The notes beneath the pieces were generated by a model. That model did not search any database, was not told where the DNA came from, and worked only from the letters and a program-made list of their open reading frames with translations. From Candidatus Nealsonbacteria bacterium (GTDB lineage: Bacteria > Patescibacteriota > Minisyncoccia > Minisyncoccales > DAOVPY01), in the NCBI GenBank assembly GCA_030628945.1, contig DAOVPY010000002.1, positions 87,831-151,830 on the forward strand: a DNA stretch of 64,000 bases, written 5' to 3'. Below, one piece after another: positions 1 to 64,000 of this stretch (position 1 is its first letter; each line of letters starts with the position of its first letter). The translations under genes and the position numbers were made by a program.

Positions 1-506
1 TTTATTCCCTGAACTTCTTTAATCGTCGCTCCGTTTATTTTTGAAAGGGCAAAATCTATGTTATCTTGTCCAACAAATTGACTGAATTTAACTAATTCTG
101 GTATTTCTTTCTGACGGATTTTGTATAATTCTCTACTCTTTTCAAAAATAGAGATTTCTTTTCCTATAACATCTTTTTCAATTCTCACTATCTTCAAACC
201 ATCTTTCTGTAATTCAAACTTATTGGAAAAAAATTTAATCAATCCATTACTTTTTTCAGGCAGTTTTACTTCATATCCCGCTTTTCTCATCTCCCAGCCA
301 ACAGCATTTTTAACTACATCATTATTTATTGTTCTTAATTTACCAGTATCTTTATTCAAATAATGAATATGTCCAACGTGAATGTGAGATTCTTTTTTGT
401 TACTTTCATTACTAAATATCTTCGTATTAAGACTACGACTTTCTGTTTCTTCGTGATAATCTCTGTGTTTTTCTAAAAATTCTTGTGCTGCTGTTAATTT
501 TTCCAT
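1..506 (-). CDS. Hypothetical phage protein (partial, runs off left edge)
   Basis: Read manually: ATG at 506-504 (MEKLTAAQEFLEKHRDYHEE...), open to position 1. Absent from the ORF track because it has no stop in the window. No motif recognised. Confidence 0.4.
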   Translation of the reverse strand, partial: MEKLTAAQEFLEKHRDYHEETESRSLNTKIFSNESNKKESHIHVGHIHYLNKDTGKLRTINNDVVKNAVGWEMRKAGYEVKLPEKSNGLIKFFSNKFELQKDGLKIVRIEKDVIGKEISIFEKSRELYKIRQKEIPELVKFSQFVGQDNIDFALSKINGATIKEVQGI

Positions 507-583
507 ACATAAAAATAAAGATAATTAGTTCCTAATCTCTGGCCCCAAGGAAACGCCAGAGTTAAAAACCAATTAACTGATTT

Positions 584-1111
584 TTAAGAAAGAGTAATTT
601 CCAATGTCAATTCCCACGTTTGGCCGGAAGCTTTTGTGCCCTGCGCTTCTACTTTTCGGTTCAATAAATCGCCAGCCGAAGCGGCATTCAACACGCCGAA
701 TTCGTTCCACGCTTGATTTGCGTCAGCAGATCCATAACTTGATTTCCAAGTCGCTTTCTGTGAAGTTCCGTAGGTCGGAAAGCCGCTCATCATTCCTTTC
801 TTAACGCCGGCGGTAAAAGTTGCTTCTGTATCAGTGGCGTTAGCCGCACCCGAGCCAGTCCCAACAATTAAATTGGCAAGGGCATTGCTAAACTGAACCC
901 CACCTGTTCCGCAAATAGTTTTCCAAATATCATTTATTCCTTCATTACAAAGGCAATTGCCGTCAATTTCTGTAAATTGCGGCGCGCCGAATAATCTTAA
1001 TGCTTCTGCTTTGGAATAAATCTTGCCTGCTTTTTTGTCGGCCTCTGAAGCCCATCTGCCAATCTTCCAAATCGCTTTTTCTAACATTTTTTCTATAAAT
1101 GCTTTATTCAT
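584..1111 (-). CDS. Hypothetical phage structural-module protein
   Basis: 175-aa ORF downstream of the capsid gene; Gly/Ser/Ala/Thr-rich; no motif recognised. Confidence 0.4.
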   Translation of the reverse strand: MNKAFIEKMLEKAIWKIGRWASEADKKAGKIYSKAEALRLFGAPQFTEIDGNCLCNEGINDIWKTICGTGGVQFSNALANLIVGTGSGAANATDTEATFTAGVKKGMMSGFPTYGTSQKATWKSSYGSADANQAWNEFGVLNAASAGDLLNRKVEAQGTKASGQTWELTLEITLS

Positions 1112-1113
1112 AT

Positions 1114-1269
1114 TTATTCCTCCTCTTCGAGCTGTCTCTCTATCTCTTTAGCTGATTCAATAAATTTCTTAGCTAAAGAAACAGGAATCTCCCGAAAAGC
1201 GTCAACGGCAGGATCATACATTGAAACCATTCTCTCTTTCTCCTGAATTTTTTCTTTTTTCTTTGACAT
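1114..1269 (-). CDS. Small hypothetical protein (51 aa)
   Basis: Found manually (MSKKKEKIQEKERMVSMYDPAVDAFREIP...QLEEEE). Its stop lies 2 nt before the next ATG. Preceded by the AAAGGTCGA motif. Confidence 0.3.
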   Translation of the reverse strand: MSKKKEKIQEKERMVSMYDPAVDAFREIPVSLAKKFIESAKEIERQLEEEE

Positions 1270-1347
1270 AATTCTAATTGATCCTATTTATTAATTATTT
1301 TTCGACCTTTTTTGTGGGCATTGATTCTTCCACTAAAAAGCCCGCAC

Positions 1348-1866
1348 TTAAAAAGCAGGCTCTTCTTTTTCGTTTGATAAATCCGATTTCTCTAAAGCCT
1401 CTATAATTTTTTCCTTGTCGGCCTTTTCCCCCACTTCAATATCTCGCGCTTCCGCAATCTCTTTTAATTCTTCTATCTTCATTTTAGAATAATCGGTTTT
1501 TTCCTCTTTCTTTCCCAAACCTTCACCTTCTTCCAGCGCTTTCTCTCTCCTCTCCAATTCCTTTTCCTTAGCTTTCAACTCTGCTGTTTTGGTGTCTAAA
1601 TCTTTAAACTTGTCATTCCTGGCCTTTGCCAAATCTTTATCTTTCACTTTAATAAAGTAACCCCCACAATCTCCGTGATTGTCTAAGAATTTAATTTCTT
1701 TCGGGTCGTCAGTTTCGTATACTCCTTCTTTAAACTGGATTGAGTTTCCCGGCATAGCTATAATTTTTCCATTCACTTCCTTGGTATAAGAAGATTTCAT
1801 AACTATTCTGAAATTCAAACCTTTTGAAATGTATTTTATTTTTTCTTTTTTTTGTTGTTCTGACAT
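1348..1866 (-). CDS. Hypothetical phage protein with C-terminal Rho_N/SAP-like helix-extended-helix motif
   Basis: C-terminus MKIEELKEIAEARDIEVGEKADKEKIIEALEK resembles Rho-N/SAP DNA/RNA-binding motifs. Sits just downstream of the capsid gene. Confidence 0.45.
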   Translation of the reverse strand: MSEQQKKEKIKYISKGLNFRIVMKSSYTKEVNGKIIAMPGNSIQFKEGVYETDDPKEIKFLDNHGDCGGYFIKVKDKDLAKARNDKFKDLDTKTAELKAKEKELERREKALEEGEGLGKKEEKTDYSKMKIEELKEIAEARDIEVGEKADKEKIIEALEKSDLSNEKEEPAF

Positions 1867-1994
1867 AACGTTTTTTTAATTATGTTTTATTTTTCGACCT
1901 TTTTTGTCATCTTTAATAATGTTCGCTTGTTGACGCCCTCGGGGGAAAAGCGTCAACTTCTTTCCCCGAGAAACGAACATCACAAGAAAAATGT

Positions 1995-3185
1995 TTAGGA
2001 ATTTAAAGTTGCTCCCTTCGTCATCATCGCATGACGCAACGCTTGTTCCATCATCAGTCCAATTTCACTCAAATATTCGTCTACTCTTTCATCATCTCCC
2101 CGGGCTTGACGATTAGTCAGAAGTTTGGTGTCTCTATTGCTCAAATAGCGATAAGTCAACATTTCCATATCAATCATAACAGCGTAGTTGCCGTATGGAG
2201 TTCCGGTCAATAATGGGTGTTTGATGATGTTAACCGTTCCGTGAGGTGAAACATATCTGGTAATGTTCAATCCGTAGACTTTTTCTTTGCTTAGAATTTC
2301 TAATTTTCCTTTGGCCCAACCGTTAATCATTGAAACCACTGCCGCTGAAGCGAAGAGATATTTCTCACAATTGCCATGAGCAAACGCGCTTTCCAACCAT
2401 GTCTCAAATTCAGCTTCGGTATCTACTCCCAGACTTTGAGCAGCGCCGCCGGTAAGAACCATATCTATTATCCCTTGAGTAGTCCTTAACGGATTGCCAA
2501 GCGCCCCGGTTAAAGCAGTTTGTCCTTTACTAAAGATAAAAGCTCTTTCTATGTCAACCATATGTTCAATTCCTTTCTTTCTTCTTTGATAGTCAAAGTC
2601 ATTCTCGTTAATTAAGGTCTTGGTGTTCTTGGCGGTCTCGGTAACTCCGAATGGAGTTCTGAAAATCTGACAATAACCATGCTTCAAAGCTGAGGCAGTT
2701 CCTTTGATGGCTCTCAACCCTGCTCCTTCCTCATTAGCATTACCGATAATCCAAATCGTGTCGCCGGCAAAATCAGTAGCGCCCGCTCCCGTATCTGCTC
2801 CTATTTCCGCGCCAACTACTACGGTGGTGGCGGTTACGGATGCTACCTTAAAAACCCAGCCATGTTCAGAATCTAAAACTATATCTCCTGCCTGAAAGTA
2901 ATTACCCTCGGGAGTAGTTACGGTAAAAGTTCCGCCAGTGTCCGGGTCCCAGTTTCCGGAAGCCACTACTGCGCTTCTCACTCCAAATGTGTCTTCATAC
3001 CAATCAAACTGAGGGTCAGTGGTTTCTTTCTTTTTCATTGCTTTTCCTTCTCCGGTGCACGACTTTCCAGCATTCGTCAAAATAGCCAATAAAGGATATT
3101 TGTTTACATCAAGCAAGCCAATAGTATCTTTCATGTCATATTTTCTTGCGGTTGCGTTTTCTGTGCTTCTTGAGTATGTAGGCAT
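1995..3185 (-). CDS. Major capsid protein (HK97-fold type)
   Basis: 396 aa directly after an acidic scaffold-like gene. N-terminal ...DVNKYPLLAILTNAGK..., size and position recall SU10/DUF5309-type major capsid proteins (from memory, not searched). Confidence 0.7.
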   Translation of the reverse strand: MPTYSRSTENATARKYDMKDTIGLLDVNKYPLLAILTNAGKSCTGEGKAMKKKETTDPQFDWYEDTFGVRSAVVASGNWDPDTGGTFTVTTPEGNYFQAGDIVLDSEHGWVFKVASVTATTVVVGAEIGADTGAGATDFAGDTIWIIGNANEEGAGLRAIKGTASALKHGYCQIFRTPFGVTETAKNTKTLINENDFDYQRRKKGIEHMVDIERAFIFSKGQTALTGALGNPLRTTQGIIDMVLTGGAAQSLGVDTEAEFETWLESAFAHGNCEKYLFASAAVVSMINGWAKGKLEILSKEKVYGLNITRYVSPHGTVNIIKHPLLTGTPYGNYAVMIDMEMLTYRYLSNRDTKLLTNRQARGDDERVDEYLSEIGLMMEQALRHAMMTKGATLNS

Positions 3186-3373
3186 TTCAGAATTAAGTTT
3201 CTTTCAATTTGTTAATCAGTAAACTAATCAACAAATTTCAAAAACTTATTTTCGTTTTTGAGAAGCTCGACTAAACTTCCCAGGGCGATTTGGATTATCT
3301 TTAGAGTTCTTTGCCAATGGCAAGCTCCTTAGGTCAAGGGGTGCTTTCCTCCCCCGTTTTTTTTATTAAATTA

Positions 3374-4258
3374 TTATAATCCTCCAAGTTCTCCGGTTTG
3401 AGATCGTTTCAACATCCCTGTCTTAATTTTTTCTTCTTCGGTTTCCGGAGCTCCGCCTGGCGCTGCTCCCGCGTTGGTCTCTATTTGCGCTTTCGCTTTC
3501 TTGATTTTTTCTTTTTCTTCTTCGTCTGGTGTTTTCTTGCCTCCCCCCACCAATTTATCTACTTTGGCGCAAGCTTCTTTAAGACTTATCGTTTTGTCTT
3601 TTGAGGCAGCTGCTACCACAATTGCCAGCGCTAATTCTGTATAATCATTATCTTTTTTAAGAAGAGGATGATCCTTTCGGGCTTCTGCTATTTCTGATTT
3701 CACACTGACTTTAATTTTGGAGCTGTCCGAATAAATCTTTTTTGCTATTGCCCCTGCCTTTGCCTCTGCTTTCTCATCTATTCTCTTATCAACCCATTCA
3801 GCGAATTTTTCCGGTGTCATTTTAGAAAAGTTAAGCTTATCTTCTTTTAAAATTTCTTTGAGCTCTTTTCCCTCTTCCTCTTTCTTCTCCTCCTCTTTTG
3901 TTTCCTTTTTTTTCTTTGTTATATTCTCAGCTTTTTCTTGGGCCTTTTTATCAATCATGCCCTCTAATTCCATATAGGATTTAGCGATATCCTTTGCCGA
4001 CTTGTCCTTAAACTTGTCGGGCATCTTAAATTGTTCGCTTCCCTCCTCAGTCCCTTCTTCTTTTTTTTCTTCAAATGGAACAAAGTTGCCTTCTCCATCC
4101 TCTAATGGTTCACCTGGATTGTCAGAATCTTCTTTGTATTTAACTCCATCTATTTCAACAGATTTTTCTTCTTCAGGAGTTTCTTCTGTGGTTTCTTCCT
4201 CTTCATCTTCCCCGGGATTATCGAGTTGGGATTTGAGTTCTTCGGTGTTATCCGACAT
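3374..4258 (-). CDS. Scaffolding protein candidate
   Basis: 294 aa, extremely acidic and Lys/Glu-rich, predicted helical. Lies between the portal-proximal genes and the capsid gene. Confidence 0.5.
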   Translation of the reverse strand: MSDNTEELKSQLDNPGEDEEEETTEETPEEEKSVEIDGVKYKEDSDNPGEPLEDGEGNFVPFEEKKEEGTEEGSEQFKMPDKFKDKSAKDIAKSYMELEGMIDKKAQEKAENITKKKKETKEEEKKEEEGKELKEILKEDKLNFSKMTPEKFAEWVDKRIDEKAEAKAGAIAKKIYSDSSKIKVSVKSEIAEARKDHPLLKKDNDYTELALAIVVAAASKDKTISLKEACAKVDKLVGGGKKTPDEEEKEKIKKAKAQIETNAGAAPGGAPETEEEKIKTGMLKRSQTGELGGL

Positions 4259-4298
4259 AAAATTATTAAAATAGTTAATTTATTAATTGTTTCGACCT

Positions 4299-4496
4299 TT
4301 ATACTTCTAATTGTCTTTTTATTTCCTCGGCCCTATCTCTTGCTGTCACCCAAGTTTTTTTCTTTCCTCTTTTAATCTTTTTTGATTTTTTTAATCTATC
4401 AATGCAAATCGCCCAAGCACTGCTGCCTTTCGGTAGCTCGCCGGCATCTATTTTCTCCTGAACCTCTTTTACACATTTGTCTAAAATTTTAGGCAT
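4299..4496 (-). CDS. Hypothetical small phage protein
   Basis: Start moved to the internal ATG (MPKILDKCVKEV...), 5 nt after the upstream stop. Confidence 0.4.
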   Translation of the reverse strand: MPKILDKCVKEVQEKIDAGELPKGSSAWAICIDRLKKSKKIKRGKKKTWVTARDRAEEIKRQLEV

Positions 4497-4500
4497 CTTT

Positions 4501-4743
4501 TTATTTTTTGGCTTCCAAAAATTCCTCAATGAAATCAAAGATTGATTCAAGGGCATTTAATTTTTCCCGATGCTCCAAATATTCCGCCGCTATTTCCTGA
4601 AGTCCTTTTTTCTCAATTGAAAAATCTCTAATCAAATCATACTCATCTTTGATTTCTCGTTTTATTCTTTGTTCTAAAATCTGCCACCCTTCGCTACGAA
4701 GCAAATCTTGAATCGCTTTTCTTTTTTCTATTTCGTCAACCAT
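4501..4743 (-). CDS. Hypothetical phage protein
   Basis: Start moved to the internal ATG (MVDEIEKRK...), 5 nt after the upstream stop. Confidence 0.4.
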   Translation of the reverse strand: MVDEIEKRKAIQDLLRSEGWQILEQRIKREIKDEYDLIRDFSIEKKGLQEIAAEYLEHREKLNALESIFDFIEEFLEAKK

Positions 4744-4747
4744 AAAT

Positions 4748-5050
4748 TTATCCTTTGGTTTCGGCAGGAAGCTCCACTCCATCTTCTTCTCCTAATCCAC
4801 CCAGTTTTAATTCACCGCTTTTTATCTTTTGAAGCACTTCTATTAAATCTCCCAGCGCTTTTTCAAAACTGACTGTTTTAACCTCGGGGTCACTATGCTC
4901 ATAGCCACCAGTGTAAGCCGTGCGAGCAGCCTGAACAGCGTCTGATACTTTATCCCATTTCTTATTTTTGTTCTCTTTAGCCTGGTCTTTTTTGAATTTA
5001 TTGAGGACAACATTCCCTGTTGTCTCTTTTTCTTTTTTTTCTTCTGCCAT
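4748..5050 (-). CDS. Hypothetical phage protein
   Basis: 100-aa ORF in the head module; AAAAGTCGA motif upstream. Confidence 0.4.
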   Translation of the reverse strand: MAEEKKEKETTGNVVLNKFKKDQAKENKNKKWDKVSDAVQAARTAYTGGYEHSDPEVKTVSFEKALGDLIEVLQKIKSGELKLGGLGEEDGVELPAETKG

Positions 5051-5093
5051 GATAATTAAAATTTATTTTAATTTTATTTTTCGACTTTTAATT

Positions 5094-5429
5094 TTAAGCA
5101 GGTTCTTCCGCGCCGTGAATGATCAATAGAGCGTCATCTGTCGCGGTTGCGTCTGTTATCACCATTTCTATTTTTTCTCCCGCCTCTAAATAAAGTTCAC
5201 CCAAATTTGGTATTCTTTCTAACTGTCCGGAAGTAGGATTAGCAGTAGTTTTATAAACTGTTTTCCCTCCTGCTTTAATTTCTATTCTGACACTCGCCAC
5301 TGTGCCGGTATAAGAGAAAGCAATATCAGTTATTCTCTGAATGCGGCCGGCCACGACCGCGGTAGAAGAAAGCGTATTTGTCCCTGCAGACAAATCAGTA
5401 TCTTCAATTTTTTGATGAGTTGCTTTCAT
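5094..5429 (-). CDS. Hypothetical phage protein
   Basis: 111-aa ORF in the head module; motif upstream. Confidence 0.4.
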   Translation of the reverse strand: MKATHQKIEDTDLSAGTNTLSSTAVVAGRIQRITDIAFSYTGTVASVRIEIKAGGKTVYKTTANPTSGQLERIPNLGELYLEAGEKIEMVITDATATDDALLIIHGAEEPA

Positions 5430-5471
5430 AAAAATTTTTATGAATTAATTATTTTAGATTGCTCGACTTTT

Positions 5472-6128
5472 TTAAGAATTATCTATGTCGTCTGCGCTTA
5501 AGCGCGGGAATGGTTTTTGAGCGTTCCATAAAAGGAATGCTCCAAAACATTCAACAGTCGGAGTTGTTCCGCCGGCCGTAGTTACCACTATCCTTAAATA
5601 TCTTTTGGTTCTTTTAATTTCCATCGTATAACTGTGGTCCGCGGCTACGGTTATTTCTGCCCCGCCGTCTGCTACGGCCGCACCTCCGAATGCTGAATCA
5701 TCATCTTCCTCAACTTTTATTTTTACTGATGTCGGGGTGCCTGTAATGTCTCCGATTTCTATTAAGGCTAAGGCGGTATCAAATGAAAGTGTCTCACTTA
5801 CGGTATAGAGTTTAAATCCCTCATTGCCATCAGAAAAGGCGTCCCAGGCTAATGTCAATTGGTCATCGCTGTCCTTGGCTATAACTTTGGCGTAAGTGTG
5901 GTCTGTCGTATTGTAAGCCACCATTCCGACATAATATTTCGCATCCTCTGTAAACACTCCTGTGTCGTGAAGTTTGTTCTCCACATTTGAATCTGCTGTT
6001 CCCGTAACAATTGCATTTGATAGAGATCTGGTCTCAATCGCACGTCCATTCAATGACCCAGTGCTGGGGATTATCTGAATTGGAATACTAATTGCTTTTA
6101 AAAAATTTTGTTCAAATAATTTTGGCAT
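5472..6128 (-). CDS. Hypothetical phage structural protein
   Basis: 218-aa ORF directly after the portal gene. Confidence 0.4.
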   Translation of the reverse strand: MPKLFEQNFLKAISIPIQIIPSTGSLNGRAIETRSLSNAIVTGTADSNVENKLHDTGVFTEDAKYYVGMVAYNTTDHTYAKVIAKDSDDQLTLAWDAFSDGNEGFKLYTVSETLSFDTALALIEIGDITGTPTSVKIKVEEDDDSAFGGAAVADGGAEITVAADHSYTMEIKRTKRYLRIVVTTAGGTTPTVECFGAFLLWNAQKPFPRLSADDIDNS

Positions 6129-6147
6129 ATTTTTGTTTTACTTTGTC

Positions 6148-7992
6148 TTAGATTATTTGTTTTTTCGACCTTTGTGCAATTTTCTTAATTAAAGGAATCT
6201 TGCCTTCTGGCATTAGCACTTCTTCCGAAGGCAATATTGGTTCTGGTTCTCTCGGCGGCAATACAACCGGCTTCAGCGCTTTTGGCTTTGGCTCCGGCCG
6301 TGATTCTTTTTCCTCTTCCTCCTCTTCTAATAAAAGATCTTCATATTGGCTTTTGTCGCATTCCTCCAAAATTAACTTCTGAAGAGTTCTTTTCCTGGTC
6401 TTCCATTTCTTTACTGATTCAGCGTCATTTAGGTCCGGTTTATCTTCTGCCACAAATATCTTATAAAGCAATAGCGCTTCATCCTTTCTCTGCTCTGGTG
6501 TTCTGTAGGGCTTCGGTTCAATCTCTACTCTGGCATCTACTTTTATTTTTTTATCTTTTTGCGTAAATTCCTTGAAATCTATTTCTTTGCCAACTAATCT
6601 GTAAGCTTTTTCTTTTGTCAAAAATTCTTGATTTAACTCAATCAGATTATTTACTAATCGAGTTGTTACAATTCCAAGCTGTCGCACCAATAAACTAAAT
6701 CTAATATTGGTCTGCATTAATAAGAGTTCCACTTTGCCCATTGGTTCTTGTTTTGATTTCGGCAGACCTGTTGCGTATTCTGAAATCGCCAGCGATGATT
6801 GAATTTCTTTTCTTAACAGATTATCTTTTTCTATCCATTGTTTGCTTATTTCGGGTGGTTTCTCTGTCACTACATCATCGACATTATCCAATTCCCAAAC
6901 CGCTCCTGGCTTATATTTAATATCATCAGCAACTAAGTGAGCTTTTTTCCTTAATTTCCGAACAGGATCAAGAGTGAAAACAATGTCGTCCATCGCTTGA
7001 TTTCTGGAATCTGCGATTTCAATAATGGTTGTTTCTACCGGCTCGATGTGTCCGATTGACCATAATTCCCAAAGCACAGCGTGGTCTGATAGTTTAAGAA
7101 AAGTCCTGCCGTTATTCACATTCTTATAGGGATTATCATCGTATCTAATTAGTTCCTCTTGGTTAACAATTACTAACAGCTTACCTTCCTCGTGGTCCCA
7201 AATTTGTAAAATCTCCAGTTTTTCTTCGGTTATCTTTTCTTCTGATTTTGTGCCTTCTTTTTCTCCGCCTTTCGCAATCTGCCCCATTTTTTTAGTATTA
7301 ATTTCGTATCTCTCTTTGCGCGGGTCATCAGTAATTTTTTTATTTTGGACTTTATCTAAATTACTATAAATCTTATTATTGCCTCTTTTCTTTTCTTCTT
7401 TTTCTAATTGCCCTTTTGTTTTGTAACTTAACTGAATTTCGTATCTGCTGTCTTTCTGCAGGTCGGTCGCTTCGGGGTCCGGATAGAAAAGCCAAAGGTC
7501 TTGAATCACTAAAAAGGGAGCGCCGTTATCCTCGTCATCCTTACTTGTGCCCCAAGTTAACTGAGCGACTCCATCTCCGAATTCTAATGTGGAATTAATC
7601 AAGTCAATCTTTTTGTCTGAAAACTCTATTGTATCTAAATTGTGTTTAATTAAATCGTCCCACGATTCTAATGATTTTGATTTTACATCTTTTTTAAATC
7701 GAGGTAGTATTCTCACATTTACCTTTGCCGCTGCTAATCTCGGTTTGACTGTTTCCACAATCTCAAAGGCAATCGGAGGCATTAGATTGGTATTATAAGC
7801 GTAGTTCGTCTTATCCCGATAGGCGCGATAAAGATAAGCCATCCGCAACCATTTCTCCTGGTATGGCTTGCGGAAATCTCTGGCTTTTTTGAATTTCTTT
7901 TTCCATTTATCAACAATCTCTTTTCTCTTTTTTTCATCTAAGCTATCGAGTGTTACTTGTTTTGTTATTTGTTTTGTTTTTTCTTTTGGCAT
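6148..7992 (-). CDS. Portal protein candidate
   Basis: 614 aa, first large gene after the large terminase. Size and position are typical; charged low-complexity C-terminal tail. No motif-level proof. Confidence 0.6.
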   Translation of the reverse strand: MPKEKTKQITKQVTLDSLDEKKRKEIVDKWKKKFKKARDFRKPYQEKWLRMAYLYRAYRDKTNYAYNTNLMPPIAFEIVETVKPRLAAAKVNVRILPRFKKDVKSKSLESWDDLIKHNLDTIEFSDKKIDLINSTLEFGDGVAQLTWGTSKDDEDNGAPFLVIQDLWLFYPDPEATDLQKDSRYEIQLSYKTKGQLEKEEKKRGNNKIYSNLDKVQNKKITDDPRKERYEINTKKMGQIAKGGEKEGTKSEEKITEEKLEILQIWDHEEGKLLVIVNQEELIRYDDNPYKNVNNGRTFLKLSDHAVLWELWSIGHIEPVETTIIEIADSRNQAMDDIVFTLDPVRKLRKKAHLVADDIKYKPGAVWELDNVDDVVTEKPPEISKQWIEKDNLLRKEIQSSLAISEYATGLPKSKQEPMGKVELLLMQTNIRFSLLVRQLGIVTTRLVNNLIELNQEFLTKEKAYRLVGKEIDFKEFTQKDKKIKVDARVEIEPKPYRTPEQRKDEALLLYKIFVAEDKPDLNDAESVKKWKTRKRTLQKLILEECDKSQYEDLLLEEEEEEKESRPEPKPKALKPVVLPPREPEPILPSEEVLMPEGKIPLIKKIAQRSKKQII

Positions 7993-8143
7993 AATTTTTC
8001 CAACAGAAAAAGGGCCACAACTTCTGGTCCTTAAAATTACCCCATTTCAAAAACGGGTTTAAGGACAGAAGTTGTAGCCCCGTGCTTTGCCGTCAGGCTC
8101 TTTCCTCTGCTTCTTTAATTTTAACAAATAAGAAAAATAGCTG

Positions 8144-8350
8144 TCAAGCCTCAATTTGTGGAAAACATTTATTTCCTTTCCCTGTATTTGATTCTACCGT
8201 CTCAGACCTGAACGCATAGCCATCTTGAACGTAAATAATAATCCTACCAAATTCCAATCGGCGAATATCTTCTTTTACTTTTTTAATAATCTGCTCCATT
8301 CTCTCTTTTCTTCTCTTTTTTCTCTCTTCTTTTGTTTGTTTATTCTTCAT
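8144..8350 (-). CDS. Hypothetical small basic protein
   Basis: 68-aa ORF overlapping the terminase stop by 11 nt. Confidence 0.3.
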   Translation of the reverse strand: MKNKQTKEERKKRRKERMEQIIKKVKEDIRRLEFGRIIIYVQDGYAFRSETVESNTGKGNKCFPQIEA

Positions 8351-9869
8351 AGCGCAATTTTTTTTCTAATGCGATTTTAAAATAAATTAAAGCGTGGAAA
8401 AAATCATCCTGGCCCAAACTCGCCCACTCCCGATGCTCCTCTCCAACCTTATCTGTTACTGTCCGGGAATATATTTTTTTCACGTGACTTATTAATTCAT
8501 CAATCCTCATATCTCCTCTCTGAAAATTAAACTTTATTTTCTTTCCCTTTCTTAAATCATCAATCAAAGCATCAATGATTCGGTTCCTATCTGTCAGCAC
8601 TTTTATTTCTTCCTCAAATTCTTTCGGCTTGTCGGTAAATTTTCCTTCGTCTCCGAATCTTATTATCGCTATCTTTTTCGGATCCTCTTTATACCAATTC
8701 ATATAAACTTTATAAGGAAATCTTTTTGCGAATTTTAACACGCTATTTGTATCATAATGAGCATCAATAACCACATATCTTCCCTCATAAACTTCTACTA
8801 ATTCGGCTAATCTGTCCCATTTATCTTTCCCCGGGCCATCTTCCAATTTAGCTATTCCGAATATCCCTTTTTCATTTCCAACAATCACATAGAGTTCTCT
8901 TAACTGAACGTCTACCCCTATCACGCAATCTTTCTCGTCGTTCTTTTCAGCAATCAGATTTTTCAGGATTAAACCGGCCGAGATTTGAGATTCAGGATTT
9001 AAATATTCTAACCCTAAAATGAAATTATAAAAGTATTGCTCGTCTTCCGCGTCTTCTAATTCCTTAATCAAATCCTTTGCGGTTCGATATGTTGCTATCA
9101 TCTGCGGTATCCAATATCCTGATATATTTCTGCCTGGATATTTTGCTTCCCATCGTCCGCTCCTGATTGTCTCCGGCGTCAACTCCAGATGACATTTCCG
9201 ACAAATGTATTTCTTAAAATCAAAATCTACATTCTTTTCCCATTCCATGTGCTGACAGCATCCACAATGAGGACAATTGAACCTCCAATATTTCTGGTCT
9301 GACTTTTTAAAAAGTGCGGCTATCCCGAAATCAGGAATGGTTGGCGTGCTCAAAGAAATTTTCGCACCAATTTTTGAGAAGCTCATTCGTGACGAATAAT
9401 CCCGAATAACCGCCGACTTACTTTTATCAACCTCATCATAAACATTCCTATCGCTTGAAATAATAATCGCCGCTCTCTCGGTAAAAGTTCCTTTATAATA
9501 AATAAATCCCTTGCCTATGCCTTTAATCTCAGTGCTATTTTTATCAAGGACAATCCCATTTACTCTGATTATTTTATCTACCTTGGTCGGCACAAACTCC
9601 CAAACATCTTTATCGCTTGGCAAAGTATGAATTTGATTGATTCCTAAATATTTTAAATCGTGCGCTTCTGTCAAAATAGCGTAAGTTGACACTCCGACCT
9701 GCGCCCCTTTCTTGACAACAATCTCCTTACTTTTATCCGCATAAATATCTAAAAGAAAACGGTGATCATCAAATTCAATTAGATCTCCCTTTTCATTTTT
9801 TATCTTGTCCTCCTTTATCCACGCCAGAGTGCTGGCTCTTTTGATATTTTCTTTTAATCTGTTGTTCAT
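8340..9869 (-). CDS. terL: Terminase large subunit (GpA-like)
   Basis: Walker-A-like KKGAQVGVST and a Cys4 zinc ribbon (CPHCGCCQ...CRKCH), as in lambda GpA-type terminases. Followed by the portal gene. Confidence 0.8.
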   Translation of the reverse strand: MNNRLKENIKRASTLAWIKEDKIKNEKGDLIEFDDHRFLLDIYADKSKEIVVKKGAQVGVSTYAILTEAHDLKYLGINQIHTLPSDKDVWEFVPTKVDKIIRVNGIVLDKNSTEIKGIGKGFIYYKGTFTERAAIIISSDRNVYDEVDKSKSAVIRDYSSRMSFSKIGAKISLSTPTIPDFGIAALFKKSDQKYWRFNCPHCGCCQHMEWEKNVDFDFKKYICRKCHLELTPETIRSGRWEAKYPGRNISGYWIPQMIATYRTAKDLIKELEDAEDEQYFYNFILGLEYLNPESQISAGLILKNLIAEKNDEKDCVIGVDVQLRELYVIVGNEKGIFGIAKLEDGPGKDKWDRLAELVEVYEGRYVVIDAHYDTNSVLKFAKRFPYKVYMNWYKEDPKKIAIIRFGDEGKFTDKPKEFEEEIKVLTDRNRIIDALIDDLRKGKKIKFNFQRGDMRIDELISHVKKIYSRTVTDKVGEEHREWASLGQDDFFHALIYFKIALEKKLRYEE

Positions 9870-10452
9870 AAAATTCCACTGCTTTTTTTAGTTCCGGGCT
9901 TACTTCGGTTGTCTGCTCTAATTCCACTTTACCTGAATACTCTGTTTTTGTTTTCTCAACCCAGCCCTCTACATACTGCATCCAAAATTTTACTTCCGCA
10001 GCGTTCCCTTCTCTTACTGCTGTCTGATATAAACCTAAAATAACATTCGGTGTCCGGCCCCTTACCCATTCTTTTGTTTCCTTTTTTACTCTATCCCAAA
10101 AATCTTCTCGCTTTTTCCAATCAGTTAAAGTATCCACTGAAACACTAAATCTTTTAGCAAAATCTGTTTGAGTTCTAATATTTTGAAATTCATCTGGAAT
10201 ATCATCCGGAGTAAAACCATATTTATCTAATCGCTCTTTTGTTGCTCGCCTTAGTAAAGAAGGCAAAGCCCACCATTTAATAAATGCTTCGTATTCCTTT
10301 TCTAAAATAGGTGGATTTTCTACATCTTTTTTGTCCTCTTTTTTATCACTCCGATTTTTTTTAGTTTCATTCTTAAAGGCACCTGATTTTTCGGATTCTT
10401 TCGGAGTGCTCTTTTTCCTCTTTTTTTGTTGTTCTTGTTTGCTCTTTTTCAT
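9793..10452 (-). CDS. Terminase small subunit candidate
   Basis: HTH-like FAKRFSVSVDTLTDWKK and ...REGNAAEVKFWMQYVEGW..., typical of small terminases. Lies immediately upstream of terL. Confidence 0.55.
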   Translation of the reverse strand: MKKSKQEQQKKRKKSTPKESEKSGAFKNETKKNRSDKKEDKKDVENPPILEKEYEAFIKWWALPSLLRRATKERLDKYGFTPDDIPDEFQNIRTQTDFAKRFSVSVDTLTDWKKREDFWDRVKKETKEWVRGRTPNVILGLYQTAVREGNAAEVKFWMQYVEGWVEKTKTEYSGKVELEQTTEVSPELKKAVEFYEQQIKRKYQKSQHSGVDKGGQDKK

Positions 10453-10522
10453 AGTTGTAGTTTAGCTCCACTTCGCTTTTGAAAGCCCCGTGGTGTCTAT
10501 CCTGGTTGCTCAAATTCTACCT

Positions 10523-11947
10523 TTATCCCAGTTTTATTGCCCTTTTGCCTGTAAATTTCTCAAACCTCGCCAATATCACTTCTCCATAAACTGGGCTCAA
10601 TTCTATTGCCCGGCATTTCCTTTTCATTATCTCGCAGGCAATTATAGTTGACCCACTTCCCGCGAACGGTTCTACCACTATTCCATTTCTCGGGCTTAAT
10701 ATTTTTATGTATGGAACTAAAATTGAAATTGGCTTTGTGCCGAATACTATATTCTGTCCGCTTGACTTACTTGTCTCGGCTGTTCCGGTAATATGATCAT
10801 TCACCTTAGCCCACCGCGTTCCTTTCTTTTTGTCCCAATAAGCTTCTTTTCCTTGCTGGCCATAAAGTATCACCTCGTAGCTATCTAAAAGTTTTTGTCC
10901 TTTCTCCTGTAAGTAATCATCTAACTCTTTTTCATATTCCTCATTCTGAACGGCTTTTCCTTTACTGGCCAAGGGCGCTATATCGTATTTATTATAAAAG
11001 TGATGTTTATTTGAAAAGCCCTGGCATCTATTTGGCAGCCACCAAATTATTTGATTTCTGATTTTCCAATACTTCTTCATTGCCTGCCATAATTCAACCG
11101 AGTTTCGCCAGTTTTCAAATATCATTACATTCACTCCTTTTGGATTTTGAAAATCTTTTGCTATTGAAAGCCAATCATCATACTCTGGCACACCGCCGCC
11201 TTTCTCTACTCCCAGGTATATCCTGTTTCCTTTCATTCCAAATCCTTTTGGCTTGCCTTGTTTATCTGTCTCGCCGGTGCTCAAATATGTTCTGCTTCTC
11301 TTTAGCCGCATTCCCGCGCTGGTCTTAACTTTTCTGGTCCTAACTTTACTATAAGCTAATTTATAGGGCGGGTCGGTGAACATAAAATCAAATTTCTCTT
11401 TCCGAAGTAATTTTTCCCAATTCTTTTTTTCTATGCAGTTTCCAATAATTAACCTATGCTCACCTAATTGCCAAACATCCCCGGCTTTTACTCTTTTGGC
11501 TTTTTTCTTAAGCGCTTTCTCTAATTCTTTTTGAACATTAAAATCCTCATCTATATCTAAGCCGAATATCTCATCCATTTCCTCGTCCAAAAATCCAACG
11601 CCTTTTAATAAATCCTCGCCGAAATCTTTTAACAAATCATCATCCCATGAGCCCTGATTTTTATTTAACCTTAAATTCAACTCCTCAACTTCTTTCCCGG
11701 TCAGTTTCCTATTCGGGACGCGGACATCTATTTCCTTAATTCCTTTTTCTTTCAATCTTCTATATCTAAAATGCCGGCCGATAATCATATCGTCTGTATT
11801 GATTATTAACGGATCTGCTAAATTGAATCGCTCTAAACTCTTATCCATGTCCTCTGTTTGTTTTTCCGTAGCTCTCCTTGGATTTTTTGCCCAAGGTCTT
11901 AAATCTTTTAATTTTCTTTTTTCGTTGTGCCAAATAATTTTCTCCAT
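10523..11947 (-). CDS. ParB-like nuclease domain / DNA methyltransferase fusion
   Basis: N-terminal ParB-type box (WAKNPRR), catalytic DPPY (FTDPPYKLAY), AdoMet motif EPFAGSGST near the C-terminus. Confidence 0.8.
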   Translation of the reverse strand: MEKIIWHNEKRKLKDLRPWAKNPRRATEKQTEDMDKSLERFNLADPLIINTDDMIIGRHFRYRRLKEKGIKEIDVRVPNRKLTGKEVEELNLRLNKNQGSWDDDLLKDFGEDLLKGVGFLDEEMDEIFGLDIDEDFNVQKELEKALKKKAKRVKAGDVWQLGEHRLIIGNCIEKKNWEKLLRKEKFDFMFTDPPYKLAYSKVRTRKVKTSAGMRLKRSRTYLSTGETDKQGKPKGFGMKGNRIYLGVEKGGGVPEYDDWLSIAKDFQNPKGVNVMIFENWRNSVELWQAMKKYWKIRNQIIWWLPNRCQGFSNKHHFYNKYDIAPLASKGKAVQNEEYEKELDDYLQEKGQKLLDSYEVILYGQQGKEAYWDKKKGTRWAKVNDHITGTAETSKSSGQNIVFGTKPISILVPYIKILSPRNGIVVEPFAGSGSTIIACEIMKRKCRAIELSPVYGEVILARFEKFTGKRAIKLG

Positions 11948-12195
11948 AATCTCCTAAAAATTAAAACGCTAGTAATATAAATTCTCTGCCACCATTTTAA
12001 TTGTTGGACGATTGATTCTAATTTCTGCTTCATTGATATTTTCTGTTTATAATAATTATCCAACTGCCCTGTATGTTTTAGATAAAGAAATTTTTTCCTT
12101 CGCTCCCGCTCATATTCTCCTCGCTCTTTTTGAATTCTTTGTTTTATTTGTTCTTTGTTTTCCATCATTCTTCTTTGGGTTTTTCCCAAACCCAA
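11908..12195 (-). CDS. Hypothetical protein
   Basis: 95-aa basic ORF. Confidence 0.3.
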   Translation of the reverse strand: MGLGKTQRRMMENKEQIKQRIQKERGEYERERRKKFLYLKHTGQLDNYYKQKISMKQKLESIVQQLKWWQRIYITSVLIFRRLWRKLFGTTKKEN

Positions 12196-12485
12196 TTTTT
12201 TAATACCTCCTCCCCGCCCGGCTCTGCTTCCAACGTTTCTTTAATCGCTTTTAATCTGGCGCTGAGGATTTTATAATCTCTCTCTACCTCTTCAATCCGC
12301 ACCTTTACTGTTTTATCTCTTATTATTGGCGGAAGGCCCGGGCCCGACGGCACAATTTCATTTTTTTCCATAATCATATCAGCGGGCAATGTTTTAAGGG
12401 CTTTAAGTAATCCCTCTATTCGGATCACACCCAAATAAAAATTTGAGTATTCGTTTAAAAGGACTTTGATTTTATTTTTGTCCAT
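12165..12485 (-). CDS. Hypothetical protein
   Basis: 106-aa ORF. Confidence 0.35.
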   Translation of the reverse strand: MDKNKIKVLLNEYSNFYLGVIRIEGLLKALKTLPADMIMEKNEIVPSGPGLPPIIRDKTVKVRIEEVERDYKILSARLKAIKETLEAEPGGEEVLKNWVWEKPKEE

Positions 12486-12711
12486 AGTTCTCTATTATTT
12501 CTTTTACAACCTCCAAATTTTTTTCTCTCTCTGTTTTTTCTTTTTGGAGATTTTTAAGAAGTAATTTTTTCTTTACTCCGCTCCCTTGAAATTCCTCAAC
12601 CTCTTCCGAGCTCATTGGTTTAACTCTCTTAATTGTCCAGAGAGTTTCGGCTAATTGTTTTTGTATTCGATTGTATAAATCCTCAAACGCTTCTTTTAAT
12701 GTGATAATCAT
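12472..12711 (-). CDS. Hypothetical protein
   Basis: 79-aa ORF; AAGGTCG motif upstream. Confidence 0.35.
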   Translation of the reverse strand: MIITLKEAFEDLYNRIQKQLAETLWTIKRVKPMSSEEVEEFQGSGVKKKLLLKNLQKEKTEREKNLEVVKEIIENYGQK

Positions 12712-12854
12712 AGCTCTGTTATTTTACTAAATACGACCTTAATTATTATTTTGATTCTATCCCGGACCATCTCTGCTTTTATCCCCCTTTTTTTTATTTT
12801 TGAAAGGTCGAAGAGGGTCGACCTGACAGAGATGGTCCGGGCGAATCCTTACTT

Positions 12855-13178
12855 TTAATCCTCCAATCCTGAAGGAAAACCGAAACCTACCGCTTTCTTC
12901 CTGGGTCCACGATCAGAAATTTCGCCTCGCTCTGGAACCAAAAGCTTTATATTAAATCTGGCTCTATTCTTTGCCCCCACTGCCGACATCACTGTTCTGA
13001 CTGCCTGGATGGTTCTCCCTTGCTTTCCAATTACTAATCCCGCGTCTCCGTCCCCGAGCTTCACTGAAAACAAAACTCCCATCTCATCCATTTTCTTTTC
13101 AATCTTCACCTCTCCGGGTTTGGTAACAAGCGATTTAAGAATTGCCTCTAATAATTCTTTTGATGTATCTTTTTCCAT
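12855..13178 (-). CDS. KH-domain RNA-binding protein (YlqC/UPF0109-like)
   Basis: GxxG KH loop LVIGKQGRTIQAVRTV; size and layout of the UPF0109 family. Confidence 0.7.
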   Translation of the reverse strand: MEKDTSKELLEAILKSLVTKPGEVKIEKKMDEMGVLFSVKLGDGDAGLVIGKQGRTIQAVRTVMSAVGAKNRARFNIKLLVPERGEISDRGPRKKAVGFGFPSGLED

Positions 13179-13223
13179 GGCTTCTTCTTTTATTAATTAT
13201 TTTTACTTTTATCGACCTTTTTC

Positions 13224-13667
13224 TTATTTCTCTATTTCTTTTAAAAACGCTTTCACTGCTTCAACAGCCCGTCGACCTTTCCATGCTACCTCTCTGTCCG
13301 GACTTTTTATTTTCGGTTCTTTTGCTCTTTTTAGTAAATCCAATATTTGATTAAAATCTATCACCGCGTAAAGTTCCGGATTGGCTTGCGGACTTCTTGG
13401 ATCTCTTAGCACCAACATCCATTTATCCGAGTTAAAATTCCCGATCTCAGCTTGTCGTTTTGCTTGGTCTATGCTCCTAAGCCATAGAGGATTTTCCTGA
13501 TTTTTCACTTCAATAAGAAATTCCAAACAACTATCAATATCTCCTTTTCTCTTTCCACTACCGGAACCAACCTCACGCCGCGCACGGCCAAGGCCAGCTT
13601 GCTCAATCTGCTCAGCTACGTATTTTTCAAGGAATTTCCCTTTTTTAATGGCAGATTCTGGTGTCAT
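13224..13667 (-). CDS. PD-(D/E)XK nuclease, Holliday-junction-resolvase-like
   Basis: GDID...LIEVK arrangement (D..ExK) after a Gly-rich loop. Confidence 0.55.
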   Translation of the reverse strand: MTPESAIKKGKFLEKYVAEQIEQAGLGRARREVGSGSGKRKGDIDSCLEFLIEVKNQENPLWLRSIDQAKRQAEIGNFNSDKWMLVLRDPRSPQANPELYAVIDFNQILDLLKRAKEPKIKSPDREVAWKGRRAVEAVKAFLKEIEK

Positions 13668-13692
13668 AATAAATTACTCATCGTAGTTTTAG

Positions 13693-13863
13693 TTATTTGC
13701 TCTGTCGACTTTTAATTTTATAATCTCTACATCTCTGACAAATCGTGGGTGCAGACACTCCGCACTTTTTGGCGATTTGAAAACAAGTCAAACCCTCTTT
13801 TCTCATTGCTTCTAAACTTTCAGGTTTTAATAATTTTATTTGTTTTACGGTTAGGATTTTCAT
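13693..13863 (-). CDS. Small HTH protein (56 aa)
   Basis: Found manually: MKILTVKQIKLLKPESLEAMRKEGLTCFQIAKKCGVSAPTICQRCRDYKIKSRQSK, with an HTH-like core. Confidence 0.35.
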   Translation of the reverse strand: MKILTVKQIKLLKPESLEAMRKEGLTCFQIAKKCGVSAPTICQRCRDYKIKSRQSK

Positions 13864-13876
13864 TTGATTTTAATTG

Positions 13877-13949
13877 TGGCGCAGGGCAGGAATTGAACCT
13901 ACCTATTCTGGCTTATGAGGCCAGCGTGATACCGTCTCACTCCCGCGCC
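13877..13949 (-). tRNA. tRNA-Met (anticodon CAT; could be lysidine-type Ile2)
   Basis: Cloverleaf read by eye: D stem GTGA/TCAC, anticodon arm CTGGC-CTCATAA-GCCAG, T arm GTAGG-TTCAATT-CCTGC. The acceptor can be drawn with 8 bp. No encoded CCA. Confidence 0.8.
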
Positions 13950-13952
13950 AAG

Positions 13953-14057
13953 CGGGCTTGTCGGGTTTTGAACCCAATTTTATGTCCCTAATGGAGGGTT
14001 AATTTGTGGAAAAGCAATATCCGTTTTTCACTTTTCAAAAAGTGAGAAAACAAGCCC
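13953..14057 (-). other. tRNA-like element (acceptor + T-arm minihelix, aberrant interior)
   Basis: GGGCTTG...CAAGCCC is a perfect 7-bp acceptor, directly preceded by a canonical T arm TTGGG-TTCAAAA-CCCGA. The interior 70 nt does not fold as D or anticodon arms. Confidence 0.35.
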
Positions 14058-14084
14058 AGATAAAATCTTAATTCCTTTTTTATT

Positions 14085-14348
14085 TTAATACCTATACATC
14101 TTAAACGCTTCCTCATCGCAAGGAACTAACCTTTTAATTACTTCTTCAAAGTAGCATTTATCACCCCAATCTCTAATTTGTTCATCAGCTTTTCCTTCTT
14201 CAGCATAATAAATAGCCCAGTCGTGGATACCGCCTCTAACGGCAACCCATTTTGTATTCATTTCTCTGCTAAATTCTTCAATTAAACCACCACCTTTCGC
14301 AAAAATTGTATGTGGCTTCATTTCTTTTAACTTTTGTAATGTCAACAT
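14085..14348 (-). CDS. Hypothetical protein
   Basis: 87-aa ORF. Confidence 0.4.
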   Translation of the reverse strand: MLTLQKLKEMKPHTIFAKGGGLIEEFSREMNTKWVAVRGGIHDWAIYYAEEGKADEQIRDWGDKCYFEEVIKRLVPCDEEAFKMYRY

Positions 14349-14357
14349 AATTTTATT

Positions 14358-16124
14358 TTACAAATTAAACAAATGTTCCGCCGCTTTTATTTCTCCGTTG
14401 GAAATCTCAACCAAATTATTACTGCGAAGAATGCTTATATAGGTGCTGAATGAACCGCCGGTATGGACTACTCCGGCTAATTCTCCCAGGGCTTCTTTTG
14501 TGTATCCGGCCGGATATGCGTCAATTAAAATCTCAAACATTCTCCTGGCGCCGCCGGTTAAATTATTCTTCCATAGTTCAATTACTTCCTCTGAAGTTTG
14601 CGGTGGATTTGGTTGCTCACCCAAATAATCAATGCCGGCTTCGGTAGCAACTAATAATCCATTATCACCATAAATAAGACCCGCGCCTTTCAGCGTTGAA
14701 AGATAAGTGCTAAAAGTTCCGCCCCTTGGCTTCATTTTTGAAAAAGTCCCCAACTGCGCTTTAGATAACTTTACCGGATAACGAGAAACTAAAACTTTAA
14801 GCATTCGTAGAGCGCCACCCTGTATTTTAAGTTCACCATCAATCTCGCCTGTTTCCAATATTTTATCTTTTTCTTTTTCAGTTGCCCCAAAAAATCTGTT
14901 TGTTTCTTTTTGAGACGGCAATTTCATATTGCTTATCAATAATTCCTTGACAACTGGTCTCTTTGAAGTTGTGCTATACCGCATCGGAAACTTTCTGATA
15001 GATATTTTAGGTTGTTCTACTTTTTCAATACTGCCGGCGAGTTTTTCTATTTGTTTAAGGACTTTATAAGAATTTTCAACAAAAATAACATTTTTCTTGT
15101 GAGCTTCTACAAATTTATTTATCTCTTCTTGCTTTTTATTTAGTGCTTCCGCAACGGCCCTTTTAATCGCTTCCGGAGAACAGGTCTCCGTCTGGCCAGC
15201 TATTCTTAATTGTCTTTTTAAATTGAATATTTCCTGCTTAAATTCAGCAACGGTTTCTGCTTTCTTTTTCGCTTCCTGTGGCAAATCAGCCAGTTTTTTC
15301 AAAATATTTTTAATTTTCTCGGTAGGAGGTATTACCTTCTTTAATACTTTAAAACCCTCTCCGGCGGCCCGGGGATGAGTAGTAAGAACTTCTCCCACTT
15401 TAGTCTTAATAATCTCGTTAGAAATCGCCGGACCATAAATAAAGAACTCCCCTGGCTCCAATTTTCGCAAAGATAGATACTGCTCTTTAGAAGTAAATCC
15501 CAATTCCTCTGAAGCGCGCTTCATATCAATATCCAATCCGGTGCGACCAATTAGTTTGTTATTACACTCCGCGGCCGCGTCTTTGTGAAGTTTAGAAAGG
15601 CGCTGTGTAGCCAAAACAGCACAATAGCCGCGCTTCCTTCCCCTTGTGGCTAAATCAATAACCGAATCCATTGCCTCTGATTGACCTTTTTCAGGGCAAA
15701 ATTGGTGAGCCTCATCTACAACCACAAGACAAGGATGCCAAAATTCTTTAGGAGCGTTAATCAAACTATCTAAAAAAAGTTTTACAAAGTGCTTCCTTTC
15801 GTAATGCGGCAATTCGTATAAATCAATAATAGCCGATACATTCATCTCTAATATCTTTCGTGCCAAAAGACTTGCTGTTTTAGATTCTGCTACGACATCG
15901 CCACCCTTGCCGACTAAAATATAATCATACTTCTCCCGGAGCGTTGAAAATTCTCCTTCAAGATCAATAACGATTTGCTGAACCTTGCCGTGAGATTGTT
16001 CAAGAAGCCGGCGTAATAACCACGATTTACCGCCACCGGAATTTGCCTGGACTAAAAGCCGACTATCAACCAGTTTTATTAAGTCAATCTTTATTTTATC
16101 GTTTAATTTAATTATGTTTTTCAT
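14358..16124 (-). CDS. HerA/FtsK-like (DUF87-type) ATPase with two C-terminal winged-helix-like repeats
   Basis: Walker A NSGGGKSW, Walker B LVVVDEAHQF, ATQR. Two ~65-aa repeats: GGALRMLKVL...TFSTYLSTLKGAGLI and GGARRMFEIL...SFSTYISILRSNNLV. Confidence 0.65.
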   Translation of the reverse strand: MKNIIKLNDKIKIDLIKLVDSRLLVQANSGGGKSWLLRRLLEQSHGKVQQIVIDLEGEFSTLREKYDYILVGKGGDVVAESKTASLLARKILEMNVSAIIDLYELPHYERKHFVKLFLDSLINAPKEFWHPCLVVVDEAHQFCPEKGQSEAMDSVIDLATRGRKRGYCAVLATQRLSKLHKDAAAECNNKLIGRTGLDIDMKRASEELGFTSKEQYLSLRKLEPGEFFIYGPAISNEIIKTKVGEVLTTHPRAAGEGFKVLKKVIPPTEKIKNILKKLADLPQEAKKKAETVAEFKQEIFNLKRQLRIAGQTETCSPEAIKRAVAEALNKKQEEINKFVEAHKKNVIFVENSYKVLKQIEKLAGSIEKVEQPKISIRKFPMRYSTTSKRPVVKELLISNMKLPSQKETNRFFGATEKEKDKILETGEIDGELKIQGGALRMLKVLVSRYPVKLSKAQLGTFSKMKPRGGTFSTYLSTLKGAGLIYGDNGLLVATEAGIDYLGEQPNPPQTSEEVIELWKNNLTGGARRMFEILIDAYPAGYTKEALGELAGVVHTGGSFSTYISILRSNNLVEISNGEIKAAEHLFNL

Positions 16125-16128
16125 CTTT

Positions 16129-17541
16129 TTAAAACATTTTCAGAACCTTATTTTTAAAGCCCCATGTTCTTTCAAGTAAAACCCCGATAATAAATCTCAG
16201 TTTTTTGGCATTATCCATTTTCTTTGCCGCTTCCCTAATAGGAGCCTCCCAATCGTAATAGCTATAACTCATACTATTTGTCTTTTTCTCTGGTGTAATT
16301 CCGAATCTCTTGGCCACCGGTCTGAGCACGGTAGTCCCCTGCCCCTGCAAAATCATTTCAAATATGATATCCAAAGTTTTTTTATCGAGCGGCCATTTAA
16401 TTTTATTTAAGGCCTCAACAATTTTTTCTTCCTCATTTTCTCTCTCTGCTTTTTGTTTTTTCGCTTCTTTTTTTCTCCTCTCTTTTTCCTTCGGACTAAG
16501 GGAATAATCGGCGTGCTGAGAATAGTGTTTTGTGCATTTAGGATTCACGCATATCCATAAAAATGTTCCTGTGTCCGGGCCCGCGGCCACTATCGCCTTT
16601 TGAGCATATTTACACTGCTCTTTTTTCTTAAAACTAAGCGACTGATATTTACTGGCCGACAAAATTCCTGAACTATCCGAACTATACTCTTTGCTTACTT
16701 TCAACATTTCAATTCCTTGCTCTTTAGCTTTGGCAATCTGATATTCTATGTATTTTTCCATCTTTCTTTTCCAACATTTCAAATCGGTGCACGCCCCTTC
16801 TTTAACTTCGCCGAATAAAGTATTTTTATTTGGCAGACATTCGATGCATTCTCCGACTGCCTCATTAGCTTCCTTGTCTTTAAGCCATGGCTGGAAAGCG
16901 AGCGGATGATAAAAAGTTCGTTCGATCCATTCTTTGAATTCTTTAACCGATGGCAACTCCCATCCTTCTTTTAAATACTTCATTGCCTTAGATTGATCGT
17001 TGAAAGAAAGTTTAGCTATAAGAACAGCGTGCCCATCAGTGATATCTCCCTTGCGATAAGCATTGGCTGGTCTCTCGATTAGATTTGTTAAAAATAAACG
17101 TTGGCGAATATAACCCTGGGATTTACCCACTTTAATTGCGATATTTTCTATGGTGTATTTTGATTTCTCTATCAGCTGCCGATAGCTAAAACCCTCATCT
17201 AAAGAATGAATGTCGGAGCGTTGCAAGTTTTCTATAATCTGAACCTCTTTGGCCTCGCCATCGGTGAGATCCCTAACCATCGCCGGTATTTCCTTGAGTC
17301 CAACTATCTCAGCAGCTCTAAATCTTCTCTCCCCGGCAACCACTTCGTAGCCGGTAACCACATTGTAGGCCGCGGCGTGTTTACTCTTGCTCGTCGGCCG
17401 AACAATAATCGGAACCAGCACTCCTTTCTCTTTAATGCTTGCCACAAGATCATTGAACTCTGCGCCATCAAAACCCTTTTTTCTTACATTGGTGTTTGAT
17501 TTGCGAATTAACGAAATTTTAATCGATTGAAATTTATTCAT
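16129..17541 (-). CDS. ParB/Spo0J-like protein with Cys-rich C-terminal half
   Basis: GERRFRAAE box, IIENLQR, HTH (IAIKVGKSQGYIRQRL). C-terminal Cys clusters CIECLP...CTDLKC...CVNPKC. Confidence 0.75.
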   Translation of the reverse strand: MNKFQSIKISLIRKSNTNVRKKGFDGAEFNDLVASIKEKGVLVPIIVRPTSKSKHAAAYNVVTGYEVVAGERRFRAAEIVGLKEIPAMVRDLTDGEAKEVQIIENLQRSDIHSLDEGFSYRQLIEKSKYTIENIAIKVGKSQGYIRQRLFLTNLIERPANAYRKGDITDGHAVLIAKLSFNDQSKAMKYLKEGWELPSVKEFKEWIERTFYHPLAFQPWLKDKEANEAVGECIECLPNKNTLFGEVKEGACTDLKCWKRKMEKYIEYQIAKAKEQGIEMLKVSKEYSSDSSGILSASKYQSLSFKKKEQCKYAQKAIVAAGPDTGTFLWICVNPKCTKHYSQHADYSLSPKEKERRKKEAKKQKAERENEEEKIVEALNKIKWPLDKKTLDIIFEMILQGQGTTVLRPVAKRFGITPEKKTNSMSYSYYDWEAPIREAAKKMDNAKKLRFIIGVLLERTWGFKNKVLKMF

Positions 17542-17593
17542 TTTTTTCCCCTCGCCTTATTTGTTCGGCAAGGATTGATTATTTTTTTATTGC

Positions 17594-17839
17594 TTAAAAT
17601 AATTTTCTTTGTCCTATAAGTTCATAAATCTTTTCCATTGCTATTGCTATATTTTCATATTTTTTAGGATTATCATCTACAAACTTTTCTATAATTTCGC
17701 TTGCCTTTTCTTTGCTTAAATCTTTAGAACTCTCAACTTTATAAAAATGTTTAAGATAGATTTTCCGATTAAATTCTCCAAAACTTTGGGTGAGTAAAAT
17801 GTTAAGATATTTCAATTGTTTCTCAGTGATTGTAATCAT
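17594..17839 (-). CDS. Hypothetical protein
   Basis: 81-aa ORF. Confidence 0.35.
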   Translation of the reverse strand: MITITEKQLKYLNILLTQSFGEFNRKIYLKHFYKVESSKDLSKEKASEIIEKFVDDNPKKYENIAIAMEKIYELIGQRKLF

Positions 17840-17843
17840 AAAC

Positions 17844-18308
17844 TTAATTCAGTTTAGTTATTTCTAATGTTCTTTTGCCCCAAGCCAAGGCTTCAGCCCG
17901 GGTCGGAAACCAAATATCTATTCTATATCCGTAGCGCGCGTTCGTCCTGTCCTGGACTTCATAAATCAATCCGTCTATTAAAAGTAAAATGCCAAAAGGA
18001 AATTCATTTGTGGCTACTATCCCGAGCCGAACTCTTTGTCCGGACGCTGTAATAAACGGGGTATCATCTGTCTGGTCCGGGGTTGAAGAATAGCCGGTAA
18101 CTATTCTCCAAAATTTTTCACTTTGCCAATCCATTCTCACCGGCGATTGCCACGAAGCATAAGATATTTCATAAAATTGACTATGTCTTTCAGGTAAAGT
18201 TTGACTGGCCGTTCTCGGAATAAATAAAACGATAATACTAACAATCACAACAACTGCTATAATCACCATCCCCCAAAAATGAATTTTTAATTGAGTTTCG
18301 TAATTCAT
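17844..18308 (-). CDS. Membrane-anchored 3D-domain protein (putative cell-wall hydrolase/lysin)
   Basis: N-terminal TM helix, then the 3D-domain pattern TGYSS..DQTDDTPFITASG..IVATN..PFG..VQDRT..IDIWF. Start set at an ATGA overlap with the upstream stop. Confidence 0.6.
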   Translation of the reverse strand: MNYETQLKIHFWGMVIIAVVVIVSIIVLFIPRTASQTLPERHSQFYEISYASWQSPVRMDWQSEKFWRIVTGYSSTPDQTDDTPFITASGQRVRLGIVATNEFPFGILLLIDGLIYEVQDRTNARYGYRIDIWFPTRAEALAWGKRTLEITKLN

Positions 18309-18607
18309 AAACCGCAAGCTTGGCAAAGCTTCATTAAATTTTCATCTTCAAGAGTTAAATCGGGTCTTTCTCGCAGTTCGGGATAACTATCAGCGTCCAC
18401 CCGATTGGGCTCAAGCATTTGTAATCCCGTGAGGATATTTCCTTTTTTCATCAGAGGCCGCCAGCGCGCGTAATTTCTGAAAGTTCTGACAATATCTGTT
18501 TCGGCCCACTCGCCGGAAGGAAACATCTTGAAATAAACTCTTATAAAAACCTCTCTCTTATTTCTGGACTGCTTTGGCGGATCTATTTTAATAATTTCGC
18601 CTTGCAT
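18305..18607 (-). CDS. Hypothetical protein
   Basis: 100-aa ORF. Confidence 0.35.
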   Translation of the reverse strand: MQGEIIKIDPPKQSRNKREVFIRVYFKMFPSGEWAETDIVRTFRNYARWRPLMKKGNILTGLQMLEPNRVDADSYPELRERPDLTLEDENLMKLCQACGL

Positions 18608-18611
18608 AAAA

Positions 18612-19109
18612 TTATTTATTAGAACATTGATGAATAACTATTTTCTCAAATAACCGTAAATCGCTCATTCCTATCCCTGTTTTTATTTCTTTAATAGGAC
18701 TTATAATTAAGCAATGCTTATCGCATCCATCGCAACGAAATTGTATGCCGCCCCTATCTCTTTTGAGAATTCTTTTCTGTGGATTTAAAAACCTTCTGAA
18801 TTTTAGAACCCTATACCTATTTTTTAGAAAAATATTATAAGATGATTCTGGATTATGACGCCATTCGATGGCTTTTAATCGGCTATTTTCCCTATGTTTT
18901 TTTAACAATTTTGGACTATTTTTTATTTTTAAATAGAATTTATGGTGTCTTCTTTTGCAATCTTCTTTTCTTTTAGAATTTCTACCTCTTTCTTTATCAA
19001 AACAGTGTAAGCATAGTCCTCTTCCCTTGTGTTTAATTTTGGTCGTTCCGCATTTGACACAGGCATCATATTTCCAAGCCCATTTTCCTTTGGGAATTGG
19101 TGCGCACAT
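18612..19109 (-). CDS. Cys-rich zinc-ribbon protein
   Basis: CVKCG...CLHCF and CDGCDKHC clusters. Start moved to the ATG 6 nt after the upstream stop. Confidence 0.4.
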   Translation of the reverse strand: MCAPIPKGKWAWKYDACVKCGTTKIKHKGRGLCLHCFDKERGRNSKRKEDCKRRHHKFYLKIKNSPKLLKKHRENSRLKAIEWRHNPESSYNIFLKNRYRVLKFRRFLNPQKRILKRDRGGIQFRCDGCDKHCLIISPIKEIKTGIGMSDLRLFEKIVIHQCSNK

Positions 19110-19114
19110 AAAAA

Positions 19115-19981
19115 TTAAATGTAAATAATTTTTGATTCTAAATCGGCAAACTCTTTCCAATCTCCTTTTTCAAGAACCTGCCATTTTCCAAACATTTTTC
19201 TCATCGGACTTCCGTTATAAGTAGGTCTTTTTGGTCTTTCCAGTTTGCCTATAAGCCATTGATTTATTACCGGCGCCGAAAGGCAAATACTCAAAGTAAA
19301 TCCTAAATCCTCTCCTACCTTTGACTTCATAAATTTGTCAATCAAATCTTTTAGCTGTTCCGCGGAATATCTTTTAAGTTTGTCTTTTAAGAGCCTGCCC
19401 TCTTTTCCAAAAGCCATCTCCGGTTCAAATCCTTTTAAGATTTTACACTTCTCAATAAAATAATCTCTAATAGTGGCAACCGCCGAAGGCGGGTTGCTAC
19501 CACTTTGTTTCTCTTTGTTTCCTTTCTTTTGTGGGTTAAGTAACTTAACCTGTTTTGGTAAACTTTCTTTACCACTTCTAGTTAACTTTCTTAACTGGTT
19601 AACTTTCTTAACCACCTCGTCTGCCACCTCTCTCATATCTCTATTTTCAAATAATTTAAGGTTAATTTCGTAATAATTACCTCCCGGGGTTTTAATTACC
19701 TTGACTAAATCGGCTCCTATAAGATTTTTTAATGCCTCTACTACGCTTGGTCTTGAAAGACCGGCGCCATAATCTAATTGTTTGTCATTTCTATCTTTTA
19801 TTCCCTTTACAAATTGGGTTAAACTGATTCGGTCTCTTTCCTTGTGAAATCCATAAGTGCGCCGACAGATGTATCTTAAACATCTTATTTCTCCCTCTGG
19901 AATGCGAGGCTCAATCAAATCGCTAATTATATTCGGTGTCTGTGTTGAATTTGGTATTAATTTGTTTTCTTTTTCCTCCAT
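19115..19981 (-). CDS. Phage replication initiator / replisome-organiser-like protein
   Basis: N-terminal RCLRYICRRTYGFHKERDRISLTQF pattern, typical of phage replication protein O / replisome organiser N-domains. Confidence 0.55.
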   Translation of the reverse strand: MEEKENKLIPNSTQTPNIISDLIEPRIPEGEIRCLRYICRRTYGFHKERDRISLTQFVKGIKDRNDKQLDYGAGLSRPSVVEALKNLIGADLVKVIKTPGGNYYEINLKLFENRDMREVADEVVKKVNQLRKLTRSGKESLPKQVKLLNPQKKGNKEKQSGSNPPSAVATIRDYFIEKCKILKGFEPEMAFGKEGRLLKDKLKRYSAEQLKDLIDKFMKSKVGEDLGFTLSICLSAPVINQWLIGKLERPKRPTYNGSPMRKMFGKWQVLEKGDWKEFADLESKIIYI

Positions 19982-19986
19982 TTTTA

Positions 19987-20427
19987 CTACTTATATTTAA
20001 TTTTATATTTCCGGTATTTTTCTTTAATCCAGATTGTCATGGTTTTCTCATCAATTAAAACTGAGATAAATTGCTTTTTAGAAGTTTCTTTCGGTTCGGT
20101 CAATTCTTTTTTAATAAAAACCCATTTTATTTCTTTGCCCCATTTTTTAACTTCCTTTGGGAATTTAGGATATTTCCGGCAAAATTCCAAACAATACCAC
20201 AAATCCCTTTCGCCTTTATTTAAATCTACTGCACACCTATGCAGTGATTTTGTTATTCCTTTATCCTCGTCTTGTAAAATCCGCTCGCCTATTTCCCACT
20301 TACCTAAAATCTTTTCATATTCCGAGTTGAAAGTTCTCTCTACTACAATCGCTTTTAAATCATCAATCAAATTTTGATACCACTCCTCTTTTTGTAAAAT
20401 CGTTGTTAATTCCTTGTTTTTACTCAT
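19987..20427 (-). CDS. Hypothetical protein
   Basis: 146-aa ORF. Confidence 0.35.
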   Translation of the reverse strand: MSKNKELTTILQKEEWYQNLIDDLKAIVVERTFNSEYEKILGKWEIGERILQDEDKGITKSLHRCAVDLNKGERDLWYCLEFCRKYPKFPKEVKKWGKEIKWVFIKKELTEPKETSKKQFISVLIDEKTMTIWIKEKYRKYKIKYK

Positions 20428-20536
20428 ACCTCTTGAAACGGCTTGTCAGGATTGCCCTGATGCTTCTTGAATTATTGAGTTGTAGTAATAGACCTCTAAT
20501 TAGATTGCCCGGTTTCGGGCAATCTCAATCAATTGT

Positions 20537-20818
20537 CTATCTTGCCGGTGACTCACCTTTTGGAATTACCTTTTTAACTATCACTTGCGGTTTTGTAGGA
20601 TACTTATCTAGCGGATATTTTTCTAACACCTTATCAGATAATCTCTCAATAAAATTTCTAACTTTTCTTATGTGATGGCAAACCTTTTTCATTTCCGCGG
20701 CAAAGCAATCGCATCTCATTTCTCCGTTGGTATAAATTTCAACTATGTGAAATGTGCCCGGTTCTGATTTACTCGGTATTTTTAATTTCCAAAGAAGTTT
20801 AGTATTTTGGTTTTCCAT
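20537..20818 (-). CDS. SWIM zinc-finger protein
   Basis: CDCFAAEMKKVCHHIRKV = CxC..CxH SWIM signature. Confidence 0.6.
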   Translation of the reverse strand: MENQNTKLLWKLKIPSKSEPGTFHIVEIYTNGEMRCDCFAAEMKKVCHHIRKVRNFIERLSDKVLEKYPLDKYPTKPQVIVKKVIPKGESPAR

Positions 20819-21536
20819 AACCCAATTCTTTTAATCTATTTTTAAGTGCCAAGCAGGCGAGGAACGCTTTTTTATCCGCTTCGTCATTATCTAATTCTTT
20901 TACTTCAAATTCCCCTGTCTCTTTTCCAAATCTAACAATTATTCTTTTATCAAATTTCTTTCCAGTTTCTTCTTCGTAAGCAATCTGATAACCGGATACT
21001 TGAAATCTCATCTCGTCATAAATTCCATTTGAACTCTTAAAATCTACAAGCACTAATTCCTTTCCCTTTTTGGCTACTGCGTCTAAAATCCCCGCATATC
21101 CATACTTTTTTGAATAAACTATCCTTTCACTGTCAATCCATTTGAATTTATGCTCTTTCTGAAATTTTAGAAAAGCGGTTATTCCATTGACTACTTTTTC
21201 CTCCTCGGGCATTTTCGGTTTCTTGCCTAATATCCAATCGCTACACCATTGATGTATCTGTGTTCCCATATCCGCGGCTTTCTTTTTGAACGCCCTGTGT
21301 TGCTTACTCGCTTCTATAATATCCATTTCTACAATCTGTCCGGACTGTATCTTTTCTAATAGATAATCCCGCGCTAAATTGACTGCCCAATACATTAACG
21401 GCCCCGATTTATCAATTACTCCGGTCACTCCGGTCACTGATGTCAGGTATTCTCCGTTCGGGCCATAGAAGACATGGCGACCGTCATCGAACCTAATTGT
21501 TATTTTTTTGTCGTATAATGAATATTCTTTTAACAT
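20799..21536 (-). CDS. PD-(D/E)XK recombination exonuclease
   Basis: GILDAV...LVLVDFKSS core. Adjacent to the annealase, as in phage recombination modules. Confidence 0.6.
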   Translation of the reverse strand: MLKEYSLYDKKITIRFDDGRHVFYGPNGEYLTSVTGVTGVIDKSGPLMYWAVNLARDYLLEKIQSGQIVEMDIIEASKQHRAFKKKAADMGTQIHQWCSDWILGKKPKMPEEEKVVNGITAFLKFQKEHKFKWIDSERIVYSKKYGYAGILDAVAKKGKELVLVDFKSSNGIYDEMRFQVSGYQIAYEEETGKKFDKRIIVRFGKETGEFEVKELDNDEADKKAFLACLALKNRLKELGYGKPKY

Positions 21537-21542
21537 ATTATT

Positions 21543-22277
21543 TTACTTTTTTACTTGCTTAATTAATAATGCTGCCAATATCATGGTCGCTTGTGTTCTG
21601 GTCATGCTCTTCCAACTAATCGTCAATCCGATCTTTCGCTCTATTCCTCCAATGGTATTGATCCCCATTTCCCTGGCGATTTTTTTAATTCTTTCTTTCT
21701 CTGTTTCACTGGCAAACAATTTTTCAGTTTTATTTTCTGCCGGTTTCCCATTGCCGTTCTCCGGAGAAATAAACTTTTTATCTACTCTCTGAATTTCTTT
21801 GAATTCCTCTTTACCATAGATATCTGAGGCAATTCCTAACTCAGCGGCGCACTTTTTCAGAGCATCAGTGGCGGCCGCTTTCAAATCATTTCCATAATCA
21901 AGTGGGATTTTTGTGTTTTTCTTGAACTTTACATCGGCCCGGCCGAATTGCTCTTTAACTATCATCGCTTCTCCTTTCTTATTCTTAATGGTCAATCTAC
22001 CTTGAACCCACACCAAATCTCCTTCTCGGCCCTTGTCTTTAATTTCAAAATCCCATAGCCAGCCGAATGTATAATTGAGAATCTTTTTAACATAAACCCC
22101 TGTCACATAATCCCAAGTTCCGCCGCCTTTTCCCGGACGGTGATAGATGTGCTCCGCTGGGGTTTGTTGAGTGATAAAGAGCAACTGCTGAGCTTTGAGA
22201 AGCCCCGGAATTAACATCATCTTTTTTGTTATTTTCCTGGCTTCTTGCGCTTTAACCAATGCTTTAGTTTTAGCCAT
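21543..22277 (-). CDS. Rad52/Sak-type single-strand annealing protein
   Basis: WVQGRLTIKN...EQFG beta-hairpin region and KKCAAELGIASDIYG, typical of Rad52-family SSAPs. Confidence 0.65.
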   Translation of the reverse strand: MAKTKALVKAQEARKITKKMMLIPGLLKAQQLLFITQQTPAEHIYHRPGKGGGTWDYVTGVYVKKILNYTFGWLWDFEIKDKGREGDLVWVQGRLTIKNKKGEAMIVKEQFGRADVKFKKNTKIPLDYGNDLKAAATDALKKCAAELGIASDIYGKEEFKEIQRVDKKFISPENGNGKPAENKTEKLFASETEKERIKKIAREMGINTIGGIERKIGLTISWKSMTRTQATMILAALLIKQVKK

Positions 22278-22366
22278 TTTAATTTTGGTAAGATGTAGGG
22301 GCTGAAGGGTTGGGTTGCCCTAAAACTTCAGCACCCACATCTGCAACCTAACTTTTATTTCGACTT

Positions 22367-22576
22367 TTATAATTGTTCTTCTCTCGCCGCTTCCTCGGCC
22401 GCTCTATCGCACATTTCTTTTTCAGTTTCTATATCATGTCTTTCAATTGTGCCTCCGATTGGATTTTCTTCCGAGCAATTTTGTTCATCACGATTTCTAA
22501 TATATGAAGGAATATCCTCATAATCATAACTTTCTCCGTGAACTCGTATGACTTCTTTTTCTTCTTTTTTAGTCAT
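22367..22576 (-). CDS. Hypothetical acidic protein
   Basis: 69-aa ORF; first gene of the phage block next to rpsI. Confidence 0.35.
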   Translation of the reverse strand: MTKKEEKEVIRVHGESYDYEDIPSYIRNRDEQNCSEENPIGGTIERHDIETEKEMCDRAAEEAAREEQL

Positions 22577-22627
22577 CTTTTTTTACTTTTTAATTTTCTA
22601 CCGATCCGACTTTTAATGTTTTATAAT

Positions 22628-22667
22628 AAAAAATCGGCAGTTCACTTAGAACTACCGATTTTTATTC
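22628..22667 (-). terminator. Hairpin + U-run after rpsI (bidirectional)
   Basis: aatcggcagtt/aactaccgatt stem flanked by A- and T-runs. Confidence 0.55.
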
Positions 22668-22695
22668 TAATCCTTATAGAGTTTTGCCCTACAAT

Positions 22696-23274
22696 TTACC
22701 GCTTTGCCCACTGGGGCGCGCGACGGGCTCGTTTGAGGCCGAATTTTTTTCTCTCTCTCATCCTTGAATCACGGGTTAAGTACCCCGCTTTTCTCAAACG
22801 TTTTTGGAAATCCGGATTAAAAAGAATGAGAATTCGGGCTGTTCCGTGCCTCACTGCTTCTGCCTGACCCTGCACTCCTCCTCCTCTTACCTTAACTAAA
22901 ACCCTAAACCTATCAAGGCATTTCATTTTTCTTAAAGAAGCGCTGGCAGTTTGTTGAAGTTCTTGAGTGGGAAAATACTCTTGATAAGGCTTATTATTTA
23001 TTAAAAATTCATTTTCTCCCCTAGTCCATAGCTGCACCCGGGCCACAGCGGTCTTTCTTCGACCGATTGCTCCTAAATACCGGGCCGGCTTTTTCACAAG
23101 TTTTTTTACTCCGTTAAATTGCTCGCCCTTGGGGCGAGCACCCCCGCTTTTAGCGGGGGATTTAACAGGGTGAACCTTTTTAGAAACCGCCTTCTTGGAC
23201 ACTGCTTTTTTCTTTAATTTTTTAGCATCCTTTGGCTGTTTTTTTAATTTGGCTGTTTTTTTAGTTATTGACAT
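22696..23274 (-). CDS. rpsI: 30S ribosomal protein S9 with ~60-aa Lys-rich N-terminal extension
   Basis: GRRKTAVARV...; C-terminal RRAPQWAKR. Confidence 0.95.
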   Translation of the reverse strand: MSITKKTAKLKKQPKDAKKLKKKAVSKKAVSKKVHPVKSPAKSGGARPKGEQFNGVKKLVKKPARYLGAIGRRKTAVARVQLWTRGENEFLINNKPYQEYFPTQELQQTASASLRKMKCLDRFRVLVKVRGGGVQGQAEAVRHGTARILILFNPDFQKRLRKAGYLTRDSRMRERKKFGLKRARRAPQWAKR

Positions 23275-23276
23275 AC

Positions 23277-23624
23277 TTATTCAAATTTTAGCCGTTTTAT
23301 TATTTTGGCTCTCAGCTTATTTTTGGGCAGCATGCCAAATACCGCTTTTTTGAAAACTTCTTCCGGATTCTTTTCAAAAAGTTTTTTCATGGGCATTTCC
23401 TTTAAGCCGCCTAAATATCCGCTATGATGATAATAAATCTTCTGGTCTATTTTTTTACCGGTTAATTTTATTTTCCCGGCATTCTTGATAATAACAAAAT
23501 CGCCTTCATTTTTATAAGGAGCGTAATCAGGCTTATGCTTGCCGCGCAGCAATATAGCAACTTCAGTGGCTAATCGTCCTAAAACTTTATTGGCAGCGTC
23601 TATGGTATGGGTATTTCTTTCCAT
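23277..23624 (-). CDS. rplM: 50S ribosomal protein L13 (short form)
   Basis: VLGRLATEVAILLRGKHKP, HHSGYLGG. Confidence 0.9.
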   Translation of the reverse strand: MERNTHTIDAANKVLGRLATEVAILLRGKHKPDYAPYKNEGDFVIIKNAGKIKLTGKKIDQKIYYHHSGYLGGLKEMPMKKLFEKNPEEVFKKAVFGMLPKNKLRAKIIKRLKFE

Positions 23625-23627
23625 ATT

Positions 23628-23978
23628 TTACTTTAATAATTCAATAATAGCCATTTTGGCACTGTCGCTCTTTCTCTGTCCCAGCTTAATTATTCGAGTA
23701 TATCCTCCTTTTCTCTCTTTATATCTCGGCGCAATCTCATCAACTACCTTCTTAGCGACTTTTTGGGAAAGATACTCAGAGAATCTTCTTCTTGAAGATA
23801 GGCCGCCCTTGCGAAACTGGGTTATAATTTTTTCCGCAATAATGGAAACTTCTTTTGCTTTGGCTTCAGTGGTTTTAATCTTTTCATTCAAAAAAAGCGC
23901 TCTAACCAATGATTTTAATAGGGCTTTTCGCTGGTCTTTTTTCAGACTAAATTTTCTTCCTCGTTTAAGTTTGCGCAT
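23628..23978 (-). CDS. rplQ: 50S ribosomal protein L17
   Basis: MRKLKRGRKFS...ALLKSLVRALF...TTEAKAKE...GGYTRI. Confidence 0.9.
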   Translation of the reverse strand: MRKLKRGRKFSLKKDQRKALLKSLVRALFLNEKIKTTEAKAKEVSIIAEKIITQFRKGGLSSRRRFSEYLSQKVAKKVVDEIAPRYKERKGGYTRIIKLGQRKSDSAKMAIIELLK

Positions 23979-23980
23979 GT

Positions 23981-24814
23981 TTACCGCTTTTTTGACGACT
24001 TGTTTTTTGACGACTTGGCCGGCTTTGTCCTCGCCGAAGAAAACTTTTTCTTGCGAATTATGTCCGGCTTTTTTGCCTTTCTGGACTTTTTCTCTTTTGC
24101 CAAAGGCTTAACTCTCGGAAATTTCTCTTTTACTTTAAATGACTCTGAAAGCAAAGAAAAATGTTCAATTAAAATTTCCGAGGCCTGAAAAAAAGCGCTT
24201 TGCGGGCTTAGAGTTCCATCTGTCTCAATTTCTAAAATCAATTTATCAAAATCTGTCCGCTCCCCCACTCTCATATTTTCAATTTCATAGCTCACTTTTT
24301 TAATTGGGGTAAAAATCGCGTCCAAAGCAATAACCCCGATCTCTAATTTTTCCTTCTTTCTCCTTTCAACCGGCTCATAGCCCATTCCTTTTTTAATTAA
24401 AATTTCCATTTCTATGGCTGCTTTTTTGTCAGTTAGGGTCGCAATATGAGCATTTTTATTAATAAGTTCTACCTGGGAAGGAAATTTAAAGTCAGAACCC
24501 CTTATTTTTTTCTCCCCCTTAATGGAAAGAGTCGCGGAAACCGGCTCCTCAGTGTAAATCTTGAATCTCAACTGCTTTAAATTCATCATAATTGTAATCA
24601 CATCCTCCAGTACGCCGGGAATGGTTGAAAATTCATGTTGAATGCCTTTAATTTTCATCTGAATAACGGCCGCTCCAGACAAAGAAGATAATAAAACGCG
24701 GCGCAAACTATTGCCGATAGTAATGCCATAGCCCGGATATAAGCCGCTCATGCTAAACCGGGCATGGTTATCTCCTGTTTTAATAATTTTTGGCAAAGAT
24801 GGTAAAGAAATCAT
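23981..24814 (-). CDS. rpoA: RNA polymerase alpha subunit: N-terminal domain only, with a Lys-rich tail
   Basis: GYGITIGNSLRRVLLSSL and the rest of the alpha-NTD. The last ~50 aa are KEKKSRKAKKP...SSKNKSSKKR, with no helix-hairpin-helix CTD. Confidence 0.9.
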   Translation of the reverse strand: MISLPSLPKIIKTGDNHARFSMSGLYPGYGITIGNSLRRVLLSSLSGAAVIQMKIKGIQHEFSTIPGVLEDVITIMMNLKQLRFKIYTEEPVSATLSIKGEKKIRGSDFKFPSQVELINKNAHIATLTDKKAAIEMEILIKKGMGYEPVERRKKEKLEIGVIALDAIFTPIKKVSYEIENMRVGERTDFDKLILEIETDGTLSPQSAFFQASEILIEHFSLLSESFKVKEKFPRVKPLAKEKKSRKAKKPDIIRKKKFSSARTKPAKSSKNKSSKKR

Positions 24815-24944
24815 ACTTTAAAAATGTAAAGCTGAAAGCGAAAAATTTAAAGCAACAGTTCAAAACTTAAAACTTTTAATTAAATTTTGTTTTGAATTTT
24901 TAGTTGTTATTTTGCTTTTTTCGCTTTACACTTTACACTTTAGT

Positions 24945-25595
24945 TTATCGTGAATAATACTCAAATACTGCCGCGATTTCCACTGGCGGCGCCGCTTCTT
25001 CCAGGGAAGGCAAATCAATAATCTCTCCCTCTATCTTCTCTATATCAAATTTAAGCCAGGAAGGCGGCTGTCTTTTCTTCAAGGATGGAATTAAATCCTG
25101 AAAAAATTTCTTTTTTAAGGAAACTGCCCTGATAGCGATTTTGTCTCCCTTTTTCAGCGGATGAGACGGAATATTTACCGGCTTCTTATTTACAAGAAAA
25201 TGGCCGTAAGAAACTATTTGCCGCGACTGGGACCGGGAGGAAGCGAAACCGAGTCGAAAAATTACATTATCTAAACGGGTCTCTAATTTTCTGATTAAAA
25301 CAACGGCTGAATTTGCTTCTTCGGTTGAATCCCCTGTTTTCCCTCTTGTTGCCAAACTTTCTTTTACATATCTTTTGAATTGATGTTCGCTTAAATTATA
25401 CCATTTTTTTAATTTCTGTTTTTCTTTCAACTCTTTTCCATACTCAGAAAGAGAGCGGGCTCTTCTTTTTCCTTTTATGCCAGGGGCATAGGGTTTCCTT
25501 ACCATGGGACATTTAGACGACGTACATTTGTCGCCTTTGAGAAAAAGTTTTGCCCCCAATCTTCTACATATTTTACATTTATTATTAGTCAACAT
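24945..25595 (-). CDS. rpsD: 30S ribosomal protein S4
   Basis: MLTNNKCKICRRLGAKLFLKGDKC... Start moved from the GTG-extended ORF to the ATG at 25595. Confidence 0.9.
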   Translation of the reverse strand: MLTNNKCKICRRLGAKLFLKGDKCTSSKCPMVRKPYAPGIKGKRRARSLSEYGKELKEKQKLKKWYNLSEHQFKRYVKESLATRGKTGDSTEEANSAVVLIRKLETRLDNVIFRLGFASSRSQSRQIVSYGHFLVNKKPVNIPSHPLKKGDKIAIRAVSLKKKFFQDLIPSLKKRQPPSWLKFDIEKIEGEIIDLPSLEEAAPPVEIAAVFEYYSR

Positions 25596-25597
25596 AA

Positions 25598-25654
25598 TTA
25601 AACTCGCCTTACCTTTGGCGGCCTGCAGCCGTTGTGTGGTATCGGCGTAATATC
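25598..25654 (-). pseudogene. Relic second copy of the rpsK 3' end (18 codons + stop)
   Basis: Encodes [18 protein letters not shown], identical in protein to the S11 C-terminus but with 13 of 18 codons synonymous-different. Its stop lies 2 nt before the rpsD ATG. Confidence 0.75.
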
Positions 25655-25727
25655 GCCATGTGAGGGACACCTAAGGTTTCCCTCACCTCCCTTCCTAAGA
25701 TGTAAATCAGGCATTAGTTAAAATAAA

Positions 25728-26180
25728 TTATACCCTCCTCACTTTTGGTGGTCGACATCCATTGTGAGGTATGGGCGTAATATCTTTAATGGAAATAACT
25801 TCAAAACCTCTATTGGCTAAAGACCGAAGAGCGGAATCCCGGCCGCTGCCGATTCCTTTCACAAAAATAGCAATTTTTTCCATTCCCCTTTTTCTGGCTC
25901 TCTGGACTAAAGCTTCCGCGGTTTTAGAAGCGGCAAATGGTGTGGCTTTTTTGGTCCCCTTAAATCCAATATTGCCGGCGCTCACCCAGTCCAATACATT
26001 TCCTCGGGAGTCGGTTAAGGTTATTATGGTGTTATTATAAGAAGCCGAAATATAAACTCGCCCTTCGGTAATTCTCCTCGAGGTTTTTGTCTTGACTTCT
26101 TTCTTTGTCGCTGCCTCTACCTTTTCTCTTTCTTTCAGCAGCTCCTCTTCTGATTGTTGTATAATACGTTTTTTACCCAT
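25728..26180 (-). CDS. rpsK: 30S ribosomal protein S11
   Basis: ASYNNTIITLTD..GN...SAG..GFKG.RK.TPFAA; C-terminal [13 protein letters not shown]. Confidence 0.95.
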   Translation of the reverse strand: MGKKRIIQQSEEELLKEREKVEAATKKEVKTKTSRRITEGRVYISASYNNTIITLTDSRGNVLDWVSAGNIGFKGTKKATPFAASKTAEALVQRARKRGMEKIAIFVKGIGSGRDSALRSLANRGFEVISIKDITPIPHNGCRPPKVRRV

Positions 26181-26183
26181 GAT

Positions 26184-26573
26184 TTACTTGGGGGCGGGCG
26201 CCGCTTTCTTGCCGCTACCCACTGTTTTTCTAACATTTCCCCGCACTGTCCTTGTATTGGTTTGGGTTTTCTGTCCCCGCGCCGGCAAACCCTTTATATG
26301 GCGAATTCCTCGCCAACAACTAATATCTCTTAATCGTTTTAAGGCGAGCATTTTCTCCCGACGGAGAGTTCCTTCAATTTTATATCTTTTTTCAATAATT
26401 TCTCTTAATTGATTTACTTCCTCTGACGTTAATTTGGAGGAGCGAGCGTGAAAATCAATTTTTATTTCACGCAAAATTTTCCTGCTCAAAGACCGGCCTA
26501 TTCCGTAGATGTAGGTTAGGGCTATCTCTATCTGTTTATTCTCTGGTATATTGACTCCAGCTATACGTGGCAT
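26184..26573 (-). CDS. rpsM: 30S ribosomal protein S13
   Basis: [26 protein letters not shown]... Confidence 0.95.
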
Positions 26574-26620
26574 AAAACTTTAAAATTTTTAATTTTTAAT
26601 TTTTAATTTTTAAAATATTA

Positions 26621-26780
26621 AAGCGAGGAATGTGGTTTCAGGGACACTCAAGGCTGCGAGCGGGCATGGTTCCGAGCGAACGGAGCGAGCGAGGAGAGCG
26701 AGTAATTTATTCTGCCTTGCGTGAGCGAGCCAGCCACGCTGGGGCTGGCGAGCGACCCCTGAAACCAGCATTCCGAGCGT
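26621..26780. repeat. GGAATGTGGTTT-type structured intergenic element, copy A (GC-rich core)
   Basis: Terminal inverted repeats gaggaatgtggtttcaggg / ccctgaaaccagcattccgagcg. Abuts the rpmJ stop. Confidence 0.7.
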
Positions 26781-26897
26781 TCATCCTTGACGTTGTTTGT
26801 GCCTCGGATTTTTTTTGCAAATAACATAAACTCGTCCTTTTCTTCGGACGATTTTACAATCTTTACAAATTTTTTTAACCGACGGCCGAACTTTCAT
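26781..26897 (-). CDS. rpmJ: 50S ribosomal protein L36
   Basis: Found manually: [38 protein letters not shown]. Confidence 0.9.
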
Positions 26898-26940
26898 ATG
26901 CGTGAATAATATAATATAAGATAGCAAAAATCAAATCTCA

Positions 26941-27480
26941 TTACCCATATATTGGATTATTTTGGTCTTCTTTTGCTTTTTTCTTTGCGTCTTCTTTTTC
27001 GTGCAAATACTGCACCAGCCAATATTCAGGATAAGCCGCGTCAACCAATTCTTCAATTCTTTCTACTTGAGCAATAGAAACCTTATCGCGAGTTTTTTCA
27101 AACTTAAAAGATTGCGCTTTTAATTCGTCTGATGCTTCTTCTCCATATTCCGCCAAAATACTAGGTATTTCTTGCTTTTTGCCGTTTACTTCAACCAATT
27201 CTGTTTTAAATCCCAATTTTGCCCAATCCCTATGCTGCAATCCAAATAAACGACGCATTGTTTCCGCGTATTTTTTTTCATCCACGGAAGCTGTCTCTAA
27301 AAACTTTGCCAAATGTTTTTGGGCATTTTCTCTTTTTCCTATTTCCTCGGAATTAAGATTTTCCAGATATGATTTTGTGATTTCTTCCAATTCTTTTTCT
27401 TTGCCTTCTAAAATTTCCTGGTCTGTTAATTGAGCTCCTGATTCTTGCTTTGGACATTTTTTTTCAATTGAATTTCGCAT
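26941..27480 (-). CDS. Hypothetical protein inserted between infA and rpmJ
   Basis: 179-aa charged ORF. Start moved to the ATG 17 nt after the infA stop. No motif recognised. Confidence 0.5.
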   Translation of the reverse strand: MRNSIEKKCPKQESGAQLTDQEILEGKEKELEEITKSYLENLNSEEIGKRENAQKHLAKFLETASVDEKKYAETMRRLFGLQHRDWAKLGFKTELVEVNGKKQEIPSILAEYGEEASDELKAQSFKFEKTRDKVSIAQVERIEELVDAAYPEYWLVQYLHEKEDAKKKAKEDQNNPIYG

Positions 27481-27496
27481 ATTTTTTTGTTTATAA

Positions 27497-27736
27497 CTAC
27501 TTTCCGCGATACACAATTCTGCCCCGGGTTTCGTCGTAAGGGGTCATTTCTACTGTTACCTTGTCGCCGGCTAAAATTTTAATCCTGTATATCCGAAGCC
27601 GCCCGGCTAAATGAGCCAAAATCTCCTTTCCATCGTCTAATTTAACTCTGAACAACAAACTGGGCAGGGTTTCCAAAACAATGCCTTGTTTTATTATTTT
27701 GCCCTTGCGTTTTGAATTCTTATTATTTTGGTCCAT
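27497..27736 (-). CDS. infA: Translation initiation factor IF-1
   Basis: [31 protein letters not shown]...[19 protein letters not shown]. Confidence 0.95.
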
Positions 27737-27777
27737 TTATTACCTAAAATAATAGCAAAAATACTCTAATAAGTCAA

Positions 27778-29583
27778 TCACTCCAAAATTGCTCTTATTC
27801 TTCTCACCCCTGCGCTTGATGATTGTTCTTTTACAATCTTAAACCTGCCCAACTCCCCGGTTCTTTTCGCATGGGGACCCGCGCAAATTTCTTTAGAAAA
27901 CCCGCCAATTGAATAAACACTCACTTTTTCCGGATATTTTTCTCTAAAGAATGCTAATGCGTTGGATTTTATCGCTTCTTGATAAAACATCTCCTCTTTT
28001 TTAACAATCAAATCTTGTTTAATTTTTTGATTAACTAAATCCTCAACTTTTTTTAATTCGTCGGAAGTCATCTTCCGTTCAAAAGAAAAATCAAATCTTA
28101 ATCGTTCCAAGTTAATATCCGAACCCATCTGCTTTACTTGTTCGCCTAAAATCTCTCTTAAAGCAGAATGTAACAAATGGGTGGCAGTATGAAGTTCCGC
28201 TGAAAACTCTCCACCGCCCCCAAATTTCTTTTCTTTTCCTGCGCGGGAAATTTCCTGATGCTGTTTCAGCGCCTTATTAAAACCTTGCTCATCTACTTTC
28301 CTGCCACGTTCTTTCGCCATTTCTTTGAGCATCTCAATGGGAAATCCATAGGTCTGGTATAAATCAAACGCTTGTTTTCCGGAAATATCTCCTTGAGCAA
28401 CTACTGAACTCGTTTCTTTCATGCCTGTATCCAGCGCTTTCTTAAATTTTTCCTCCTCTTTCTGAATTACTGTCAAAATATCCGCTTGTTTTGACTGAAC
28501 CTCTGGATAGATATCTTTATAAATCTCAATTACTTTCTGGGCTAAAGGAATTAAAAATCCCGGCTTTGCTCCTAAAATTTTTCCATAACGCATCGCCCTC
28601 CTCAAAAGCCGGCGCAAAACATAACCCTGTTCCACGTTTAACGGCAAAATGCCTTCGCTGATTAAAAAAACCGCGGCCCGAATATGGTCGGCGATAATTC
28701 TATAGTTTGTAGTTTGTAGTTTGTAGTTTGTAGAAGAAATTTTTTCTAATTCTTGAATAATTGGTAAAAATAAATCTGTTTCGTAAGCCGAAGCTTTATT
28801 TTGCAAAATTGCCGCCATTCTTTCCAACCCCATTCCGGTATCCACGCTCTTCTGCGGCAGTAATTGATATTTTCCGTTTTTGTCTTTGTAATATTGGATA
28901 AAAACCAAATTCCATATTTCTATAAATCTCTGGCAATGAACACAATTCGGTGCGCAATCTTTTCTATTACAGCCGAATTTTTCTCCCCTGTCAAAAAAAA
29001 TCTCTGAATTCGGTCCGCAAACGCCAACCTCTCCTACCGGGCCCCAAAGATTGTCTTCTTTGCCAAATTCCTTTATTCTTTCCTTTGGGATATTATTTTC
29101 CTGCCAAATTTTTAGCGACTCTTCATCTCTTGGAATACCCCCACTACCAAAATTTTGGTGTGGGGGTAAATCTTTATTTCCCTTGAAAATAGTCGGATAT
29201 AATTTGTTTTTGTCAAATCCTAGTTCGTTCACTAGGAATTCAAGCGCAAACTTTATGGCTCCCTCTTTAAAATAATTTCCATTTTCGTCCTGGCCGATAG
29301 ACCAATTGCCCAACATCTCAAAAAAAGTGTGATGGGTATCGTCGCCTATTTCTCCAATATCATCGCTGCGAAAGCATTTCTGGCAGTCAACTAAATGTTG
29401 CGAGCCAAATTTTTTAATCGGGTCTTGCTTCCCTTCCAGCTCCAAAGCAAACTGCTGCATCCCGGCAGTGGTAAATAGAACGCTGGAATCAGGGGGCATT
29501 AACGAAAACGAAGGCGCTGTTTTATGCCCTCTTTTCTCAAAAAACTTTAAAAACTTTTCCCGCAATTCCTTTGACGCCATCAT
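27778..29583 (-). CDS. alaS: Alanine--tRNA ligase, lacking the C-terminal C-Ala/DHHA1 region
   Basis: Class II core (FTTAGMQQF), editing-site HTATHLLH and CAGPH. Ends right after GVRRIRAILE. Start moved to MMASKELREKF. Confidence 0.9.
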   Translation of the reverse strand: MMASKELREKFLKFFEKRGHKTAPSFSLMPPDSSVLFTTAGMQQFALELEGKQDPIKKFGSQHLVDCQKCFRSDDIGEIGDDTHHTFFEMLGNWSIGQDENGNYFKEGAIKFALEFLVNELGFDKNKLYPTIFKGNKDLPPHQNFGSGGIPRDEESLKIWQENNIPKERIKEFGKEDNLWGPVGEVGVCGPNSEIFFDRGEKFGCNRKDCAPNCVHCQRFIEIWNLVFIQYYKDKNGKYQLLPQKSVDTGMGLERMAAILQNKASAYETDLFLPIIQELEKISSTNYKLQTTNYRIIADHIRAAVFLISEGILPLNVEQGYVLRRLLRRAMRYGKILGAKPGFLIPLAQKVIEIYKDIYPEVQSKQADILTVIQKEEEKFKKALDTGMKETSSVVAQGDISGKQAFDLYQTYGFPIEMLKEMAKERGRKVDEQGFNKALKQHQEISRAGKEKKFGGGGEFSAELHTATHLLHSALREILGEQVKQMGSDINLERLRFDFSFERKMTSDELKKVEDLVNQKIKQDLIVKKEEMFYQEAIKSNALAFFREKYPEKVSVYSIGGFSKEICAGPHAKRTGELGRFKIVKEQSSSAGVRRIRAILE

Positions 29584-29688
29584 ATTTATAATACCCAAAA
29601 AACCAAAATAACACAAATAAAAATAAAATCTCGCCCAAAAGGTGAGATTTATTTCTATTATTTTATAATCCAAACATTTTTTATCAGA

Positions 29689-30165
29689 TTATTCGTCTTT
29701 GTCTCGTTCAGCTATTTCTCTAATAATATCAAGCATCTGGTTCGCGGACCACGATGGTGATCTGTGAATCAATCCCTTAACATGAAGGGCAAACCAAGGC
29801 TCGTTGTAATATACATTATGGGCAACGCCTAATCTTAACATCTCCATCCGAACCTTTTCAGCGTCTTCGCTGCCATCATGATCAAGATGTAGCACGGGAT
29901 GCCATTTGCTCCAAATTAAAGGTGTATCACTATCCCTATCGCTTTTTAATCCAAGTCCCTCAGCCATTCTAACAGCACTTTCGTAAGAAACGTTCCTTAT
30001 CTCAAATAGATCCCTATCGCCATGACCATGACACGCATGCAAAACGAGTTTTTCTGTTTCTGGGTCATAATGTAAAGAATAATCAGATTTAATAAGAAAC
30101 TCGCGAAGGGTCTCAGGATACATTGCCAAATTACCAACCACAACTTTCCTTTCAAAATTTTCCAT
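29689..30165 (-). CDS. Hypothetical protein
   Basis: 158-aa ORF, His/Asp-rich; no motif recognised. Confidence 0.45.
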   Translation of the reverse strand: MENFERKVVVGNLAMYPETLREFLIKSDYSLHYDPETEKLVLHACHGHGDRDLFEIRNVSYESAVRMAEGLGLKSDRDSDTPLIWSKWHPVLHLDHDGSEDAEKVRMEMLRLGVAHNVYYNEPWFALHVKGLIHRSPSWSANQMLDIIREIAERDKDE

Positions 30166-30267
30166 ATCTTTTCACTTCCTATTTTTTTTCCAAAAATTTT
30201 CAAAGAGCGTTATTAATTCTACTTTCTCTCTCCTCTTTGTATTTTAAGATTAGCAGAATTTGAGAGA

Positions 30268-31305
30268 TCAGTCAATCACGCCGCCGCCTAAGAGTTGTTG
30301 TCCCGAGTAAAATACCACGGACTGGCCCGGAGTTATTGCCCGCTGAGGTTTATTAAATTTTAGGTGATAAGTTTTAGGTTTTAGGTTTTTAGTTATTATA
30401 GCTAAAGCGGCTTTGTGGCGGTACCGGATTTTTGCTTTCACTTTTATCGGTAATTTGTACGGGCTTCCGGAAATCCAATTCACTTTCTCGCAAATTAACT
30501 CTTTTTTGTCTAAATCCTTTTTATGTCTGGTAACAATTAAAATATTCCTTTTCAAATCCTTATCTAAAACATAATAGGGCCTGCCGCCGCCAATTCCTAT
30601 GCCGGCGCGCTGGCCAATAGTGTAAAAACACAAACCTTGATGCTCGCCAAGAACCTTGCCTTTAATATCAGCGACTATCCCTTTTTTCTGACAGAGACGT
30701 TGTTTTAGAAATTCATTTTGCGCGCCTTGGATAAAACAGACGTCTTGGGATTCGGGCCTGACAAACTTTGAAATTCCAAATTCTTCAGCCAAATCTCTCA
30801 CTTGTTTTTTGGTGTAATTTCCCAACGGAAATAAAATATGTTTGAGTTGTTTTTGATTTAACTGCCATAAAAAATACGACTGATCTTTTTGTTTGTCTTT
30901 GGCGCAGAAAAGCCGTGTATTCCTAATTTCGGCATAGTGTCCGGTGGCGATAAAATCAAATCTTCGCTTCTTCGCTTGTTTTAATAATAATTTGAATTTT
31001 ATTTCTTTATTACAAACCACGCAGGGATTGGGAGTCCTCCCTCTTTTAAGTTCCTTTAAAAAATAACCAATAATTTTTTTCTTGAATTCCTTTCTCAAAT
31101 CCAAAACAAAAAAAGGAATCCCCAAAAATTTGGCGATTCTTTGAGCGCTTTTTTTGGCGTCTTTGAGTTGAGAAGAATCAAAAAGCCGCAGAAAAACTCC
31201 GGCCACATTAAAACCCTGTCTTTTCAACAGGGCAGCGGCAACGCCGGAATCTACGCCTCCGGACATTGCTGTTAAAATTTTTGGGATTTTTTTTATCTTA
31301 CCCAT
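30268..31305 (-). CDS. mnmA: tRNA 2-thiouridine(34) synthase MnmA
   Basis: PP-loop SGGVDSGVAA; PNPCVVCNKEIKF; GHYA. Confidence 0.9.
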   Translation of the reverse strand: MGKIKKIPKILTAMSGGVDSGVAAALLKRQGFNVAGVFLRLFDSSQLKDAKKSAQRIAKFLGIPFFVLDLRKEFKKKIIGYFLKELKRGRTPNPCVVCNKEIKFKLLLKQAKKRRFDFIATGHYAEIRNTRLFCAKDKQKDQSYFLWQLNQKQLKHILFPLGNYTKKQVRDLAEEFGISKFVRPESQDVCFIQGAQNEFLKQRLCQKKGIVADIKGKVLGEHQGLCFYTIGQRAGIGIGGGRPYYVLDKDLKRNILIVTRHKKDLDKKELICEKVNWISGSPYKLPIKVKAKIRYRHKAALAIITKNLKPKTYHLKFNKPQRAITPGQSVVFYSGQQLLGGGVID

Positions 31306-31314
31306 TATTTATTT

Positions 31315-31839
31315 TTAAGTAAACCTGTCAGCGACAACGCTAGCGACAAAAGACTCCGGCTTTATTTTTGCCTCAAAACCGTTGCCGCGAATAAGGCCAA
31401 CCACTTCCTTAATCATATCTTTGGTCCTGCCGTTTTCTCCGACATCGGCATGAATATAGCGAAATTGATAATTACAAAAACCGGTTTTGCTTTTCGTTTT
31501 TTCCACAATTCTTTCCCGCAATGACAAAGCCATTTGGCAGGAAAGTAAAACCTCTTCCAGAATTCGCTCTTTCCAATTATAAAATTTTTTCTTGGAACCC
31601 CTGTAATTTATTTTTTTAAGAAAAAATCTCCCCCCCTCGCCTTTTCTTAAAACAACTATAGCTATCGGAAACCGAGGTTCTTCTTCCGAAGAAGAATCGC
31701 AGCCAACAATAATTTCATAAAACTTTTCTGGTTTTTCTCTAATATAATCTATTATTTCTTCTATCATGCTGACATCGCTCAAATTTCCCCTGCTCGGACT
31801 ATAAAAATAACCTTTTAAAATATTTTCCATAATTTTCAT
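31315..31839 (-). CDS. YkuK/DUF458-like RNase-H-fold protein
   Basis: IIVGCDSS...PIAIVVLRKGEGGRFF pattern, recalled from the DUF458 family. Confidence 0.5.
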   Translation of the reverse strand: MKIMENILKGYFYSPSRGNLSDVSMIEEIIDYIREKPEKFYEIIVGCDSSSEEEPRFPIAIVVLRKGEGGRFFLKKINYRGSKKKFYNWKERILEEVLLSCQMALSLRERIVEKTKSKTGFCNYQFRYIHADVGENGRTKDMIKEVVGLIRGNGFEAKIKPESFVASVVADRFT

Positions 31840-31881
31840 CCTTGATGATAACAGTTTTTATAACCAAAAGTCAACCATGCC

Positions 31882-32574
31882 CTATGCCGCGGCTTTAATT
31901 ATTTTAATGAATTCTTGGGGATCCAAAGATGCCCCGCCCACTAATAATCCGTTCATCCCCGCCTCTTTGAGATAACCGCGAGCATTTTTGGAATTCACGC
32001 TTCCACCATAAAGAATTGGAATATTTGTTTTCAATGTTTTCCTAATCAAAGCGCTCATTTTTCTTGCTTTCTCTATACTGCAGGGCCTGCCGGTGCCGAT
32101 GGCAAAGACCGGCTCATACGCCAAAACTAAATTTTTGAATTGTTTTTTTGAAAGACCCTTTATGTCTTTTTTAATTTGAGACACTTTGTCAACGCACAAA
32201 ATAACGTTCAAATTATTTTCCAGCGCGGCTTTTATTTTCTTATTGACGAGTTCATCGGTTTCCTGAAAATATTTCCTTCTTTCAGAATGGCCGACAATAA
32301 CATATTTACAACCTAAATCTTTCAGCATTCCAGGTGAAACCTCGCCGGTAAAAGCGCCTTTTTCCTCCCAAAAACAATTCTGTCCTCCCAACTTAATAAT
32401 TGATAACTGATTATTAATTACTGATAGATACTGAAACGGCGGACAAATCACTACCTCTGCCTTTTTATTCTTTATTTTCCTTAGTCCTTTTTCTATAGAA
32501 CTAAAAATCCGATTAGCTTCGGCTAATGTTTGCGGATTCATCTTCCAGTTGGCTATAATAAGTGATTTACTCAT
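31882..32574 (-). CDS. tpiA: Triosephosphate isomerase
   Basis: IIANWKMN, VGHSERR, AYEPVFAIGTG, ILYGGSV. Confidence 0.95.
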   Translation of the reverse strand: MSKSLIIANWKMNPQTLAEANRIFSSIEKGLRKIKNKKAEVVICPPFQYLSVINNQLSIIKLGGQNCFWEEKGAFTGEVSPGMLKDLGCKYVIVGHSERRKYFQETDELVNKKIKAALENNLNVILCVDKVSQIKKDIKGLSKKQFKNLVLAYEPVFAIGTGRPCSIEKARKMSALIRKTLKTNIPILYGGSVNSKNARGYLKEAGMNGLLVGGASLDPQEFIKIIKAAA

Positions 32575-32591
32575 AATTTTGTTTTAAAAAT

Positions 32592-32718
32592 GAGGAATGT
32601 GGTTTCAGGGACATATTGTAAGCGAGGCGAATGAAAATTTTTAGTATGGGGTGGTTGGGTGGGTCTAATTACTAAAAATTTTCATTTGCCGAGCGATATA
32701 AAACCAGCATTCCGAATG
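32592..32718. repeat. GGAATGTGGTTT-type structured intergenic element, copy B
   Basis: About 90% identical by eye to copy C. Nested inverted repeats ggaatgtggttt/aaaccagcattcc and aatgaaaatttttagta/tactaaaaattttcatt. Confidence 0.8.
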
Positions 32719-32723
32719 AATTA

Positions 32724-33812
32724 TTATTGTTTCCGAAGATATTCGGCCGCTTTTTCCGGTTCAATCGTGGAAATTTCCATCATAGTGCCGATTTCAAACC
32801 CGGCCCAGGTTGACGTTTTTGGCAAAATGGTCCAATGCCAATGATAATCAGGATATTTCTTTCCATCGCAAGGCGCGGTGTGAAGATAAAAATTATAAGC
32901 CGGGTCGTTCAATCCCTTGTAAATCTTGCTCAGAGCGTTTTGAAACGCTTGCGCCAGATGTTGTTTTTCTTTTTCTGTAATTTTCTCAAAATAAGGAAGA
33001 TGCTTTTTAGGCGAAATAATAACCTCAAAAGCTCTTTTGGAGGCAAAAGGGCAAATAACCAGGAAATCTTTATTTTCAAAAATTTTCCTTTTTTTGCTTT
33101 TTCTCTCCCATTCACACATTAAACAATAAACACATTTTTTGTGAACCCTGAAATACTTTTTAGAATTGTGAATCGCTTTTTTTAAATCCGTATCAATAAG
33201 AGGGGTGGTAATAATCTGAGAATGAGGATGAACAATTGAAGCGCCGGCTTCTATTCCGTGATTATGAAAAACAGAAATATAATTCACGAATTTTTCCTTC
33301 ATCAGCCATAAATATCTCTCTTGATAAACATCAATCACCTCTTTAATTTGGCTCACCGAGAATTGAGCCATTTGCTTGCTATGCTCCCGGGTAATCACTA
33401 CTTCGTGAAAGCCAACCGCGCTGAGTTTTTCATACAATCCTCCCTCAATATGTTTATCTATTCTGGACCCTGGAACAAAAGCCGGATATTTATTCGGCAC
33501 AACTATGGTAGTCCATTGTCGCGGAACTCCTTCATCAGCTCTAAATTCCTTTTTTTTACCATTATTGAAAACTAAAACAGGTCTTCCCTGACTGGAAATA
33601 TTACAAAAAGGACAAGCGCTTTTGGAAATTTTTTCTATTTTTCTTCTCTCTTTCTTAAATGTCTCCGGCCTCCGAGCCCGACCCGTGGCAATGACAACCC
33701 AATCCTTGCTCGCCAGGTCAAAACGGAGTTCAGATGGAAATTTCGTTTGTTTGAATTTTGAGCTTGATTTGGCATAATTTGGCATAATTTGGATTTTGGA
33801 TTTCTCAATCAT
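32724..33812 (-). CDS. galT: Galactose-1-phosphate uridylyltransferase (HIT family)
   Basis: CPFC zinc site and the HPHSQI active-site motif. The start may be the internal Met at 33785. Confidence 0.8.
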   Translation of the reverse strand: MIEKSKIQIMPNYAKSSSKFKQTKFPSELRFDLASKDWVVIATGRARRPETFKKERRKIEKISKSACPFCNISSQGRPVLVFNNGKKKEFRADEGVPRQWTTIVVPNKYPAFVPGSRIDKHIEGGLYEKLSAVGFHEVVITREHSKQMAQFSVSQIKEVIDVYQERYLWLMKEKFVNYISVFHNHGIEAGASIVHPHSQIITTPLIDTDLKKAIHNSKKYFRVHKKCVYCLMCEWERKSKKRKIFENKDFLVICPFASKRAFEVIISPKKHLPYFEKITEKEKQHLAQAFQNALSKIYKGLNDPAYNFYLHTAPCDGKKYPDYHWHWTILPKTSTWAGFEIGTMMEISTIEPEKAAEYLRKQ

Positions 33813-34524
33813 ATCTATGACTGAGCAGATTCTTTCTAATCTGGAAAATCTCTAACAGCATCTTAATCATTGATTTAAATTTCACCCTGCTTTCCGGATT
33901 ATTTCTCCATATAACCGGAATCTCTTTTATTTTATATCCCATTTTTTTTGCTAAAACTAAAACCTCAACATCAAAAGCAAAACGATGAATTTTACATTTT
34001 GAAAAAATATCCTTAGCTGTACGAGCTGTAAATCCCTTAAAACCGCACTGGGTATCCCAAATTCCCCAAAGTCCTGAAATTACCTGAACGAGCAAATTAA
34101 AAACATTGCCCAGCATTATCCGCCACCAGGGCTGAGGCAAGGCAATTATTGTTCCTTTTATATCGCGCGAACCAATAACTACTTCATAACCCTTTTCAAA
34201 TTGGGGCCACATATTTTCAATTTGATCAATTGAAGTAGCGTTATCAGCGTCGCTGAAAATCCGATATTCTCCTTTTGCTTCCAGCATCCCCTGCCGCACC
34301 ACATAACCCTTGCCATGATTTTCCTTATTGTCAATCATTTTCAAATTTCTAATGACAGAGACCTGTTCTCTGCCAACTTCGGCTGTCCTGTCTTTTGAGC
34401 CGTCATTAACCACTAAAATCTCATAATCATAGGTTTGTTTTGACAGATACTTATCAATTTCTTTCAGAGTATTTGCCAGCTGTTTTTCCTCATTATAAGC
34501 CGGAATAATAATTGATAGATACAT
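33805..34524 (-). CDS. Family-2 glycosyltransferase (dolichyl/polyprenyl-phosphate glycosyltransferase-like)
   Basis: LSIIIPAYNEE, VNDGSKD, DADN. Confidence 0.8.
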   Translation of the reverse strand: MYLSIIIPAYNEEKQLANTLKEIDKYLSKQTYDYEILVVNDGSKDRTAEVGREQVSVIRNLKMIDNKENHGKGYVVRQGMLEAKGEYRIFSDADNATSIDQIENMWPQFEKGYEVVIGSRDIKGTIIALPQPWWRIMLGNVFNLLVQVISGLWGIWDTQCGFKGFTARTAKDIFSKCKIHRFAFDVEVLVLAKKMGYKIKEIPVIWRNNPESRVKFKSMIKMLLEIFQIRKNLLSHRYD

Positions 34525-34574
34525 ATATTTGTTTTCAAGCGAGCGAAAAAAAAGGTTATAGCTTTACTATATTT

Positions 34575-35324
34575 TTATAGTACCACAGTTAGAATTTTAG
34601 CGCCATTTTGGGTGATAACCATTTGGTGTTCAAAATGCGCGGATAGAGAGCCATCTGCTGTTTCAAAGCCGTAATGGTCTTTGGATTTTTTTATTTTCCA
34701 ATCCCCTACTGTAACCATCGGCTCCAAACAAAAAACCATGCCCGATTTTATTTTGGGGCCCGTATGCCGTTTGCCGTAGTTGAGAATCTGCGGGTCCTCG
34801 TGAAGTTCTTTGCCAATTCCGTGGCCGCAGAGCTCGCGGACAACATTAAATCCCTGGGACTCCACATATCTTTGAATTGTATTTCCAATATCGCCGAAAG
34901 TATTTCCCGGCCTTGCTTTTTTAATCCCTCTTTTCAACGCTTTCTTGGTAACCCGAATCATTCGCAAGACCTCCAATTCAACTTTTCCTATTGGAACCGT
35001 TATTGCCATATCCGCAAAATACCCTTTCCATATAAGCCCTAAATCCAAGGATAAAATGTCGCCTTGTTTTAGTTTGTAGAGAGACGGAACGCCGTGAACT
35101 ATTACTTGATTCACAGAGGCGCAAAGCGCGGTCGGGTATCCCTCGTGGCCCTTGAAAGCAGGTTTGGCGCCATAACTTAAAATAAGGTCTTCAGCGACCT
35201 TATCTAATTCTCTAGTGGTTATTCCCGGCTCAACTCTTGCCATCAACTGCTTCATAATTTTTGCCAGGATTCTCCCTGCCTCAGTCATTATAACGATTTC
35301 TTGAGGGGTCTTGATTGAAATCAT
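34575..35324 (-). CDS. map: Methionine aminopeptidase type I
   Basis: VHGVP, DLG..WKGYFADM, GHGIG..HE, FCLEPM. Confidence 0.95.
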   Translation of the reverse strand: MISIKTPQEIVIMTEAGRILAKIMKQLMARVEPGITTRELDKVAEDLILSYGAKPAFKGHEGYPTALCASVNQVIVHGVPSLYKLKQGDILSLDLGLIWKGYFADMAITVPIGKVELEVLRMIRVTKKALKRGIKKARPGNTFGDIGNTIQRYVESQGFNVVRELCGHGIGKELHEDPQILNYGKRHTGPKIKSGMVFCLEPMVTVGDWKIKKSKDHYGFETADGSLSAHFEHQMVITQNGAKILTVVL

Positions 35325-35980
35325 TTGAGTTTGATTAGGATTTCTTTGAAAACATCTTCTATCGGCTGCTCGCCGTTAATTCGGATAAGCCGGTTTTGGT
35401 CCTCATAATATTTCACAACTTTCGTTACTCTTTCGTCATAATAATCCAAGCGACTTTTTATCGCTTCGGGACTATCATCCGGACGAGTAACCAATTCGCC
35501 GCCGCATTTATCGCAAACTTTTATTTTTTTAAACTCGCCAACCCATGGAATCAATCTGCCGCATTTCTTGCAAATTCGTCTTTTTGACAACCGGCCAAAC
35601 GCTTCTTCTCTTGATATATCAATTAACAAATTAAAGGTTCTGTCTTTTCTGTCCAAAAAGTCCAAAAATTTGTCTAAGGATTTGGCCTCATTAACACGGC
35701 GAGGAGCGCCGTCAAGAATAAATCCCTGTCTTTCTTTGAGGTTATAAGCAAGTTTATGCATCCATAAAGTAGTTGCCATATCATCAAACGGCAATCCACC
35801 TTCTTTTATAATTTTTTTAATTCTTATGCTGGTATCTGTATCTGCCTTAGCTAAATCCCTAAATAAATCACCCGTAGAAATATAAAACAGATTTCCGAAA
35901 TGCTTCATTAAAAGTTTTGCCTGGGTTCCTTTTCCGCAACCAGATCTCCCTATTAAAGTAAAATTCATTGGTTTAGACAT
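35321..35980 (-). CDS. adk: Adenylate kinase (zinc-lid type)
   Basis: P-loop GRSGCGKGTQA; lid CKKCGR...CDKCGG. Confidence 0.9.
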   Translation of the reverse strand: MSKPMNFTLIGRSGCGKGTQAKLLMKHFGNLFYISTGDLFRDLAKADTDTSIRIKKIIKEGGLPFDDMATTLWMHKLAYNLKERQGFILDGAPRRVNEAKSLDKFLDFLDRKDRTFNLLIDISREEAFGRLSKRRICKKCGRLIPWVGEFKKIKVCDKCGGELVTRPDDSPEAIKSRLDYYDERVTKVVKYYEDQNRLIRINGEQPIEDVFKEILIKLK

Positions 35981-35982
35981 AT

Positions 35983-37260
35983 TTAGAATGTTTCGTATTC
36001 CCTCATTTGCAATTGGGCGTTAACCTGACGCATTGTTTCCAGAACAACGCTTACCACAATCAAAAGCGCCGTGCCGCCGATAAAAAACTGAAAAACAGTT
36101 ACTCCGGTTATGCCGGCAACAACAGAGGGCATCACCGCAATAGTTCCCAAGAACAACGCTCCGATAAATAAAATCCTGTTTAAGATGTAGTATAAATAAT
36201 TAGCAGTTGACTGACCGGGCCGAATGCCCGGAATAAATCCGCCCATTTTTTGAAGATTGGTAGAAATGGCTTTAGGGTCAAAAGTTACTGCCGTATAAAA
36301 GTAAGTGAACATGACTACCAGGGCAAAATACATTGTGCCGTAAAACCAGGGATTCTGAAACAGCATAGACGCGCTCTGGGCGATTTTAGCCACCATTCCG
36401 CTGCCGCCGATAAAAAAATTAGCAATCATTCCGGGAAACATCATAATAGACAGCGCGAAAATTATAGGAATTACGCCGGCAGGATTAATATTTAAGGGCA
36501 GATAAGTGGAAACTCCGCCGTACATCTTCATTCCGCGCACCCTTTTGGCGTAAGAAATCGGTATATTGCGCCGCGCCTCGTTGATTAAAACCACGCTGGC
36601 AATAATAATTAAAGCCATAACAAAGAAAAGCAAATAAATCGGAAGCTGGCTCGGCTCCCATTTAACCAGCATCTCCCGCATGCTCAAAGGGAAGCCGGAA
36701 ATAATTCCGGCGAAAATTAAAAGGGAAACGCCGTTGCCAATTCCCTTCTCGGTGATTAACTCCCCAAGCCACATCAGAAAGACAGTGCCGGCCGCTACGG
36801 TAATGATTGAACTCAATAGAACAGCGGGCGAAAGAGCGTCTATTACTCCCTGCCTCTGGAATAAAGTCAACATTCCGTATCCCTGAAGCATTGCCAGGGG
36901 CACGGTAAAAATCCGTCCGTATTGATTAAATTTTTGCCTGCCCGCCTCGCCTTCTTCTTTATACATCCTTTCCAGTTGAGGAAAAATCATTGTCAACAAC
37001 TGCATAATAATCACTGCGGTAATATAAGGGCCTAAGCCCAGCATCACAATAGAAAGATTTTCCAAAGTGCCGCCGGTAAAGATATTCAAAAGACCAAAAA
37101 TTTGAAATTGTTCAAAAAACGATTTCAGATTTGCGCTGTCAATTCCCGGCATTGGAATATTCGCCATTATCCGGAAAATGACAAAAACACCCAGAACGAA
37201 CAGTATCTTCTTTCGGAGGTCTTTTATTTTAAATATCTGAATGAGTTGGTGATACCACAT
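35983..37260 (-). CDS. secY: Preprotein translocase SecY
   Basis: 425-aa polytopic membrane protein in the canonical rplO-secY-adk position; GIGNG.S. Confidence 0.95.
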   Translation of the reverse strand: MWYHQLIQIFKIKDLRKKILFVLGVFVIFRIMANIPMPGIDSANLKSFFEQFQIFGLLNIFTGGTLENLSIVMLGLGPYITAVIIMQLLTMIFPQLERMYKEEGEAGRQKFNQYGRIFTVPLAMLQGYGMLTLFQRQGVIDALSPAVLLSSIITVAAGTVFLMWLGELITEKGIGNGVSLLIFAGIISGFPLSMREMLVKWEPSQLPIYLLFFVMALIIIASVVLINEARRNIPISYAKRVRGMKMYGGVSTYLPLNINPAGVIPIIFALSIMMFPGMIANFFIGGSGMVAKIAQSASMLFQNPWFYGTMYFALVVMFTYFYTAVTFDPKAISTNLQKMGGFIPGIRPGQSTANYLYYILNRILFIGALFLGTIAVMPSVVAGITGVTVFQFFIGGTALLIVVSVVLETMRQVNAQLQMREYETF

Positions 37261-37279
37261 ATCTCAAAATGACTAATTT

Positions 37280-37732
37280 CTAATTTCTAATTTTTATTGT
37301 GCCGCCTGCCTTTTCAACCTTTTCTCTGGCGCTCTTTGAGATATCGCAATTCTGAATAATCAGGGTTTTCGTGAGTTCTCCTCTTCCCAAAATCTTCACC
37401 GCGGGAATTTTCCCTTTCATTCTACAAATTATTTTCTTCTCAAGCAAGGTTTGAGAATTAACTTTATCTCCTGATTTAAATTTTGTTTCCAAAACATCTA
37501 AACTTAAAATTGTAATTTTGGATTTTAAAATTTTGGCTTTGGATTTAAATCTGTATCCTCTTAATTTTGGATATTTCTTTATCAATCCTCTAATAATCGG
37601 TTCAAACCTGGCTCCGGCTCGTGATTTCTGGCCCTTCTGCCCTCTACCGGAATACGTGCCGCTTTTGCCGCCGCGGCCTATTCTTTTCTTTTTCTTTGAT
37701 TTATGGATTGGAGAAATATTGTGTAATTGCAT
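37280..37732 (-). CDS. rplO: 50S ribosomal protein L15
   Basis: KKRIGRGGKSGTYSGRGQKGQKSR. Confidence 0.95.
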   Translation of the reverse strand: MQLHNISPIHKSKKKKRIGRGGKSGTYSGRGQKGQKSRAGARFEPIIRGLIKKYPKLRGYRFKSKAKILKSKITILSLDVLETKFKSGDKVNSQTLLEKKIICRMKGKIPAVKILGRGELTKTLIIQNCDISKSAREKVEKAGGTIKIRN

Positions 37733-37734
37733 GT

Positions 37735-38214
37735 CTAATTCGCCTTTAATTGCTTCAACGCCTTGATGGTGGCTCTGGCGTTATTAAGTTTATTCCTTGT
37801 TCTTCCCAAAATCTTTGACGAAATGTTTTTAATTCCGGCCAGAGCGCAAACAACCCTCACTGTTCCGCCAGCCACTAACCCCCTGCCTTTCTTTTGGGGC
37901 TTCAGCAAAACCCTTGCCGAGCTAAATTTTGCCTCAACTTCATATGGAATGGTATCATTTGTAATCGGAACAATAATTAAATCTTTTTTAGCCAACCGGC
38001 TTGCTTTTTCAACTGCCTGAGCCACGTCTGTTCCTTTGGCCACTCCTACTCCCACCTTTCCTTTTTTATTCCCGATTACCACTGTTGCCCGAAACCGAAA
38101 TCGCCGACCGCCGGCCGAAACCCGGGTCACCCGCGCCAAATCCAAAAGCTTGGAGTCAAACTCACTTTTTGGTTTCTCTCTTTGAAATCGTTTTCTTGGA
38201 GATTGTTTAAACAT
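37735..38214 (-). CDS. rpsE: 30S ribosomal protein S5
   Basis: RVTRVSAGGRRFRFRATVVIGN..G.VG.G.GK. Confidence 0.95.
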   Translation of the reverse strand: MFKQSPRKRFQREKPKSEFDSKLLDLARVTRVSAGGRRFRFRATVVIGNKKGKVGVGVAKGTDVAQAVEKASRLAKKDLIIVPITNDTIPYEVEAKFSSARVLLKPQKKGRGLVAGGTVRVVCALAGIKNISSKILGRTRNKLNNARATIKALKQLKAN

Positions 38215-38232
38215 AAAAAATATAAACTGAAA

Positions 38233-38667
38233 CTAAAATACTAACCCTGTTTCTCTTGCTCCCTCTGCTACCGCTCTAACTCTACCATGATACTTATATC
38301 CTCCTCTGTCAAAAACAACTTTTTTAATCTTTTTCTCCAGCGCCTTTTCCGCAATCATTTTCCCAACTTCATAAGCTATCGTAGCCTTCCCGCTTCTAAC
38401 CACTTCTTTTTTTTCTTCTTTCTTTTCTAACTTTTTAGTTTTGGGCTGTAATTTTTTGTTTTTTGTTTTTTGTTTTTTGTTTTTGAGTTCAATGTTGCTC
38501 GCGCTCAAAATTGTTTTTCCCTTCTCGTCGTCAATCAATTGCGCGTAAACGCGCTTGTTTGACCGGAAAACGCAAAATCGCGGAACCTTACTTGTCCCGA
38601 ATATCTTGGCTCTTACTCTTTTATGTCTCCTTTTTCTTTTTTCTTGTTTTATTTTAGTATCCATCAA
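38233..38667 (-). CDS. rplR: 50S ribosomal protein L18 with internal Lys-rich insertion
   Basis: [18 protein letters not shown]...[21 protein letters not shown]. The insertion is encoded by a TTTTTTG heptamer array. Confidence 0.9.
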
Positions 38668-38680
38668 CTTAATTTTTAAT

Positions 38681-39223
38681 TTACGTTGTGGTTATTGCTT
38701 TCTTCCCCACCTTCTTCCTTACCTTTTCCCCAACATATCTTATTCCTTTTCCTTTATACGGCTCTGGCGGCCGCGTTTTTCTTATTTTTGCCGCAATTAG
38801 GCCCACCAGTTGTTTATTAATTCCAAAAATAGTAATAATATTTTTTTCTACTTTGAATTTTATGCCTTTTGGCGCTTCAATTTTTACCGGATGCGTGAAC
38901 CCAATTGTCAAAACTAAATTCTCGCCCTCTAATGAGGCCTTATAGCCAATGCCTTTAATTTCCAGCTTCTTCTCATATCCGCTAACCACCCCGTTGAGCA
39001 TATTGGCTAAAAGAGCCCGCGTTAAACCCCAGAATGCTTTAGTCTGCTTAGTCTCCATGCCCGGCGAAACATAAATTTTGTCTTTTTTAATTTCAATATT
39101 AATTTCGGGTCGAATCTCTTGCGAAAGTTCGCCCTTAGGACCCAAAACTGTCACTTTTCCATCCTCAATCTTTACTTCAACGTTGTGTGGTATTTCAATT
39201 GGCTTTTTTCCAATACGAGACAT
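38681..39223 (-). CDS. rplF: 50S ribosomal protein L6
   Basis: [14 protein letters not shown]... Confidence 0.95.
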
Positions 39224-39365
39224 AATAAATTTTTAATTTTTAATTTTTAATTTTTAAATAATTTTTAATGTCTTAATTTTTAAACCTGGAAATTGAATAA
39301 TAAAGTTTTAGAATTTAAAATTTAGAATTGATTTAGAATTTAAAATTTAGAATTTAGAATTTTAT

Positions 39366-39755
39366 TTACCATACTTCACATATCACCTCCCCTCCCAATT
39401 TTTGGCGTTTCGCTTCTCTGTCTGTCATCAATCCCTTGGTCGTAGAAATCACTAACATCCCCCTACCTCCTTTCACCCGCTTAATTTCTTGATTAGAAAC
39501 ATAAATCCTTTGACCTTGCTTGGAAATCCTTCGCAGTTTAGTGATAACAGGAGTCTTATCTTCATATTTGAGAGTAATCTGGATTATTTTTCTGGTTTTT
39601 TTGCCTTTCTTCTCTATTTTTTTCACAAATCCTTGTTTTTCTAAAATTTTAGCGATCTCGTATTTTACGTTAGAAAAAGGAACATCAACCGTTTGATGTA
39701 AAACCATGCAAGCATTGCGTATTCGATTAAGCATATCAACTATTGGATCAATCAT
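39366..39755 (-). CDS. rpsH: 30S ribosomal protein S8
   Basis: DPIVDMLNRIRNA...; C-terminal GGEVICEVW. Confidence 0.95.
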   Translation of the reverse strand: MIDPIVDMLNRIRNACMVLHQTVDVPFSNVKYEIAKILEKQGFVKKIEKKGKKTRKIIQITLKYEDKTPVITKLRRISKQGQRIYVSNQEIKRVKGGRGMLVISTTKGLMTDREAKRQKLGGEVICEVW

Positions 39756-39766
39756 AAATATTGAAA

Positions 39767-39952
39767 TTACCAGGATGATTTTTTCACTCCCGGTATTAAA
39801 CCCTTATTCGCCATTTCTCTAAAGCAAATGCGGCACAATCCAAATCTACGCATATACCCCCTTTTCCGTCCGCACCTAAAACAACGGCGCGTAATGCGAG
39901 ATGAAAATTTTGGCTTTTTTTTTGACTTTATGATTTGCGCTTTGGTAGCCAT
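39767..39952 (-). CDS. rpsN: 30S ribosomal protein S14 type Z
   Basis: 61 aa; [23 protein letters not shown] zinc motif. Confidence 0.95.
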
Positions 39953-40525
39953 TTACTTTTTAATGGGAAATCCCATTAACTTTAATAATTCTAATCCTTC
40001 TTCCTTGTTCTTAGCGGTTGTAGCAACGGTTATCTCTAATCCAAAAATATTCCTGGTCTTTTCCGGTAAAATCTCGGGAAAAACAATATGTTCTTTTAAT
40101 CCGACAGTCAAATTTCCTTGCCCATCAACCGACTTTTGGTTAATTCCTTGAAAATCGCGGGATCGGGGAAGGGCAATATGAATAAGCCGCTCCAAAAAAT
40201 CATCCATTTTTTTTCTTCTTAAAGTAATTGTTGCCCCAATTGGCGTTCCCTCTCTAAGCTTAAAAGCGGCAATTGATTTTTTAGCTTTGGTTAAAACCGG
40301 CTGCTGTCCGGCGATAATGGCTAAATCGTTTAAAATAGATTTAGAAATTTTTTTTTGCTCGTCCTTGGTCTTTCCGCCAATTAATCTCCCAAAGCCGGTG
40401 TTTATTACCACTTTTTGAATACGCGGAACAGCCATATCATTAGTATAGCCAAACTTTTTCTTCATCTCGGGCACAACCTCGCTTTTATATTTGTCTTTAA
40501 GGTTTAACATAGTATCTTGCAACAT
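39953..40525 (-). CDS. rplE: 50S ribosomal protein L5
   Basis: VPRIQKVVINTG.G...; ITLRRKKMDDFLERL. Confidence 0.95.
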   Translation of the reverse strand: MLQDTMLNLKDKYKSEVVPEMKKKFGYTNDMAVPRIQKVVINTGFGRLIGGKTKDEQKKISKSILNDLAIIAGQQPVLTKAKKSIAAFKLREGTPIGATITLRRKKMDDFLERLIHIALPRSRDFQGINQKSVDGQGNLTVGLKEHIVFPEILPEKTRNIFGLEITVATTAKNKEEGLELLKLMGFPIKK

Positions 40526-40604
40526 GTAACTTGTAACCTATAACCTAAAAATTTTTAATTTATTTTTTCTTGAGTTTCAAGTTACAGGTTACAGGTTTCG
40601 AGAT

Positions 40605-40910
40605 TTATATTTCTTGGTTGCATTTCTTGCACACTCTGTACTTCTTTTTCCCTTCAACCTTATATCCCACCCTTGTTGCTTTTCCGCACTTTGAGCAGAT
40701 TAGTTTAACGTTAGAAACCGAAATTGGACCCGGCGTCTCCACAACTTGACCCTTTTCTCCCTGTTTCTTGGGCCGAACATGTTTTTTTCTTATGTTAATG
40801 CCTTCCACCGCAATCTTCTCCTCACGCGGAAAAGCATCCAAAACCTTACCTTTTCTGTTGCGGTCTTTTCCTGAAATTATTAAAACAATGTCATCTTTTT
40901 TAATCTTCAT
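40605..40910 (-). CDS. rplX: 50S ribosomal protein L24 with C-terminal zinc ribbon
   Basis: [22 protein letters not shown]; CSKCG...CKKC. Confidence 0.9.
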
Positions 40911-41278
40911 ACTAATTCTGATGCCAATCCGGCAATCTTGCTAAAGCCCTTTTCTTTGAGCTCTCTCGGTATGGGTCCGGAAATTCTTCCCCCTTTGGGA
41001 TTTTTTGTTTTTCCATCTAAAATCACTACGGTATTTTCATCAAAACGGATATAAGAACCATCTTTCCGACGATACTCCTTTTTTTGCCTGACTATCACCG
41101 CTCTAACCACATCGTGCGTCTTGACAATTTTTCTTGGTTCGGCTTTCTTGACAGCCGCCACAATAACATCCCCGAGTTGAGCGTATCGGCGCCGGCTTCC
41201 GCCAAGCACCTTAAAACACTGGATAACTTTGGCTCCGGTATTGTCGCACACTTTTAACATTGTCCGAGGTTGAATCAT
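40907..41278 (-). CDS. rplN: 50S ribosomal protein L14
   Basis: [17 protein letters not shown]. Confidence 0.95.
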
Positions 41279-41291
41279 AGCTTTTTAATTT

Positions 41292-41549
41292 TTAAATCTT
41301 CTTTATCACTATCCATCGCTTGTCCTTTGATAAAGGTCTTGTTTCCTCAATGACCACTTTGTCTCCGACTTTGTATTCGTTCTTCTCGTCGTGCGCCTTA
41401 TATTTCTTATGCGTCTTAAACCGCCTCCTGTATTTAGGATGTTTTTTTATCCTTTCTACCTTAACAACTATTGTCTTAGCCATCTTATCTGAAACAATTA
41501 CGCCTTTTAATTGTCTTTTAATTTTTAATTTTTCTTTGTGGTTTTTCAT
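41292..41549 (-). CDS. rpsQ: 30S ribosomal protein S17
   Basis: [20 protein letters not shown]...HPKY. Start moved to the internal ATG (MKNHKEK). Confidence 0.9.
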
Positions 41550-41621
41550 AATTGCGAGTGAGGAAGAAAAAGAAAAATTCATTTTTCTTTTTCGACCGAA
41601 CGAAGCAATTAGAAGCTTCGC

Positions 41622-41804
41622 TTATTTTTCATTTAATAAAGTTAGCGTCCTGGCAATATCCTTTTTGATTTTCCGTATTTCCCTTACATTTTTCACTTTA
41701 CCCGAAGACAAATCAAAACGCAACTGCCGAAGTTTCTCGCGACTGTCTTGCAAAAAATTACTTAACTCTGTTTTGGATTTTTGACGAATTTCGTTTGCCT
41801 TCAT
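41622..41804 (-). CDS. rpmC: 50S ribosomal protein L29
   Basis: 60 aa; ...[28 protein letters not shown]. Confidence 0.9.
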
Positions 41805-42211
41805 CTTTTTATAAATTTGGTTTTTATCGGCAGTTTTTCCGAAGCTCTTCCCAGCGCCTCTCTTGCCATTTCTTCTTCTATTCCGTCTATCTCAAAAAGA
41901 ATCCTGCCCGGTTTAACTGAAAAAACATAATGGTCAACACTCCCTTTTCCGCCGCCCATTGGAATCTCAATTCCCTTAAAGGTCACGGGTTTATCAGGAA
42001 AAATTCGTATCCACAGCTTGCCTCCTTTTCGTAAATATCTAATAATTGCCCGCCTGGCCGCTTCAATCTGACGAGCCGTAATCCACCGGCTTTCCATACT
42101 CTTTAACCCAAAACTGCCGAAAACAAGATTGGTTCCTCGGGTTTCAACGCTCTTATTTCTTTTTCTGCCTTTATGCCATTTTCTATGTTTTACTTTTTTG
42201 GGCATCAACAT
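41801..42211 (-). CDS. rplP: 50S ribosomal protein L16
   Basis: [16 protein letters not shown]... Confidence 0.95.
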
Positions 42212-42212
42212 A

Positions 42213-42893
42213 TTAAAATTTGTCGCCTTTGTATATCCAAACTTTTACACCCACTACTCCATAAACGCAATGGGCCTCGCAATGGCAATAATCTATTTCA
42301 GCCCTGATAGTCTGACGGGGAAGACGGCCCTTTTTCAACCACTCCCGGCGGGCAATTTCCGCTCCCATCAATCTGCCGGCGACTTCTATTCTGGCTCCCT
42401 CCACTCCCTTGGAAGACATAATCTTGTCTATTGAGCGTTTCAAAATCCGGCGATGATGTATTCTTTTCTCAATTTGCTGCGCAATCCACTCGCAAGCCAA
42501 ACTTGCCATAGACCAGGGTTCTCTAATTTCCCGCACTTCAAGTTTAAGTTTTTTTTGTTCTAAAACTTTCTTTCCGCGCAACTTCTTTTTAAAAGAAGAA
42601 TCTCCAAAATTTAAAATTTTCTCTAAATCTTTTTTTAATTTCTCTATGCCCTCTCCCCCGCGACCAATAATAAGGCCGGGCCGGGCGCTATTAATGATAA
42701 TCTTTACTTCTCCGGAAAATCTTTCAATTTCTACGCCTTGCAGCGCAGCCTCTTTCAGCCGTTTTTTCAGAAATTCTCTAATTCTAAAATCCTCCTCCAA
42801 ATATTCGGGAATCTTTTTTTTATTTAACCATCGGGAACTCCAATCGCTTGTTTCCTTTATTCTAAATATTTTCGGGTGAACTTTATGCGCCAT
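42213..42893 (-). CDS. rpsC: 30S ribosomal protein S3
   Basis: [11 protein letters not shown]...; KH motif [13 protein letters not shown]. Confidence 0.95.
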
Positions 42894-42896
42894 ATT

Positions 42897-43415
42897 TTAG
42901 AAGGCTTTTCGCCTGAACATTTTTTTAGCCGCTTTTTCCATTTTTGGCCTGAATATCTCTTTCCGTGTTTTTGGTTTAATTTTTGGTTTTTCCAGTTTGG
43001 AAACTCTTCCTGCCTTATCTGCCCCTACCGCCTTCTCCGCTTTCTTGGGTTTCTGAATTTTTTTAACTCTTTCTCCTTGCTTATTTATTTCCTCAACCAC
43101 AACAGTAATATGAGAAGTTCTCTTCTGAATTTCAAACGCCTGTCCGCGGGCCCGCGCCCGCCATCTTTTATTTTTCGGACCCGCGTCAACGACAATTTTA
43201 GAAATGTAAAGACCGCTTTCCTCAAGTTGAAAATCATTCTTGGCATTGGCAACAACTGATTTTAAAAGTTTTGAGAGCGGCTTGCACGCTCTTTTAGCCG
43301 TAAAATTTAAAATCGTTTGAGCCTCCTCAATTGTTTTTCCGCGAACCAAATCAGCAACCAACCGAACTTTTCGAGGCGCGATATGGAGATATTTTAATTT
43401 CGCAATTACTGCCAT
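42897..43415 (-). CDS. rplV: 50S ribosomal protein L22 with Lys-rich C-terminal extension
   Basis: ISPRKVRLVADLVRGK..EEA..IL.F. Confidence 0.9.
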   Translation of the reverse strand: MAVIAKLKYLHIAPRKVRLVADLVRGKTIEEAQTILNFTAKRACKPLSKLLKSVVANAKNDFQLEESGLYISKIVVDAGPKNKRWRARARGQAFEIQKRTSHITVVVEEINKQGERVKKIQKPKKAEKAVGADKAGRVSKLEKPKIKPKTRKEIFRPKMEKAAKKMFRRKAF

Positions 43416-43417
43416 AA

Positions 43418-43729
43418 TTATTTTAGCTTTTCGGTTTCTTTCTCTTTTGCTTTTGCTTCCTGCTCACGCTGCATCTTGCCTCCATGCCTTACAAATTTGG
43501 TGGTGGGAGCAAATTCGCCAAGCTTGTGTCCAACCATATCCTCGGCCGCGCTAACCGCAATATGCTCTTTGCCATTATGAACTCCGAAAGTAAAACCAAC
43601 CATTTCAGGCGTAATAGTGCAAGCCCTGCACCAGGTTTTAATAACGGTTTTATCGCCTTTTCGGAGCTTGCTTATTTTCTTTAACAATTTTTCGTTTATA
43701 TACGGGCCTTTTTTTAGACTTCTTGACAT
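43418..43729 (-). CDS. rpsS: 30S ribosomal protein S19
   Basis: [11 protein letters not shown]...[10 protein letters not shown]. Confidence 0.95.
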
Positions 43730-43748
43730 AAATTTCTAATGTTTAATG

Positions 43749-44585
43749 TTATTTCTTTTTTCTCTTTTGTCGTCTCTTGATGATAAGTTTATCTGTCCAC
43801 TTCTTTTTTCTTGTCTTCACGCCGCGAGCCGGCTTGCCCCAAGGCGTTTTTGGGCCGGGCATCCCGATTGGCGCCCTGCCTTCTCCTCCGCCGTGAGGAT
43901 GGTCGGCAGGCACCATCGCGCTCCCCCGCACCGTGGGTCTTCGGCCTTTGCGGCGCGACCTTCCAGCTTTCCCTATTTTTACAAAAACATGCTCGGGATT
44001 TGACACCATCCCAATTGAAGCAAAACAATCTTCCCGCACTCGCTTTATCTCAGTTGAAGACAGCTTAAGATGGCTGTAACCCCCTTCCAAAGCCAAAACC
44101 TTTGCCGAAGTTCCGGCTCCTCGCGCTAATTTTCCTCCTCTGCCAGGCTCAATCTCTATATTATAAACCGCAGTTCCTATTGGAATATTTTTTAGCTTCA
44201 TTCTGTTGCCAACGCGGATTTCGGTTTTTTCGCCCGCGATTATTTCATCGTCCTTTTTCAAACCATGGGGAGCAATAATATATTTTTTTTCTCCATCCTG
44301 ATATTTTACCAAGGCGATGAAAGCGGCTCTATAGGGGTCGTATTCCACAGCCGCGACCTTTGCCGGAACATTTAATTTTTCCCGTGTAAAATCAATAAGC
44401 CGATAAAGTTTTTTGACACCGGCGCCCTGGTGTCTGGTAGTAATCCTGCCCTGTGAATTTCTTCCGGCTCTCCTTTTCAAAGCCAAAAGCAAACTCTTTT
44501 CGGGTTTCTTTTTCCTGGTCAGAACCGAAAAATCCTCTCTCGTGGCTCCTCTTCTTCCCGGCGTTGTTGGCTTGTATAATTTCAT
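43749..44585 (-). CDS. rplB: 50S ribosomal protein L2
   Basis: ...GSAMVPADHPHGGGEGR. Confidence 0.95.
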   Translation of the reverse strand: MKLYKPTTPGRRGATREDFSVLTRKKKPEKSLLLALKRRAGRNSQGRITTRHQGAGVKKLYRLIDFTREKLNVPAKVAAVEYDPYRAAFIALVKYQDGEKKYIIAPHGLKKDDEIIAGEKTEIRVGNRMKLKNIPIGTAVYNIEIEPGRGGKLARGAGTSAKVLALEGGYSHLKLSSTEIKRVREDCFASIGMVSNPEHVFVKIGKAGRSRRKGRRPTVRGSAMVPADHPHGGGEGRAPIGMPGPKTPWGKPARGVKTRKKKWTDKLIIKRRQKRKKK

Positions 44586-44771
44586 GCTCTAAATTTCTAA
44601 TTTCTAATATCTAATTGACCTAATCAAATCCCAAATCCCAATTTCTAATGTCTAACTTTTTTGGTCATTGGTTATTGGACATTGGGTATTGATTAGACAT
44701 TAGGTTAATTAGGAATTAGGAATTTTTAACTTTTTTGTTGTAGTTTTGGCTTTTGTGTTTTGTGTTTTGTA

Positions 44772-45275
44772 TTATCTTGGTAAAACTTCAATCTTCTGCC
44801 CCTCTTTGACCTTCACAATGGCTTTTTTGTATCCCTTTTTCCAGCCTGTAATTCTTCCCAACCGCCTATGACGTCTATGAACGTTGATAATTCTAACGCC
44901 AATAACGTCTACATTATAAAGACCTTCAACTGCTTTTTTGACTTCAATCTTGTTGGCTCTGGGCAAAATCTTAAAAGTATATTGGTTCTTCGCGACTAAA
45001 TCCGTTGCTTTTTCGGAAACATGGGGCGATTTTAAAACTCGATAAGCCGTACCCGAAATTTTTGCGCGCGGTTTTGAAACTTTCGGCTTTACCCTGTTAA
45101 ATTGCTTTGCGCCAGCTTCGCTGGATTTAACAGGGTGAATTTCTTTTCTCTCTTCAACCGCCTTTTCTTTTTTTATTTTTCTTGGTTTTTCCTCAACTCT
45201 AATCTTAGGGGCTTTTTTCTCCTCTTTTGGCTTTTCCTCTTTCTTCTTTTTTCTGAAAAAATCAAACAAACTCAT
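44772..45275 (-). CDS. rplW: 50S ribosomal protein L23 with ~75-aa Lys/Glu-rich N-terminal extension
   Basis: VLKSPHVSEKATDLVAKNQYTFKI...KIEVKKAVEGLYNV. Confidence 0.9.
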   Translation of the reverse strand: MSLFDFFRKKKKEEKPKEEKKAPKIRVEEKPRKIKKEKAVEERKEIHPVKSSEAGAKQFNRVKPKVSKPRAKISGTAYRVLKSPHVSEKATDLVAKNQYTFKILPRANKIEVKKAVEGLYNVDVIGVRIINVHRRHRRLGRITGWKKGYKKAIVKVKEGQKIEVLPR

Positions 45276-45955
45276 TTTATAAATGTATCTTTAATTATCT
45301 TTATTGCTTCTTTCGGGAGCATTAAATACTTATAACTCAATATGTCCAGACAATTCAAGTCCTTTGCAAGAATTGTCGTTGCCTTTGGCAAATTCCTCGC
45401 TGCCCTGATTATATTTTCATCCATTTTCGGCAAGGCAATTAAAAAACTTTCTTGTTTTTTAGTTTTTGAGCTTTTTGCTTTTGAGTTGCGAATCTGATTG
45501 ATGGACTTATTCGCGCGAATAAGTCTTACGATATTCGCCGCTTCCTTTGTCTTTGCTTTTTCTAATTTCAATTTATCTAAAATAATTATTTCGCTGTCTT
45601 TCGCTTTTTGGCTCAAAACCATAAATAATGCCTTTCTCCGCATTTTTTGAGGAATAATTTTTTTGAAATTTCGTTCATTCGTGGGCCCGAATGTAATACC
45701 GCCGCCCCGCCATATCGGCGAACGCCGCGAACCGGCTCGCGCCCTGCCTGTTCCTTTCTGGCGCCAGGGCTTTCGTCCCCCGCCGCGAACGTCTCCCCTG
45801 CCTTTTGTGTGCGCTGAAACCTGCCGCCTGTTCCCCATTTGCGAAACAACAACCTGATGGACCAGATCGGAATTAAAAGACACCTCAAAGAGCTCTTTGG
45901 GCAATGCTGTTTTTCCAGTTTCTTCGCCTTTTTGATTATAAACCTTGACAAACAT
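45272..45955 (-). CDS. rplD: 50S ribosomal protein L4
   Basis: MFVKVYNQKGEE...GGGRKPWRQKGTGRAR. Start moved to the ATG at 45955; the longer ORF-track start lies inside the inserted cassette. Confidence 0.9.
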   Translation of the reverse strand: MFVKVYNQKGEETGKTALPKELFEVSFNSDLVHQVVVSQMGNRRQVSAHTKGRGDVRGGGRKPWRQKGTGRARAGSRRSPIWRGGGITFGPTNERNFKKIIPQKMRRKALFMVLSQKAKDSEIIILDKLKLEKAKTKEAANIVRLIRANKSINQIRNSKAKSSKTKKQESFLIALPKMDENIIRAARNLPKATTILAKDLNCLDILSYKYLMLPKEAIKIIKDTFIK

Positions 45956-45973
45956 AATATAATTTGTTATGAT
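45945..45973 (+). promoter_or_regulatory. Consensus sigma-70-like promoter P1 (antisense to the S10 operon)
   Basis: TTGACA, 17 nt, TATGAT, followed by AGGAGG and an ATG. Confidence 0.6.
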
Positions 45974-45994
45974 AATTTCAGGAGGTAAAATGGG

Positions 45995-46132
45995 ATGACA
46001 ATAGAAATAACCGAACAAGCGAGAGGCGCGTTGTTTAAAGTAATAGCGGAAGGCATGCCCGAGAAGTTAGGAATGTCTGAAGAGGAGCGCATAACTCTTG
46101 GGCTGGAACTTTCGCAGAAGCCAAAAAAGTGA
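45995..46132 (+). CDS. Small protein (45 aa) of the antisense cassette
   Basis: MTIEITEQARGALFKVIAEGMPEKLGMSEEERITLGLELSQKPKK. AGGAGG lies 8 nt upstream of the ATG, with its own promoter and terminator. Confidence 0.5.
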   Translation: MTIEITEQARGALFKVIAEGMPEKLGMSEEERITLGLELSQKPKK

Positions 46133-46161
46133 AAAAGTAGGCAATCGGTCCTTCGGGACAA

Positions 46162-46211
46162 GGATATAATTCTCACTTTTAGTGATTGTAATTATATCCC
46201 TTTTTATTTTC
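46162..46211 (+). terminator. Intrinsic terminator of the antisense cassette
   Basis: ggatataatt(tcact ttt agtga)aattatatcc stem, then CTTTTTATTTT. Confidence 0.6.
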
Positions 46212-46252
46212 AAATTTTATTTTCAAATAATTTCTACAAACTTTTAACGGGG

Positions 46253-46281
46253 TTGACAAACATAATATAATTTGTTATGAT
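46253..46281 (+). promoter_or_regulatory. Promoter P2, identical copy of P1, pointing into antisense rplC
   Basis: Second copy of the 47-bp repeat (46253-46299). Confidence 0.5.
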
Positions 46282-46399
46282 AATTTCAGGAGGTAAAATT
46301 TATTGAAAGGAAAAATGTAATAAATAAGAGTGCCGTCAAAGGAGGTTAGCAATGCCACAGAGGGTTGGCAAAACAAAACCAGGGCGGCGCTTTTTTTTA

Positions 46400-46987
46400 T
46401 TATCCTCTGATTTCCAGAAATGTGCCGCGTCTGCCCGGCACAGCGCCCTTTACCGCAATTATGTTATTTTCTTTGTCAATTTTTACTATTTCCAGATTTT
46501 TTGTTGTTACTCTTTCCGCGCCCATTCTGCCGGGCATTTTTTTTCCTTTAATTACTCTTTGCGGATAACCGCATCCCACCGAGCCCAATGTCCGCTGTTC
46601 ATGTTTAACTCCGTGAGTAGCGTTCCTGCCGTGAAATCCCCACCTCTTTACAGCTCCCTGAAATCCTTTTCCCTTGGAAATCCCGGAAATCTTCACTTTA
46701 TGGCCTTCTTCAAAAATACTCACATCAATTTTGCTTCCCATTTTGTAATCCTCACCATCCTTAAACTCTCTTAAATGCCTAAACTCTTTTCCTTTCATTG
46801 TTTTCTTTATTTTATTTTTTTTCTCTATTTTCTCAAAACCAACCTGTATGGCGTTATATTTGTCCCTGTCTTTTGTTTTAATCTGCGTAATAAAACAAGG
46901 TCCCGCCTCAATCAGAGTCGCTGGAATAACTTTTTCGTCTTTCCAGAGCTGAGTCATTTCTAATTTTCTGCCTAATAAAAATTTCAT
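46400..46987 (-). CDS. rplC: 50S ribosomal protein L3
   Basis: LGRKLEMTQLW...KGKGFQGAVKRWGF. Confidence 0.95.
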   Translation of the reverse strand: MKFLLGRKLEMTQLWKDEKVIPATLIEAGPCFITQIKTKDRDKYNAIQVGFEKIEKKNKIKKTMKGKEFRHLREFKDGEDYKMGSKIDVSIFEEGHKVKISGISKGKGFQGAVKRWGFHGRNATHGVKHEQRTLGSVGCGYPQRVIKGKKMPGRMGAERVTTKNLEIVKIDKENNIIAVKGAVPGRRGTFLEIRG

Positions 46988-46999
46988 GTATTTTCAATG

Positions 47000-47025
47000 A
47001 AAAACTGGGCAACTGCCCAGTTTTT
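47000..47025 (-). terminator. Hairpin + U-run between rpsJ and rplC (attenuator candidate)
   Basis: aaaaactgggca/tgcccagttttt 12-bp stem. Confidence 0.4.
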
Positions 47026-47053
47026 CCGGCAATTCGCGCTATTTTTACATATT

Positions 47054-47392
47054 TCACATCTTAATTTCAATATCAACTCCGGCTGGCAGGGTTAAAGACG
47101 TTAAAGCGTCAAGAATTCTTGGATTTGGATTCAGGATATCTATCAGACGTTTATGCATCCTCATTTCAAACTGCTCCCTGCTGTCTTTATGGACAAAACT
47201 GGATCTGTTAACAGTATATTTGCGGATTTCAGTGGGAAGAGGCACGGGCCCGGAAATCTCGGCTCCATATCGCAAAACAGTCTCAACAATCTGTCGAGCG
47301 CTGTTATCAATAACTTTATGGTCGTAAGCCCGCAATTTAATCCTAAGCCTGGGCTTAATCTCTTCTTCTACGGCTTTCGTTTTTTTCGGCAT
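47054..47392 (-). CDS. rpsJ: 30S ribosomal protein S10
   Basis: [24 protein letters not shown]... Start set at the ATG at 47392 rather than the upstream GTG. Confidence 0.9.
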
Positions 47393-47421
47393 AGCTTGAA
47401 AGAACACGCTTTATCAAAATT

Positions 47422-48621
47422 CTATTTTATAATTTTGGTGACTACTCCGGCTCCAACTGTCTTTCCCCCCTCTCTGATGGCAAATCTCTGTTTTTCCTCA
47501 AGGGCAACCGGCGCAATCAATTTAACTTTTAAATTAACAGTGTCTCCCGGCATAACCATTTCCGTGCCTTCGGGCAAAGTGACATCGCCGGTCACGTCAG
47601 TGGTCCGAATGTAAAACTGAGGCTTGTATCCCGCGAAAAACGGAGTATGGCGGCCTCCTTCCTCTTTACTCAAAATATAAATTTCTCCTTCAAATTCAGT
47701 GTGAGGGGTGATTGAACCGGGTTTTGCCAAAACTTGGCCTCTTTCCACTTCTTCTTTCTTAAATCCTCTTAAAAGAATACCAACATTGTCTCCTGCCCTT
47801 CCCTCATCCAATATTTTATTAAACATCTCAATGCTAACAGCCGTAGTTTTCTTGGTTGGCCGCAATCCTATTAATTCCACCTCTTCATTGGCATGGACTA
47901 TTCCTCTTTCAACTCTCCCCGTGGGAACGGTTCCTCTTCCGGCAATAGAAAAGACATCCTCAATAGCCATTAAAAAGGGCTTGTCTATGTCCCGTGTCGG
48001 CTCTGGAATATGCTCATCCACGGCTTTCATCAACTCAAAAATCGGTTTGGCGACTTCGTCGTCTGCTGTTTTCGCATCTATGGCCTTTAGGGCAGAACCC
48101 CTGATTATAGGAATCTTATCCCCGGGATAATTATATTTCTTCAAAAGCTCCCGCACCTCGGATTCCACTAAATCAATAATTTCCGGGTCGTCCACCATAT
48201 CGCACTTATTCAAAAAAACCACTAATGAAGGCAAACCCACCTGGCGCGCCAGCAAAATATGTTCTCTGGTTTGGGGCATTGGCCCGTCCGGCGCAGAAAC
48301 CACTAAAATCGCGCCGTCCATCTGAGCCGCGCCGGTAATCATATTCTTGATATAGTCGGCGTGGCCCGGGCAATCAATATGCGCGTAATGCCGCTTTTCG
48401 GTCTCGTATTCCAAATGAGCGACATTAATGGTCAAGCCGCGCGCTTTTTCCTCGGGCGCCGAATCAATCTGGTCCACGCTTTTCTCGCTGCATTTCCAGC
48501 CCTTTAACTTAAAGACGTGGAGAATAGCCGCGGTGAGCGTGGTTTTGCCATGGTCAACATGACCAATGGTGCCGATATTAAGATGAGGTTTCCCTCTCTC
48601 AAATTTTTCTTTCTCTGCCAT
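47422..48621 (-). CDS. tuf: Elongation factor Tu
   Basis: [27 protein letters not shown]. Confidence 0.98.
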
Positions 48622-48716
48622 AATAAATTATGAAACTTGAAACTTGAAACTTGAAACTTAATTAAAAGGTTACAGGTTTCAGGCTGCAGATTTCAAAAAT
48701 TTGTTAATATGTTTTT

Positions 48717-48745
48717 ATTCTATTAAAACTAAAAAAAAATGTCAA
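48717..48745 (-). promoter_or_regulatory. tuf promoter candidate
   Basis: Minus strand TTGACA, 17 nt, TAGAAT. About 95-nt leader containing a heptamer-repeat hairpin. Confidence 0.5.
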
Positions 48746-48841
48746 CCTTTATATTTATAATATAATTATACTAAATTATAGTTAAATGGGCAAGCCCTGT
48801 TAAATGCCACTTCGCGGCAATTTTGCGTGTAGCAAAATTAT

Positions 48842-49105
48842 TTAACAAGGCAAGTCCTCTATCTTCAATGGTTCGTTCTTTAGTCCTTCTGGCAACTGCT
48901 CATTATCTTGGTCTTTTTTAATTTCCCCGAGATTATTAGATTTATCCAAAATTTTTTTATAGTCCTCAAATTTGAGCACTGCCAACTCTGGCTTTCCGTT
49001 TTCCACAATAATAAGTCTGCCTTTATCTTTCTCTATTAAATTCTTGATTTCATCTAATTCCATGAATTTTAATTTTACCTTAGCAAACTCCTTCCAAAAA
49101 ATCAA
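48842..49105 (-). CDS. Phd/YefM-like antitoxin-domain protein (no adjacent toxin)
   Basis: GRLIIVENGKPELAVLKFEDYKKIL resembles the Phd/YefM N-domain. The last codons and the stop come from a palindromic element. Confidence 0.4.
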   Translation of the reverse strand: MIFWKEFAKVKLKFMELDEIKNLIEKDKGRLIIVENGKPELAVLKFEDYKKILDKSNNLGEIKKDQDNEQLPEGLKNEPLKIEDLPC

Positions 49106-49124
49106 ACTATTTAAATCTTAGAAA

Positions 49125-49496
49125 TTACTTTTGGTCCTCAAATTTCGGCGCTTTCCCTTCTTTGACTAATTTTTCTAATTCCTCAAGAGACCTTTCGTAA
49201 GACGTTCCTCTTGAACCCAAAGCGGTTTTTGTTAATATCTCTGTGATTCTTTTATCTATCTTCTGCCAATCCTCAAACGCGACACCCATTTTCTTCATTT
49301 TTTCTCGCATCAACTCCTCAAATCTCTTTTCTTTCTCAAGCCCTTCTCTTTCCTTTGCTTCTTTGTTCACTTGCCTCCAAACAGAAAAATCCAGTTCCTC
49401 AAAATCTTGAATACTCATCTTCCTTAATTCTTCTACATTTAATATCTTTTCTTTTTCTTCTTCAACTTTCGGTTCTCTTTTTTCTATTGATGGCAT
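49125..49496 (-). CDS. Hypothetical acidic protein (paralogous 5' end with 50588-50911)
   Basis: MPSIEKREPKVEEEKEK...; shares its upstream 30 nt and N-terminus with the other copy. Confidence 0.45.
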   Translation of the reverse strand: MPSIEKREPKVEEEKEKILNVEELRKMSIQDFEELDFSVWRQVNKEAKEREGLEKEKRFEELMREKMKKMGVAFEDWQKIDKRITEILTKTALGSRGTSYERSLEELEKLVKEGKAPKFEDQK

Positions 49497-49561
49497 AATT
49501 TTTATAATTTTTTATTGATATTGATATTAAACCCGACCTTTTAAAAATTTTAAACTTCTAA

Positions 49562-50209
49562 TTACATTTTAGATAGACTCTTCTTTAGCGCTTCTTGCAA
49601 TGCTAATGATATAATCTCTTCTAATAACGAGTAATCATGTTTATCGGCAAGTTGCATTGCTCTGGTATAACGTTCTCTGTCTTTTTTAATTTCAACTTTA
49701 ATTTCTAAAAGCGGAAGTCCCAATTTCAAAAAAATAAGATTGGTTAAAAGTCGCGCTGTTCTGCCGTTATAGTCATTAAAAGGATGTATCCAAACAAAAC
49801 GATGCTGTGCCCAACTAGTTAAGGATACAATTTCTTTAAGATATTTATCCACTTCTGTTTTTGGGGGAATATGTTTTAACCTCTCATTCAAATCATCGCA
49901 AAATTGTTTTATTAAAATCGGCACTTTATAAAATTTTGGCGGGTGATAACCGGAAATCTCTACTTCAATTTTTCTGAATTTTCCTGCCCATTTTGGAAAA
50001 ATCCAGGCAAAAGATTTTTTATGGATAGACAAAATCATTTCGGAAGAAATTAAAAAATCCTTTTTTGATAAAATTTTTATAAACTTTAATCCCCTTTTCA
50101 CCCCTTCGCTTTCTAATTTTACTAATTTAGAACGAGAAACAATTCCAAACTTTGTCTCCTTGAAATTGGTAGCGTCTTTTGGTTTTGTAGAATTTTTCTT
50201 TTTTGGCAT
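49562..50209 (-). CDS. Fic/Doc-family protein (toxin candidate)
   Basis: Fic motif variant HPFNDYNGRTAR (consensus HxFx[DE]GNGRxxR, with Tyr replacing the first Gly). Confidence 0.8.
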   Translation of the reverse strand: MPKKKNSTKPKDATNFKETKFGIVSRSKLVKLESEGVKRGLKFIKILSKKDFLISSEMILSIHKKSFAWIFPKWAGKFRKIEVEISGYHPPKFYKVPILIKQFCDDLNERLKHIPPKTEVDKYLKEIVSLTSWAQHRFVWIHPFNDYNGRTARLLTNLIFLKLGLPLLEIKVEIKKDRERYTRAMQLADKHDYSLLEEIISLALQEALKKSLSKM

Positions 50210-50210
50210 T

Positions 50211-50429
50211 TTACTTTGATTTTAATATCTTCTTAATATCCTTGCGGCTTATATTCTCGCCCTCAAGTTTCATTGTCCGAAAAATCACTTCTGGAACTTG
50301 TTTATTGAAAAATTTCTCTTTTTCTGCTTGAGAAAGTTTCAAAAAATTATACAAAAGAAAAGCCTGCGCAAGCTCTCTGCGCTTTTGCGATTGACTCTTT
50401 TTAATAATTTTAATTTCAGATTTTTTCAT
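50211..50429 (-). CDS. FicA/VbhA-like antitoxin
   Basis: 72 aa. Contains TMKLEG, which matches the inhibitory helix motif [ST]xxxE[GN]. Its stop lies 1 nt before the Fic ATG. Confidence 0.55.
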   Translation of the reverse strand: MKKSEIKIIKKSQSQKRRELAQAFLLYNFLKLSQAEKEKFFNKQVPEVIFRTMKLEGENISRKDIKKILKSK

Positions 50430-50587
50430 CTTGTAAACTTCTCCTAAAAAATCAAATCAAATTTCTATACAACAACAGAAATGTTTAACTTACGATGTTA
50501 AACATACCGATGTTTAAAAATCATTTCTCGCCCTCATCCTTGCCGCACGCTCAAATTGCCCATCACGTCTCCTAAAAAATCACTTAA

Positions 50588-50911
50588 TTAATTTAGGCCT
50601 TTGGTCATTTTGGCAAAAAGTTCGCGAAGTTCTTCGTGATCAGCAAAACTTTCACCTTCTATATTCAACTCGTCAGTTACATCCATCACTTCCAGCCCCT
50701 GCTCTGTAATAGTCCAAAGGCCGCCATCCCTTTTTTTGTAACGCTTAATACCTTCCTCTATTTGCTCTCGGGAAAGCCCAAATCTTTTCACAACCGGCAA
50801 AGAGAGAATTTCTTCAATGTTTACTTCCTCTAATTCTTTTTTCTTTTCTTCTCCTTGTTCCCCTTCTTTCTTTTCGATTACTGGTTTTCTTTTTTCAATT
50901 GATTCTGGCAT
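50588..50911 (-). CDS. Hypothetical acidic protein (paralogous 5' end with 49125-49496)
   Basis: MPESIEKRKPVIEKKEGE... Confidence 0.45.
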   Translation of the reverse strand: MPESIEKRKPVIEKKEGEQGEEKKKELEEVNIEEILSLPVVKRFGLSREQIEEGIKRYKKRDGGLWTITEQGLEVMDVTDELNIEGESFADHEELRELFAKMTKGLN

Positions 50912-51018
50912 AATTTTTATAGTTTTTTATTGATAAAATTTTAAACCCGACCTTTTTATCTACTATTTTTATAGTATCTAAAAATAGCATTATGGTCAAA
51001 TAAACTTTGGGGTTTTAG

Positions 51019-51146
51019 CGAAGAATGTGGTTTTTGGGATAAATTGTAAGCGAGGCTAATGAAAATTTTTAGTATGGGGTGGTCTGGGTGGGTCTATTAC
51101 TAAAAATTTTCATTTGCCGAGCGATATAAAACCATATTCCGAGCGA
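51019..51146. repeat. GGAATGTGGTTT-type structured intergenic element, copy C
   Basis: Abuts the fusA stop codon; near-identical to copy B. Confidence 0.8.
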
Positions 51147-53255
51147 TTACCGGCGTTTGCCTTCCGCGATTTCCCGGGCAATGTTGCCCGGGACTTCCTC
51201 ATATTTGTCAAATTCCATAGTAAAGGTTCCTCTGCCCTCTGTAAGAGAGCGGAGCGAAGTGGCGTAGCCGAACATCTCTGCCAAGGGAACCTTGGCGTCA
51301 ATCACTTTCAAATTCAAGCGGTCGCTTGTTTCTTCTATTTTGCCGCGCCGCGCGCTCAAATTGCCCATCACGTCTCCTAAAAAGTTTTCCGGGACAATTA
51401 CTTCCAGTTTCATAATCGGTTCCAAAAGAATCGGCTTGGCTCTTTTTGTCGCGCTTTGCAATGCCTGGGAACCGGCAATTTTAAAAGCGATTTCCGAAGA
51501 ATCAACTTCATGGAAAGAGCCATCATATAAAGCAACGCTCATATCTATCAATGGATAGCCGGCAACCACGCCTTTTAACATTGCCTCTTTAATTCCTTTT
51601 TCAACAGCCGGAATAAACTCCTTGGGAATAATTCCGCCTTTAATTTCGTCAATAAATTCAAAGCCCTGTCCTCTTTCTTTTGACTCAACCCTGAGCCAGA
51701 CATGGCCGTATTGGCCCCTGCCTCCTGACTGGCGAATATATTTTCCTTCGGCTTCGGCTTCTGTTTTTATCGTCTCTTTGTAGGCAACCTGGGGCCTGCC
51801 CACGCTCGCTTCAACTTTAAATTCTCTTTTCATTCTGTCCACTAAAATATCCAGATGAAGTTCGCCCATTCCGGAAATAATGGTTTCTCCCGTATCAGGG
51901 TCGCCTTTTATTCTGAAAGTCGGGTCTTCCTCGGCCAAACGATGAAGAGCCATGCCCATTTTTTCCTGATCTGCTTTTGTTTTCGGCTCAATGCGAATAG
52001 CAATAACCGGCTCAGGAAAAGTAATTTCTTCCAGAACAATCGGCACGCTGTCCGGGTCGCATAATGTATGGCCTGTGCTGGTATTTTTGAGGCCCACGGT
52101 AGCCGCGATGTCGCCGCTAAATAATTCATCCACCTCTTCTCTTTCAGCGGCATGCATCCTTAAAATCCTGCCTAAACGCTCTTTCTCTCTGGTGGTGGTA
52201 TTCAGGATATAAGAACCCTTGCTTAACGTTCCGGCATAAACCCTAAAATAAGTAAGGGCTCCCACATAAGGATCTGTGGCAACCTTGAAAGCCAGCGCGG
52301 TGAACGGCTCGCTGTCATCGGATTTCCTGCTTATTTCTTTGCCTGTTTTTGAATCAACGCCGATAATCGCCGGCAAGTCAACAGGGCTGGGAAGGTAATA
52401 AACAACTCCGTCCAGCAAAGGCTGGACTCCTGTATTTTTCAAAGCGCTCCCGCAAAAAACCGGAATAAGTTTGTAATTTATGGTTGCTTGTCTTAAAACC
52501 CGTCTTAAATCCTCAATGGAAATTTCTTCGCGCGCCAGATATTTTTCCAGCAAATTTTCGTCTTCCGCAGCGATTTTCTCAACCATTTTGTCCCGCCATT
52601 TATGCGCTTTTTCCAATAAGCCAGAAGGGATTTCTTCTAATTTTACTTTCTCACCCAAATTGCCTTCAAATTTCAGCGCTTTCATAGAAAACAAATCAAC
52701 CACTCCGCTTAAATTCTGTTCTTCTCCAATTGGAATCTGCACGGCGCAGGCGTTCGGAGAAAGTTTCTGGACAATGGAATTAAAACTCTTTTCAAAAGAG
52801 GCGCCTATTCTGTCCAATTTATTGATAAAACATATTCTTGGCACCTTAAACTTATCTGCCTGTCGCCACACGGTTTCTGATTGCGGCTCTACTCCGGCAA
52901 CGCCGTCAAAAACAACTACGGCGCCGTCCAGCACTCTAAGCGACCTCTGAACCTCAACGGTAAAATCAATATGGCCGGGTGTGTCAATAATGTTAAATCT
53001 ATGCTCGTTTGTTTTTTCTTTGGTTAAATATTCTTCCGGCGACCAAAAGCATGTTGTTGCCGCGGAAGTTATGGTAATCCCCCGCTCTCTTTCCTGCTCC
53101 ATCCAATCCATAATCGCTTTTCCTTCATGCACCTCGCCGATTTTGTGGGAAATCCCTGTATAAAAAAGCACCCGTTCAGTCACGGTTGTTTTCCCTGCGT
53201 CAATGTGCGCTATAATGCCAATATTTCTGTATTTTTCTATTGGATACTTTCTCAT
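51147..53255 (-). CDS. fusA: Elongation factor G
   Basis: [21 protein letters not shown]; 702 aa. Confidence 0.98.
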
Positions 53256-53288
53256 GAATTTTTAATTTTTGATTTTTCAAATTATAAA

Positions 53289-53320
53289 GCAAGGAATGTG
53301 GTTTTTGGGACATTCCTTGC
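53289..53320. repeat. Mini-hairpin version of the GGAATGTGGTTT element (copy D)
   Basis: gcaaggaatgt-ggtttttggg-acattccttgc, a perfect 11-bp stem just after the rpsG stop. Confidence 0.6.
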
Positions 53321-53323
53321 GAT

Positions 53324-53788
53324 TTATCGGGCGAAGTGGGCAAAGGCGCGGTTCGCTTCCGCCATTCTGTGGGTATTTTCTTTTTTCTTTACCGCGGAGC
53401 CGGTATTGTTTGAGGCGTCAATTAATTCCTGGGCTAATTTTTCCTTCATCGGCTTGCCCTTTTTTGCTCTGCTTGCCTGAATAAGCCAGCGAATAGCCAA
53501 AGTCATTCGCCTCTCTCCTTTTACTTCCCGCGGCACCTGATAAGTGGCGCCTCCCACTCTTTTTGATTTCACTTCCAACACAGGTCCCGCGTTTCTCAAA
53601 GCCAAATCAAAAACCTCCAAGACATCTTTTTTTGTTTTTTCTTTAATAATGTCAAAAGCGCTGTAAACAATTTTTCTTGCCGCGTTCTTTTTGCCGCGCT
53701 CCATAATCCGGTTGATAAATCTGGCAACAGTGATGTTGTCATAAACCGGATCGGGCTGAATTATGTGTTTTTTTATTTTTTTCGGCAT
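53324..53788 (-). CDS. rpsG: 30S ribosomal protein S7
   Basis: PDPVY...; C-terminal [18 protein letters not shown]. Confidence 0.95.
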
Positions 53789-53790
53789 AG

Positions 53791-54204
53791 TTATTTTTGT
53801 CGTTTGGTGCCGTATTTGCTTCTCTGCTGCTTCCTTCCCTCCACTCCGCCGGTGTCTAATTTTCCGCGCACCACATGATATCTTACTCCGGGCAAATCTT
53901 TCACTCTTCCCCCTCTAAGCAAAACAACCGCGTGCTCTTGCAGATTATGTCCTTCCCCGGGAATATAAGCCGTCACTTCCATTCCGTTGGTAAGCCGGAC
54001 CCGGGCCACTTTTCTCAAAGCTGAATTCGGTTTTGTGGGAGTAACGGTAAAAACCTTAAGGCAAACTCCCCTTTTAAAGGAAGAAAAATATTTCCGGGGC
54101 TGGTTCTTCAAAACATTAAACCCAAAACTCAAAGCCGGCCCCTTAACCGGCTTTTTCATTTTCTTCCTGCTTTTTTTCATCAATTGATGAATGGTCGGAC
54201 ACAT
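53791..54204 (-). CDS. rpsL: 30S ribosomal protein S12
   Basis: PTIHQLMKK...[31 protein letters not shown]. Confidence 0.95.
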
Positions 54205-54212
54205 ATGTTTTT

Positions 54213-54241
54213 AATGTAGCAAACCAAAAAACAAAAGTCAA
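54213..54241 (-). promoter_or_regulatory. rpsL operon promoter candidate
   Basis: Minus strand TTGACT, 17 nt, TACATT, 8 nt before the ATG region. Preceded by a terminator hairpin at 54256-54285. Confidence 0.5.
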
Positions 54242-54321
54242 ACCCTCCAAATAGAAAAGCGCGGGTTTACGCCTGCGCCTTTTTTAATTACCTCCTAAAA
54301 ATTTCTCCTGTTTCAAAACAT

Positions 54322-55137
54322 TTATTTTTCATCCGGAGAATTCTTCAACCAGGACTTTCTCATTGCCTCTCTTTTTTTTATTGCTTCTTGATAAGTATGC
54401 TTGTTGTCAATCAAAAAGTCCAGTTTTTGGTCTCTGACAAACTTGAAAATTCTCTTCGGCGGAACGAAAAATCCCATCCAGCTTACGACATTTGTCCCGA
54501 AACCCAATTGAACACTGGTAATTCGAGCCGGAATGCCAATAAATTGTTTTGTATCTTCCAGAAACACGGCTCCTCCTGAATTGCCGAAAATGCTGTTGGC
54601 ATTGGACATCCAGTATTTTTCGCCATCTATAATTTCTTTCAGGGAAGAAATTTGTCCTTTGTTGGGAAACGGTTCGTGGAGCAAAGAACAACCTACGCTG
54701 TATATCGGCATAAAGACCTTTATTTTGGAAATTTCTTTTGCCGGTATTAATTCTGCGACATAGGGCATTTTCCGCGGCGTATCAATCTTTAAAATAGCCA
54801 GATCATTGGTCTCATCATAAGCAATAATGGTCCCCTGGTGTGTATTGCTGCTTACTACTTCGGAAAGCCGCACATAATCAAAAATATCTATATTAACCTT
54901 TTCAAAGATTTCCCTTCTAACTTCTTTTTTAGAAAGGTCATCCCATTCTTCCTTATAATGTATGGCACCTTCTACAACGTGCCAGTTGGTAATAATAATA
55001 CTAATCCATTCTCCGGGATTTTCCGGGTCTTCTTGAGAATAGATAATTGTTCCTGAACCGCCGGCTGCACTGGTTCTTATCCTTACCACCGGATACAAAA
55101 TTTTCTCATGCAATTCTTTCAATTCTTTTTCTTCCAT
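54322..55137 (-). CDS. Trypsin-like serine protease
   Basis: TNWHVV (His), ...DLAILKI (Asp), GNSGGAVF (Ser) triad context. Confidence 0.8.
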   Translation of the reverse strand: MEEKELKELHEKILYPVVRIRTSAAGGSGTIIYSQEDPENPGEWISIIITNWHVVEGAIHYKEEWDDLSKKEVRREIFEKVNIDIFDYVRLSEVVSSNTHQGTIIAYDETNDLAILKIDTPRKMPYVAELIPAKEISKIKVFMPIYSVGCSLLHEPFPNKGQISSLKEIIDGEKYWMSNANSIFGNSGGAVFLEDTKQFIGIPARITSVQLGFGTNVVSWMGFFVPPKRIFKFVRDQKLDFLIDNKHTYQEAIKKREAMRKSWLKNSPDEK

Positions 55138-55291
55138 TTTTTCTCACCCCTACTTTTTCCTTTATTTCGTTTTACCCCCACACCAAAATTTTGATGACGG
55201 GAATAAACCCACATACCACTAACTAAAATTTTGGTAGTGGGAGTTTTCAACGAACTTTATTACACAATAAACAATTGAAAAATCTTGTCAA

Positions 55292-55319
55292 CCCCCACAC
55301 CTATTTTTAGGTGTGGGGG
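55292..55319. promoter_or_regulatory. CCCCCACACCTA/TAGGTGTGGGGG palindrome fused to TTGACA (operator-promoter candidate for the protease gene)
   Basis: Minus strand reads TTGAC-palindrome-TTGACA. The same architecture occurs at 63492-63528. Confidence 0.45.
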
Positions 55320-55335
55320 GTCAACCCCGCAAAGT

Positions 55336-55360
55336 AAAAATCCCCAAGATGGGGATTTGT
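55336..55360 (-). terminator. acs terminator
   Basis: aaatcccc/ggggattt stem followed by a U-run on the minus strand. Confidence 0.55.
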
Positions 55361-55380
55361 TTTATATATAAATTCTACTT

Positions 55381-57378
55381 CTATTCTTTGAGCAAATTCT
55401 GTATTGCCGACTCGTCCGCCAATGTGGACAAATCGCCGAGTTCAGTGATATTTTTTTCTCCGGCGGCAATCTTTCTAAGCACCCTCCTCATAATTTTGCC
55501 GCTTTTTGTTTTGGGCAGTTTTTCTGTAAATTTAATTTCTCTAATCGTATAAATCGGCCCCAATTTTTCTCTCACATGTTTAACTAAAACTATTTGGAAT
55601 TCTTTATCCATATCAACCTCTTTTCCTAAAACTACAAAAGCGTAAAGCTCGTTGCCTTTTATCTTATGCGGTTTGCCTACCACTGCTGCTTCGGTCACAT
55701 ACTGATGAGAAATCAACGCGCCCTCTGTTTCAGCCGTAGATAGAAGATGACCGCTTACATTAATAAGGTCGTCAATTCTCCCTGTGACCCAGAAATAACC
55801 GTCTTCATCTTCAACAGCGCCGTCGCCGCTAAGATACTTTTCAAATTTATGCCAGTATGTTTTGCTAAATCTCTCCGGGTCTTTCCAGAGCCCTTTCAGC
55901 ATTCCGGGCCAGGGCCTGCTAAACATTAACTTACCCATTTCTCCGACAGAACATTGAGAACGACGCAAATCCGGTTCATTGCATTCTTCGTCGGATTCTT
56001 TATGTTTGATAATTTCCGGGACTACTCCGAAAAAAGGAAATCCCGTTGAACCCGGTTTCATTGAATGAACTCCAGGCAAAGTGGTAAGTAAAATTCCGCC
56101 GGTCTCTGTCTGCCAATAAGTATCCACTAACGAACATCTTTTCTTGCCAACATTCTCGAAATACCAAAGCCAGGATTTTGAATCAATCGGCTCGCCAACA
56201 GAACCCAACAATCGCAAACAAGACAAATCGCGCTTTTGAGTCCATTCTGTTCCTTGTTGAATCAGGTCTCTAATAACAGTGGGCGCTGTGTAGAAAATTG
56301 AGATTTTATATTTCTCTATCAGCTCCCAATATCTGTCCGGCTCGGGATAAGTGGGCACGCCTTCATACATAAACACGGTCGCGCCGCAGGACAAGGGTCC
56401 ATAGACAACGTAACTGTGTCCCGTAATCCAGCCAATATCAGCAGTGCACCAGAAGACATCGTTATCGCGGATATCAAATATGTACCACATAGTAGTGTTG
56501 ACGTAAACCAAATATCCGCCCGTGGTATGAACAACTCCTTTAGGTTTGCCTGTAGAGCCGCTCGTGTACAACAGAAATGAAATATCATCGGCGCTCATTC
56601 TCTCCGGCGCGCATTCTACCGGAAAATCATAGTCATAAAATTCCATTTCTTGCTCCCACCAGGAGTAAACCGGCTTTTGGCATTCCGCGCAACAAGGAAG
56701 GTGCGTTTCTTTGTCTATTCGTTTCACCACTATTACGGTCTCAACGCTGTGGCAATCTTTTATCGCTTCTTTCGCTATTTCCAAAGAATCTTTGATTTTT
56801 CCTGCCCGGTAATAACCATTGGCTGTTACCAACATTTTCGCTTCAGCGTCCTGAATTCTTATCTTTACCGCTTCCGCGCTGATGCCGCCAACAATTACGG
56901 TATGAATCGCGCCAATCTTTGCGCAGGCAAGCATTGCTATCGGCAGTTCCGGAATCATTGGCAAATAAAGCGCTACCCTGTCCCCCTTTTCAACCCCGAA
57001 ACGTTTAAGCGTGTGAGCAAACCGATTAACTTGTTGCTTTAATCCGTCATAAGTAAATGTCCTTACATCCTCATCTGGCTCGCCCTGCCAAATAATTGCT
57101 AATTTTTCCGGCTGAATCTCTGCCCAGCGATCTACACAGTTATGACAGATATTAAGTTCTCCGTTAACAAACCACTTATAAAAAGGCGGATTTGTTTCGT
57201 CTAAAACCTTATCCCATTTTTTGAACCAATCCAATGCTTCTGCTTGTTTTCCCCAAAATTTTTCCGGGTTTTTAATACTCTCTCTATAAAGCCGTTCGTA
57301 CTCGTCTACGGATCGAATCCAGGGCATCCTTCTCATAAACTCTTTCGGCGGCAAAATCGCCTCATTCTTTTCTCCCAT
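55381..57378 (-). CDS. acs: Acetyl-CoA synthetase (AMP-forming)
   Basis: 665 aa; YTSGSTGKPKG, TGD..., typical Acs N-terminus (WW...FVNGELN). Confidence 0.9.
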   Translation of the reverse strand: MGEKNEAILPPKEFMRRMPWIRSVDEYERLYRESIKNPEKFWGKQAEALDWFKKWDKVLDETNPPFYKWFVNGELNICHNCVDRWAEIQPEKLAIIWQGEPDEDVRTFTYDGLKQQVNRFAHTLKRFGVEKGDRVALYLPMIPELPIAMLACAKIGAIHTVIVGGISAEAVKIRIQDAEAKMLVTANGYYRAGKIKDSLEIAKEAIKDCHSVETVIVVKRIDKETHLPCCAECQKPVYSWWEQEMEFYDYDFPVECAPERMSADDISFLLYTSGSTGKPKGVVHTTGGYLVYVNTTMWYIFDIRDNDVFWCTADIGWITGHSYVVYGPLSCGATVFMYEGVPTYPEPDRYWELIEKYKISIFYTAPTVIRDLIQQGTEWTQKRDLSCLRLLGSVGEPIDSKSWLWYFENVGKKRCSLVDTYWQTETGGILLTTLPGVHSMKPGSTGFPFFGVVPEIIKHKESDEECNEPDLRRSQCSVGEMGKLMFSRPWPGMLKGLWKDPERFSKTYWHKFEKYLSGDGAVEDEDGYFWVTGRIDDLINVSGHLLSTAETEGALISHQYVTEAAVVGKPHKIKGNELYAFVVLGKEVDMDKEFQIVLVKHVREKLGPIYTIREIKFTEKLPKTKSGKIMRRVLRKIAAGEKNITELGDLSTLADESAIQNLLKE

Positions 57379-57394
57379 TTTTTCTTTCCTCTTT

Positions 57395-57520
57395 TTATAC
57401 TCCTTTTTCCCGTATTTCCTTTACTTCTTCTACTGAAATGCCAAGTCTCGCCGCAACTATGGTATCACAATACCCAAATTCAAATAATGCCCGTATGTCG
57501 AGTTCTTTTTGTTTTTCCAT
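57395..57520 (-). CDS. Small HTH-like ORF (41 aa) upstream of acs
   Basis: Found manually: MEKQKELDIRALFEFGYCDTIVAARLGISVEEVKEIREKGV. Promoter TTGACT, 17 nt, TAATAT at 57589-57617. Confidence 0.35.
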   Translation of the reverse strand: MEKQKELDIRALFEFGYCDTIVAARLGISVEEVKEIREKGV

Positions 57521-57764
57521 TTTTTCTTTCCTCTTTTTCCTCTTTTTTTTCTCTCCCAAAAAATTTTCAAATTGCTGTTATCTGAATTATATTACAACGC
57601 AAACCAAAAAAAGTCAACCCTATACGCCTAAAAACCCCATTACAAACTAATCCGATCGGATTAGTTTGTAATGGGACAAAAAAGATGTTTCTGCAAACAC
57701 CCGGTGTTTGCAGAGTGTTTGTAAATAAATTTAAAAACAGGAACTACGTTCCTGCTTCTTCTGT

Positions 57765-58112
57765 TTATTGCTTTTTTATTAATTCCATTCTCAATCCTTT
57801 TGAGCTACGCCTGTCATAATCCATTTTGCGGGCGACAAGATCAAAACCGTGATATGGGCCCTCGCAGGATAACAAATCTTTATTTTCCCGCATTACTTTA
57901 GCGACCCTATCCAAGCTTAGTATGTTTTTCTTTTTTGATTTTCTCCCGATGGCCTTCTTAACCACATCAATATCTTCCAAAACGCTTTCTATTATCAATA
58001 TCATATTGGTTGGCGCGCATTTCGGGAATTCATCCAACATTTCTTCAAAAAACGCTTCTACATTCTCTTTTAAATGGGTCCTCTCCTCTGGCTTACAACA
58101 TCTTTGTGGCAT
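57765..58112 (-). CDS. Hypothetical protein
   Basis: 115-aa ORF followed by three hairpins. Confidence 0.4.
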   Translation of the reverse strand: MPQRCCKPEERTHLKENVEAFFEEMLDEFPKCAPTNMILIIESVLEDIDVVKKAIGRKSKKKNILSLDRVAKVMRENKDLLSCEGPYHGFDLVARKMDYDRRSSKGLRMELIKKQ

Positions 58113-58161
58113 TTTTTCTCTCCTGTTTTTTTTGTTTTCTTATATTTCCTCTATTCTGTTT

Positions 58162-58389
58162 TTAATTCCCTCCTTTTTCTTTTTCCTTTTCTTCCTTGCA
58201 GGCCTTGCCACATCTTCTATAAAGCGTTTCTCTTGCCTCTTTATCTGATAAACCATATTTTTTTAACCTCTCTATGAGACTAAATATAAATCCATCTACT
58301 GCTTTTCCTTTATCTATCTCAAAGAGAGCTTTCTCCCTTGCTTTTCTTGCTCTTTCTCCCATTGTTTCTTCCTCCACTTCTTTTACCAT
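58162..58389 (-). CDS. Hypothetical small charged protein
   Basis: 75-aa ORF. Confidence 0.35.
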   Translation of the reverse strand: MVKEVEEETMGERARKAREKALFEIDKGKAVDGFIFSLIERLKKYGLSDKEARETLYRRCGKACKEEKEKEKGGN

Positions 58390-58448
58390 AAATCAAAATA
58401 CTTGTCAAGGGGCATTGCTTAACCGAGTTAAGCAACGCCCCTTTAATT

Positions 58449-59066
58449 TTAGAATAGCAAAGGCATTCCGGTGATTAAAACAAAAAGCGGTTCCAGAATA
58501 AATGGAATGCCGATATAAATCATAAAGAAAATTACTCCAAGCAGCAAAAGAAGGCCATTTTGAGAAAGAAAAATTTTTGTTTGCTCGGACAAGGGAAGAA
58601 TCGCAAAAAGAATATGATGGCCGTCTAACGGCGGAATGGGCATTAAATTAAACACGCCCAGAATAAGATTAATCCAGACAAAAAAACTAAAAAAGAAAAA
58701 GAGCGCCGGGTTGGATATAACAATAAAACGCAATAAAAGCCCGACTATAAGAGCCATCATAAAATTAGAAGCCGGGCCTGCCAAAGCAACTAAAGCCGGA
58801 CCGTATTTTTGATTTCTAAGATTATAGGGATTAAAAGGCACTGGCTTGCCCCAGCCAATTCCAACAATAAAAAGAAGAATCGTCCCCAGAGGATCCAAGT
58901 GGGCCAAAGGATTGATAGTTAAGCGGCCCTGCTCTTTTGCAGTTGGGTCGCCCAGAAAATAAGCTGTCCACGCGTGAAAATATTCATGCAAACTCAAGGC
59001 AAGCAAAATCGCCGCTGCCACTATAACAAACATCAAAGGATTAACAAAAAGAAGTTGAATAAGCAT
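58449..59066 (-). CDS. Site-2 protease family (M50) zinc metalloprotease
   Basis: HEYFHAWTA (HExxH) in a TM helix; polytopic; 205 aa. Confidence 0.8.
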   Translation of the reverse strand: MLIQLLFVNPLMFVIVAAAILLALSLHEYFHAWTAYFLGDPTAKEQGRLTINPLAHLDPLGTILLFIVGIGWGKPVPFNPYNLRNQKYGPALVALAGPASNFMMALIVGLLLRFIVISNPALFFFFSFFVWINLILGVFNLMPIPPLDGHHILFAILPLSEQTKIFLSQNGLLLLLGVIFFMIYIGIPFILEPLFVLITGMPLLF

Positions 59067-59131
59067 TGAATTTAATATACCAAATATTTAAAATCTTGTA
59101 AAACTAAAAAATCTTTGTTAGGATATAACAT

Positions 59132-59353
59132 ATGGCAAAACAATGCGCTATCTGCGGCAAAAAAAGCATAATGGCCCGGAAGTTAAACAAGCTCCGGGGC
59201 AAATATAATCCGGCTCCGAAAAAAAGAAAATACCCAAACCTCCAACAGGTGCGGATTCCTTTTGATACCCAACGAAAAAACTTTAAAAAATTCGCAGGCA
59301 AACGAGTTTTGGCCTGTACACAGTGCATCAAGACCCTTTCTAAAACCAACTGA
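59132..59353 (+). CDS. rpmB: 50S ribosomal protein L28
   Basis: MAKQCAICGKK...RKYPNLQQVRI... Confidence 0.85.
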   Translation: MAKQCAICGKKSIMARKLNKLRGKYNPAPKKRKYPNLQQVRIPFDTQRKNFKKFAGKRVLACTQCIKTLSKTN

Positions 59354-59404
59354 CAAGTTGGACCAACTGACAAGTTGCGCGCGCTTGCCAGCCAAACTTT
59401 TTTA

Positions 59405-59475
59405 CGGAGTGTTGTATAACGGTATTATGCGCGCATGGGGTGCGCGCGACCCGGGTTCAACTCCCGGCACTCCGA
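59405..59475 (+). tRNA. tRNA-Pro (anticodon GGG)
   Basis: Acceptor CGGAGTG/CACTCCG, anticodon arm CGCGC-ATGGGGT-GCGCG, T arm CCGGG-TTCAACT-CCCGG. No encoded CCA. Confidence 0.8.
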
Positions 59476-59479
59476 CATA

Positions 59480-59513
59480 TTCAAAAAATCGCTTTCAAGA
59501 GCGATTTTTTGAA
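59480..59513 (+). terminator. Terminator after tRNA-Pro
   Basis: aaaaaatcgc/gcgatttttt stem flanked by A- and T-runs. Confidence 0.6.
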
Positions 59514-59688
59514 TGGTCCTGCCCGTTTCCCGAAGAATCTTCGGAAAAAAATCCAAGTGGGTGTCCGCAATTCCCGACCAAGGCCGAGAAAAATATAGGA
59601 CTCCCTCAAAAAACGTTTGATCCAGAATCTTACAGGAAAGTTATGGCAGGACCACTTTCATTATAGCAAATTTAAAAACAAAAAACAA

Positions 59689-60951
59689 TTACTCGTATCT
59701 TAGCGCTTCAATCGGAGAAAGCCGCGCCGCCTTGCGCGCGGGATAGATTCCGAAAATCAAACCGATTATAAAAGCCATGCCAAAAGCCAAACCGACCGCG
59801 GGCAGAGAAATGCTGAAATTCCATCCTACGTCTAATAAATTATTCAGAACAACATAACCAAGATAAGAGCCAAGAATGCCAAAGATTATGCCGATTATTC
59901 CGCCGACAACAGTCAAAACCACGGACTCTATGAGAAACTGCTCTAATATGTCTTTCTTGCGGGCGCCGACCGCTTTTCTAAGGCCGATTTCCCTGGTTCT
60001 TTCCGTTACAGATACCAGCATAATATTCATTATGCCGATGCCGCCGACCAAAAGGGCAATGGCTGCCACGCAGGAGAGAAAAATAGTGAAAACATTAGTG
60101 ACAGTAATAAGTATCTCGGCTGTTTCTTTTTGGCTCATTACCTTAAAGTCGTCTTTGCTTAAGTCATTTTCCGGATTATAGATATTATGCCTTTCCCTTA
60201 AAATCAAACGGATGTTTTCTACTGCCGCGTCTATTTTTTCTTCGCTTATGGCTTTTGCCATAATCCATCGCACATGGTCAACGCCCATTAAAAATTTTTG
60301 GGCGGTGAAGAGCGGCGTATAAACAACCTCGTCAAGATTTAGAAACATCTGAGTTCCCTGTTCCTGGGCAACGCCAACCACCCTGAGGTTGGTTTTTTTG
60401 AGCCGAATTGTTTTGCCCAAAGGGTCTTGTTCGCCGAATAAATCCTCTTTGATTTTAAAGCCCAGAACCGCTACCTTTGCTCTGCTTTTAACATCGGCTT
60501 CTGTAATGCCTCTTCCAACAGCCAAATAAACAGTGTTAATTTCCAGAAATGAAGGCGTGACTCCCATAAAAGTAATTTTCTCGTCAACGCTTTGATAAAC
60601 CGCGCGCGCTACGCCAAAAACAACCGGAGCCGCAAGTTCTATATTGGGGTCTTTTTCTATTGCCAGAGCGTCTTTGTATTTAAGCGTGGTGATTTCCATT
60701 TCTTCAATCATCCCCTGCATCATTCCCTGGCCTCCGCCTTTGGGATCCCATGTGCCCGGTTCAATAAAAATAGTATTGGAGCCCATTGAAACAATCTGGC
60801 CTACAATAAGATTTTGCGCGCTTTGGCCCAAAGATATTATCATCACCACCGAAGCAATGCCAATAATAATTCCCAGCATTGTCAGCGCGGAACGGGTTTT
60901 ATTTGTCTTTAAGCCCCTAAGGGCTGTTTGCAGAGAATCAATGAATTTCAT
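59689..60951 (-). CDS. MacB/FtsX-type ABC transporter permease
   Basis: N-terminal TM, large periplasmic domain, C-terminal FtsX-like 3-TM bundle. Start moved to MKFIDSLQTALRGL. Confidence 0.85.
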   Translation of the reverse strand: MKFIDSLQTALRGLKTNKTRSALTMLGIIIGIASVVMIISLGQSAQNLIVGQIVSMGSNTIFIEPGTWDPKGGGQGMMQGMIEEMEITTLKYKDALAIEKDPNIELAAPVVFGVARAVYQSVDEKITFMGVTPSFLEINTVYLAVGRGITEADVKSRAKVAVLGFKIKEDLFGEQDPLGKTIRLKKTNLRVVGVAQEQGTQMFLNLDEVVYTPLFTAQKFLMGVDHVRWIMAKAISEEKIDAAVENIRLILRERHNIYNPENDLSKDDFKVMSQKETAEILITVTNVFTIFLSCVAAIALLVGGIGIMNIMLVSVTERTREIGLRKAVGARKKDILEQFLIESVVLTVVGGIIGIIFGILGSYLGYVVLNNLLDVGWNFSISLPAVGLAFGMAFIIGLIFGIYPARKAARLSPIEALRYE

Positions 60952-61039
60952 AAGCCTGACACCAATACACTGATAACACACCAATGTCACTAATAAAATT
61001 ATTAGTGACATTCGCGCCAATTCGTGAATTAGTGTCGGG

Positions 61040-61750
61040 TTATTTAACTAGGCCGTCGCGGGCAAATCTTTGATGGCCAATTTTTTCATCGCTTATGAGT
61101 TTGCCATCCTTCAGTTGGATCACTCGTTTTGCCATTTCCGAAGTGTATTTTTCATGGGTAACCAGAATAATAGTATGGCCTTGATTATTTAATTCCTGTA
61201 AAACCTCCATTATTTGCTGGCCCGACTTGCTGTCTAAATTGCCTGTTGGCTCGTCAGCGAAAATTATTGAGGGATGATTAACTATTGCCCGGGCAATTGC
61301 GGCTCTTTGCTGTTCGCCGCCGGAAAGCTGGCCCGGCAGATGTTTTAAACGATGAGAAAGTCGCACTGCTTCAAGCGCTTCCTTTGCGAATTCGTCTTCT
61401 TTTTGCGAAGGAATTCCCGCGTATATTAACGGCAATTTCACGTTTTCCAAAACACTGGTCCGGGCTAAAAGATTAAAGGTCTGAAAAACAAAACCCATCT
61501 GCTTATTTCTTATCCTTGCCAATTCATCGTCAGACAAATCATTCATACTCTGTCCCCGAAATTTATAAGTTCCTGAACTGGGCCTGTCTAAAAATCCCAT
61601 AATATGCATCAAGGTTGACTTGCCGGACCCGGAAGGACCCATTATTGCCACGAACTCGCCTTCTTTTATATCAAAACTGACGCTATCCAGCGCCGTGGTC
61701 TTCACTGTATCCTGCTGATATTCTTTTGTAAGTTCGCGCGCCTGAATCAT
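61040..61750 (-). CDS. ABC transporter ATP-binding protein (MacB/LolD-type)
   Basis: GPSGSGKST, LSGGEQQRAAIARA, IIFADEPTGNLD. Confidence 0.95.
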   Translation of the reverse strand: MIQARELTKEYQQDTVKTTALDSVSFDIKEGEFVAIMGPSGSGKSTLMHIMGFLDRPSSGTYKFRGQSMNDLSDDELARIRNKQMGFVFQTFNLLARTSVLENVKLPLIYAGIPSQKEDEFAKEALEAVRLSHRLKHLPGQLSGGEQQRAAIARAIVNHPSIIFADEPTGNLDSKSGQQIMEVLQELNNQGHTIILVTHEKYTSEMAKRVIQLKDGKLISDEKIGHQRFARDGLVK

Positions 61751-63436
61751 TTACTTTTGTTTTAGAAAAGTGATAACTTTATCTCCTTTGTTTAAACCGG
61801 AAATAATTTCTATCATCCCATCGCTGCCTCTGAGGCCGGTTTCTACTTCAATTTCCTGATATTTTTCATTGTCATCAGTCAAAGGGACCCGGACTATTTT
61901 TTTGCCCTCTTTTTCCTGAATTGCTCTTTGAGGGATAATTAGCGCGTTTTCCCGCGAATCAGTAATAATAGTGATGTTTGTAGTCATGCCGGATTTTATT
62001 TTCTGCTTTTCACCATCAAAAGCTGTTAAGTCAAATCCAATGGTTGTTTTGTAATAAATTACGCCCTGAATAATTGTTTCTACGAGGTCTATCTCTATAA
62101 CTTTGCCCAAAAGTTCTTGTTCCGGAAAAGCGTCCAGCTCAATTTTTGCCAGTTGGCCCGGGTTCACTTTTCCAATATCAGCTTCGGAAATATCGGCCTT
62201 AATTTGGAATTCGCTTTTATCCATCATTATCACAACCAGAGTCCCGGCTTTTATTATTTCGCCTATTTCTCCCTGAATATTTGTAATCACTCCGTTAATC
62301 GGCGCTCTCAAAATAGTATCGCTGATTTGTTTTTGAATTAAAGACAGGTTTGCTTCGGCTTCTTTAATTTGGGCATTGAAGAGCGCGATGTCAGTTGCCC
62401 GGGGTTCGGCTTGGGCTAAAAACAATTTATCTTTAGCGGTTTGAAGAGCGCCTTGCGCTGCATTCAACGCGGTTTGCGCCACGTCTTTCTTGGCTTTGTA
62501 GGTATTGATATTTGTCTGATTGGTTATTTTAGTTGAAGAAATGGTTTGTTGGGAGTTAATGATATTAGTTAGCGCGGTATTGATGTTTATTCTTTCAGTA
62601 TCCACCAAGAGCTTGTTAGCGGAAGAAATAACATCGCGATAAGCCGGTTCTTCCATTATTTCCCGGACAGCAGTTAATGCTTGGGCAATTTCCCCAAGAA
62701 ATTGTTTGGTTTCAAAAAGAACCGTGTCAAAAACCTGATATGTCGCTGTTTCAAGTTCAGCCGCACTAAGAGAGGATTTTATTTTAAATAAATTATTTTC
62801 TATTTCGTCCCTATTCGCTTTTACTGTTATTGATTCCTGGTTGTTGATGGTAAAATAGGTTCGCTGGATTGAGTTAATTATTTGGAACGCGTTATAACTT
62901 TTGAGTTCAGAATCATTCAAATCCAAAAGAGCGTCTTCATAGGCGTGATTTAAATCTGTCTCTGCCTTGGCTTGAATGTCTTTGAGATTTTGTTGAGCGT
63001 TTTCCAAAGCGATTTCCTTATCTTCAACCGTTTTTTCCGCGTTTTTTACCGCTGTTTTGTAAATTTCAATTTGCTCCGGACTCTCGCCAGCCAAGAGCTG
63101 CTCAAATTTCGCTTGAACCAATTCCAGAGAAGCGTTTGATTGCTGTTCCTGGATGTATAAATCAGCAGGGTCTAATTTTACCAGCGTTGCTGTTGCTTTA
63201 ACCTCGTCGCCGATTTTCACAAGAATAGATTTTATTTTCCCGGCTGTTTTAAACTGCAATTCAATTTTTTTTGCCGGAGTCACCGCGCCAGTAGTAGAAA
63301 CCTCCTGAATAATGTCTCCAATTTTTACAGCAACAAAATCATAAGGCAATTCCTTTTCCGAAAAGAAATACTTATATCCGCCTATAGCTCCAACAGAAAC
63401 CAAGACAATTGCGATAAATGTTAATATTTTTTTCAT
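61751..63436 (-). CDS. HlyD/MacA-like periplasmic adaptor with a very long coiled coil
   Basis: N-terminal anchor, lipoyl/barrel segments flanking ~300 aa of coiled coil. Operon with the ABC genes. Confidence 0.8.
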   Translation of the reverse strand: MKKILTFIAIVLVSVGAIGGYKYFFSEKELPYDFVAVKIGDIIQEVSTTGAVTPAKKIELQFKTAGKIKSILVKIGDEVKATATLVKLDPADLYIQEQQSNASLELVQAKFEQLLAGESPEQIEIYKTAVKNAEKTVEDKEIALENAQQNLKDIQAKAETDLNHAYEDALLDLNDSELKSYNAFQIINSIQRTYFTINNQESITVKANRDEIENNLFKIKSSLSAAELETATYQVFDTVLFETKQFLGEIAQALTAVREIMEEPAYRDVISSANKLLVDTERININTALTNIINSQQTISSTKITNQTNINTYKAKKDVAQTALNAAQGALQTAKDKLFLAQAEPRATDIALFNAQIKEAEANLSLIQKQISDTILRAPINGVITNIQGEIGEIIKAGTLVVIMMDKSEFQIKADISEADIGKVNPGQLAKIELDAFPEQELLGKVIEIDLVETIIQGVIYYKTTIGFDLTAFDGEKQKIKSGMTTNITIITDSRENALIIPQRAIQEKEGKKIVRVPLTDDNEKYQEIEVETGLRGSDGMIEIISGLNKGDKVITFLKQK

Positions 63437-63495
63437 ATTTTTTTCTCTTTAATTCCTTAATTGTATCAAAATAAAATCTTTGCGTCCACTATTGA

Positions 63496-63551
63496 CCCCC
63501 ACACCTAAATTAGGTGTGGGGGTTGACAGATTTTACAGAATATGTTATGTT
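63496..63551 (+). promoter_or_regulatory. Palindrome-TTGACA operator-promoter (plus strand), divergent from the ABC operon
   Basis: TTGA-CCCCCACACCTA-AAT-TAGGTGTGGGGG-TTGACA, 17 nt, TATGTT. Confidence 0.45.
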
Positions 63552-63731
63552 TAAATTGTAATTGAAAAAGCACCTTGAAAGCGATTAAAAAGGAAGGAAG
63601 AATATATTTATCTGCTCGCCGAAAGGGACTTTAAACAATTGGAATCTCTTTCGGCGGACAGATGAAGATGAAGTCTCTAATGTTCGTTTAAGTTTCTCCT
63701 GACTTCAAAAAGGGGAAAAGAGGTATTAGTT

Positions 63732-63851
63732 ATGGTAGTTTGCGTTATTTGCGGGATGCGGCTCGACTTGTGGGCGCGGTGTCCAAACGGCGGTCCGGGT
63801 TCTGGTCATTTTGGCTGGGAGGAGGACACCCCTTACGACGATTGGGATTAA
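63732..63851 (+). CDS. Small Cys/Trp-rich ORF (39 aa)
   Basis: Found manually: MVVCVICGMRLDLWARCPNGGPGSGHFGWEEDTPYDDWD. Visibly more GC-rich than its flanks. Has an upstream promoter and a downstream hairpin + T-run (about 63935-63965). Confidence 0.35.
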   Translation: MVVCVICGMRLDLWARCPNGGPGSGHFGWEEDTPYDDWD

Positions 63852-64000
63852 TCTCTTTTTTTTCCTTCCTTTTTCTTTTTTTCCAGTTGAGAATCAAAGG
63901 ATTGTCGGTTGGAAAAAGAGGAAAAAATGAATTGAAAAACTCCGTTTTTTACGCGGAGTTTTTCAATTGGAACGAGCGTTGTTTTTATTTTATCGATTTT

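Follow-up and report, generated by a model that had tools for sequence, protein, structure and literature searches.

Between fusA and tuf, the window (the whole 64,000-nt stretch of DNA analyzed here, from a CPR/Patescibacteria genome of Nealsonbacteria/Minisyncoccales-like affinity) carries five open reading frames (ORFs), which we read as three layers: a resident small gene (ORF5), a mobile Fic pair (ORF2 and ORF3), and two local orphans (ORF1 and ORF4), with the adjacency to tuf reflecting a permissive insertion site (probability about 0.7). In this arrangement, ORF5 would be ancestral in the clade and form the promoter-distal end of an rpsL-rpsG-fusA block, with tuf served by its own promoter-like sequences. 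The fusA/ORF5 junction would tolerate co-oriented insertions and would here have received a mobile two-gene Fic cassette, flanked by ORF1 and ORF4, which probably arose or diverged locally. An initial annotation had described a five-gene toxin-antitoxin island inserted at this site. All five genes are present, each element where that annotation had placed it; the toxin-antitoxin label holds for the ORF2-ORF3 pair and not for ORF1, ORF4, or ORF5, and extra DNA did enter the str operon, ORF5 being ancestral at the site rather than inserted.

Layout of the fusA-tuf interval and the orphan ORFs

The spacer from the fusA stop codon to the tuf start codon measures 2,525 nt on the minus strand and is filled by five co-oriented ORFs, the order on that strand being rpsL, rpsG, fusA, ORF1, ORF2, ORF3, ORF4, ORF5, tuf, rpsJ, and rplC (Table 1). 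Genes called on the metagenome source contig agree with this ORF-based order. GC content is 0.29 to 0.37 in the island versus 0.44 to 0.51 in fusA and tuf.

Table 1. Features of the fusA-tuf region in window coordinates. The Pfam domains given for fusA are those of its identical counterpart on the source contig.
Feature	Position	Strand	Basis
rpsL	53791-54204	-	ORF list
rpsG	53324-53788	-	ORF list
fusA (EF-G, 702 aa), upstream spacer boundary	51147-53255	-	Pfam GTP_EFTU, EFG_III, EFG_IV, EFG_C
Repeated intergenic element, ~125-137 nt, directly 3' of fusA stop	51010-51146	-	
Duplicated module, copy 1 (upstream sequence and first codons of ORF1)	50860-50958	-	direct repeats
ORF1, 107 aa	50588-50911	-	ORF list
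ORF1-ORF2 spacer	50430-50587	-	repeats, sequence inspection
ORF2, FicA-type antitoxin/inhibitor, 72 aa	50211-50429	-	motif and abutting position
ORF3, Fic-domain enzyme, 215 aa	49562-50209	-	Pfam Fic
Duplicated module, copy 2 (before and into ORF4)	49451-49543	-	direct repeats
ORF4, 123 aa	49125-49496	-	ORF list
ORF5, 73 aa from conserved ATG	48842-49063	-	family alignment (longest ORF 48842-49105)
ORF5-tuf spacer	48622-48841	-	promoter-like sites, leader repeat
tuf (EF-Tu, 399 aa), downstream spacer boundary	47422-48621	-	ORF list, contig gene calls

The element that follows fusA contains a 17- to 21-bp stem with a C-rich 23-nt loop (arms 51054-51074 and 51098-51118, 95% complementary; folding energy, -31.8 kcal/mol). 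It has a second copy at 32592-32715 (92% identity), and no copy was detected in the other loci. At the opposite end, the ORF5-tuf spacer carries two strong sigma-70-like promoters, namely, TTAACA-17-TATAAT (48803-48775) and TTGACA-17-TAGAAT (48745-48717), each matching at 11/12 positions; sites comparable to these (TTGAC[AT]-N17-TAnAAT) occur in 12/20 ORF5-tuf spacers. The tuf leader contains (AGTTTCA)x4, with a fold z of -2.9. The ORF1-ORF2 spacer holds two copies of the Shine-Dalgarno (SD)-like sequence TGATTTTTTAGGAG and an inverted repeat, ATGTTTAAC-N7-GTTAAACAT, at 50481-50505. Its 15-nt exact match to the 3' end of the YafQ-like gene of a related locus (L010), and the corresponding peptide resemblance (FLNIGMFNI to FLNIGTHEI), are both weak and not significant; on sequence, the spacer may be what is left of a YafQ-like toxin gene.

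The two orphans are low-complexity, K/E-rich ORFs (ORF1, acidic, pI 4.9; ORF4, pI 5.6, ~49% charged residues). ORF1 matched only itself among 5.8 billion protein clusters and nothing in Pfam, NCBIfam, PADLOC, or PHROG, and ORF4 matched only itself in a full HMMER scan of 1.84 billion representatives. The same duplicated module precedes both, with a TATAAA-like box at its end, 5 nt ahead of the ATG; its first copy takes in ~45 nt of sequence upstream of ORF1 (AAAAGGTCGGGTTTAA...TATAAAAATT) together with the initial ORF1 codons. The direct repeats are 73 to 77% identical, the window has exactly two occurrences of the 16-mer AAAAGGTCGGGTTTAA, and by alignment the upstream region and ~30 codons are common to both ORFs, whereas BLASTP of full-length ORF1 against ORF4 was not significant. 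Judged from this alignment, ORF4 is partly paralogous to ORF1, at its 5' end, and ORF1 is lineage-specific cargo. That neither is a gene at all, both being chance ORFs in an AT-rich, purine-skewed insert and possibly decayed cargo remnants, is a reading we consider unlikely but worth some weight: the homolog searches were empty, the composition is of low complexity, no SD sequence is recognizable before either ORF, and four of the five changes in a strain variant of ORF1 (in L003; codons 9 to 17) are nonsynonymous. Against it stand the open frames themselves, which run for 107 and 123 codons on the strand of the operon although stops are frequent in DNA of 30 to 39% GC, their calling as genes on the source contigs, the conserved upstream module with its TATAAA-like box, and the 100% conservation of ORF4 in three samples.

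A Fic enzyme with a class I-type partner

ORF3 (pI 9.9) matched the Pfam Fic family (PF02661) at 54.4 bits, above the gathering score of 24, and the same family was found on all 120 homologs among the matches listed. Its AF2 model (pLDDT 88, pTM 0.83) gave 87 Foldseek matches in the PDB at E ≤ 0.001, the 50 listed being all Fic proteins. By both sequence and fold, the nearest solved structure is FICD/HYPE, the metazoan class II Fic enzyme that serves as BiP AMPylase/deAMPylase: the two are 27% identical, with the flap and motif region aligned, and superpose with a TM score of 0.71 to 0.73 and an rmsd of 1.9 to 2.0 Å over 184 residues (Foldseek E, 6e-10). In profile searches, the ORF3 core was likewise closer to FICD (E, 3e-22) than to VbhT (E, 5e-5). 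FICD possesses a cis inhibitory helix, TPR, and transmembrane parts, whereas ORF3 is the bare Fic core (215 aa), with neither an N-terminal inhibitory helix nor a C-terminal wHTH; the inhibitory helix of the ORF2-ORF3 system is predicted to be encoded by a separate gene. ORF3 also matches PDC-S04, a candidate defense family of PADLOC, over its full length (PDLC04839; E, 3.2e-30; residues 4-205 on profile positions 9-203 of 205). The SoFic profile of PADLOC matched in part (E, 6e-17), and that of NCBIfam scored 24.5 bits against a cut-off of 550. SoFic of Shewanella is a larger protein (361 to 432 aa) with an N-terminal dimerization/inhibitory helix and a C-terminal wHTH; a SoFic-type class II identity was rejected, given that score and the absence of both parts from ORF3.

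The active-site motif of ORF3, HPFNDYNGRTAR, spans residues 142-153. Relative to the canonical HxFx[D/E]GNGRxxR, the family keeps the catalytic H, F, D, N, G, R, and R and substitutes an invariant Tyr for the first Gly of the GNG nest, such that HPFxDYNGRxAR is invariant in 16/16 aligned members. To our knowledge, this position is Gly or Ala in all characterized Fic enzymes, and therefore the activity or substrate of ORF3 could differ. A conserved, family-specific N-terminal segment (STKPKxATxFKETxFG) further separates the family from known class I modules. The initial annotation had suggested the Doc branch of the Fic fold, whose member Doc phosphorylates EF-Tu and has Phd as its antitoxin. 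This suggestion was rejected on the motif: Doc proteins carry HxFx[D/N][A/G]NKR, with Lys replacing the second Gly and kinase chemistry, whereas ORF3 reads N-G-R with an invariant Gly. The region does resemble Doc/Phd of phage P1 in having one Fic-fold and one Phd-like gene, but ORF3 has a FicA-type partner of its own, and ORF4 separates ORF5 from the Fic gene.

That partner, ORF2 (pI 10.3), ends 1 nt before the Fic ATG and carries TMKLEG at residues 52-57 (within RTMKLEG), which fits the Fic-inhibitory motif [ST]xxxE[GN]. A small ORF with this motif abuts the Fic gene in 70/75 testable species loci; these partners are 43 to 101 aa long, mostly 55 to 70 aa, with RT[TM][KR]LEG or a variant, and in the ORF2 family alignment Glu56 is the sole invariant column other than Met. 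In the class I Fic modules VbhT/VbhA of Bartonella and EcFicT/EcFicA, a small separate ORF supplies the inhibitory Glu. The likeness to such modules extends to gene organization (a small upstream ORF with [S/T]xxxE[G/N] followed by a minimal Fic protein of ~200 aa) and to structure, as both solved complexes (5jff and 3shg) match the ORF3 model with a probability of 1.0. In contrast, no homology of ORF2 to VbhA or FicA could be detected in sequence: it matched nothing in Pfam or NCBIfam at E ≤ 1, and its family profile, searched against the PDB, did not match VbhA, EcFicA, or the FICD inhibitory helix. ORF2-ORF3 is a genuine Fic pair with class I organization, and the Fic enzyme with a FicA-type partner proposed in the initial annotation is borne out by the Pfam score and the motif of the abutting ORF.

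By analogy with VbhA/VbhT and EcFicA/EcFicT, Glu56 of ORF2 would enter the Fic nucleotide pocket and block productive ATP binding. Were ORF2 lost or outnumbered, e.g., upon transcription shut-off or phage infection, Fic would be freed and could AMPylate an essential target, leading to growth arrest as in a toxin-antitoxin or abortive infection-type module. FicT toxins are described as acting on GyrB and ParE (PMC7479194). The Fic gene is under purifying selection (dN/dS, 0.09 to 0.15), and the conservation of its family is unusual for a toxin, at 53 to 58% identity across CPR classes and, where it adjoins ftsZ, above that of FtsZ itself (84% versus 68.5%). Such conservation could point to a regulatory, housekeeping function instead of a selfish toxin-antitoxin system.

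Mobility of the Fic cassette and its insertion site

The Fic cassette is mobile. Among 80 species loci, it lies by fusA in one, between ftsA and ftsZ in two, and elsewhere in 77, and tuf was not found within 8 kb in any of the other 79. Its neighbors fall into 56 to 61 Pfam families, none recurring more than three times, and eight close relatives, all with identities of 76% or more, are spread over at least five different sites, two of the eight being directly upstream of ftsZ. We compared synonymous divergence between the window and L010 (NG86, values being approximate in AT-rich genes): dS was 0.59 for FicA and 0.81 for Fic, versus 1.46 to 2.64 for six housekeeping genes and for ORF5, which is just as AT-rich. 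The dS of the Fic pair is far below that of its flanks and therefore indicates horizontal arrival; as judged from these values, the genes around the cassette are older than the cassette itself. Between different sites, cassettes are equidistant (dS, 0.7 to 0.9), and island homology between the window and L010 is limited to FicA-Fic, ORF5, and the tuf leader.

These data also bear on whether the two genomes inherited one ancestral island, inserted once before their split and passed on vertically with turnover of accessory genes. The window and L010 are sisters in EF-G and four-gene neighbor-joining (NJ) trees, Fic is about as similar between them as EF-G (82% and 83% amino acid identity), and both have the order FicA-Fic ... 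ORF5. However, the sister relationship is weak, as the NJ tree has very short internal branches and is unbootstrapped, without support values; Fic/FicA dS (0.6 to 0.8) is well apart from that of all flanks, composition-matched ORF5 included (1.5 to 2.6); the ftsA-ftsZ cassettes of other genomes are equally close (dS, 0.71 to 0.86); and the site is empty in L099, a locus from the window's own clade. We thus regard this history as improbable. A single old insertion with later replacement of the cassette is possible.

Consistent with a permissive site, the fusA/ORF5 junction holds differing cargo: (i) ORF1, FicA-Fic, and ORF4 in the window; (ii) an unannotated 78-aa ORF with a YafQ-like toxin, FicA-Fic, and DUF4258/DUF2283 in L010; (iii) 23S_rRNA_IVP and ASCH in L116; (iv) an unrelated 207-aa ORF in L107; and (v) nothing in L099. 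Unrelated cargo has entered this junction at least three times.

The placement might alternatively reflect functional coupling, with Fic modifying EF-Tu or EF-G and being coregulated with its target as a brake on translation. There are precedents, in Doc and in the class II enzyme SoFic, which modifies EF-Tu's switch-I region by AMPylation and inhibits translation (preprint 10.64898/2026.07.09.737422); a Fic-EF-Tu link is accordingly biochemically possible, and ORF3 weakly matches the SoFic profiles. Moreover, the cassette occupies the same fusA-tuf site in two divergent genomes (the window and L010) and in two others lies directly upstream of ftsZ, which likewise encodes an abundant GTPase, so that its proximity to ftsZ and tuf may be more than chance. 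All cargo runs in the direction of the str operon, and therefore read-through transcription is likely. Nevertheless, the rarity of the fusA location, the absence of tuf nearby in the remaining species loci, the heterogeneous neighbors, the younger age of the cassette relative to its flanks, the differing architecture of SoFic, and the clade loci without Fic (fusA-ORF5-tuf or other cargo; see below) all argue against coupling, which we judge highly improbable. EF-Tu could be a Fic target, but the cassette's location lends this no support, and synteny provides no backing for a functional link between Fic and EF-Tu. The tie to fusA and tuf considered in the initial annotation is thereby contradicted, and among the three options it had offered (coincidence, an addiction module protected by essential neighbors, or a regulator of translation factors), coincidence at a permissive, recurrent insertion site fits best.

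A resident Phd-like gene upstream of tuf

In every locus reaching far enough, tuf is directly preceded by an ORF5 homolog (25 distinct loci; L010, L093, L095, L096-L115, and L116). fusA is immediately upstream in 20/23 loci with a visible fusA 3' end, and the distance from the fusA stop to the ORF5 start is 1 to 133 nt in 20/22 measured relatives. This position is kept across lineages whose L3 proteins are only 56 to 77% identical, and ORF5 is constrained (dN/dS, 0.15 versus L010). ORF5 is thus a resident, clade-conserved small gene of the str operon and not cargo, and its association with tuf across a whole CPR clade is non-random. Synteny accordingly separates two elements that had been treated as one island: ORF5 is constant upstream of tuf, and the Fic cassette is scattered. 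The proposed pairing of the Phd-like gene with the Fic gene does not hold, since Fic is absent from 23/25 distinct ORF5 loci.

The start of ORF5 was set by family alignment at the ATG at 49063. Against PhdYeFM_antitox (PF02604), the protein scored 20.2 to 20.8 bits, below the gathering score of 29.8, so that of the two families named in the initial annotation only Fic exceeded its threshold, and the Phd/YefM likeness stands as a detectable, sub-threshold similarity. PhdYeFM matches at E ≤ 0.01 were obtained for 24/29 family members (best, 2.7e-6), with no competing family and with all listed scores under the gathering score; one homolog, P0124, bears a precomputed PF02604 label. The match covers HMM positions 13-54 (helix, beta-beta, helix) and misses positions 1-12 (beta-1). 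The AF2 model (pLDDT 64) has an alpha-beta-beta-alpha topology, and its best Foldseek match, a RelB antitoxin, was not significant (E, 0.9). hhalign against approximate YefM and Phd sequences gave a probability of 9 to 19% in the expected beta-beta-alpha region, and the ORF5 family profile found no match in the PDB.

One explanation would make ORF5 an ordinary type II antitoxin whose toxin (of Doc, YoeB, or RelE type, or Fic) is elsewhere or lost, its position being a frozen accident. The PhdYeFM matches without a rival family, the small N-domain with a disordered C-terminal binding region typical of Phd/YefM, and the gathering of toxin-antitoxin cassettes around ORF5 are all consistent with this. 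In contrast, no cognate toxin gene was found 3' of ORF5 in any of the 25 distinct loci, tuf being next wherever the contig continues, and no Doc, YoeB, or RelE family members were found among the 36 small ORFs of the window. In addition, ORF5 is fixed in a core operon across lineages, the family match lacks beta-1 and stays below threshold, and the structural and hhalign comparisons are weak. In the family alignment (29 sequences), a short N-domain and a variable linker precede an invariant tip, LK[IL]EDLP[FLV] or, allowing for Cys at the last position, LKIEDLP[C/L/F/V] (EDLP[FLV] setting it apart from Phd/YefM). This acidic-hydrophobic tip has the look of a docking peptide. The tip is invariant despite linker changes of 15 to 60 aa, and ORF5 therefore behaves as a core gene and not as an orphaned addiction gene. 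An ordinary antitoxin is, in our estimation, a poor candidate.

The resident gene ORF5 also resembles the SSB tip (DDDIPF), inasmuch as its variable, disordered linker ends in acidic-acidic-[I/L]-P-[F/L], but this is a resemblance only, as ORF5 lacks an OB fold. A CPR SSB in L024 ends in PDDIPF, the sole such tail outside the ORF5 family among 4,562 ORFs. The SSB C terminus functions in protein docking (PMC5872125). The five-residue likeness could be convergent or meaningless.

In archaea and eukaryotes, the tails of stalk proteins recruit translation factors. We tentatively raise, as an idea that we judge unlikely, that ORF5 is a domesticated, Phd/YefM-derived component of the str operon whose tip docks a conserved partner. 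The protein would probably be dimeric, with a flexible linker presenting the SSB-tip-like C-terminal peptide as a docking element; its partner might be EF-G/EF-Tu, in a manner like recruitment by stalk-protein tails, or alternatively the proteins by which the SSB tail is read. As a conserved gene not described before, ORF5 is the most interesting part of the locus; were the suggestion true, translation-factor regulation in ultra-small CPR bacteria would have a lineage-specific layer, marked by ORF5.

Gene content of the fusA-tuf spacer

On the minus strand, the gene order reads rpsL, rpsG, fusA, ORF1 (107 aa), ORF2 (72 aa), ORF3 (215 aa), ORF4 (123 aa), ORF5, tuf, rpsJ and rplC, and independent gene calls on the source contig (ENA ERZ23498683, scaffold_23) yielded the identical order. 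Thus, the observation in the initial annotation that five ORFs intervene between fusA and tuf was correct in every detail. The 2,525-nt spacer has a GC content of 0.29-0.37 versus 0.44-0.51 in the flanking genes, and the window is gene-dense, with nearly every gene on one strand; a simple greedy gene call placed the real genes of the 64 kb almost all on the minus strand. We recognized no other toxin-antitoxin (TA) genes among 36 small ORFs of the window, and an Rfam search of its 44-55 kb region (E<=0.1) returned no structured RNA. The best-supported reading divides the spacer into three layers: ORF5 would be a resident, conserved small gene, ORF2-ORF3 a FicA-Fic cassette that moves horizontally, and the remainder orphan ORFs that evolved locally.

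Features of the fusA-tuf region and of loci in relatives (L numbers)
Feature	Location	Details
ORF1	window 50588-50911 (-)	
ORF2	window 50211-50429 (-)	FicA-type partner
ORF3	window 49562-50209 (-)	Fic enzyme
ORF4	window 49125-49496 (-)	
ORF5	window 48842-49063 (-)	
Inverted repeat	window 50481-50505	perfect, ATGTTTAAC-N7-GTTAAACAT
TGATTTTTTAGGAG, exact copies	window 50441-50454, 50569-50582	contain SD; 128 nt apart
TGATTTTTTAGGAG, degenerate third copy	window 49091-49104	before ORF5
Repeated intergenic element	window 51010-51146, 32592-32715	about 125-137 nt; copies 92% identical
362-aa gene	window 32724-33812	second element copy after its stop
tuf 5' leader	window 48622-48716	four tandem AGTTTCA heptamers just before ATG
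rplC-rplD gap	window 46019-46399	381 nt
rplW	window 44772-45275	L23 homolog
fusA-ORF5 cargo	window	2,083 nt
fusA-ORF5 cargo	L010	2,052 nt
fusA-ORF5 cargo	L116:1092-1919	826 nt; 23S_rRNA_IVP-family and ASCH-domain proteins, unrelated to other cargos
ORF directly upstream of ORF5	L107:374-997	207 aa, unrelated; fusA beyond contig end
FicA-Fic between ftsA and ftsZ	L014:7784-9600, L015:7786-9599	also L004, L008
SSB with PDDIPF C-terminus	L024:9431-10021	Pfam SSB 137.6 bits

The Fic call of the initial annotation held up, with ORF3 matching Pfam Fic at 54.4 bits (cut-off 24). A 16-member profile of its family matched human FICD (E 3e-22) and VbhT (5e-5), and the confident AlphaFold model (pLDDT 88, pTM 0.83) superposed best on FICD (TM 0.71-0.73, rmsd about 2 Å), followed by EfFic, EcFicT-EcFicA, and VbhT-VbhA; FICD is therefore nearest to the ORF3 core by both family profile and fold. 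Within the active-site motif, HPFNDYNGRTAR, the residues H, F, D, N, G, R, and R are invariant across the family, as is a Tyr at the first Gly of the canonical GNG nest. Its N-G-R signature, as opposed to the N-K-R of Doc, excludes the Doc branch. The anion-nest Tyr, invariant in the family, marks a distinct subfamily that merits characterization. PADLOC matched ORF3 over its full length to PDC-S04, a candidate defence family (E 3e-30), and in part to SoFic. Residues 1-24 form a strongly conserved Fic-family segment (STKPKxATxFKETxFGI; invariant T8, P10, K11, T14, T19, and G22) that lies outside the FICD-aligned region, is modelled as disordered (pLDDT 44-61), and could serve in auto-modification or target recognition.

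The stop codon of ORF2 lies 1 nt ahead of the Fic ATG, and ORF2 carries RTMKLEG, an instance of the [S/T]xxxE[G/N] inhibitory motif. Of 75 testable species-level loci, 70 have an equivalent small ORF that immediately adjoins the Fic gene and bears RT[TM][KR]LEG or TTKxEN; the motif Glu is the sole invariant non-Met column of the ORF2 alignment. ORF2 found no match in HMM libraries, nor did its family profile find a meaningful match among PDB sequences. ORF2-ORF3 has the same organization as class I (FicA/VbhA-type) modules, built around a FICD-like core. By analogy with VbhTA, FicTA, and FICD, the ORF2 Glu would inhibit the Fic enzyme, which in turn would arrest growth through AMPylation. When a conserved operator upstream of FicA was sought across loci, no palindrome was found in common; the perfect inverted repeat about 50-75 nt upstream of the ORF2 start is confined to the window, is not conserved at other Fic loci, and is a candidate operator of the cassette.

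Comparison of ORF1 and ORF4 with Pfam, NCBIfam, PADLOC, and PHROGs yielded nothing usable; a full HMMER scan of 1.84 billion representatives with ORF4, and a word-index search with ORF1, each retrieved only the query itself, and both putative genes are orphans. Their mutual BLASTP comparison was not significant, and their likeness is limited to 5' DNA, i.e., about 45 nt upstream and roughly the first 30 codons (about 75% identity), beyond which they diverge. A TATAAA-like box closes this common upstream part, 5 nt ahead of the ATG, and no SD sequence is present; leaderless expression is possible. In a strain variant of ORF1, 4/5 changes were nonsynonymous (codons 9-17). A 9-codon mini-ORF (MGNLSVRQG) comes after the first TGATTTTTTAGGAG copy; these features and the peptide FLNIGMFNI are weak hints of a decayed TA pair in the ORF1-ORF2 spacer. 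A relic of the YafQ-like gene of L010 was considered there and kept only as a weak possibility, as the 15-nt exact match and 9-aa similarity (FLNIGMFNI versus the YafQ-like C-terminus) were not significant.

Distribution and age of the Fic cassette

Scanning one genome per species, we found relatives in 114 species, nearly all of them CPR, and kept 80 loci. A regulator of translation factors was one of the options that the initial annotation raised for this placement; the synteny comparison speaks against such a link, with fusA adjoining the cassette at a single locus, ftsA-ftsZ at two, and the remaining 77 lacking fusA, tuf or ftsZ within 8 kb. Immediate neighbours belonged to 61 Pfam families downstream and 56 upstream, none recurring more than three times. 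Likewise, for the eight closest relatives (76-87% identity) whose contigs were usable, the sites were fusA-tuf (two), ftsA-ftsZ (two), dcd-gatB (one), and others (three). The Fic pair is not tied to fusA and tuf.

Only one other genome, a Nealsonbacteria MAG (loci L010, L011, and L013), carries the cassette at fusA-tuf. Its companions there differ (a 78-aa ORF and a YafQ-like toxin upstream, DUF4258/DUF2283 downstream), and island DNA homology with the window is restricted to FicA-Fic, ORF5, and the tuf leader. The ftsA-ftsZ cassettes end 16-29 nt before the ftsZ start, and between L014 and L015 the identity of Fic (84%) exceeds that of FtsZ (68.5%); ftsZ is the second highly expressed GTPase gene, after tuf, with the cassette just upstream.

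Synonymous divergence of cassette and other genes
Pair	Gene	dS	Third-position identity
window vs L010	rpsL, rpsG, fusA, tuf, rpsJ, rplC	1.46-1.95	0.51-0.57
window vs L010	ORF5 (equally AT-rich control)	2.64	0.44
window vs L010	FicA, Fic	0.59, 0.81	0.74, 0.68
L014 vs L015	FtsZ	2.19	0.47
L014 vs L015	Fic	0.76	0.71

The Fic cassettes of the window, L010, L014, and L015 were about equidistant irrespective of site (dS 0.71-0.86; the window and L014/L015 have no housekeeping genes in common for a comparison of host divergence). Third-position identity, for which 0.25-0.31 is expected by chance, was raised evenly along the cassette and stopped short of fusA and tuf. Given the lower dS, the site-independent equidistance, and the even third-position identity, the cassette postdates the divergence of the hosts, and its spread has been horizontal. 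Recombination tracts reaching out of the cassette were sought in the 3' end of fusA and the 5' end of tuf, but third-position identity was not raised there, and transfer via long flanking homology was therefore rejected as not supported. The cassette is under purifying selection (dN/dS 0.09-0.15).

Doc provides a precedent for a Fic enzyme reacting with EF-Tu. SoFic has also been described as acting on EF-Tu (SoFic preprint). Because of these two cases a Fic reaction on EF-Tu is biochemically plausible; the location of the cassette is no evidence for it.

ORF5 and the junctions of the str and S10 operons

A word-index search retrieved only eight ORF5 relatives (71-76 aa), identifying the ATG at 49063 as the true start. 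In two relatives (L093 and L095), the ORF5 homolog is the sole gene between fusA and tuf. Scanning metagenomes with the family alignment added 20 loci; to the extent that the contigs reach, every one of their homologs (34-64% identical) is flanked by fusA and tuf. Counting the window, L010, and L116 as well, the distinct loci number 25. Of 22 relatives in which the distance was measured, 20 have the ORF5 start 1-133 nt beyond the fusA stop; in seven the distance is exactly 1 nt. Strong sigma-70-like promoters lie 3' of ORF5 in the window (11/12 positions matched), and similar ones occur in 12 of 20 other ORF5-tuf spacers. The relatives bear the labels Nealsonbacteria, Minisyncoccales or Parcubacteria, and the ORF5-bearing lineages are deeply diverged (L3 identity to the window, 56-77%). 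ORF5 is a resident gene, not cargo. Its association with fusA and tuf is non-random and new; we found no description of a fusA-tuf intervening gene in Patescibacteria in the literature. Non-random placement beside translation factors holds for ORF5, not for the Fic pair.

The 29-sequence alignment comprises a conserved 38-aa N-domain (MDLNEIKxLIExDGGKxIIVENGxPVxVVxSFExYKK), a low-complexity linker (about 15-60 aa), and a nearly invariant tip, E[EP]LK[IL]EDLP[FLV], at the C-terminus or <=2 residues from it; dN/dS versus L010 was 0.15. PF02604 was matched at E<=0.01 by 24 of 29 members (best E 2.7e-6), with no competing family, and the window ORF5 aligned to HMM positions 13-54 only, below the gathering score. 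Comparison by hhalign with approximate YefM and Phd sequences gave probabilities of 9-19% over the expected beta-beta-alpha region. The AF2 model (8 sequences) was weak (pLDDT 64; alpha-beta-beta-alpha, then disorder), Foldseek found no significant match for it, and the family profile had no meaningful match among PDB sequences. The Phd/YefM affinity seen in the initial annotation is consistent with these comparisons but sub-threshold, and no toxin gene follows ORF5 at any locus. To our knowledge, the ORF5-bearing organisms cannot yet be grown alone.

Of 4,562 ORFs (1.2 Mb of CPR sequence), just one outside the family ends in [DE][DE][ILMV]P[FLIVMC]; it is an SSB (L024), whose acidic-acidic-[ILMV]-P-hydrophobic C-terminus resembles the ORF5 tip. 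PMC5872125 describes the SSB C-terminal tip as a docking tip; the likeness is a lead, not a result.

Accessory genes occupy the fusA/ORF5 junction at three loci (window, L010, and L116). A neighbour-joining tree (EF-G, EF-Tu, S10, and L3) grouped L099, where the site is empty, in a clade with the window and L010; the junction is a recurrent landing site. HicAB and MNT/HepT occupy the rplC-rplD junction of L010, and a YafQ-type pair the rpsJ-rplC junction of L095; all cargo is in operon orientation. Since these junctions carry TA pairs, the rplC-rplD gap of the window may be a scar of lost cargo; its GC skew is reversed, and no gene is recognizable in it. The sole ORF there, 45 aa on the plus strand, was called on the source contig and has no Pfam match. 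With cargo comprising Fic, YafQ-type, DUF4258/DUF2283, HicAB, MNT/HepT, and IVP/ASCH genes, the str/S10 ribosomal operon junctions of this clade are recurrent sinks for co-oriented accessory genes, which may also be the reason that translation genes of Patescibacteria are flagged by island predictors (PMC12455944).

Further elements were observed nearby. The repeated intergenic element (an AT-rich 17-21-bp stem with a C-rich 23-nt loop, ACCCACCCAGACCACCCCA) follows the fusA stop directly in one copy, is absent from all 120 other loci, and might act as a terminator, encode a small RNA or represent a MITE-like element. The tuf heptamers are predicted to pair with an upstream UGAAAU...CUGAAAC (MFE -15.9 kcal/mol, z = -2.9); no SD-like sequence precedes tuf in the window, and about 110 nt of the leader region are 78-86% conserved with L010. 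The rplW product has a Lys/Glu-rich N-terminal extension of about 70 aa.

Implications for annotation and for CPR biology

CPR bacteria are often assumed to be poor in TA and defence systems. The Fic cassette is widespread among them, and our literature search turned up no paper that connects Fic TA modules with CPR. The Fic gene at fusA-tuf should be annotated as belonging to a mobile cassette (class-I-type Fic TA or candidate defence); annotation as an EF-Tu regulator is unwarranted on position alone. The association that stands out is that of ORF5 with its two neighbours. Unannotated and fixed in place between the EF-G and EF-Tu genes, this small gene encodes an N-domain and a putative docking tip under purifying selection; its product is a specific candidate, open to experiment, for a new factor that is associated with translation or derived from an antitoxin.

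Follow-up and report, generated by a model that had tools for sequence, protein, structure and literature searches.

A two-gene Fic cassette of class-I-type architecture with a tyrosine in the active-site loop, from Candidatus Nealsonbacteria

Results

On the minus strand of the 64,000-nucleotide stretch of DNA analysed here (the window), a small ORF and a Fic ORF make up a two-gene cassette that, as read from its sequence, is a recognisable type of Fic system in a variant form, with an unusual tyrosine in the active-site loop. The pair is probably a class-I-type, two-polypeptide Fic module that acts as a type II toxin–antitoxin (TA) cassette. By the comparisons given below, class I is a statement about architecture and not about descent from FicT/FicA, since in both sequence and fold the nearest relatives belong to class II (FICD) and not to the VbhT/FicT enzymes. 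The features of the cassette are:

50211–50429, minus strand: small ORF, 72 aa, putative inhibitory-helix donor (FicA-like antitoxin); the protein ends ...RTMKLEGENISRKDIKKILKSK
49562–50209, minus strand: Fic ORF, 215 aa, putative toxin or enzyme; Pfam Fic PF02661
50207–50213, minus strand: junction TAA-A-ATG (stop TAA 50213–50211, spacer base 50210, Fic ATG 50209–50207)
50441–50445, minus strand: Shine–Dalgarno-like AGGAG, 11 nt 5' of the small-ORF ATG, read from the sequence
50259–50276, minus strand: TMKLEG, matching the inhibitory-helix motif [S/T]xxxE[G/N], residues 52–57 of the small protein (Glu56 codon 50262–50264)
49751–49786, minus strand: Fic signature HPFNDYNGRTAR, residues 142–153, with Tyr147 (49769–49771) in place of the first Gly
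50132–50188, minus strand: conserved N-terminal tail of the Fic protein STKPKDATNFKETKFGIVSR, residues 8–26, aligning with the stretch of FICD just past the inhibitory helix

The two ORFs form a conserved pair

The sequence-only reading, which had named no strand for the two ORFs, placed the small-ORF stop 1 nt from the Fic ATG; this is exact, and the 1-nt junction suggests translational coupling of the two ORFs, which are separated by a stop codon and a change of frame. A pattern scan, which detects close relatives only, yielded 24 related loci, and in 21 of them a small ORF stands directly upstream of the Fic gene. The full [ST]xxxE[GN] motif is present in 20 of these 21 small ORFs, the exception (locus L014) having E-E where the others have E-G. 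At the junctions the two ORFs overlap by as much as 4 nt or stand as far as 26 nt apart, and the relative frames differ from locus to locus. Three independent contigs that carry the same Fic protein show the identical two-gene arrangement. Within the window, [ST]xxxE[GN] occurs in 5 of the 344 stop-to-stop segments of 50–100 aa (1.5%), so a single occurrence is only mildly unlikely, and it is the conservation of the motif, not its rarity, that makes it real. Judged from the recurrence of the split arrangement, the invariance of Glu56 and the presence of the tyrosine in 116 of 120 close Fic homologues, neither the small-protein motif nor the Fic motif is a product of chance or of faulty assembly.

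A frameshift or a sequencing error within a single class II Fic gene would also place two such ORFs 1 nt apart, here within an A-rich stretch, and both the C-terminus of the small protein and the N-terminus of the Fic protein resemble the FICD segment past the inhibitory helix. We nevertheless consider this explanation very improbable: the split recurs in the 21 loci from different assemblies, with varying junctions and frames, and on the three independent contigs; the small ORF is preceded by a ribosome-binding site (AGGAG) of its own; no fusion to Fic is found in the best 120 small-protein hits (of at least 562 clusters); and the Fic representatives of the Tyr/Phe type all lack the motif in cis. 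The conserved split, the variable junction geometry and the number of small-protein clusters together exclude the frameshifted class II gene that the sequence-only reading had set against its own proposal. A short duplication at the split point, considered because the small-protein tail and the Fic head both resemble 'ILETR' of FICD, was rejected, the similarity of the two segments being too weak.

The small protein belongs to a large family that conserves the inhibitory-helix motif

TMKLEG is present in the upstream 72-aa ORF as previously claimed, and its assignment as the inhibitory motif of class I antitoxins is supported by conservation. Small proteins down to 26–40% identity all keep Glu56, and T52, L55, G57 and E58 are either invariant or conserved to at least 90% in them, making the motif the sole strongly conserved block of the protein. 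Beyond 19 close homologues, a profile search retrieved at least 562 clusters, the best 120 of which are all 57–88 aa in length, with neither a Pfam domain nor a fusion to Fic in any of them. The AF2 model (pLDDT 87.5) contains three helices (residues 3–31, 34–55 and 62–70), with TMKLEG at the C-terminal end of the second helix, which E56-G57 closes.

The 72-aa protein matched nothing in Pfam or NCBIfam (E ≤ 1), PADLOC, PHROGs or the PDB, and no helix-turn-helix or other DNA-binding domain was matched in Pfam or NCBIfam. The VbhA/FicA-type models and the solved antitoxin chains in the PDB were likewise unmatched, whether by the single sequence or by the profile. Hits to SpoVT and Mab-21 structures in the PDB were at chance level and were rejected. 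Foldseek searches with the small-protein model returned nothing significant, the AntF chain of Fic-1 (8wt0_B) appearing at rank 7 with E = 3.7. Four members of the small-protein family weakly match DUF4172 (best E = 0.0052), a domain found at the N-terminus of Fic proteins.

The Fic protein keeps the catalytic residues and lacks an inhibitory motif of its own

The 215-aa protein matches Pfam Fic PF02661 with E = 2.4e-14, and its AF2 model (pLDDT 88.7) comprises helices and a hairpin at residues 85–88; from Pfam, AF2 and Foldseek together, the FIC fold is present with its signature-motif loop and β-hairpin flap. The signature HPFNDYNGRTAR bears out the earlier claim that it is neither the AMPylating consensus nor the Doc variant. 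Relative to the canonical HxFx(D/E)GNGRxxR, a tyrosine occupies G(1) and the other seven positions (H, F, D, N, G(2), R(1) and R(2)) agree; relative to the Doc motif HxFx[D/N][A/G]NKR, Gly149 and not Lys precedes the Arg and the tyrosine occupies the A/G position, and the match to a Doc-like PHROG reaches only E = 0.03. Across 55 family members there is no variation at F144, D146, Y147, N148, G149, R150 or R153, and H142 is conserved to at least 90%. Each residue with an assigned role in catalysis or in the binding of Mg2+ or phosphate is kept, namely H, D, N, G(2), R(1) and R(2). The invariant R153 (R2) corresponds to the Arg with which the inhibitory Glu pairs in known complexes.

Reading through the 215-aa sequence revealed no [ST]xxxE[GN], and the Tyr/Phe-type Fic representatives all lack it in cis at the places where class II and class III enzymes have it. 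The definitions and mechanisms of class I–III inhibition are established (PMC5033356; PMC3667792), the class I architecture having been defined by Engel et al. 2012, as quoted in the same two papers. With an upstream small gene that bears the inhibitory motif, no such motif in cis and an invariant R153, the class-I-like pair proposed by the sequence-only reading is supported as an architecture.

The N-terminal tail of the Fic protein is conserved as well: T14, G22 and R26 are invariant, and T8, K9, P10, K11, T19, F21 and I23 are at least 90% conserved. In the AF2 model the tail is mostly of low confidence (residues 1–15 have pLDDT below 50) and forms a β-bridge to the flap, which DSSP assigns at residues 19/22 and 85/88.

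The pair resembles a class II enzyme with its inhibitory segment on a separate gene

FICD is the closest solved relative of the Fic protein, with a sequence match at E = 1.6e-15 and the top Foldseek matches (TM 0.72–0.75, rmsd about 1.9 Å). Foldseek also matches EfFic, VbhT and EcFicT, the last two at ranks 39–41 with 18–19% identity. The alignment of the Fic protein to FICD starts immediately past the FICD inhibitory helix, and the small-protein profile falls in register with the inhibitory segment of class II proteins (SNAIEGN/TVAIEGN), although this match of 29 columns (P = 0.0056, HHalign probability 6.5%) is statistically weak. From an evolutionary viewpoint, and by these alignments, the pair resembles a class II enzyme of the FICD type in which the inhibitory-helix region has a gene to itself. 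Class II enzymes themselves carry the inhibitory helix N-terminally on the same polypeptide, and in the class II relatives the motif lies in cis 132–141 aa ahead of the His, whereas the ORFs are split in the 21 loci. The pair further differs from FICD/HYPE in having no TPR or other extra domain, in having DYNGR where FICD has DGNGR, and in having E-G-E, not E-G-N, from the inhibitory Glu onwards.

These relationships raise the question of whether the two proteins could instead be a stable and obligate heterodimer, a split class II enzyme whose regulated or bifunctional AMPylase/deAMPylase activity is directed at a housekeeping target, with the Glu catalysing de-modification as in FICD, EfFic and Fic-1–AntF. 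The best matches (FICD, C. elegans Fic-1 and EfFic) are regulated bifunctional enzymes; the small protein aligns with the inhibitory region of class II enzymes, and the Fic N-terminus picks up where it ends; and the tight coupling across 1 nt favours synthesis of the two proteins in equal amounts. DeAMPylation by a class I complex has been reported (PMC13327609), as has constitutive deAMPylation by SoFic (bioRxiv 2026.07.09.737422). Set against the genomic distribution of the cassette described below, we judge such an enzyme to be an unlikely alternative.

Known two-gene Fic modules provide the second comparison. As in VbhT/VbhA, EcFicT/EcFicA and Fic-1/AntF, a small protein with [S/T]xxxE[G/N] is encoded directly upstream of a Fic polypeptide that has no inhibitory helix of its own and conserves R2 of its motif, and the N-terminal segment predicted at the flap resembles the 'N-terminal lock' of VbhT/EcFicT (PMC5033356). 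The differences are that the small protein has no detectable sequence kinship to VbhA/FicA-type models, that the Fic protein is nearer to class II FICD than to VbhT/EcFicT (FICD ranking first in Foldseek), that G(1) is a tyrosine and that the hosts are CPR/Patescibacteria.

The best NCBIfam match of the Fic protein is to another two-gene module in which the Fic gene comes second, mobile mystery protein A/B (TIGR02612/TIGR02613). The C-terminal HTMRLEA of the Agrobacterium mobile mystery protein A resembles RTMKLEGE here. The Fic protein, however, scores only 73.5 bits against a cut-off of 124.4 for TIGR02613, whose motif (HPFPNGNGR) has Asn for Asp and keeps the Gly. TIGR02612, described in NCBIfam as a helix-turn-helix family, also differs in that mobile mystery protein A has 153 aa, compared with the 72 aa of the small protein, which matches no helix-turn-helix or other family. 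A literature search for 'mobile mystery protein' found no functional work.

The cassette is mobile and lies among toxin–antitoxin genes

The related loci span Parcubacteria, Microgenomates, Saccharibacteria and others. Among four genomes, DNA similarity covers exactly the two ORFs and ends where they end, and the cassette occupies different sites, between fusA and tuf here and in locus L040 and between ftsA and ftsZ in loci L038 and L039. Its neighbours include YafQ, HicAB, MazE/PIN, DUF4258/DUF2283 and MNT/HepT genes. The cassette thus displays general traits of type II TA systems, namely a compact bicistron, a variable genomic position and co-residence with other TA genes. It is these observations that weigh against the heterodimeric class II enzyme: the cassette is found at unrelated genomic positions with unrelated flanks and amid classical TA genes, and its distribution looks patchy (24 clear relatives, from a scan of close relatives only), which fits an accessory module better.

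The position beside tuf or ftsZ would be a speculative clue to the target, and unrelated TA genes occupy the same sites. No conserved operator was found upstream of the cassette among the relatives. A palindrome at 50481–50517, upstream of the cassette, is unique to this genome; being absent from all relatives, it was rejected as an autoregulatory operator of the conserved module. The flanking 107-aa and 123-aa ORFs, whose N-termini look alike, were rejected as paralogues (BLASTP E = 0.9).

The Fic protein also matches models of candidate or reported defence proteins. Over residues 4–205 it matches PDLC04839 of PADLOC PDC-S04, a candidate defence family that is unverified and by definition a single gene, with E = 3.2e-30, and it matches the SoFic HMM with E = 5.8e-17. 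Sofic is a reported Fic defence toxin that is likewise under the control of a small antitoxin (PMC12249575), and differs in being a 360-aa class II protein with its antitoxin gene downstream (PMC12249575). Relatives in the same clade are fused to restriction and Cas proteins, and on a Pontibacter plasmid the Fic gene has restriction-type neighbours (both detailed below). The cassette might, by this evidence, act in abortive infection, with the small protein holding Fic inactive until phage infection releases it to shut down translation or replication. We regard this as rather improbable, as PDC-S04 was never verified and gave zero defence in one native-host test, and the neighbours in the window and in the close relatives are ribosomal, cell-division and TA genes, with no recognisable defence systems among them. 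No relatives were found in IMG/VR viral contigs, an observation that is neutral in this respect.

An aromatic residue at the first motif glycine marks a wider clade

An aromatic residue in the signature extends beyond the close homologues: a Phe or Tyr at G(1) is found in 61 of 119 motif-bearing Fic representatives and marks a wider clade, which takes in pairs on Rhodococcus plasmids as well as Fic domains joined to restriction enzymes or to Cas proteins. In one such pair, the 63-aa protein encoded upstream of the Rhodococcus plasmid Fic (HPFEDFNGRAVR) carries SMAMEGEPV. The fusion partners are Eco57I/MmeI-type restriction enzymes, Cas3 and a GSU0054-family Cas protein, and the Pontibacter plasmid relative has an ATP-dependent endonuclease/helicase pair on one side and the gene of a TaqI-like restriction enzyme on the other. 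The Fic TA proteins of Campylobacter fetus were rejected as members, their motifs being canonical or of other kinds. A literature search for the motif strings DFNGR and DYNGR returned unrelated papers only.

The first Gly belongs to the phosphate-binding nest of the Fic motif (PMC3667792) and, with a tyrosine in its place, nucleotide binding may differ from that of canonical AMPylators. The aromatic residue could accordingly signal a changed chemistry, in which another NTP, a nucleotide-diphosphate derivative or a phosphate group, rather than AMP from ATP, is used or transferred. Its fixation over a large clade (in 116 of the 120 close homologues as well as the 61 of 119 representatives) is consistent with such a change, as is the distinctive partner motif, in which a second Glu (E58, invariant or at least 90% conserved) gives E-G-E where class II has E-G-N; other departures from HxFx(D/E)GNGRxxR have been read as other activities, in AnkX (PMC3667792) and in Doc (PMC5033356). 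However, every catalytic, Mg2+ and phosphate residue is kept, and Doc and AnkX deviate further (with K in place of G(2) and V in place of R(2)), at positions that are both canonical here. Changed chemistry is, on this balance, improbable, and NMP transfer stays the default because only one motif position deviates.

A broader proposal, which we rate as doubtful, is that the aromatic-G(1) Fic proteins are a functionally distinct clade with dedicated [ST]xxxEGE inhibitors, a co-substrate or binding mode other than that of ATP-dependent AMPylation, and a role as a portable effector of conflict systems. The portable effector, no less doubtful, would appear as free-standing cassettes in CPR bacteria and on actinobacterial plasmids, and as a domain at the C-terminal end of type IIG restriction enzymes, Cas3 and GSU0054-family Cas proteins.

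Discussion

For the class-I-type TA module that we favour, we infer a mechanism covering binding, the placement of the Glu, toxicity, chemistry and target. The 72-aa protein would bind Fic, and the helix end T52-x-x-L55-E56-G57-E58 would enter the nucleotide site, where Glu56 would pair with R153, the last Arg of the motif, displace the γ-phosphate and leave the nucleotide in a non-productive pose. Once the small protein is lost or outnumbered, Fic would modify a cellular target that docks on the β-hairpin flap of the enzyme, transferring an NMP (AMP being the likeliest) to a hydroxyl side chain of the target, and the modification would stop growth.

If this mechanism is true, a large unannotated family of inhibitors (at least 562 clusters, with no Pfam model) joins the known Fic antitoxins, and a FICD-like lineage of class II would have given rise to the class I arrangement seen here. 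A clade without prior characterisation is defined by the Tyr/Phe fixed in place of the first motif Gly and, as restriction and CRISPR proteins also carry Fic domains of this clade, knowing its chemistry would help the study of Fic enzymes and of defence alike. For the CPR/Patescibacteria, the loci place TA genes repeatedly inside essential operons (fusA-tuf and ftsA-ftsZ) of very small genomes.

Organization and conservation of the gene pair

The sequence-only reading had described a 72-aa ORF ending one nucleotide before a Fic gene, and this spacing was found to be accurate. The content of that description stands, but it omitted the strand, which is minus for both ORFs. The pair lies at a fusA–tuf site within a ribosomal-protein operon; the genome has 39% GC.

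Features of the gene pair and its flanks
50211-50429, minus: small ORF, 72 aa, C-terminal end ...RTMKLEGENISRKDIKKILKSK
50213-50211, minus: small-ORF stop codon TAA, followed by one spacer base and the Fic ATG
50209-50207, minus: Fic ATG, opening the 215-aa ORF that ends at 49562
11 nt upstream of the small-ORF ATG, minus: AGGAG, ribosome-binding site
Residues 142-153 of the 215-aa protein: Fic motif HPFNDYNGRTAR
50481-50517, upstream of the small ORF: three half-sites (ATGTTTAAC, 7 nt, GTTAAACAT, 4 nt, ATGTTTAA)
51147-53255: fusA, flanking the pair on one side
47422-48621: tuf, flanking the pair on the other side

The 215-aa protein contains a Fic domain (Pfam PF02661, E 2.4e-14) and has more than 325 homologous clusters, of which the best 120 are nearly all 203–219 aa long and 116 carry HPFxDYNGRxxR. 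The identical protein is present on metagenome scaffolds, and its close relatives carry the labels Parcubacteria, Minisyncoccales or Nealsonbacteria, all of them CPR/Patescibacteria. For the small protein there are 19 close homologues and, by profile search, at least 562 clusters, of which the 120 with the best scores are 57–88 aa long and lack any Pfam domain.

The pattern [ST]xxxE[GN] turns up in 1.5% of the window's comparable ORF-like segments. A single instance beside a Fic gene is suggestive and no proof alone; it is the conservation of the Fic protein, the small protein and the gene order that identifies a real module beyond chance. The genome scan recovered 24 clear relatives, and in 21 of them a small ORF directly precedes the Fic gene; the junction varies between a 4-nt overlap and a 26-nt gap (of the other three loci, L013 and L016 are cut by a contig end and L027 has no full Fic ORF). 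The paired alignment comprised 20 locus pairs and the window's own pair, because the Fic ORF of L033 is truncated and L024 duplicates L022. In small proteins whose identity to the query is only 26–40%, Glu56 never varies, and T52, L55, G57 and E58 are either fixed or at least 90% conserved; judged from these alignments, the inhibitory-helix motif is the conserved core of the small protein. The reading of the two ORFs as one gene broken by a frameshift or assembly error is thereby excluded by the conserved split, the junctions and the conserved Glu56 motif, and we give it a negligible probability. In the Levybacteria locus L033 (3001-3617) the small ORF is intact and a frameshift cuts the Fic ORF short after 94 aa, the mark of a pseudogene or of an error in assembly.

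Several further elements surround the pair. An 87-aa ORF just upstream of tuf (48842-49105, minus) gives a weak Phd/YefM antitoxin match (E 5e-4, below cut-off) and has a clear 80-aa homologue in the related locus L040 (6250-6492), with the same pre-tuf position and a shared ...KIEDLP C-terminus; it seems to belong to the site itself rather than to the Fic cassette. Glu/Lys-rich ORFs of 123 aa (49125-49496, minus) and 107 aa (50588-50911, minus) lie on either side of the cassette, neither with a family match; both begin MP(E)SIEKR.P, yet their similarity is not significant (BLASTP E 0.9). An 18-nt direct repeat (17/18 identical; 50437-50454 and 50565-50582) that includes the minus-strand AGGAG precedes the small ORF and recurs just past the 107-aa ORF stop, and may be a recombination or insertion trace.

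Structure and origin of the two proteins

The AF2 model of the Fic protein, built on 55 homologues, has a pLDDT of 88.7 with residues 1–15 disordered. Its top structural matches are human FICD (TM 0.72–0.75, rmsd ~1.9 Å), C. elegans Fic-1 and Enterococcus EfFic, with VbhT and EcFicT ranked lower; FICD is also best by sequence (E 1.6e-15), in an alignment that starts directly after the FICD inhibitory helix. No inhibitory motif is present in cis in the Fic protein. All catalytic and phosphate/Mg-binding residues (roles as in PMC3667792) are kept, including R2, the pairing partner of the inhibitory Glu: F144, D146, Y147, N148, G149, R150 and R153 are family-invariant, and H142 is at least 90% conserved. 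The N-terminal tail is also conserved (T8-K-P-K11, T14, T19, F21, G22, R26); in the predicted structure it forms a bridge with the flap hairpin, much like the 'N-terminal lock' that has been suggested in class I Fic proteins (PMC5033356). We infer this bridge cautiously, as AF2 confidence is low for residues 1–20.

The small protein is modeled as three helices (3–31, 34–55 and 62–70; pLDDT 87.5), and helix 2 ends at E56-G57. It has no match in Pfam, NCBIfam, PADLOC, PHROGs or PDB, and Foldseek with its model returned nothing significant (the Fic-1 antitoxin AntF ranked seventh, E 3.7). When its profile was compared with one of the inhibitory-helix region from 16 class II Fic proteins, 29 columns aligned in register (P 0.0056, HHalign probability low), placing RTMKLEGE onto HTVAIEGN/NSNAIEGN and extending to '...ILE', just before the start of the Fic protein's own FICD alignment. 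Four family members weakly match DUF4172 (best E 0.0052), a domain found at the N-terminus of Fic proteins. These weak signals, together with the gene order, suggest that the pair is a class II Fic of the FICD type with its inhibitory region carried by a gene of its own—by definition a class I arrangement. An unlikely alternative, which the same FICD likeness would fit, is that the two proteins form a stable split class II enzyme whose AMPylase/deAMPylase activity is regulated.

The aromatic residue at G(1)

The Fic motif had been called non-canonical, rightly: Tyr at G(1) is its sole departure from HxFx(D/E)GNGRxxR. Searched with HMMER, 1.84 billion representatives yielded 3584 relatives (E ≤ 1e-3), and motif positions 5–6 were tallied over the 119 motif-bearing proteins among the top 150.

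Residues at motif positions 5–6 in the 119 motif-bearing proteins
D-F: 45
D-G: 33
N-G: 17
D-Y: 16
E-G: 3
D-L: 2
Q-G: 2
N-E: 1

The aromatic at G(1) is therefore a clade trait, not an oddity of this locus. The Phe-type members include Fic domains with HPFxDFNGR fused C-terminally to Eco57I/MmeI-type restriction-modification enzymes, Cas3 and a GSU0054-family Cas protein (representatives P0251, P0262, P0269, P0252, P0321 and P0322), and in the motif-bearing top-150 set class II-spaced cis inhibitory motifs occur only in Gly-type representatives. On Rhodococcus plasmids, a 63-aa protein with SMAMEGEPV is encoded ahead of a Phe-type Fic (HPFEDFNGRAVR); the small-protein family is not confined to the aromatic type, since a Gly-type Fic on a Rhizobium plasmid has a related upstream partner (…THFENEMITRELV). 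In the literature searched, nothing turned up on this variant of the Fic system. Altered chemistry arising from this residue is improbable in our estimation, though compatible with the other readings.

The best NCBIfam match, below cut-off, is mobile mystery protein B, whose Agrobacterium motif is HPFPNGNGR. Its upstream partner on Agrobacterium pTi (L037 1025-1486), annotated as mobile mystery protein A (TIGR02612), has a C-terminal HTMRLEAQG in which HTMRLEA resembles the small-protein motif and the Fic inhibitory motif (hhalign weak: 20 columns, P 0.0056). This likeness suggests that mobile mystery A/B pairs are Fic modules with a larger upstream antitoxin.

A role in defence or abortive infection, compatible with the other readings, would fit the full-length match to the unverified PADLOC candidate PDC-S04 (E 3.2e-30); PDC-S04 gave no defence in one native-host test, and we regard such a role as quite doubtful. 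The closest plasmid-borne Fic (Pontibacter, L036 2022-2600; 34% identity, HPFVNGNGR) has no small ORF upstream and sits in a defence-island-like context, with an ATP-dependent endonuclease/helicase pair on one side and the gene for a TaqI-like restriction enzyme on the other.

Mobility of the cassette

DNA alignment of four loci shows similarity running from the small-ORF start codon to the Fic stop codon, with unrelated flanks. The cassette lies between fusA and tuf in the window and L040, between ftsA and ftsZ in L038 (4784-5645) and L039 (4786-5648), ending 12–19 nt short of the ftsZ start; more distant relatives have it at other positions. Its companions at these sites are YafQ, HicAB, MazE/PIN, DUF4258/DUF2283 and MNT/HepT genes; the L038 copy adjoins MazE/PIN and HicB genes. 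The cassette thus behaves as a mobile toxin-antitoxin cassette in recurrent insertion sites of conserved operons. No relatives were found in IMG/VR.

No conserved operator precedes the cassette among relatives: the palindrome at 50481-50517 is found in the window genome only, and none of the 20 relatives examined has its half-sites in the region upstream. In many Microgenomates-type relatives (L015, L018, L019, L020, L026 and L029-L031) a TATAAT box ends 6–10 nt before the small-ORF start, where the window copy carries the AGGAG site instead; this spacing suggests leaderless or near-leaderless transcripts from the cassette's own promoter.

Proposed mechanism and implications

A class-I-type Fic toxin-antitoxin-like module is the best-supported reading and, we think, probably the correct one. 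The small protein would bind the Fic protein, with its Glu56 competing with the nucleotide γ-phosphate for R153; once released, the presumably toxic Fic protein would transfer an NMP, probably AMP, onto a flap-docked target. EF-Tu is a documented SoFic target. It is a target of Doc too. Caution is nevertheless needed in taking tuf adjacency as a pointer to the target, as unrelated toxin-antitoxin genes occupy the same sites.

That a Fic enzyme is held in trans by a small [S/T]xxxE[G/N] protein is well known (PMC5033356, PMC3667792). New here are an unannotated family of putative inhibitors marked by an E-G-E signature, an inhibitor–Fic pair of apparently FICD-like, not FicT-like, ancestry, and a fixed aromatic at G(1), in a clade whose domains are also found within restriction and CRISPR proteins. 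More broadly, toxin-antitoxin cassettes appear to pile up inside essential operons of these small genomes.
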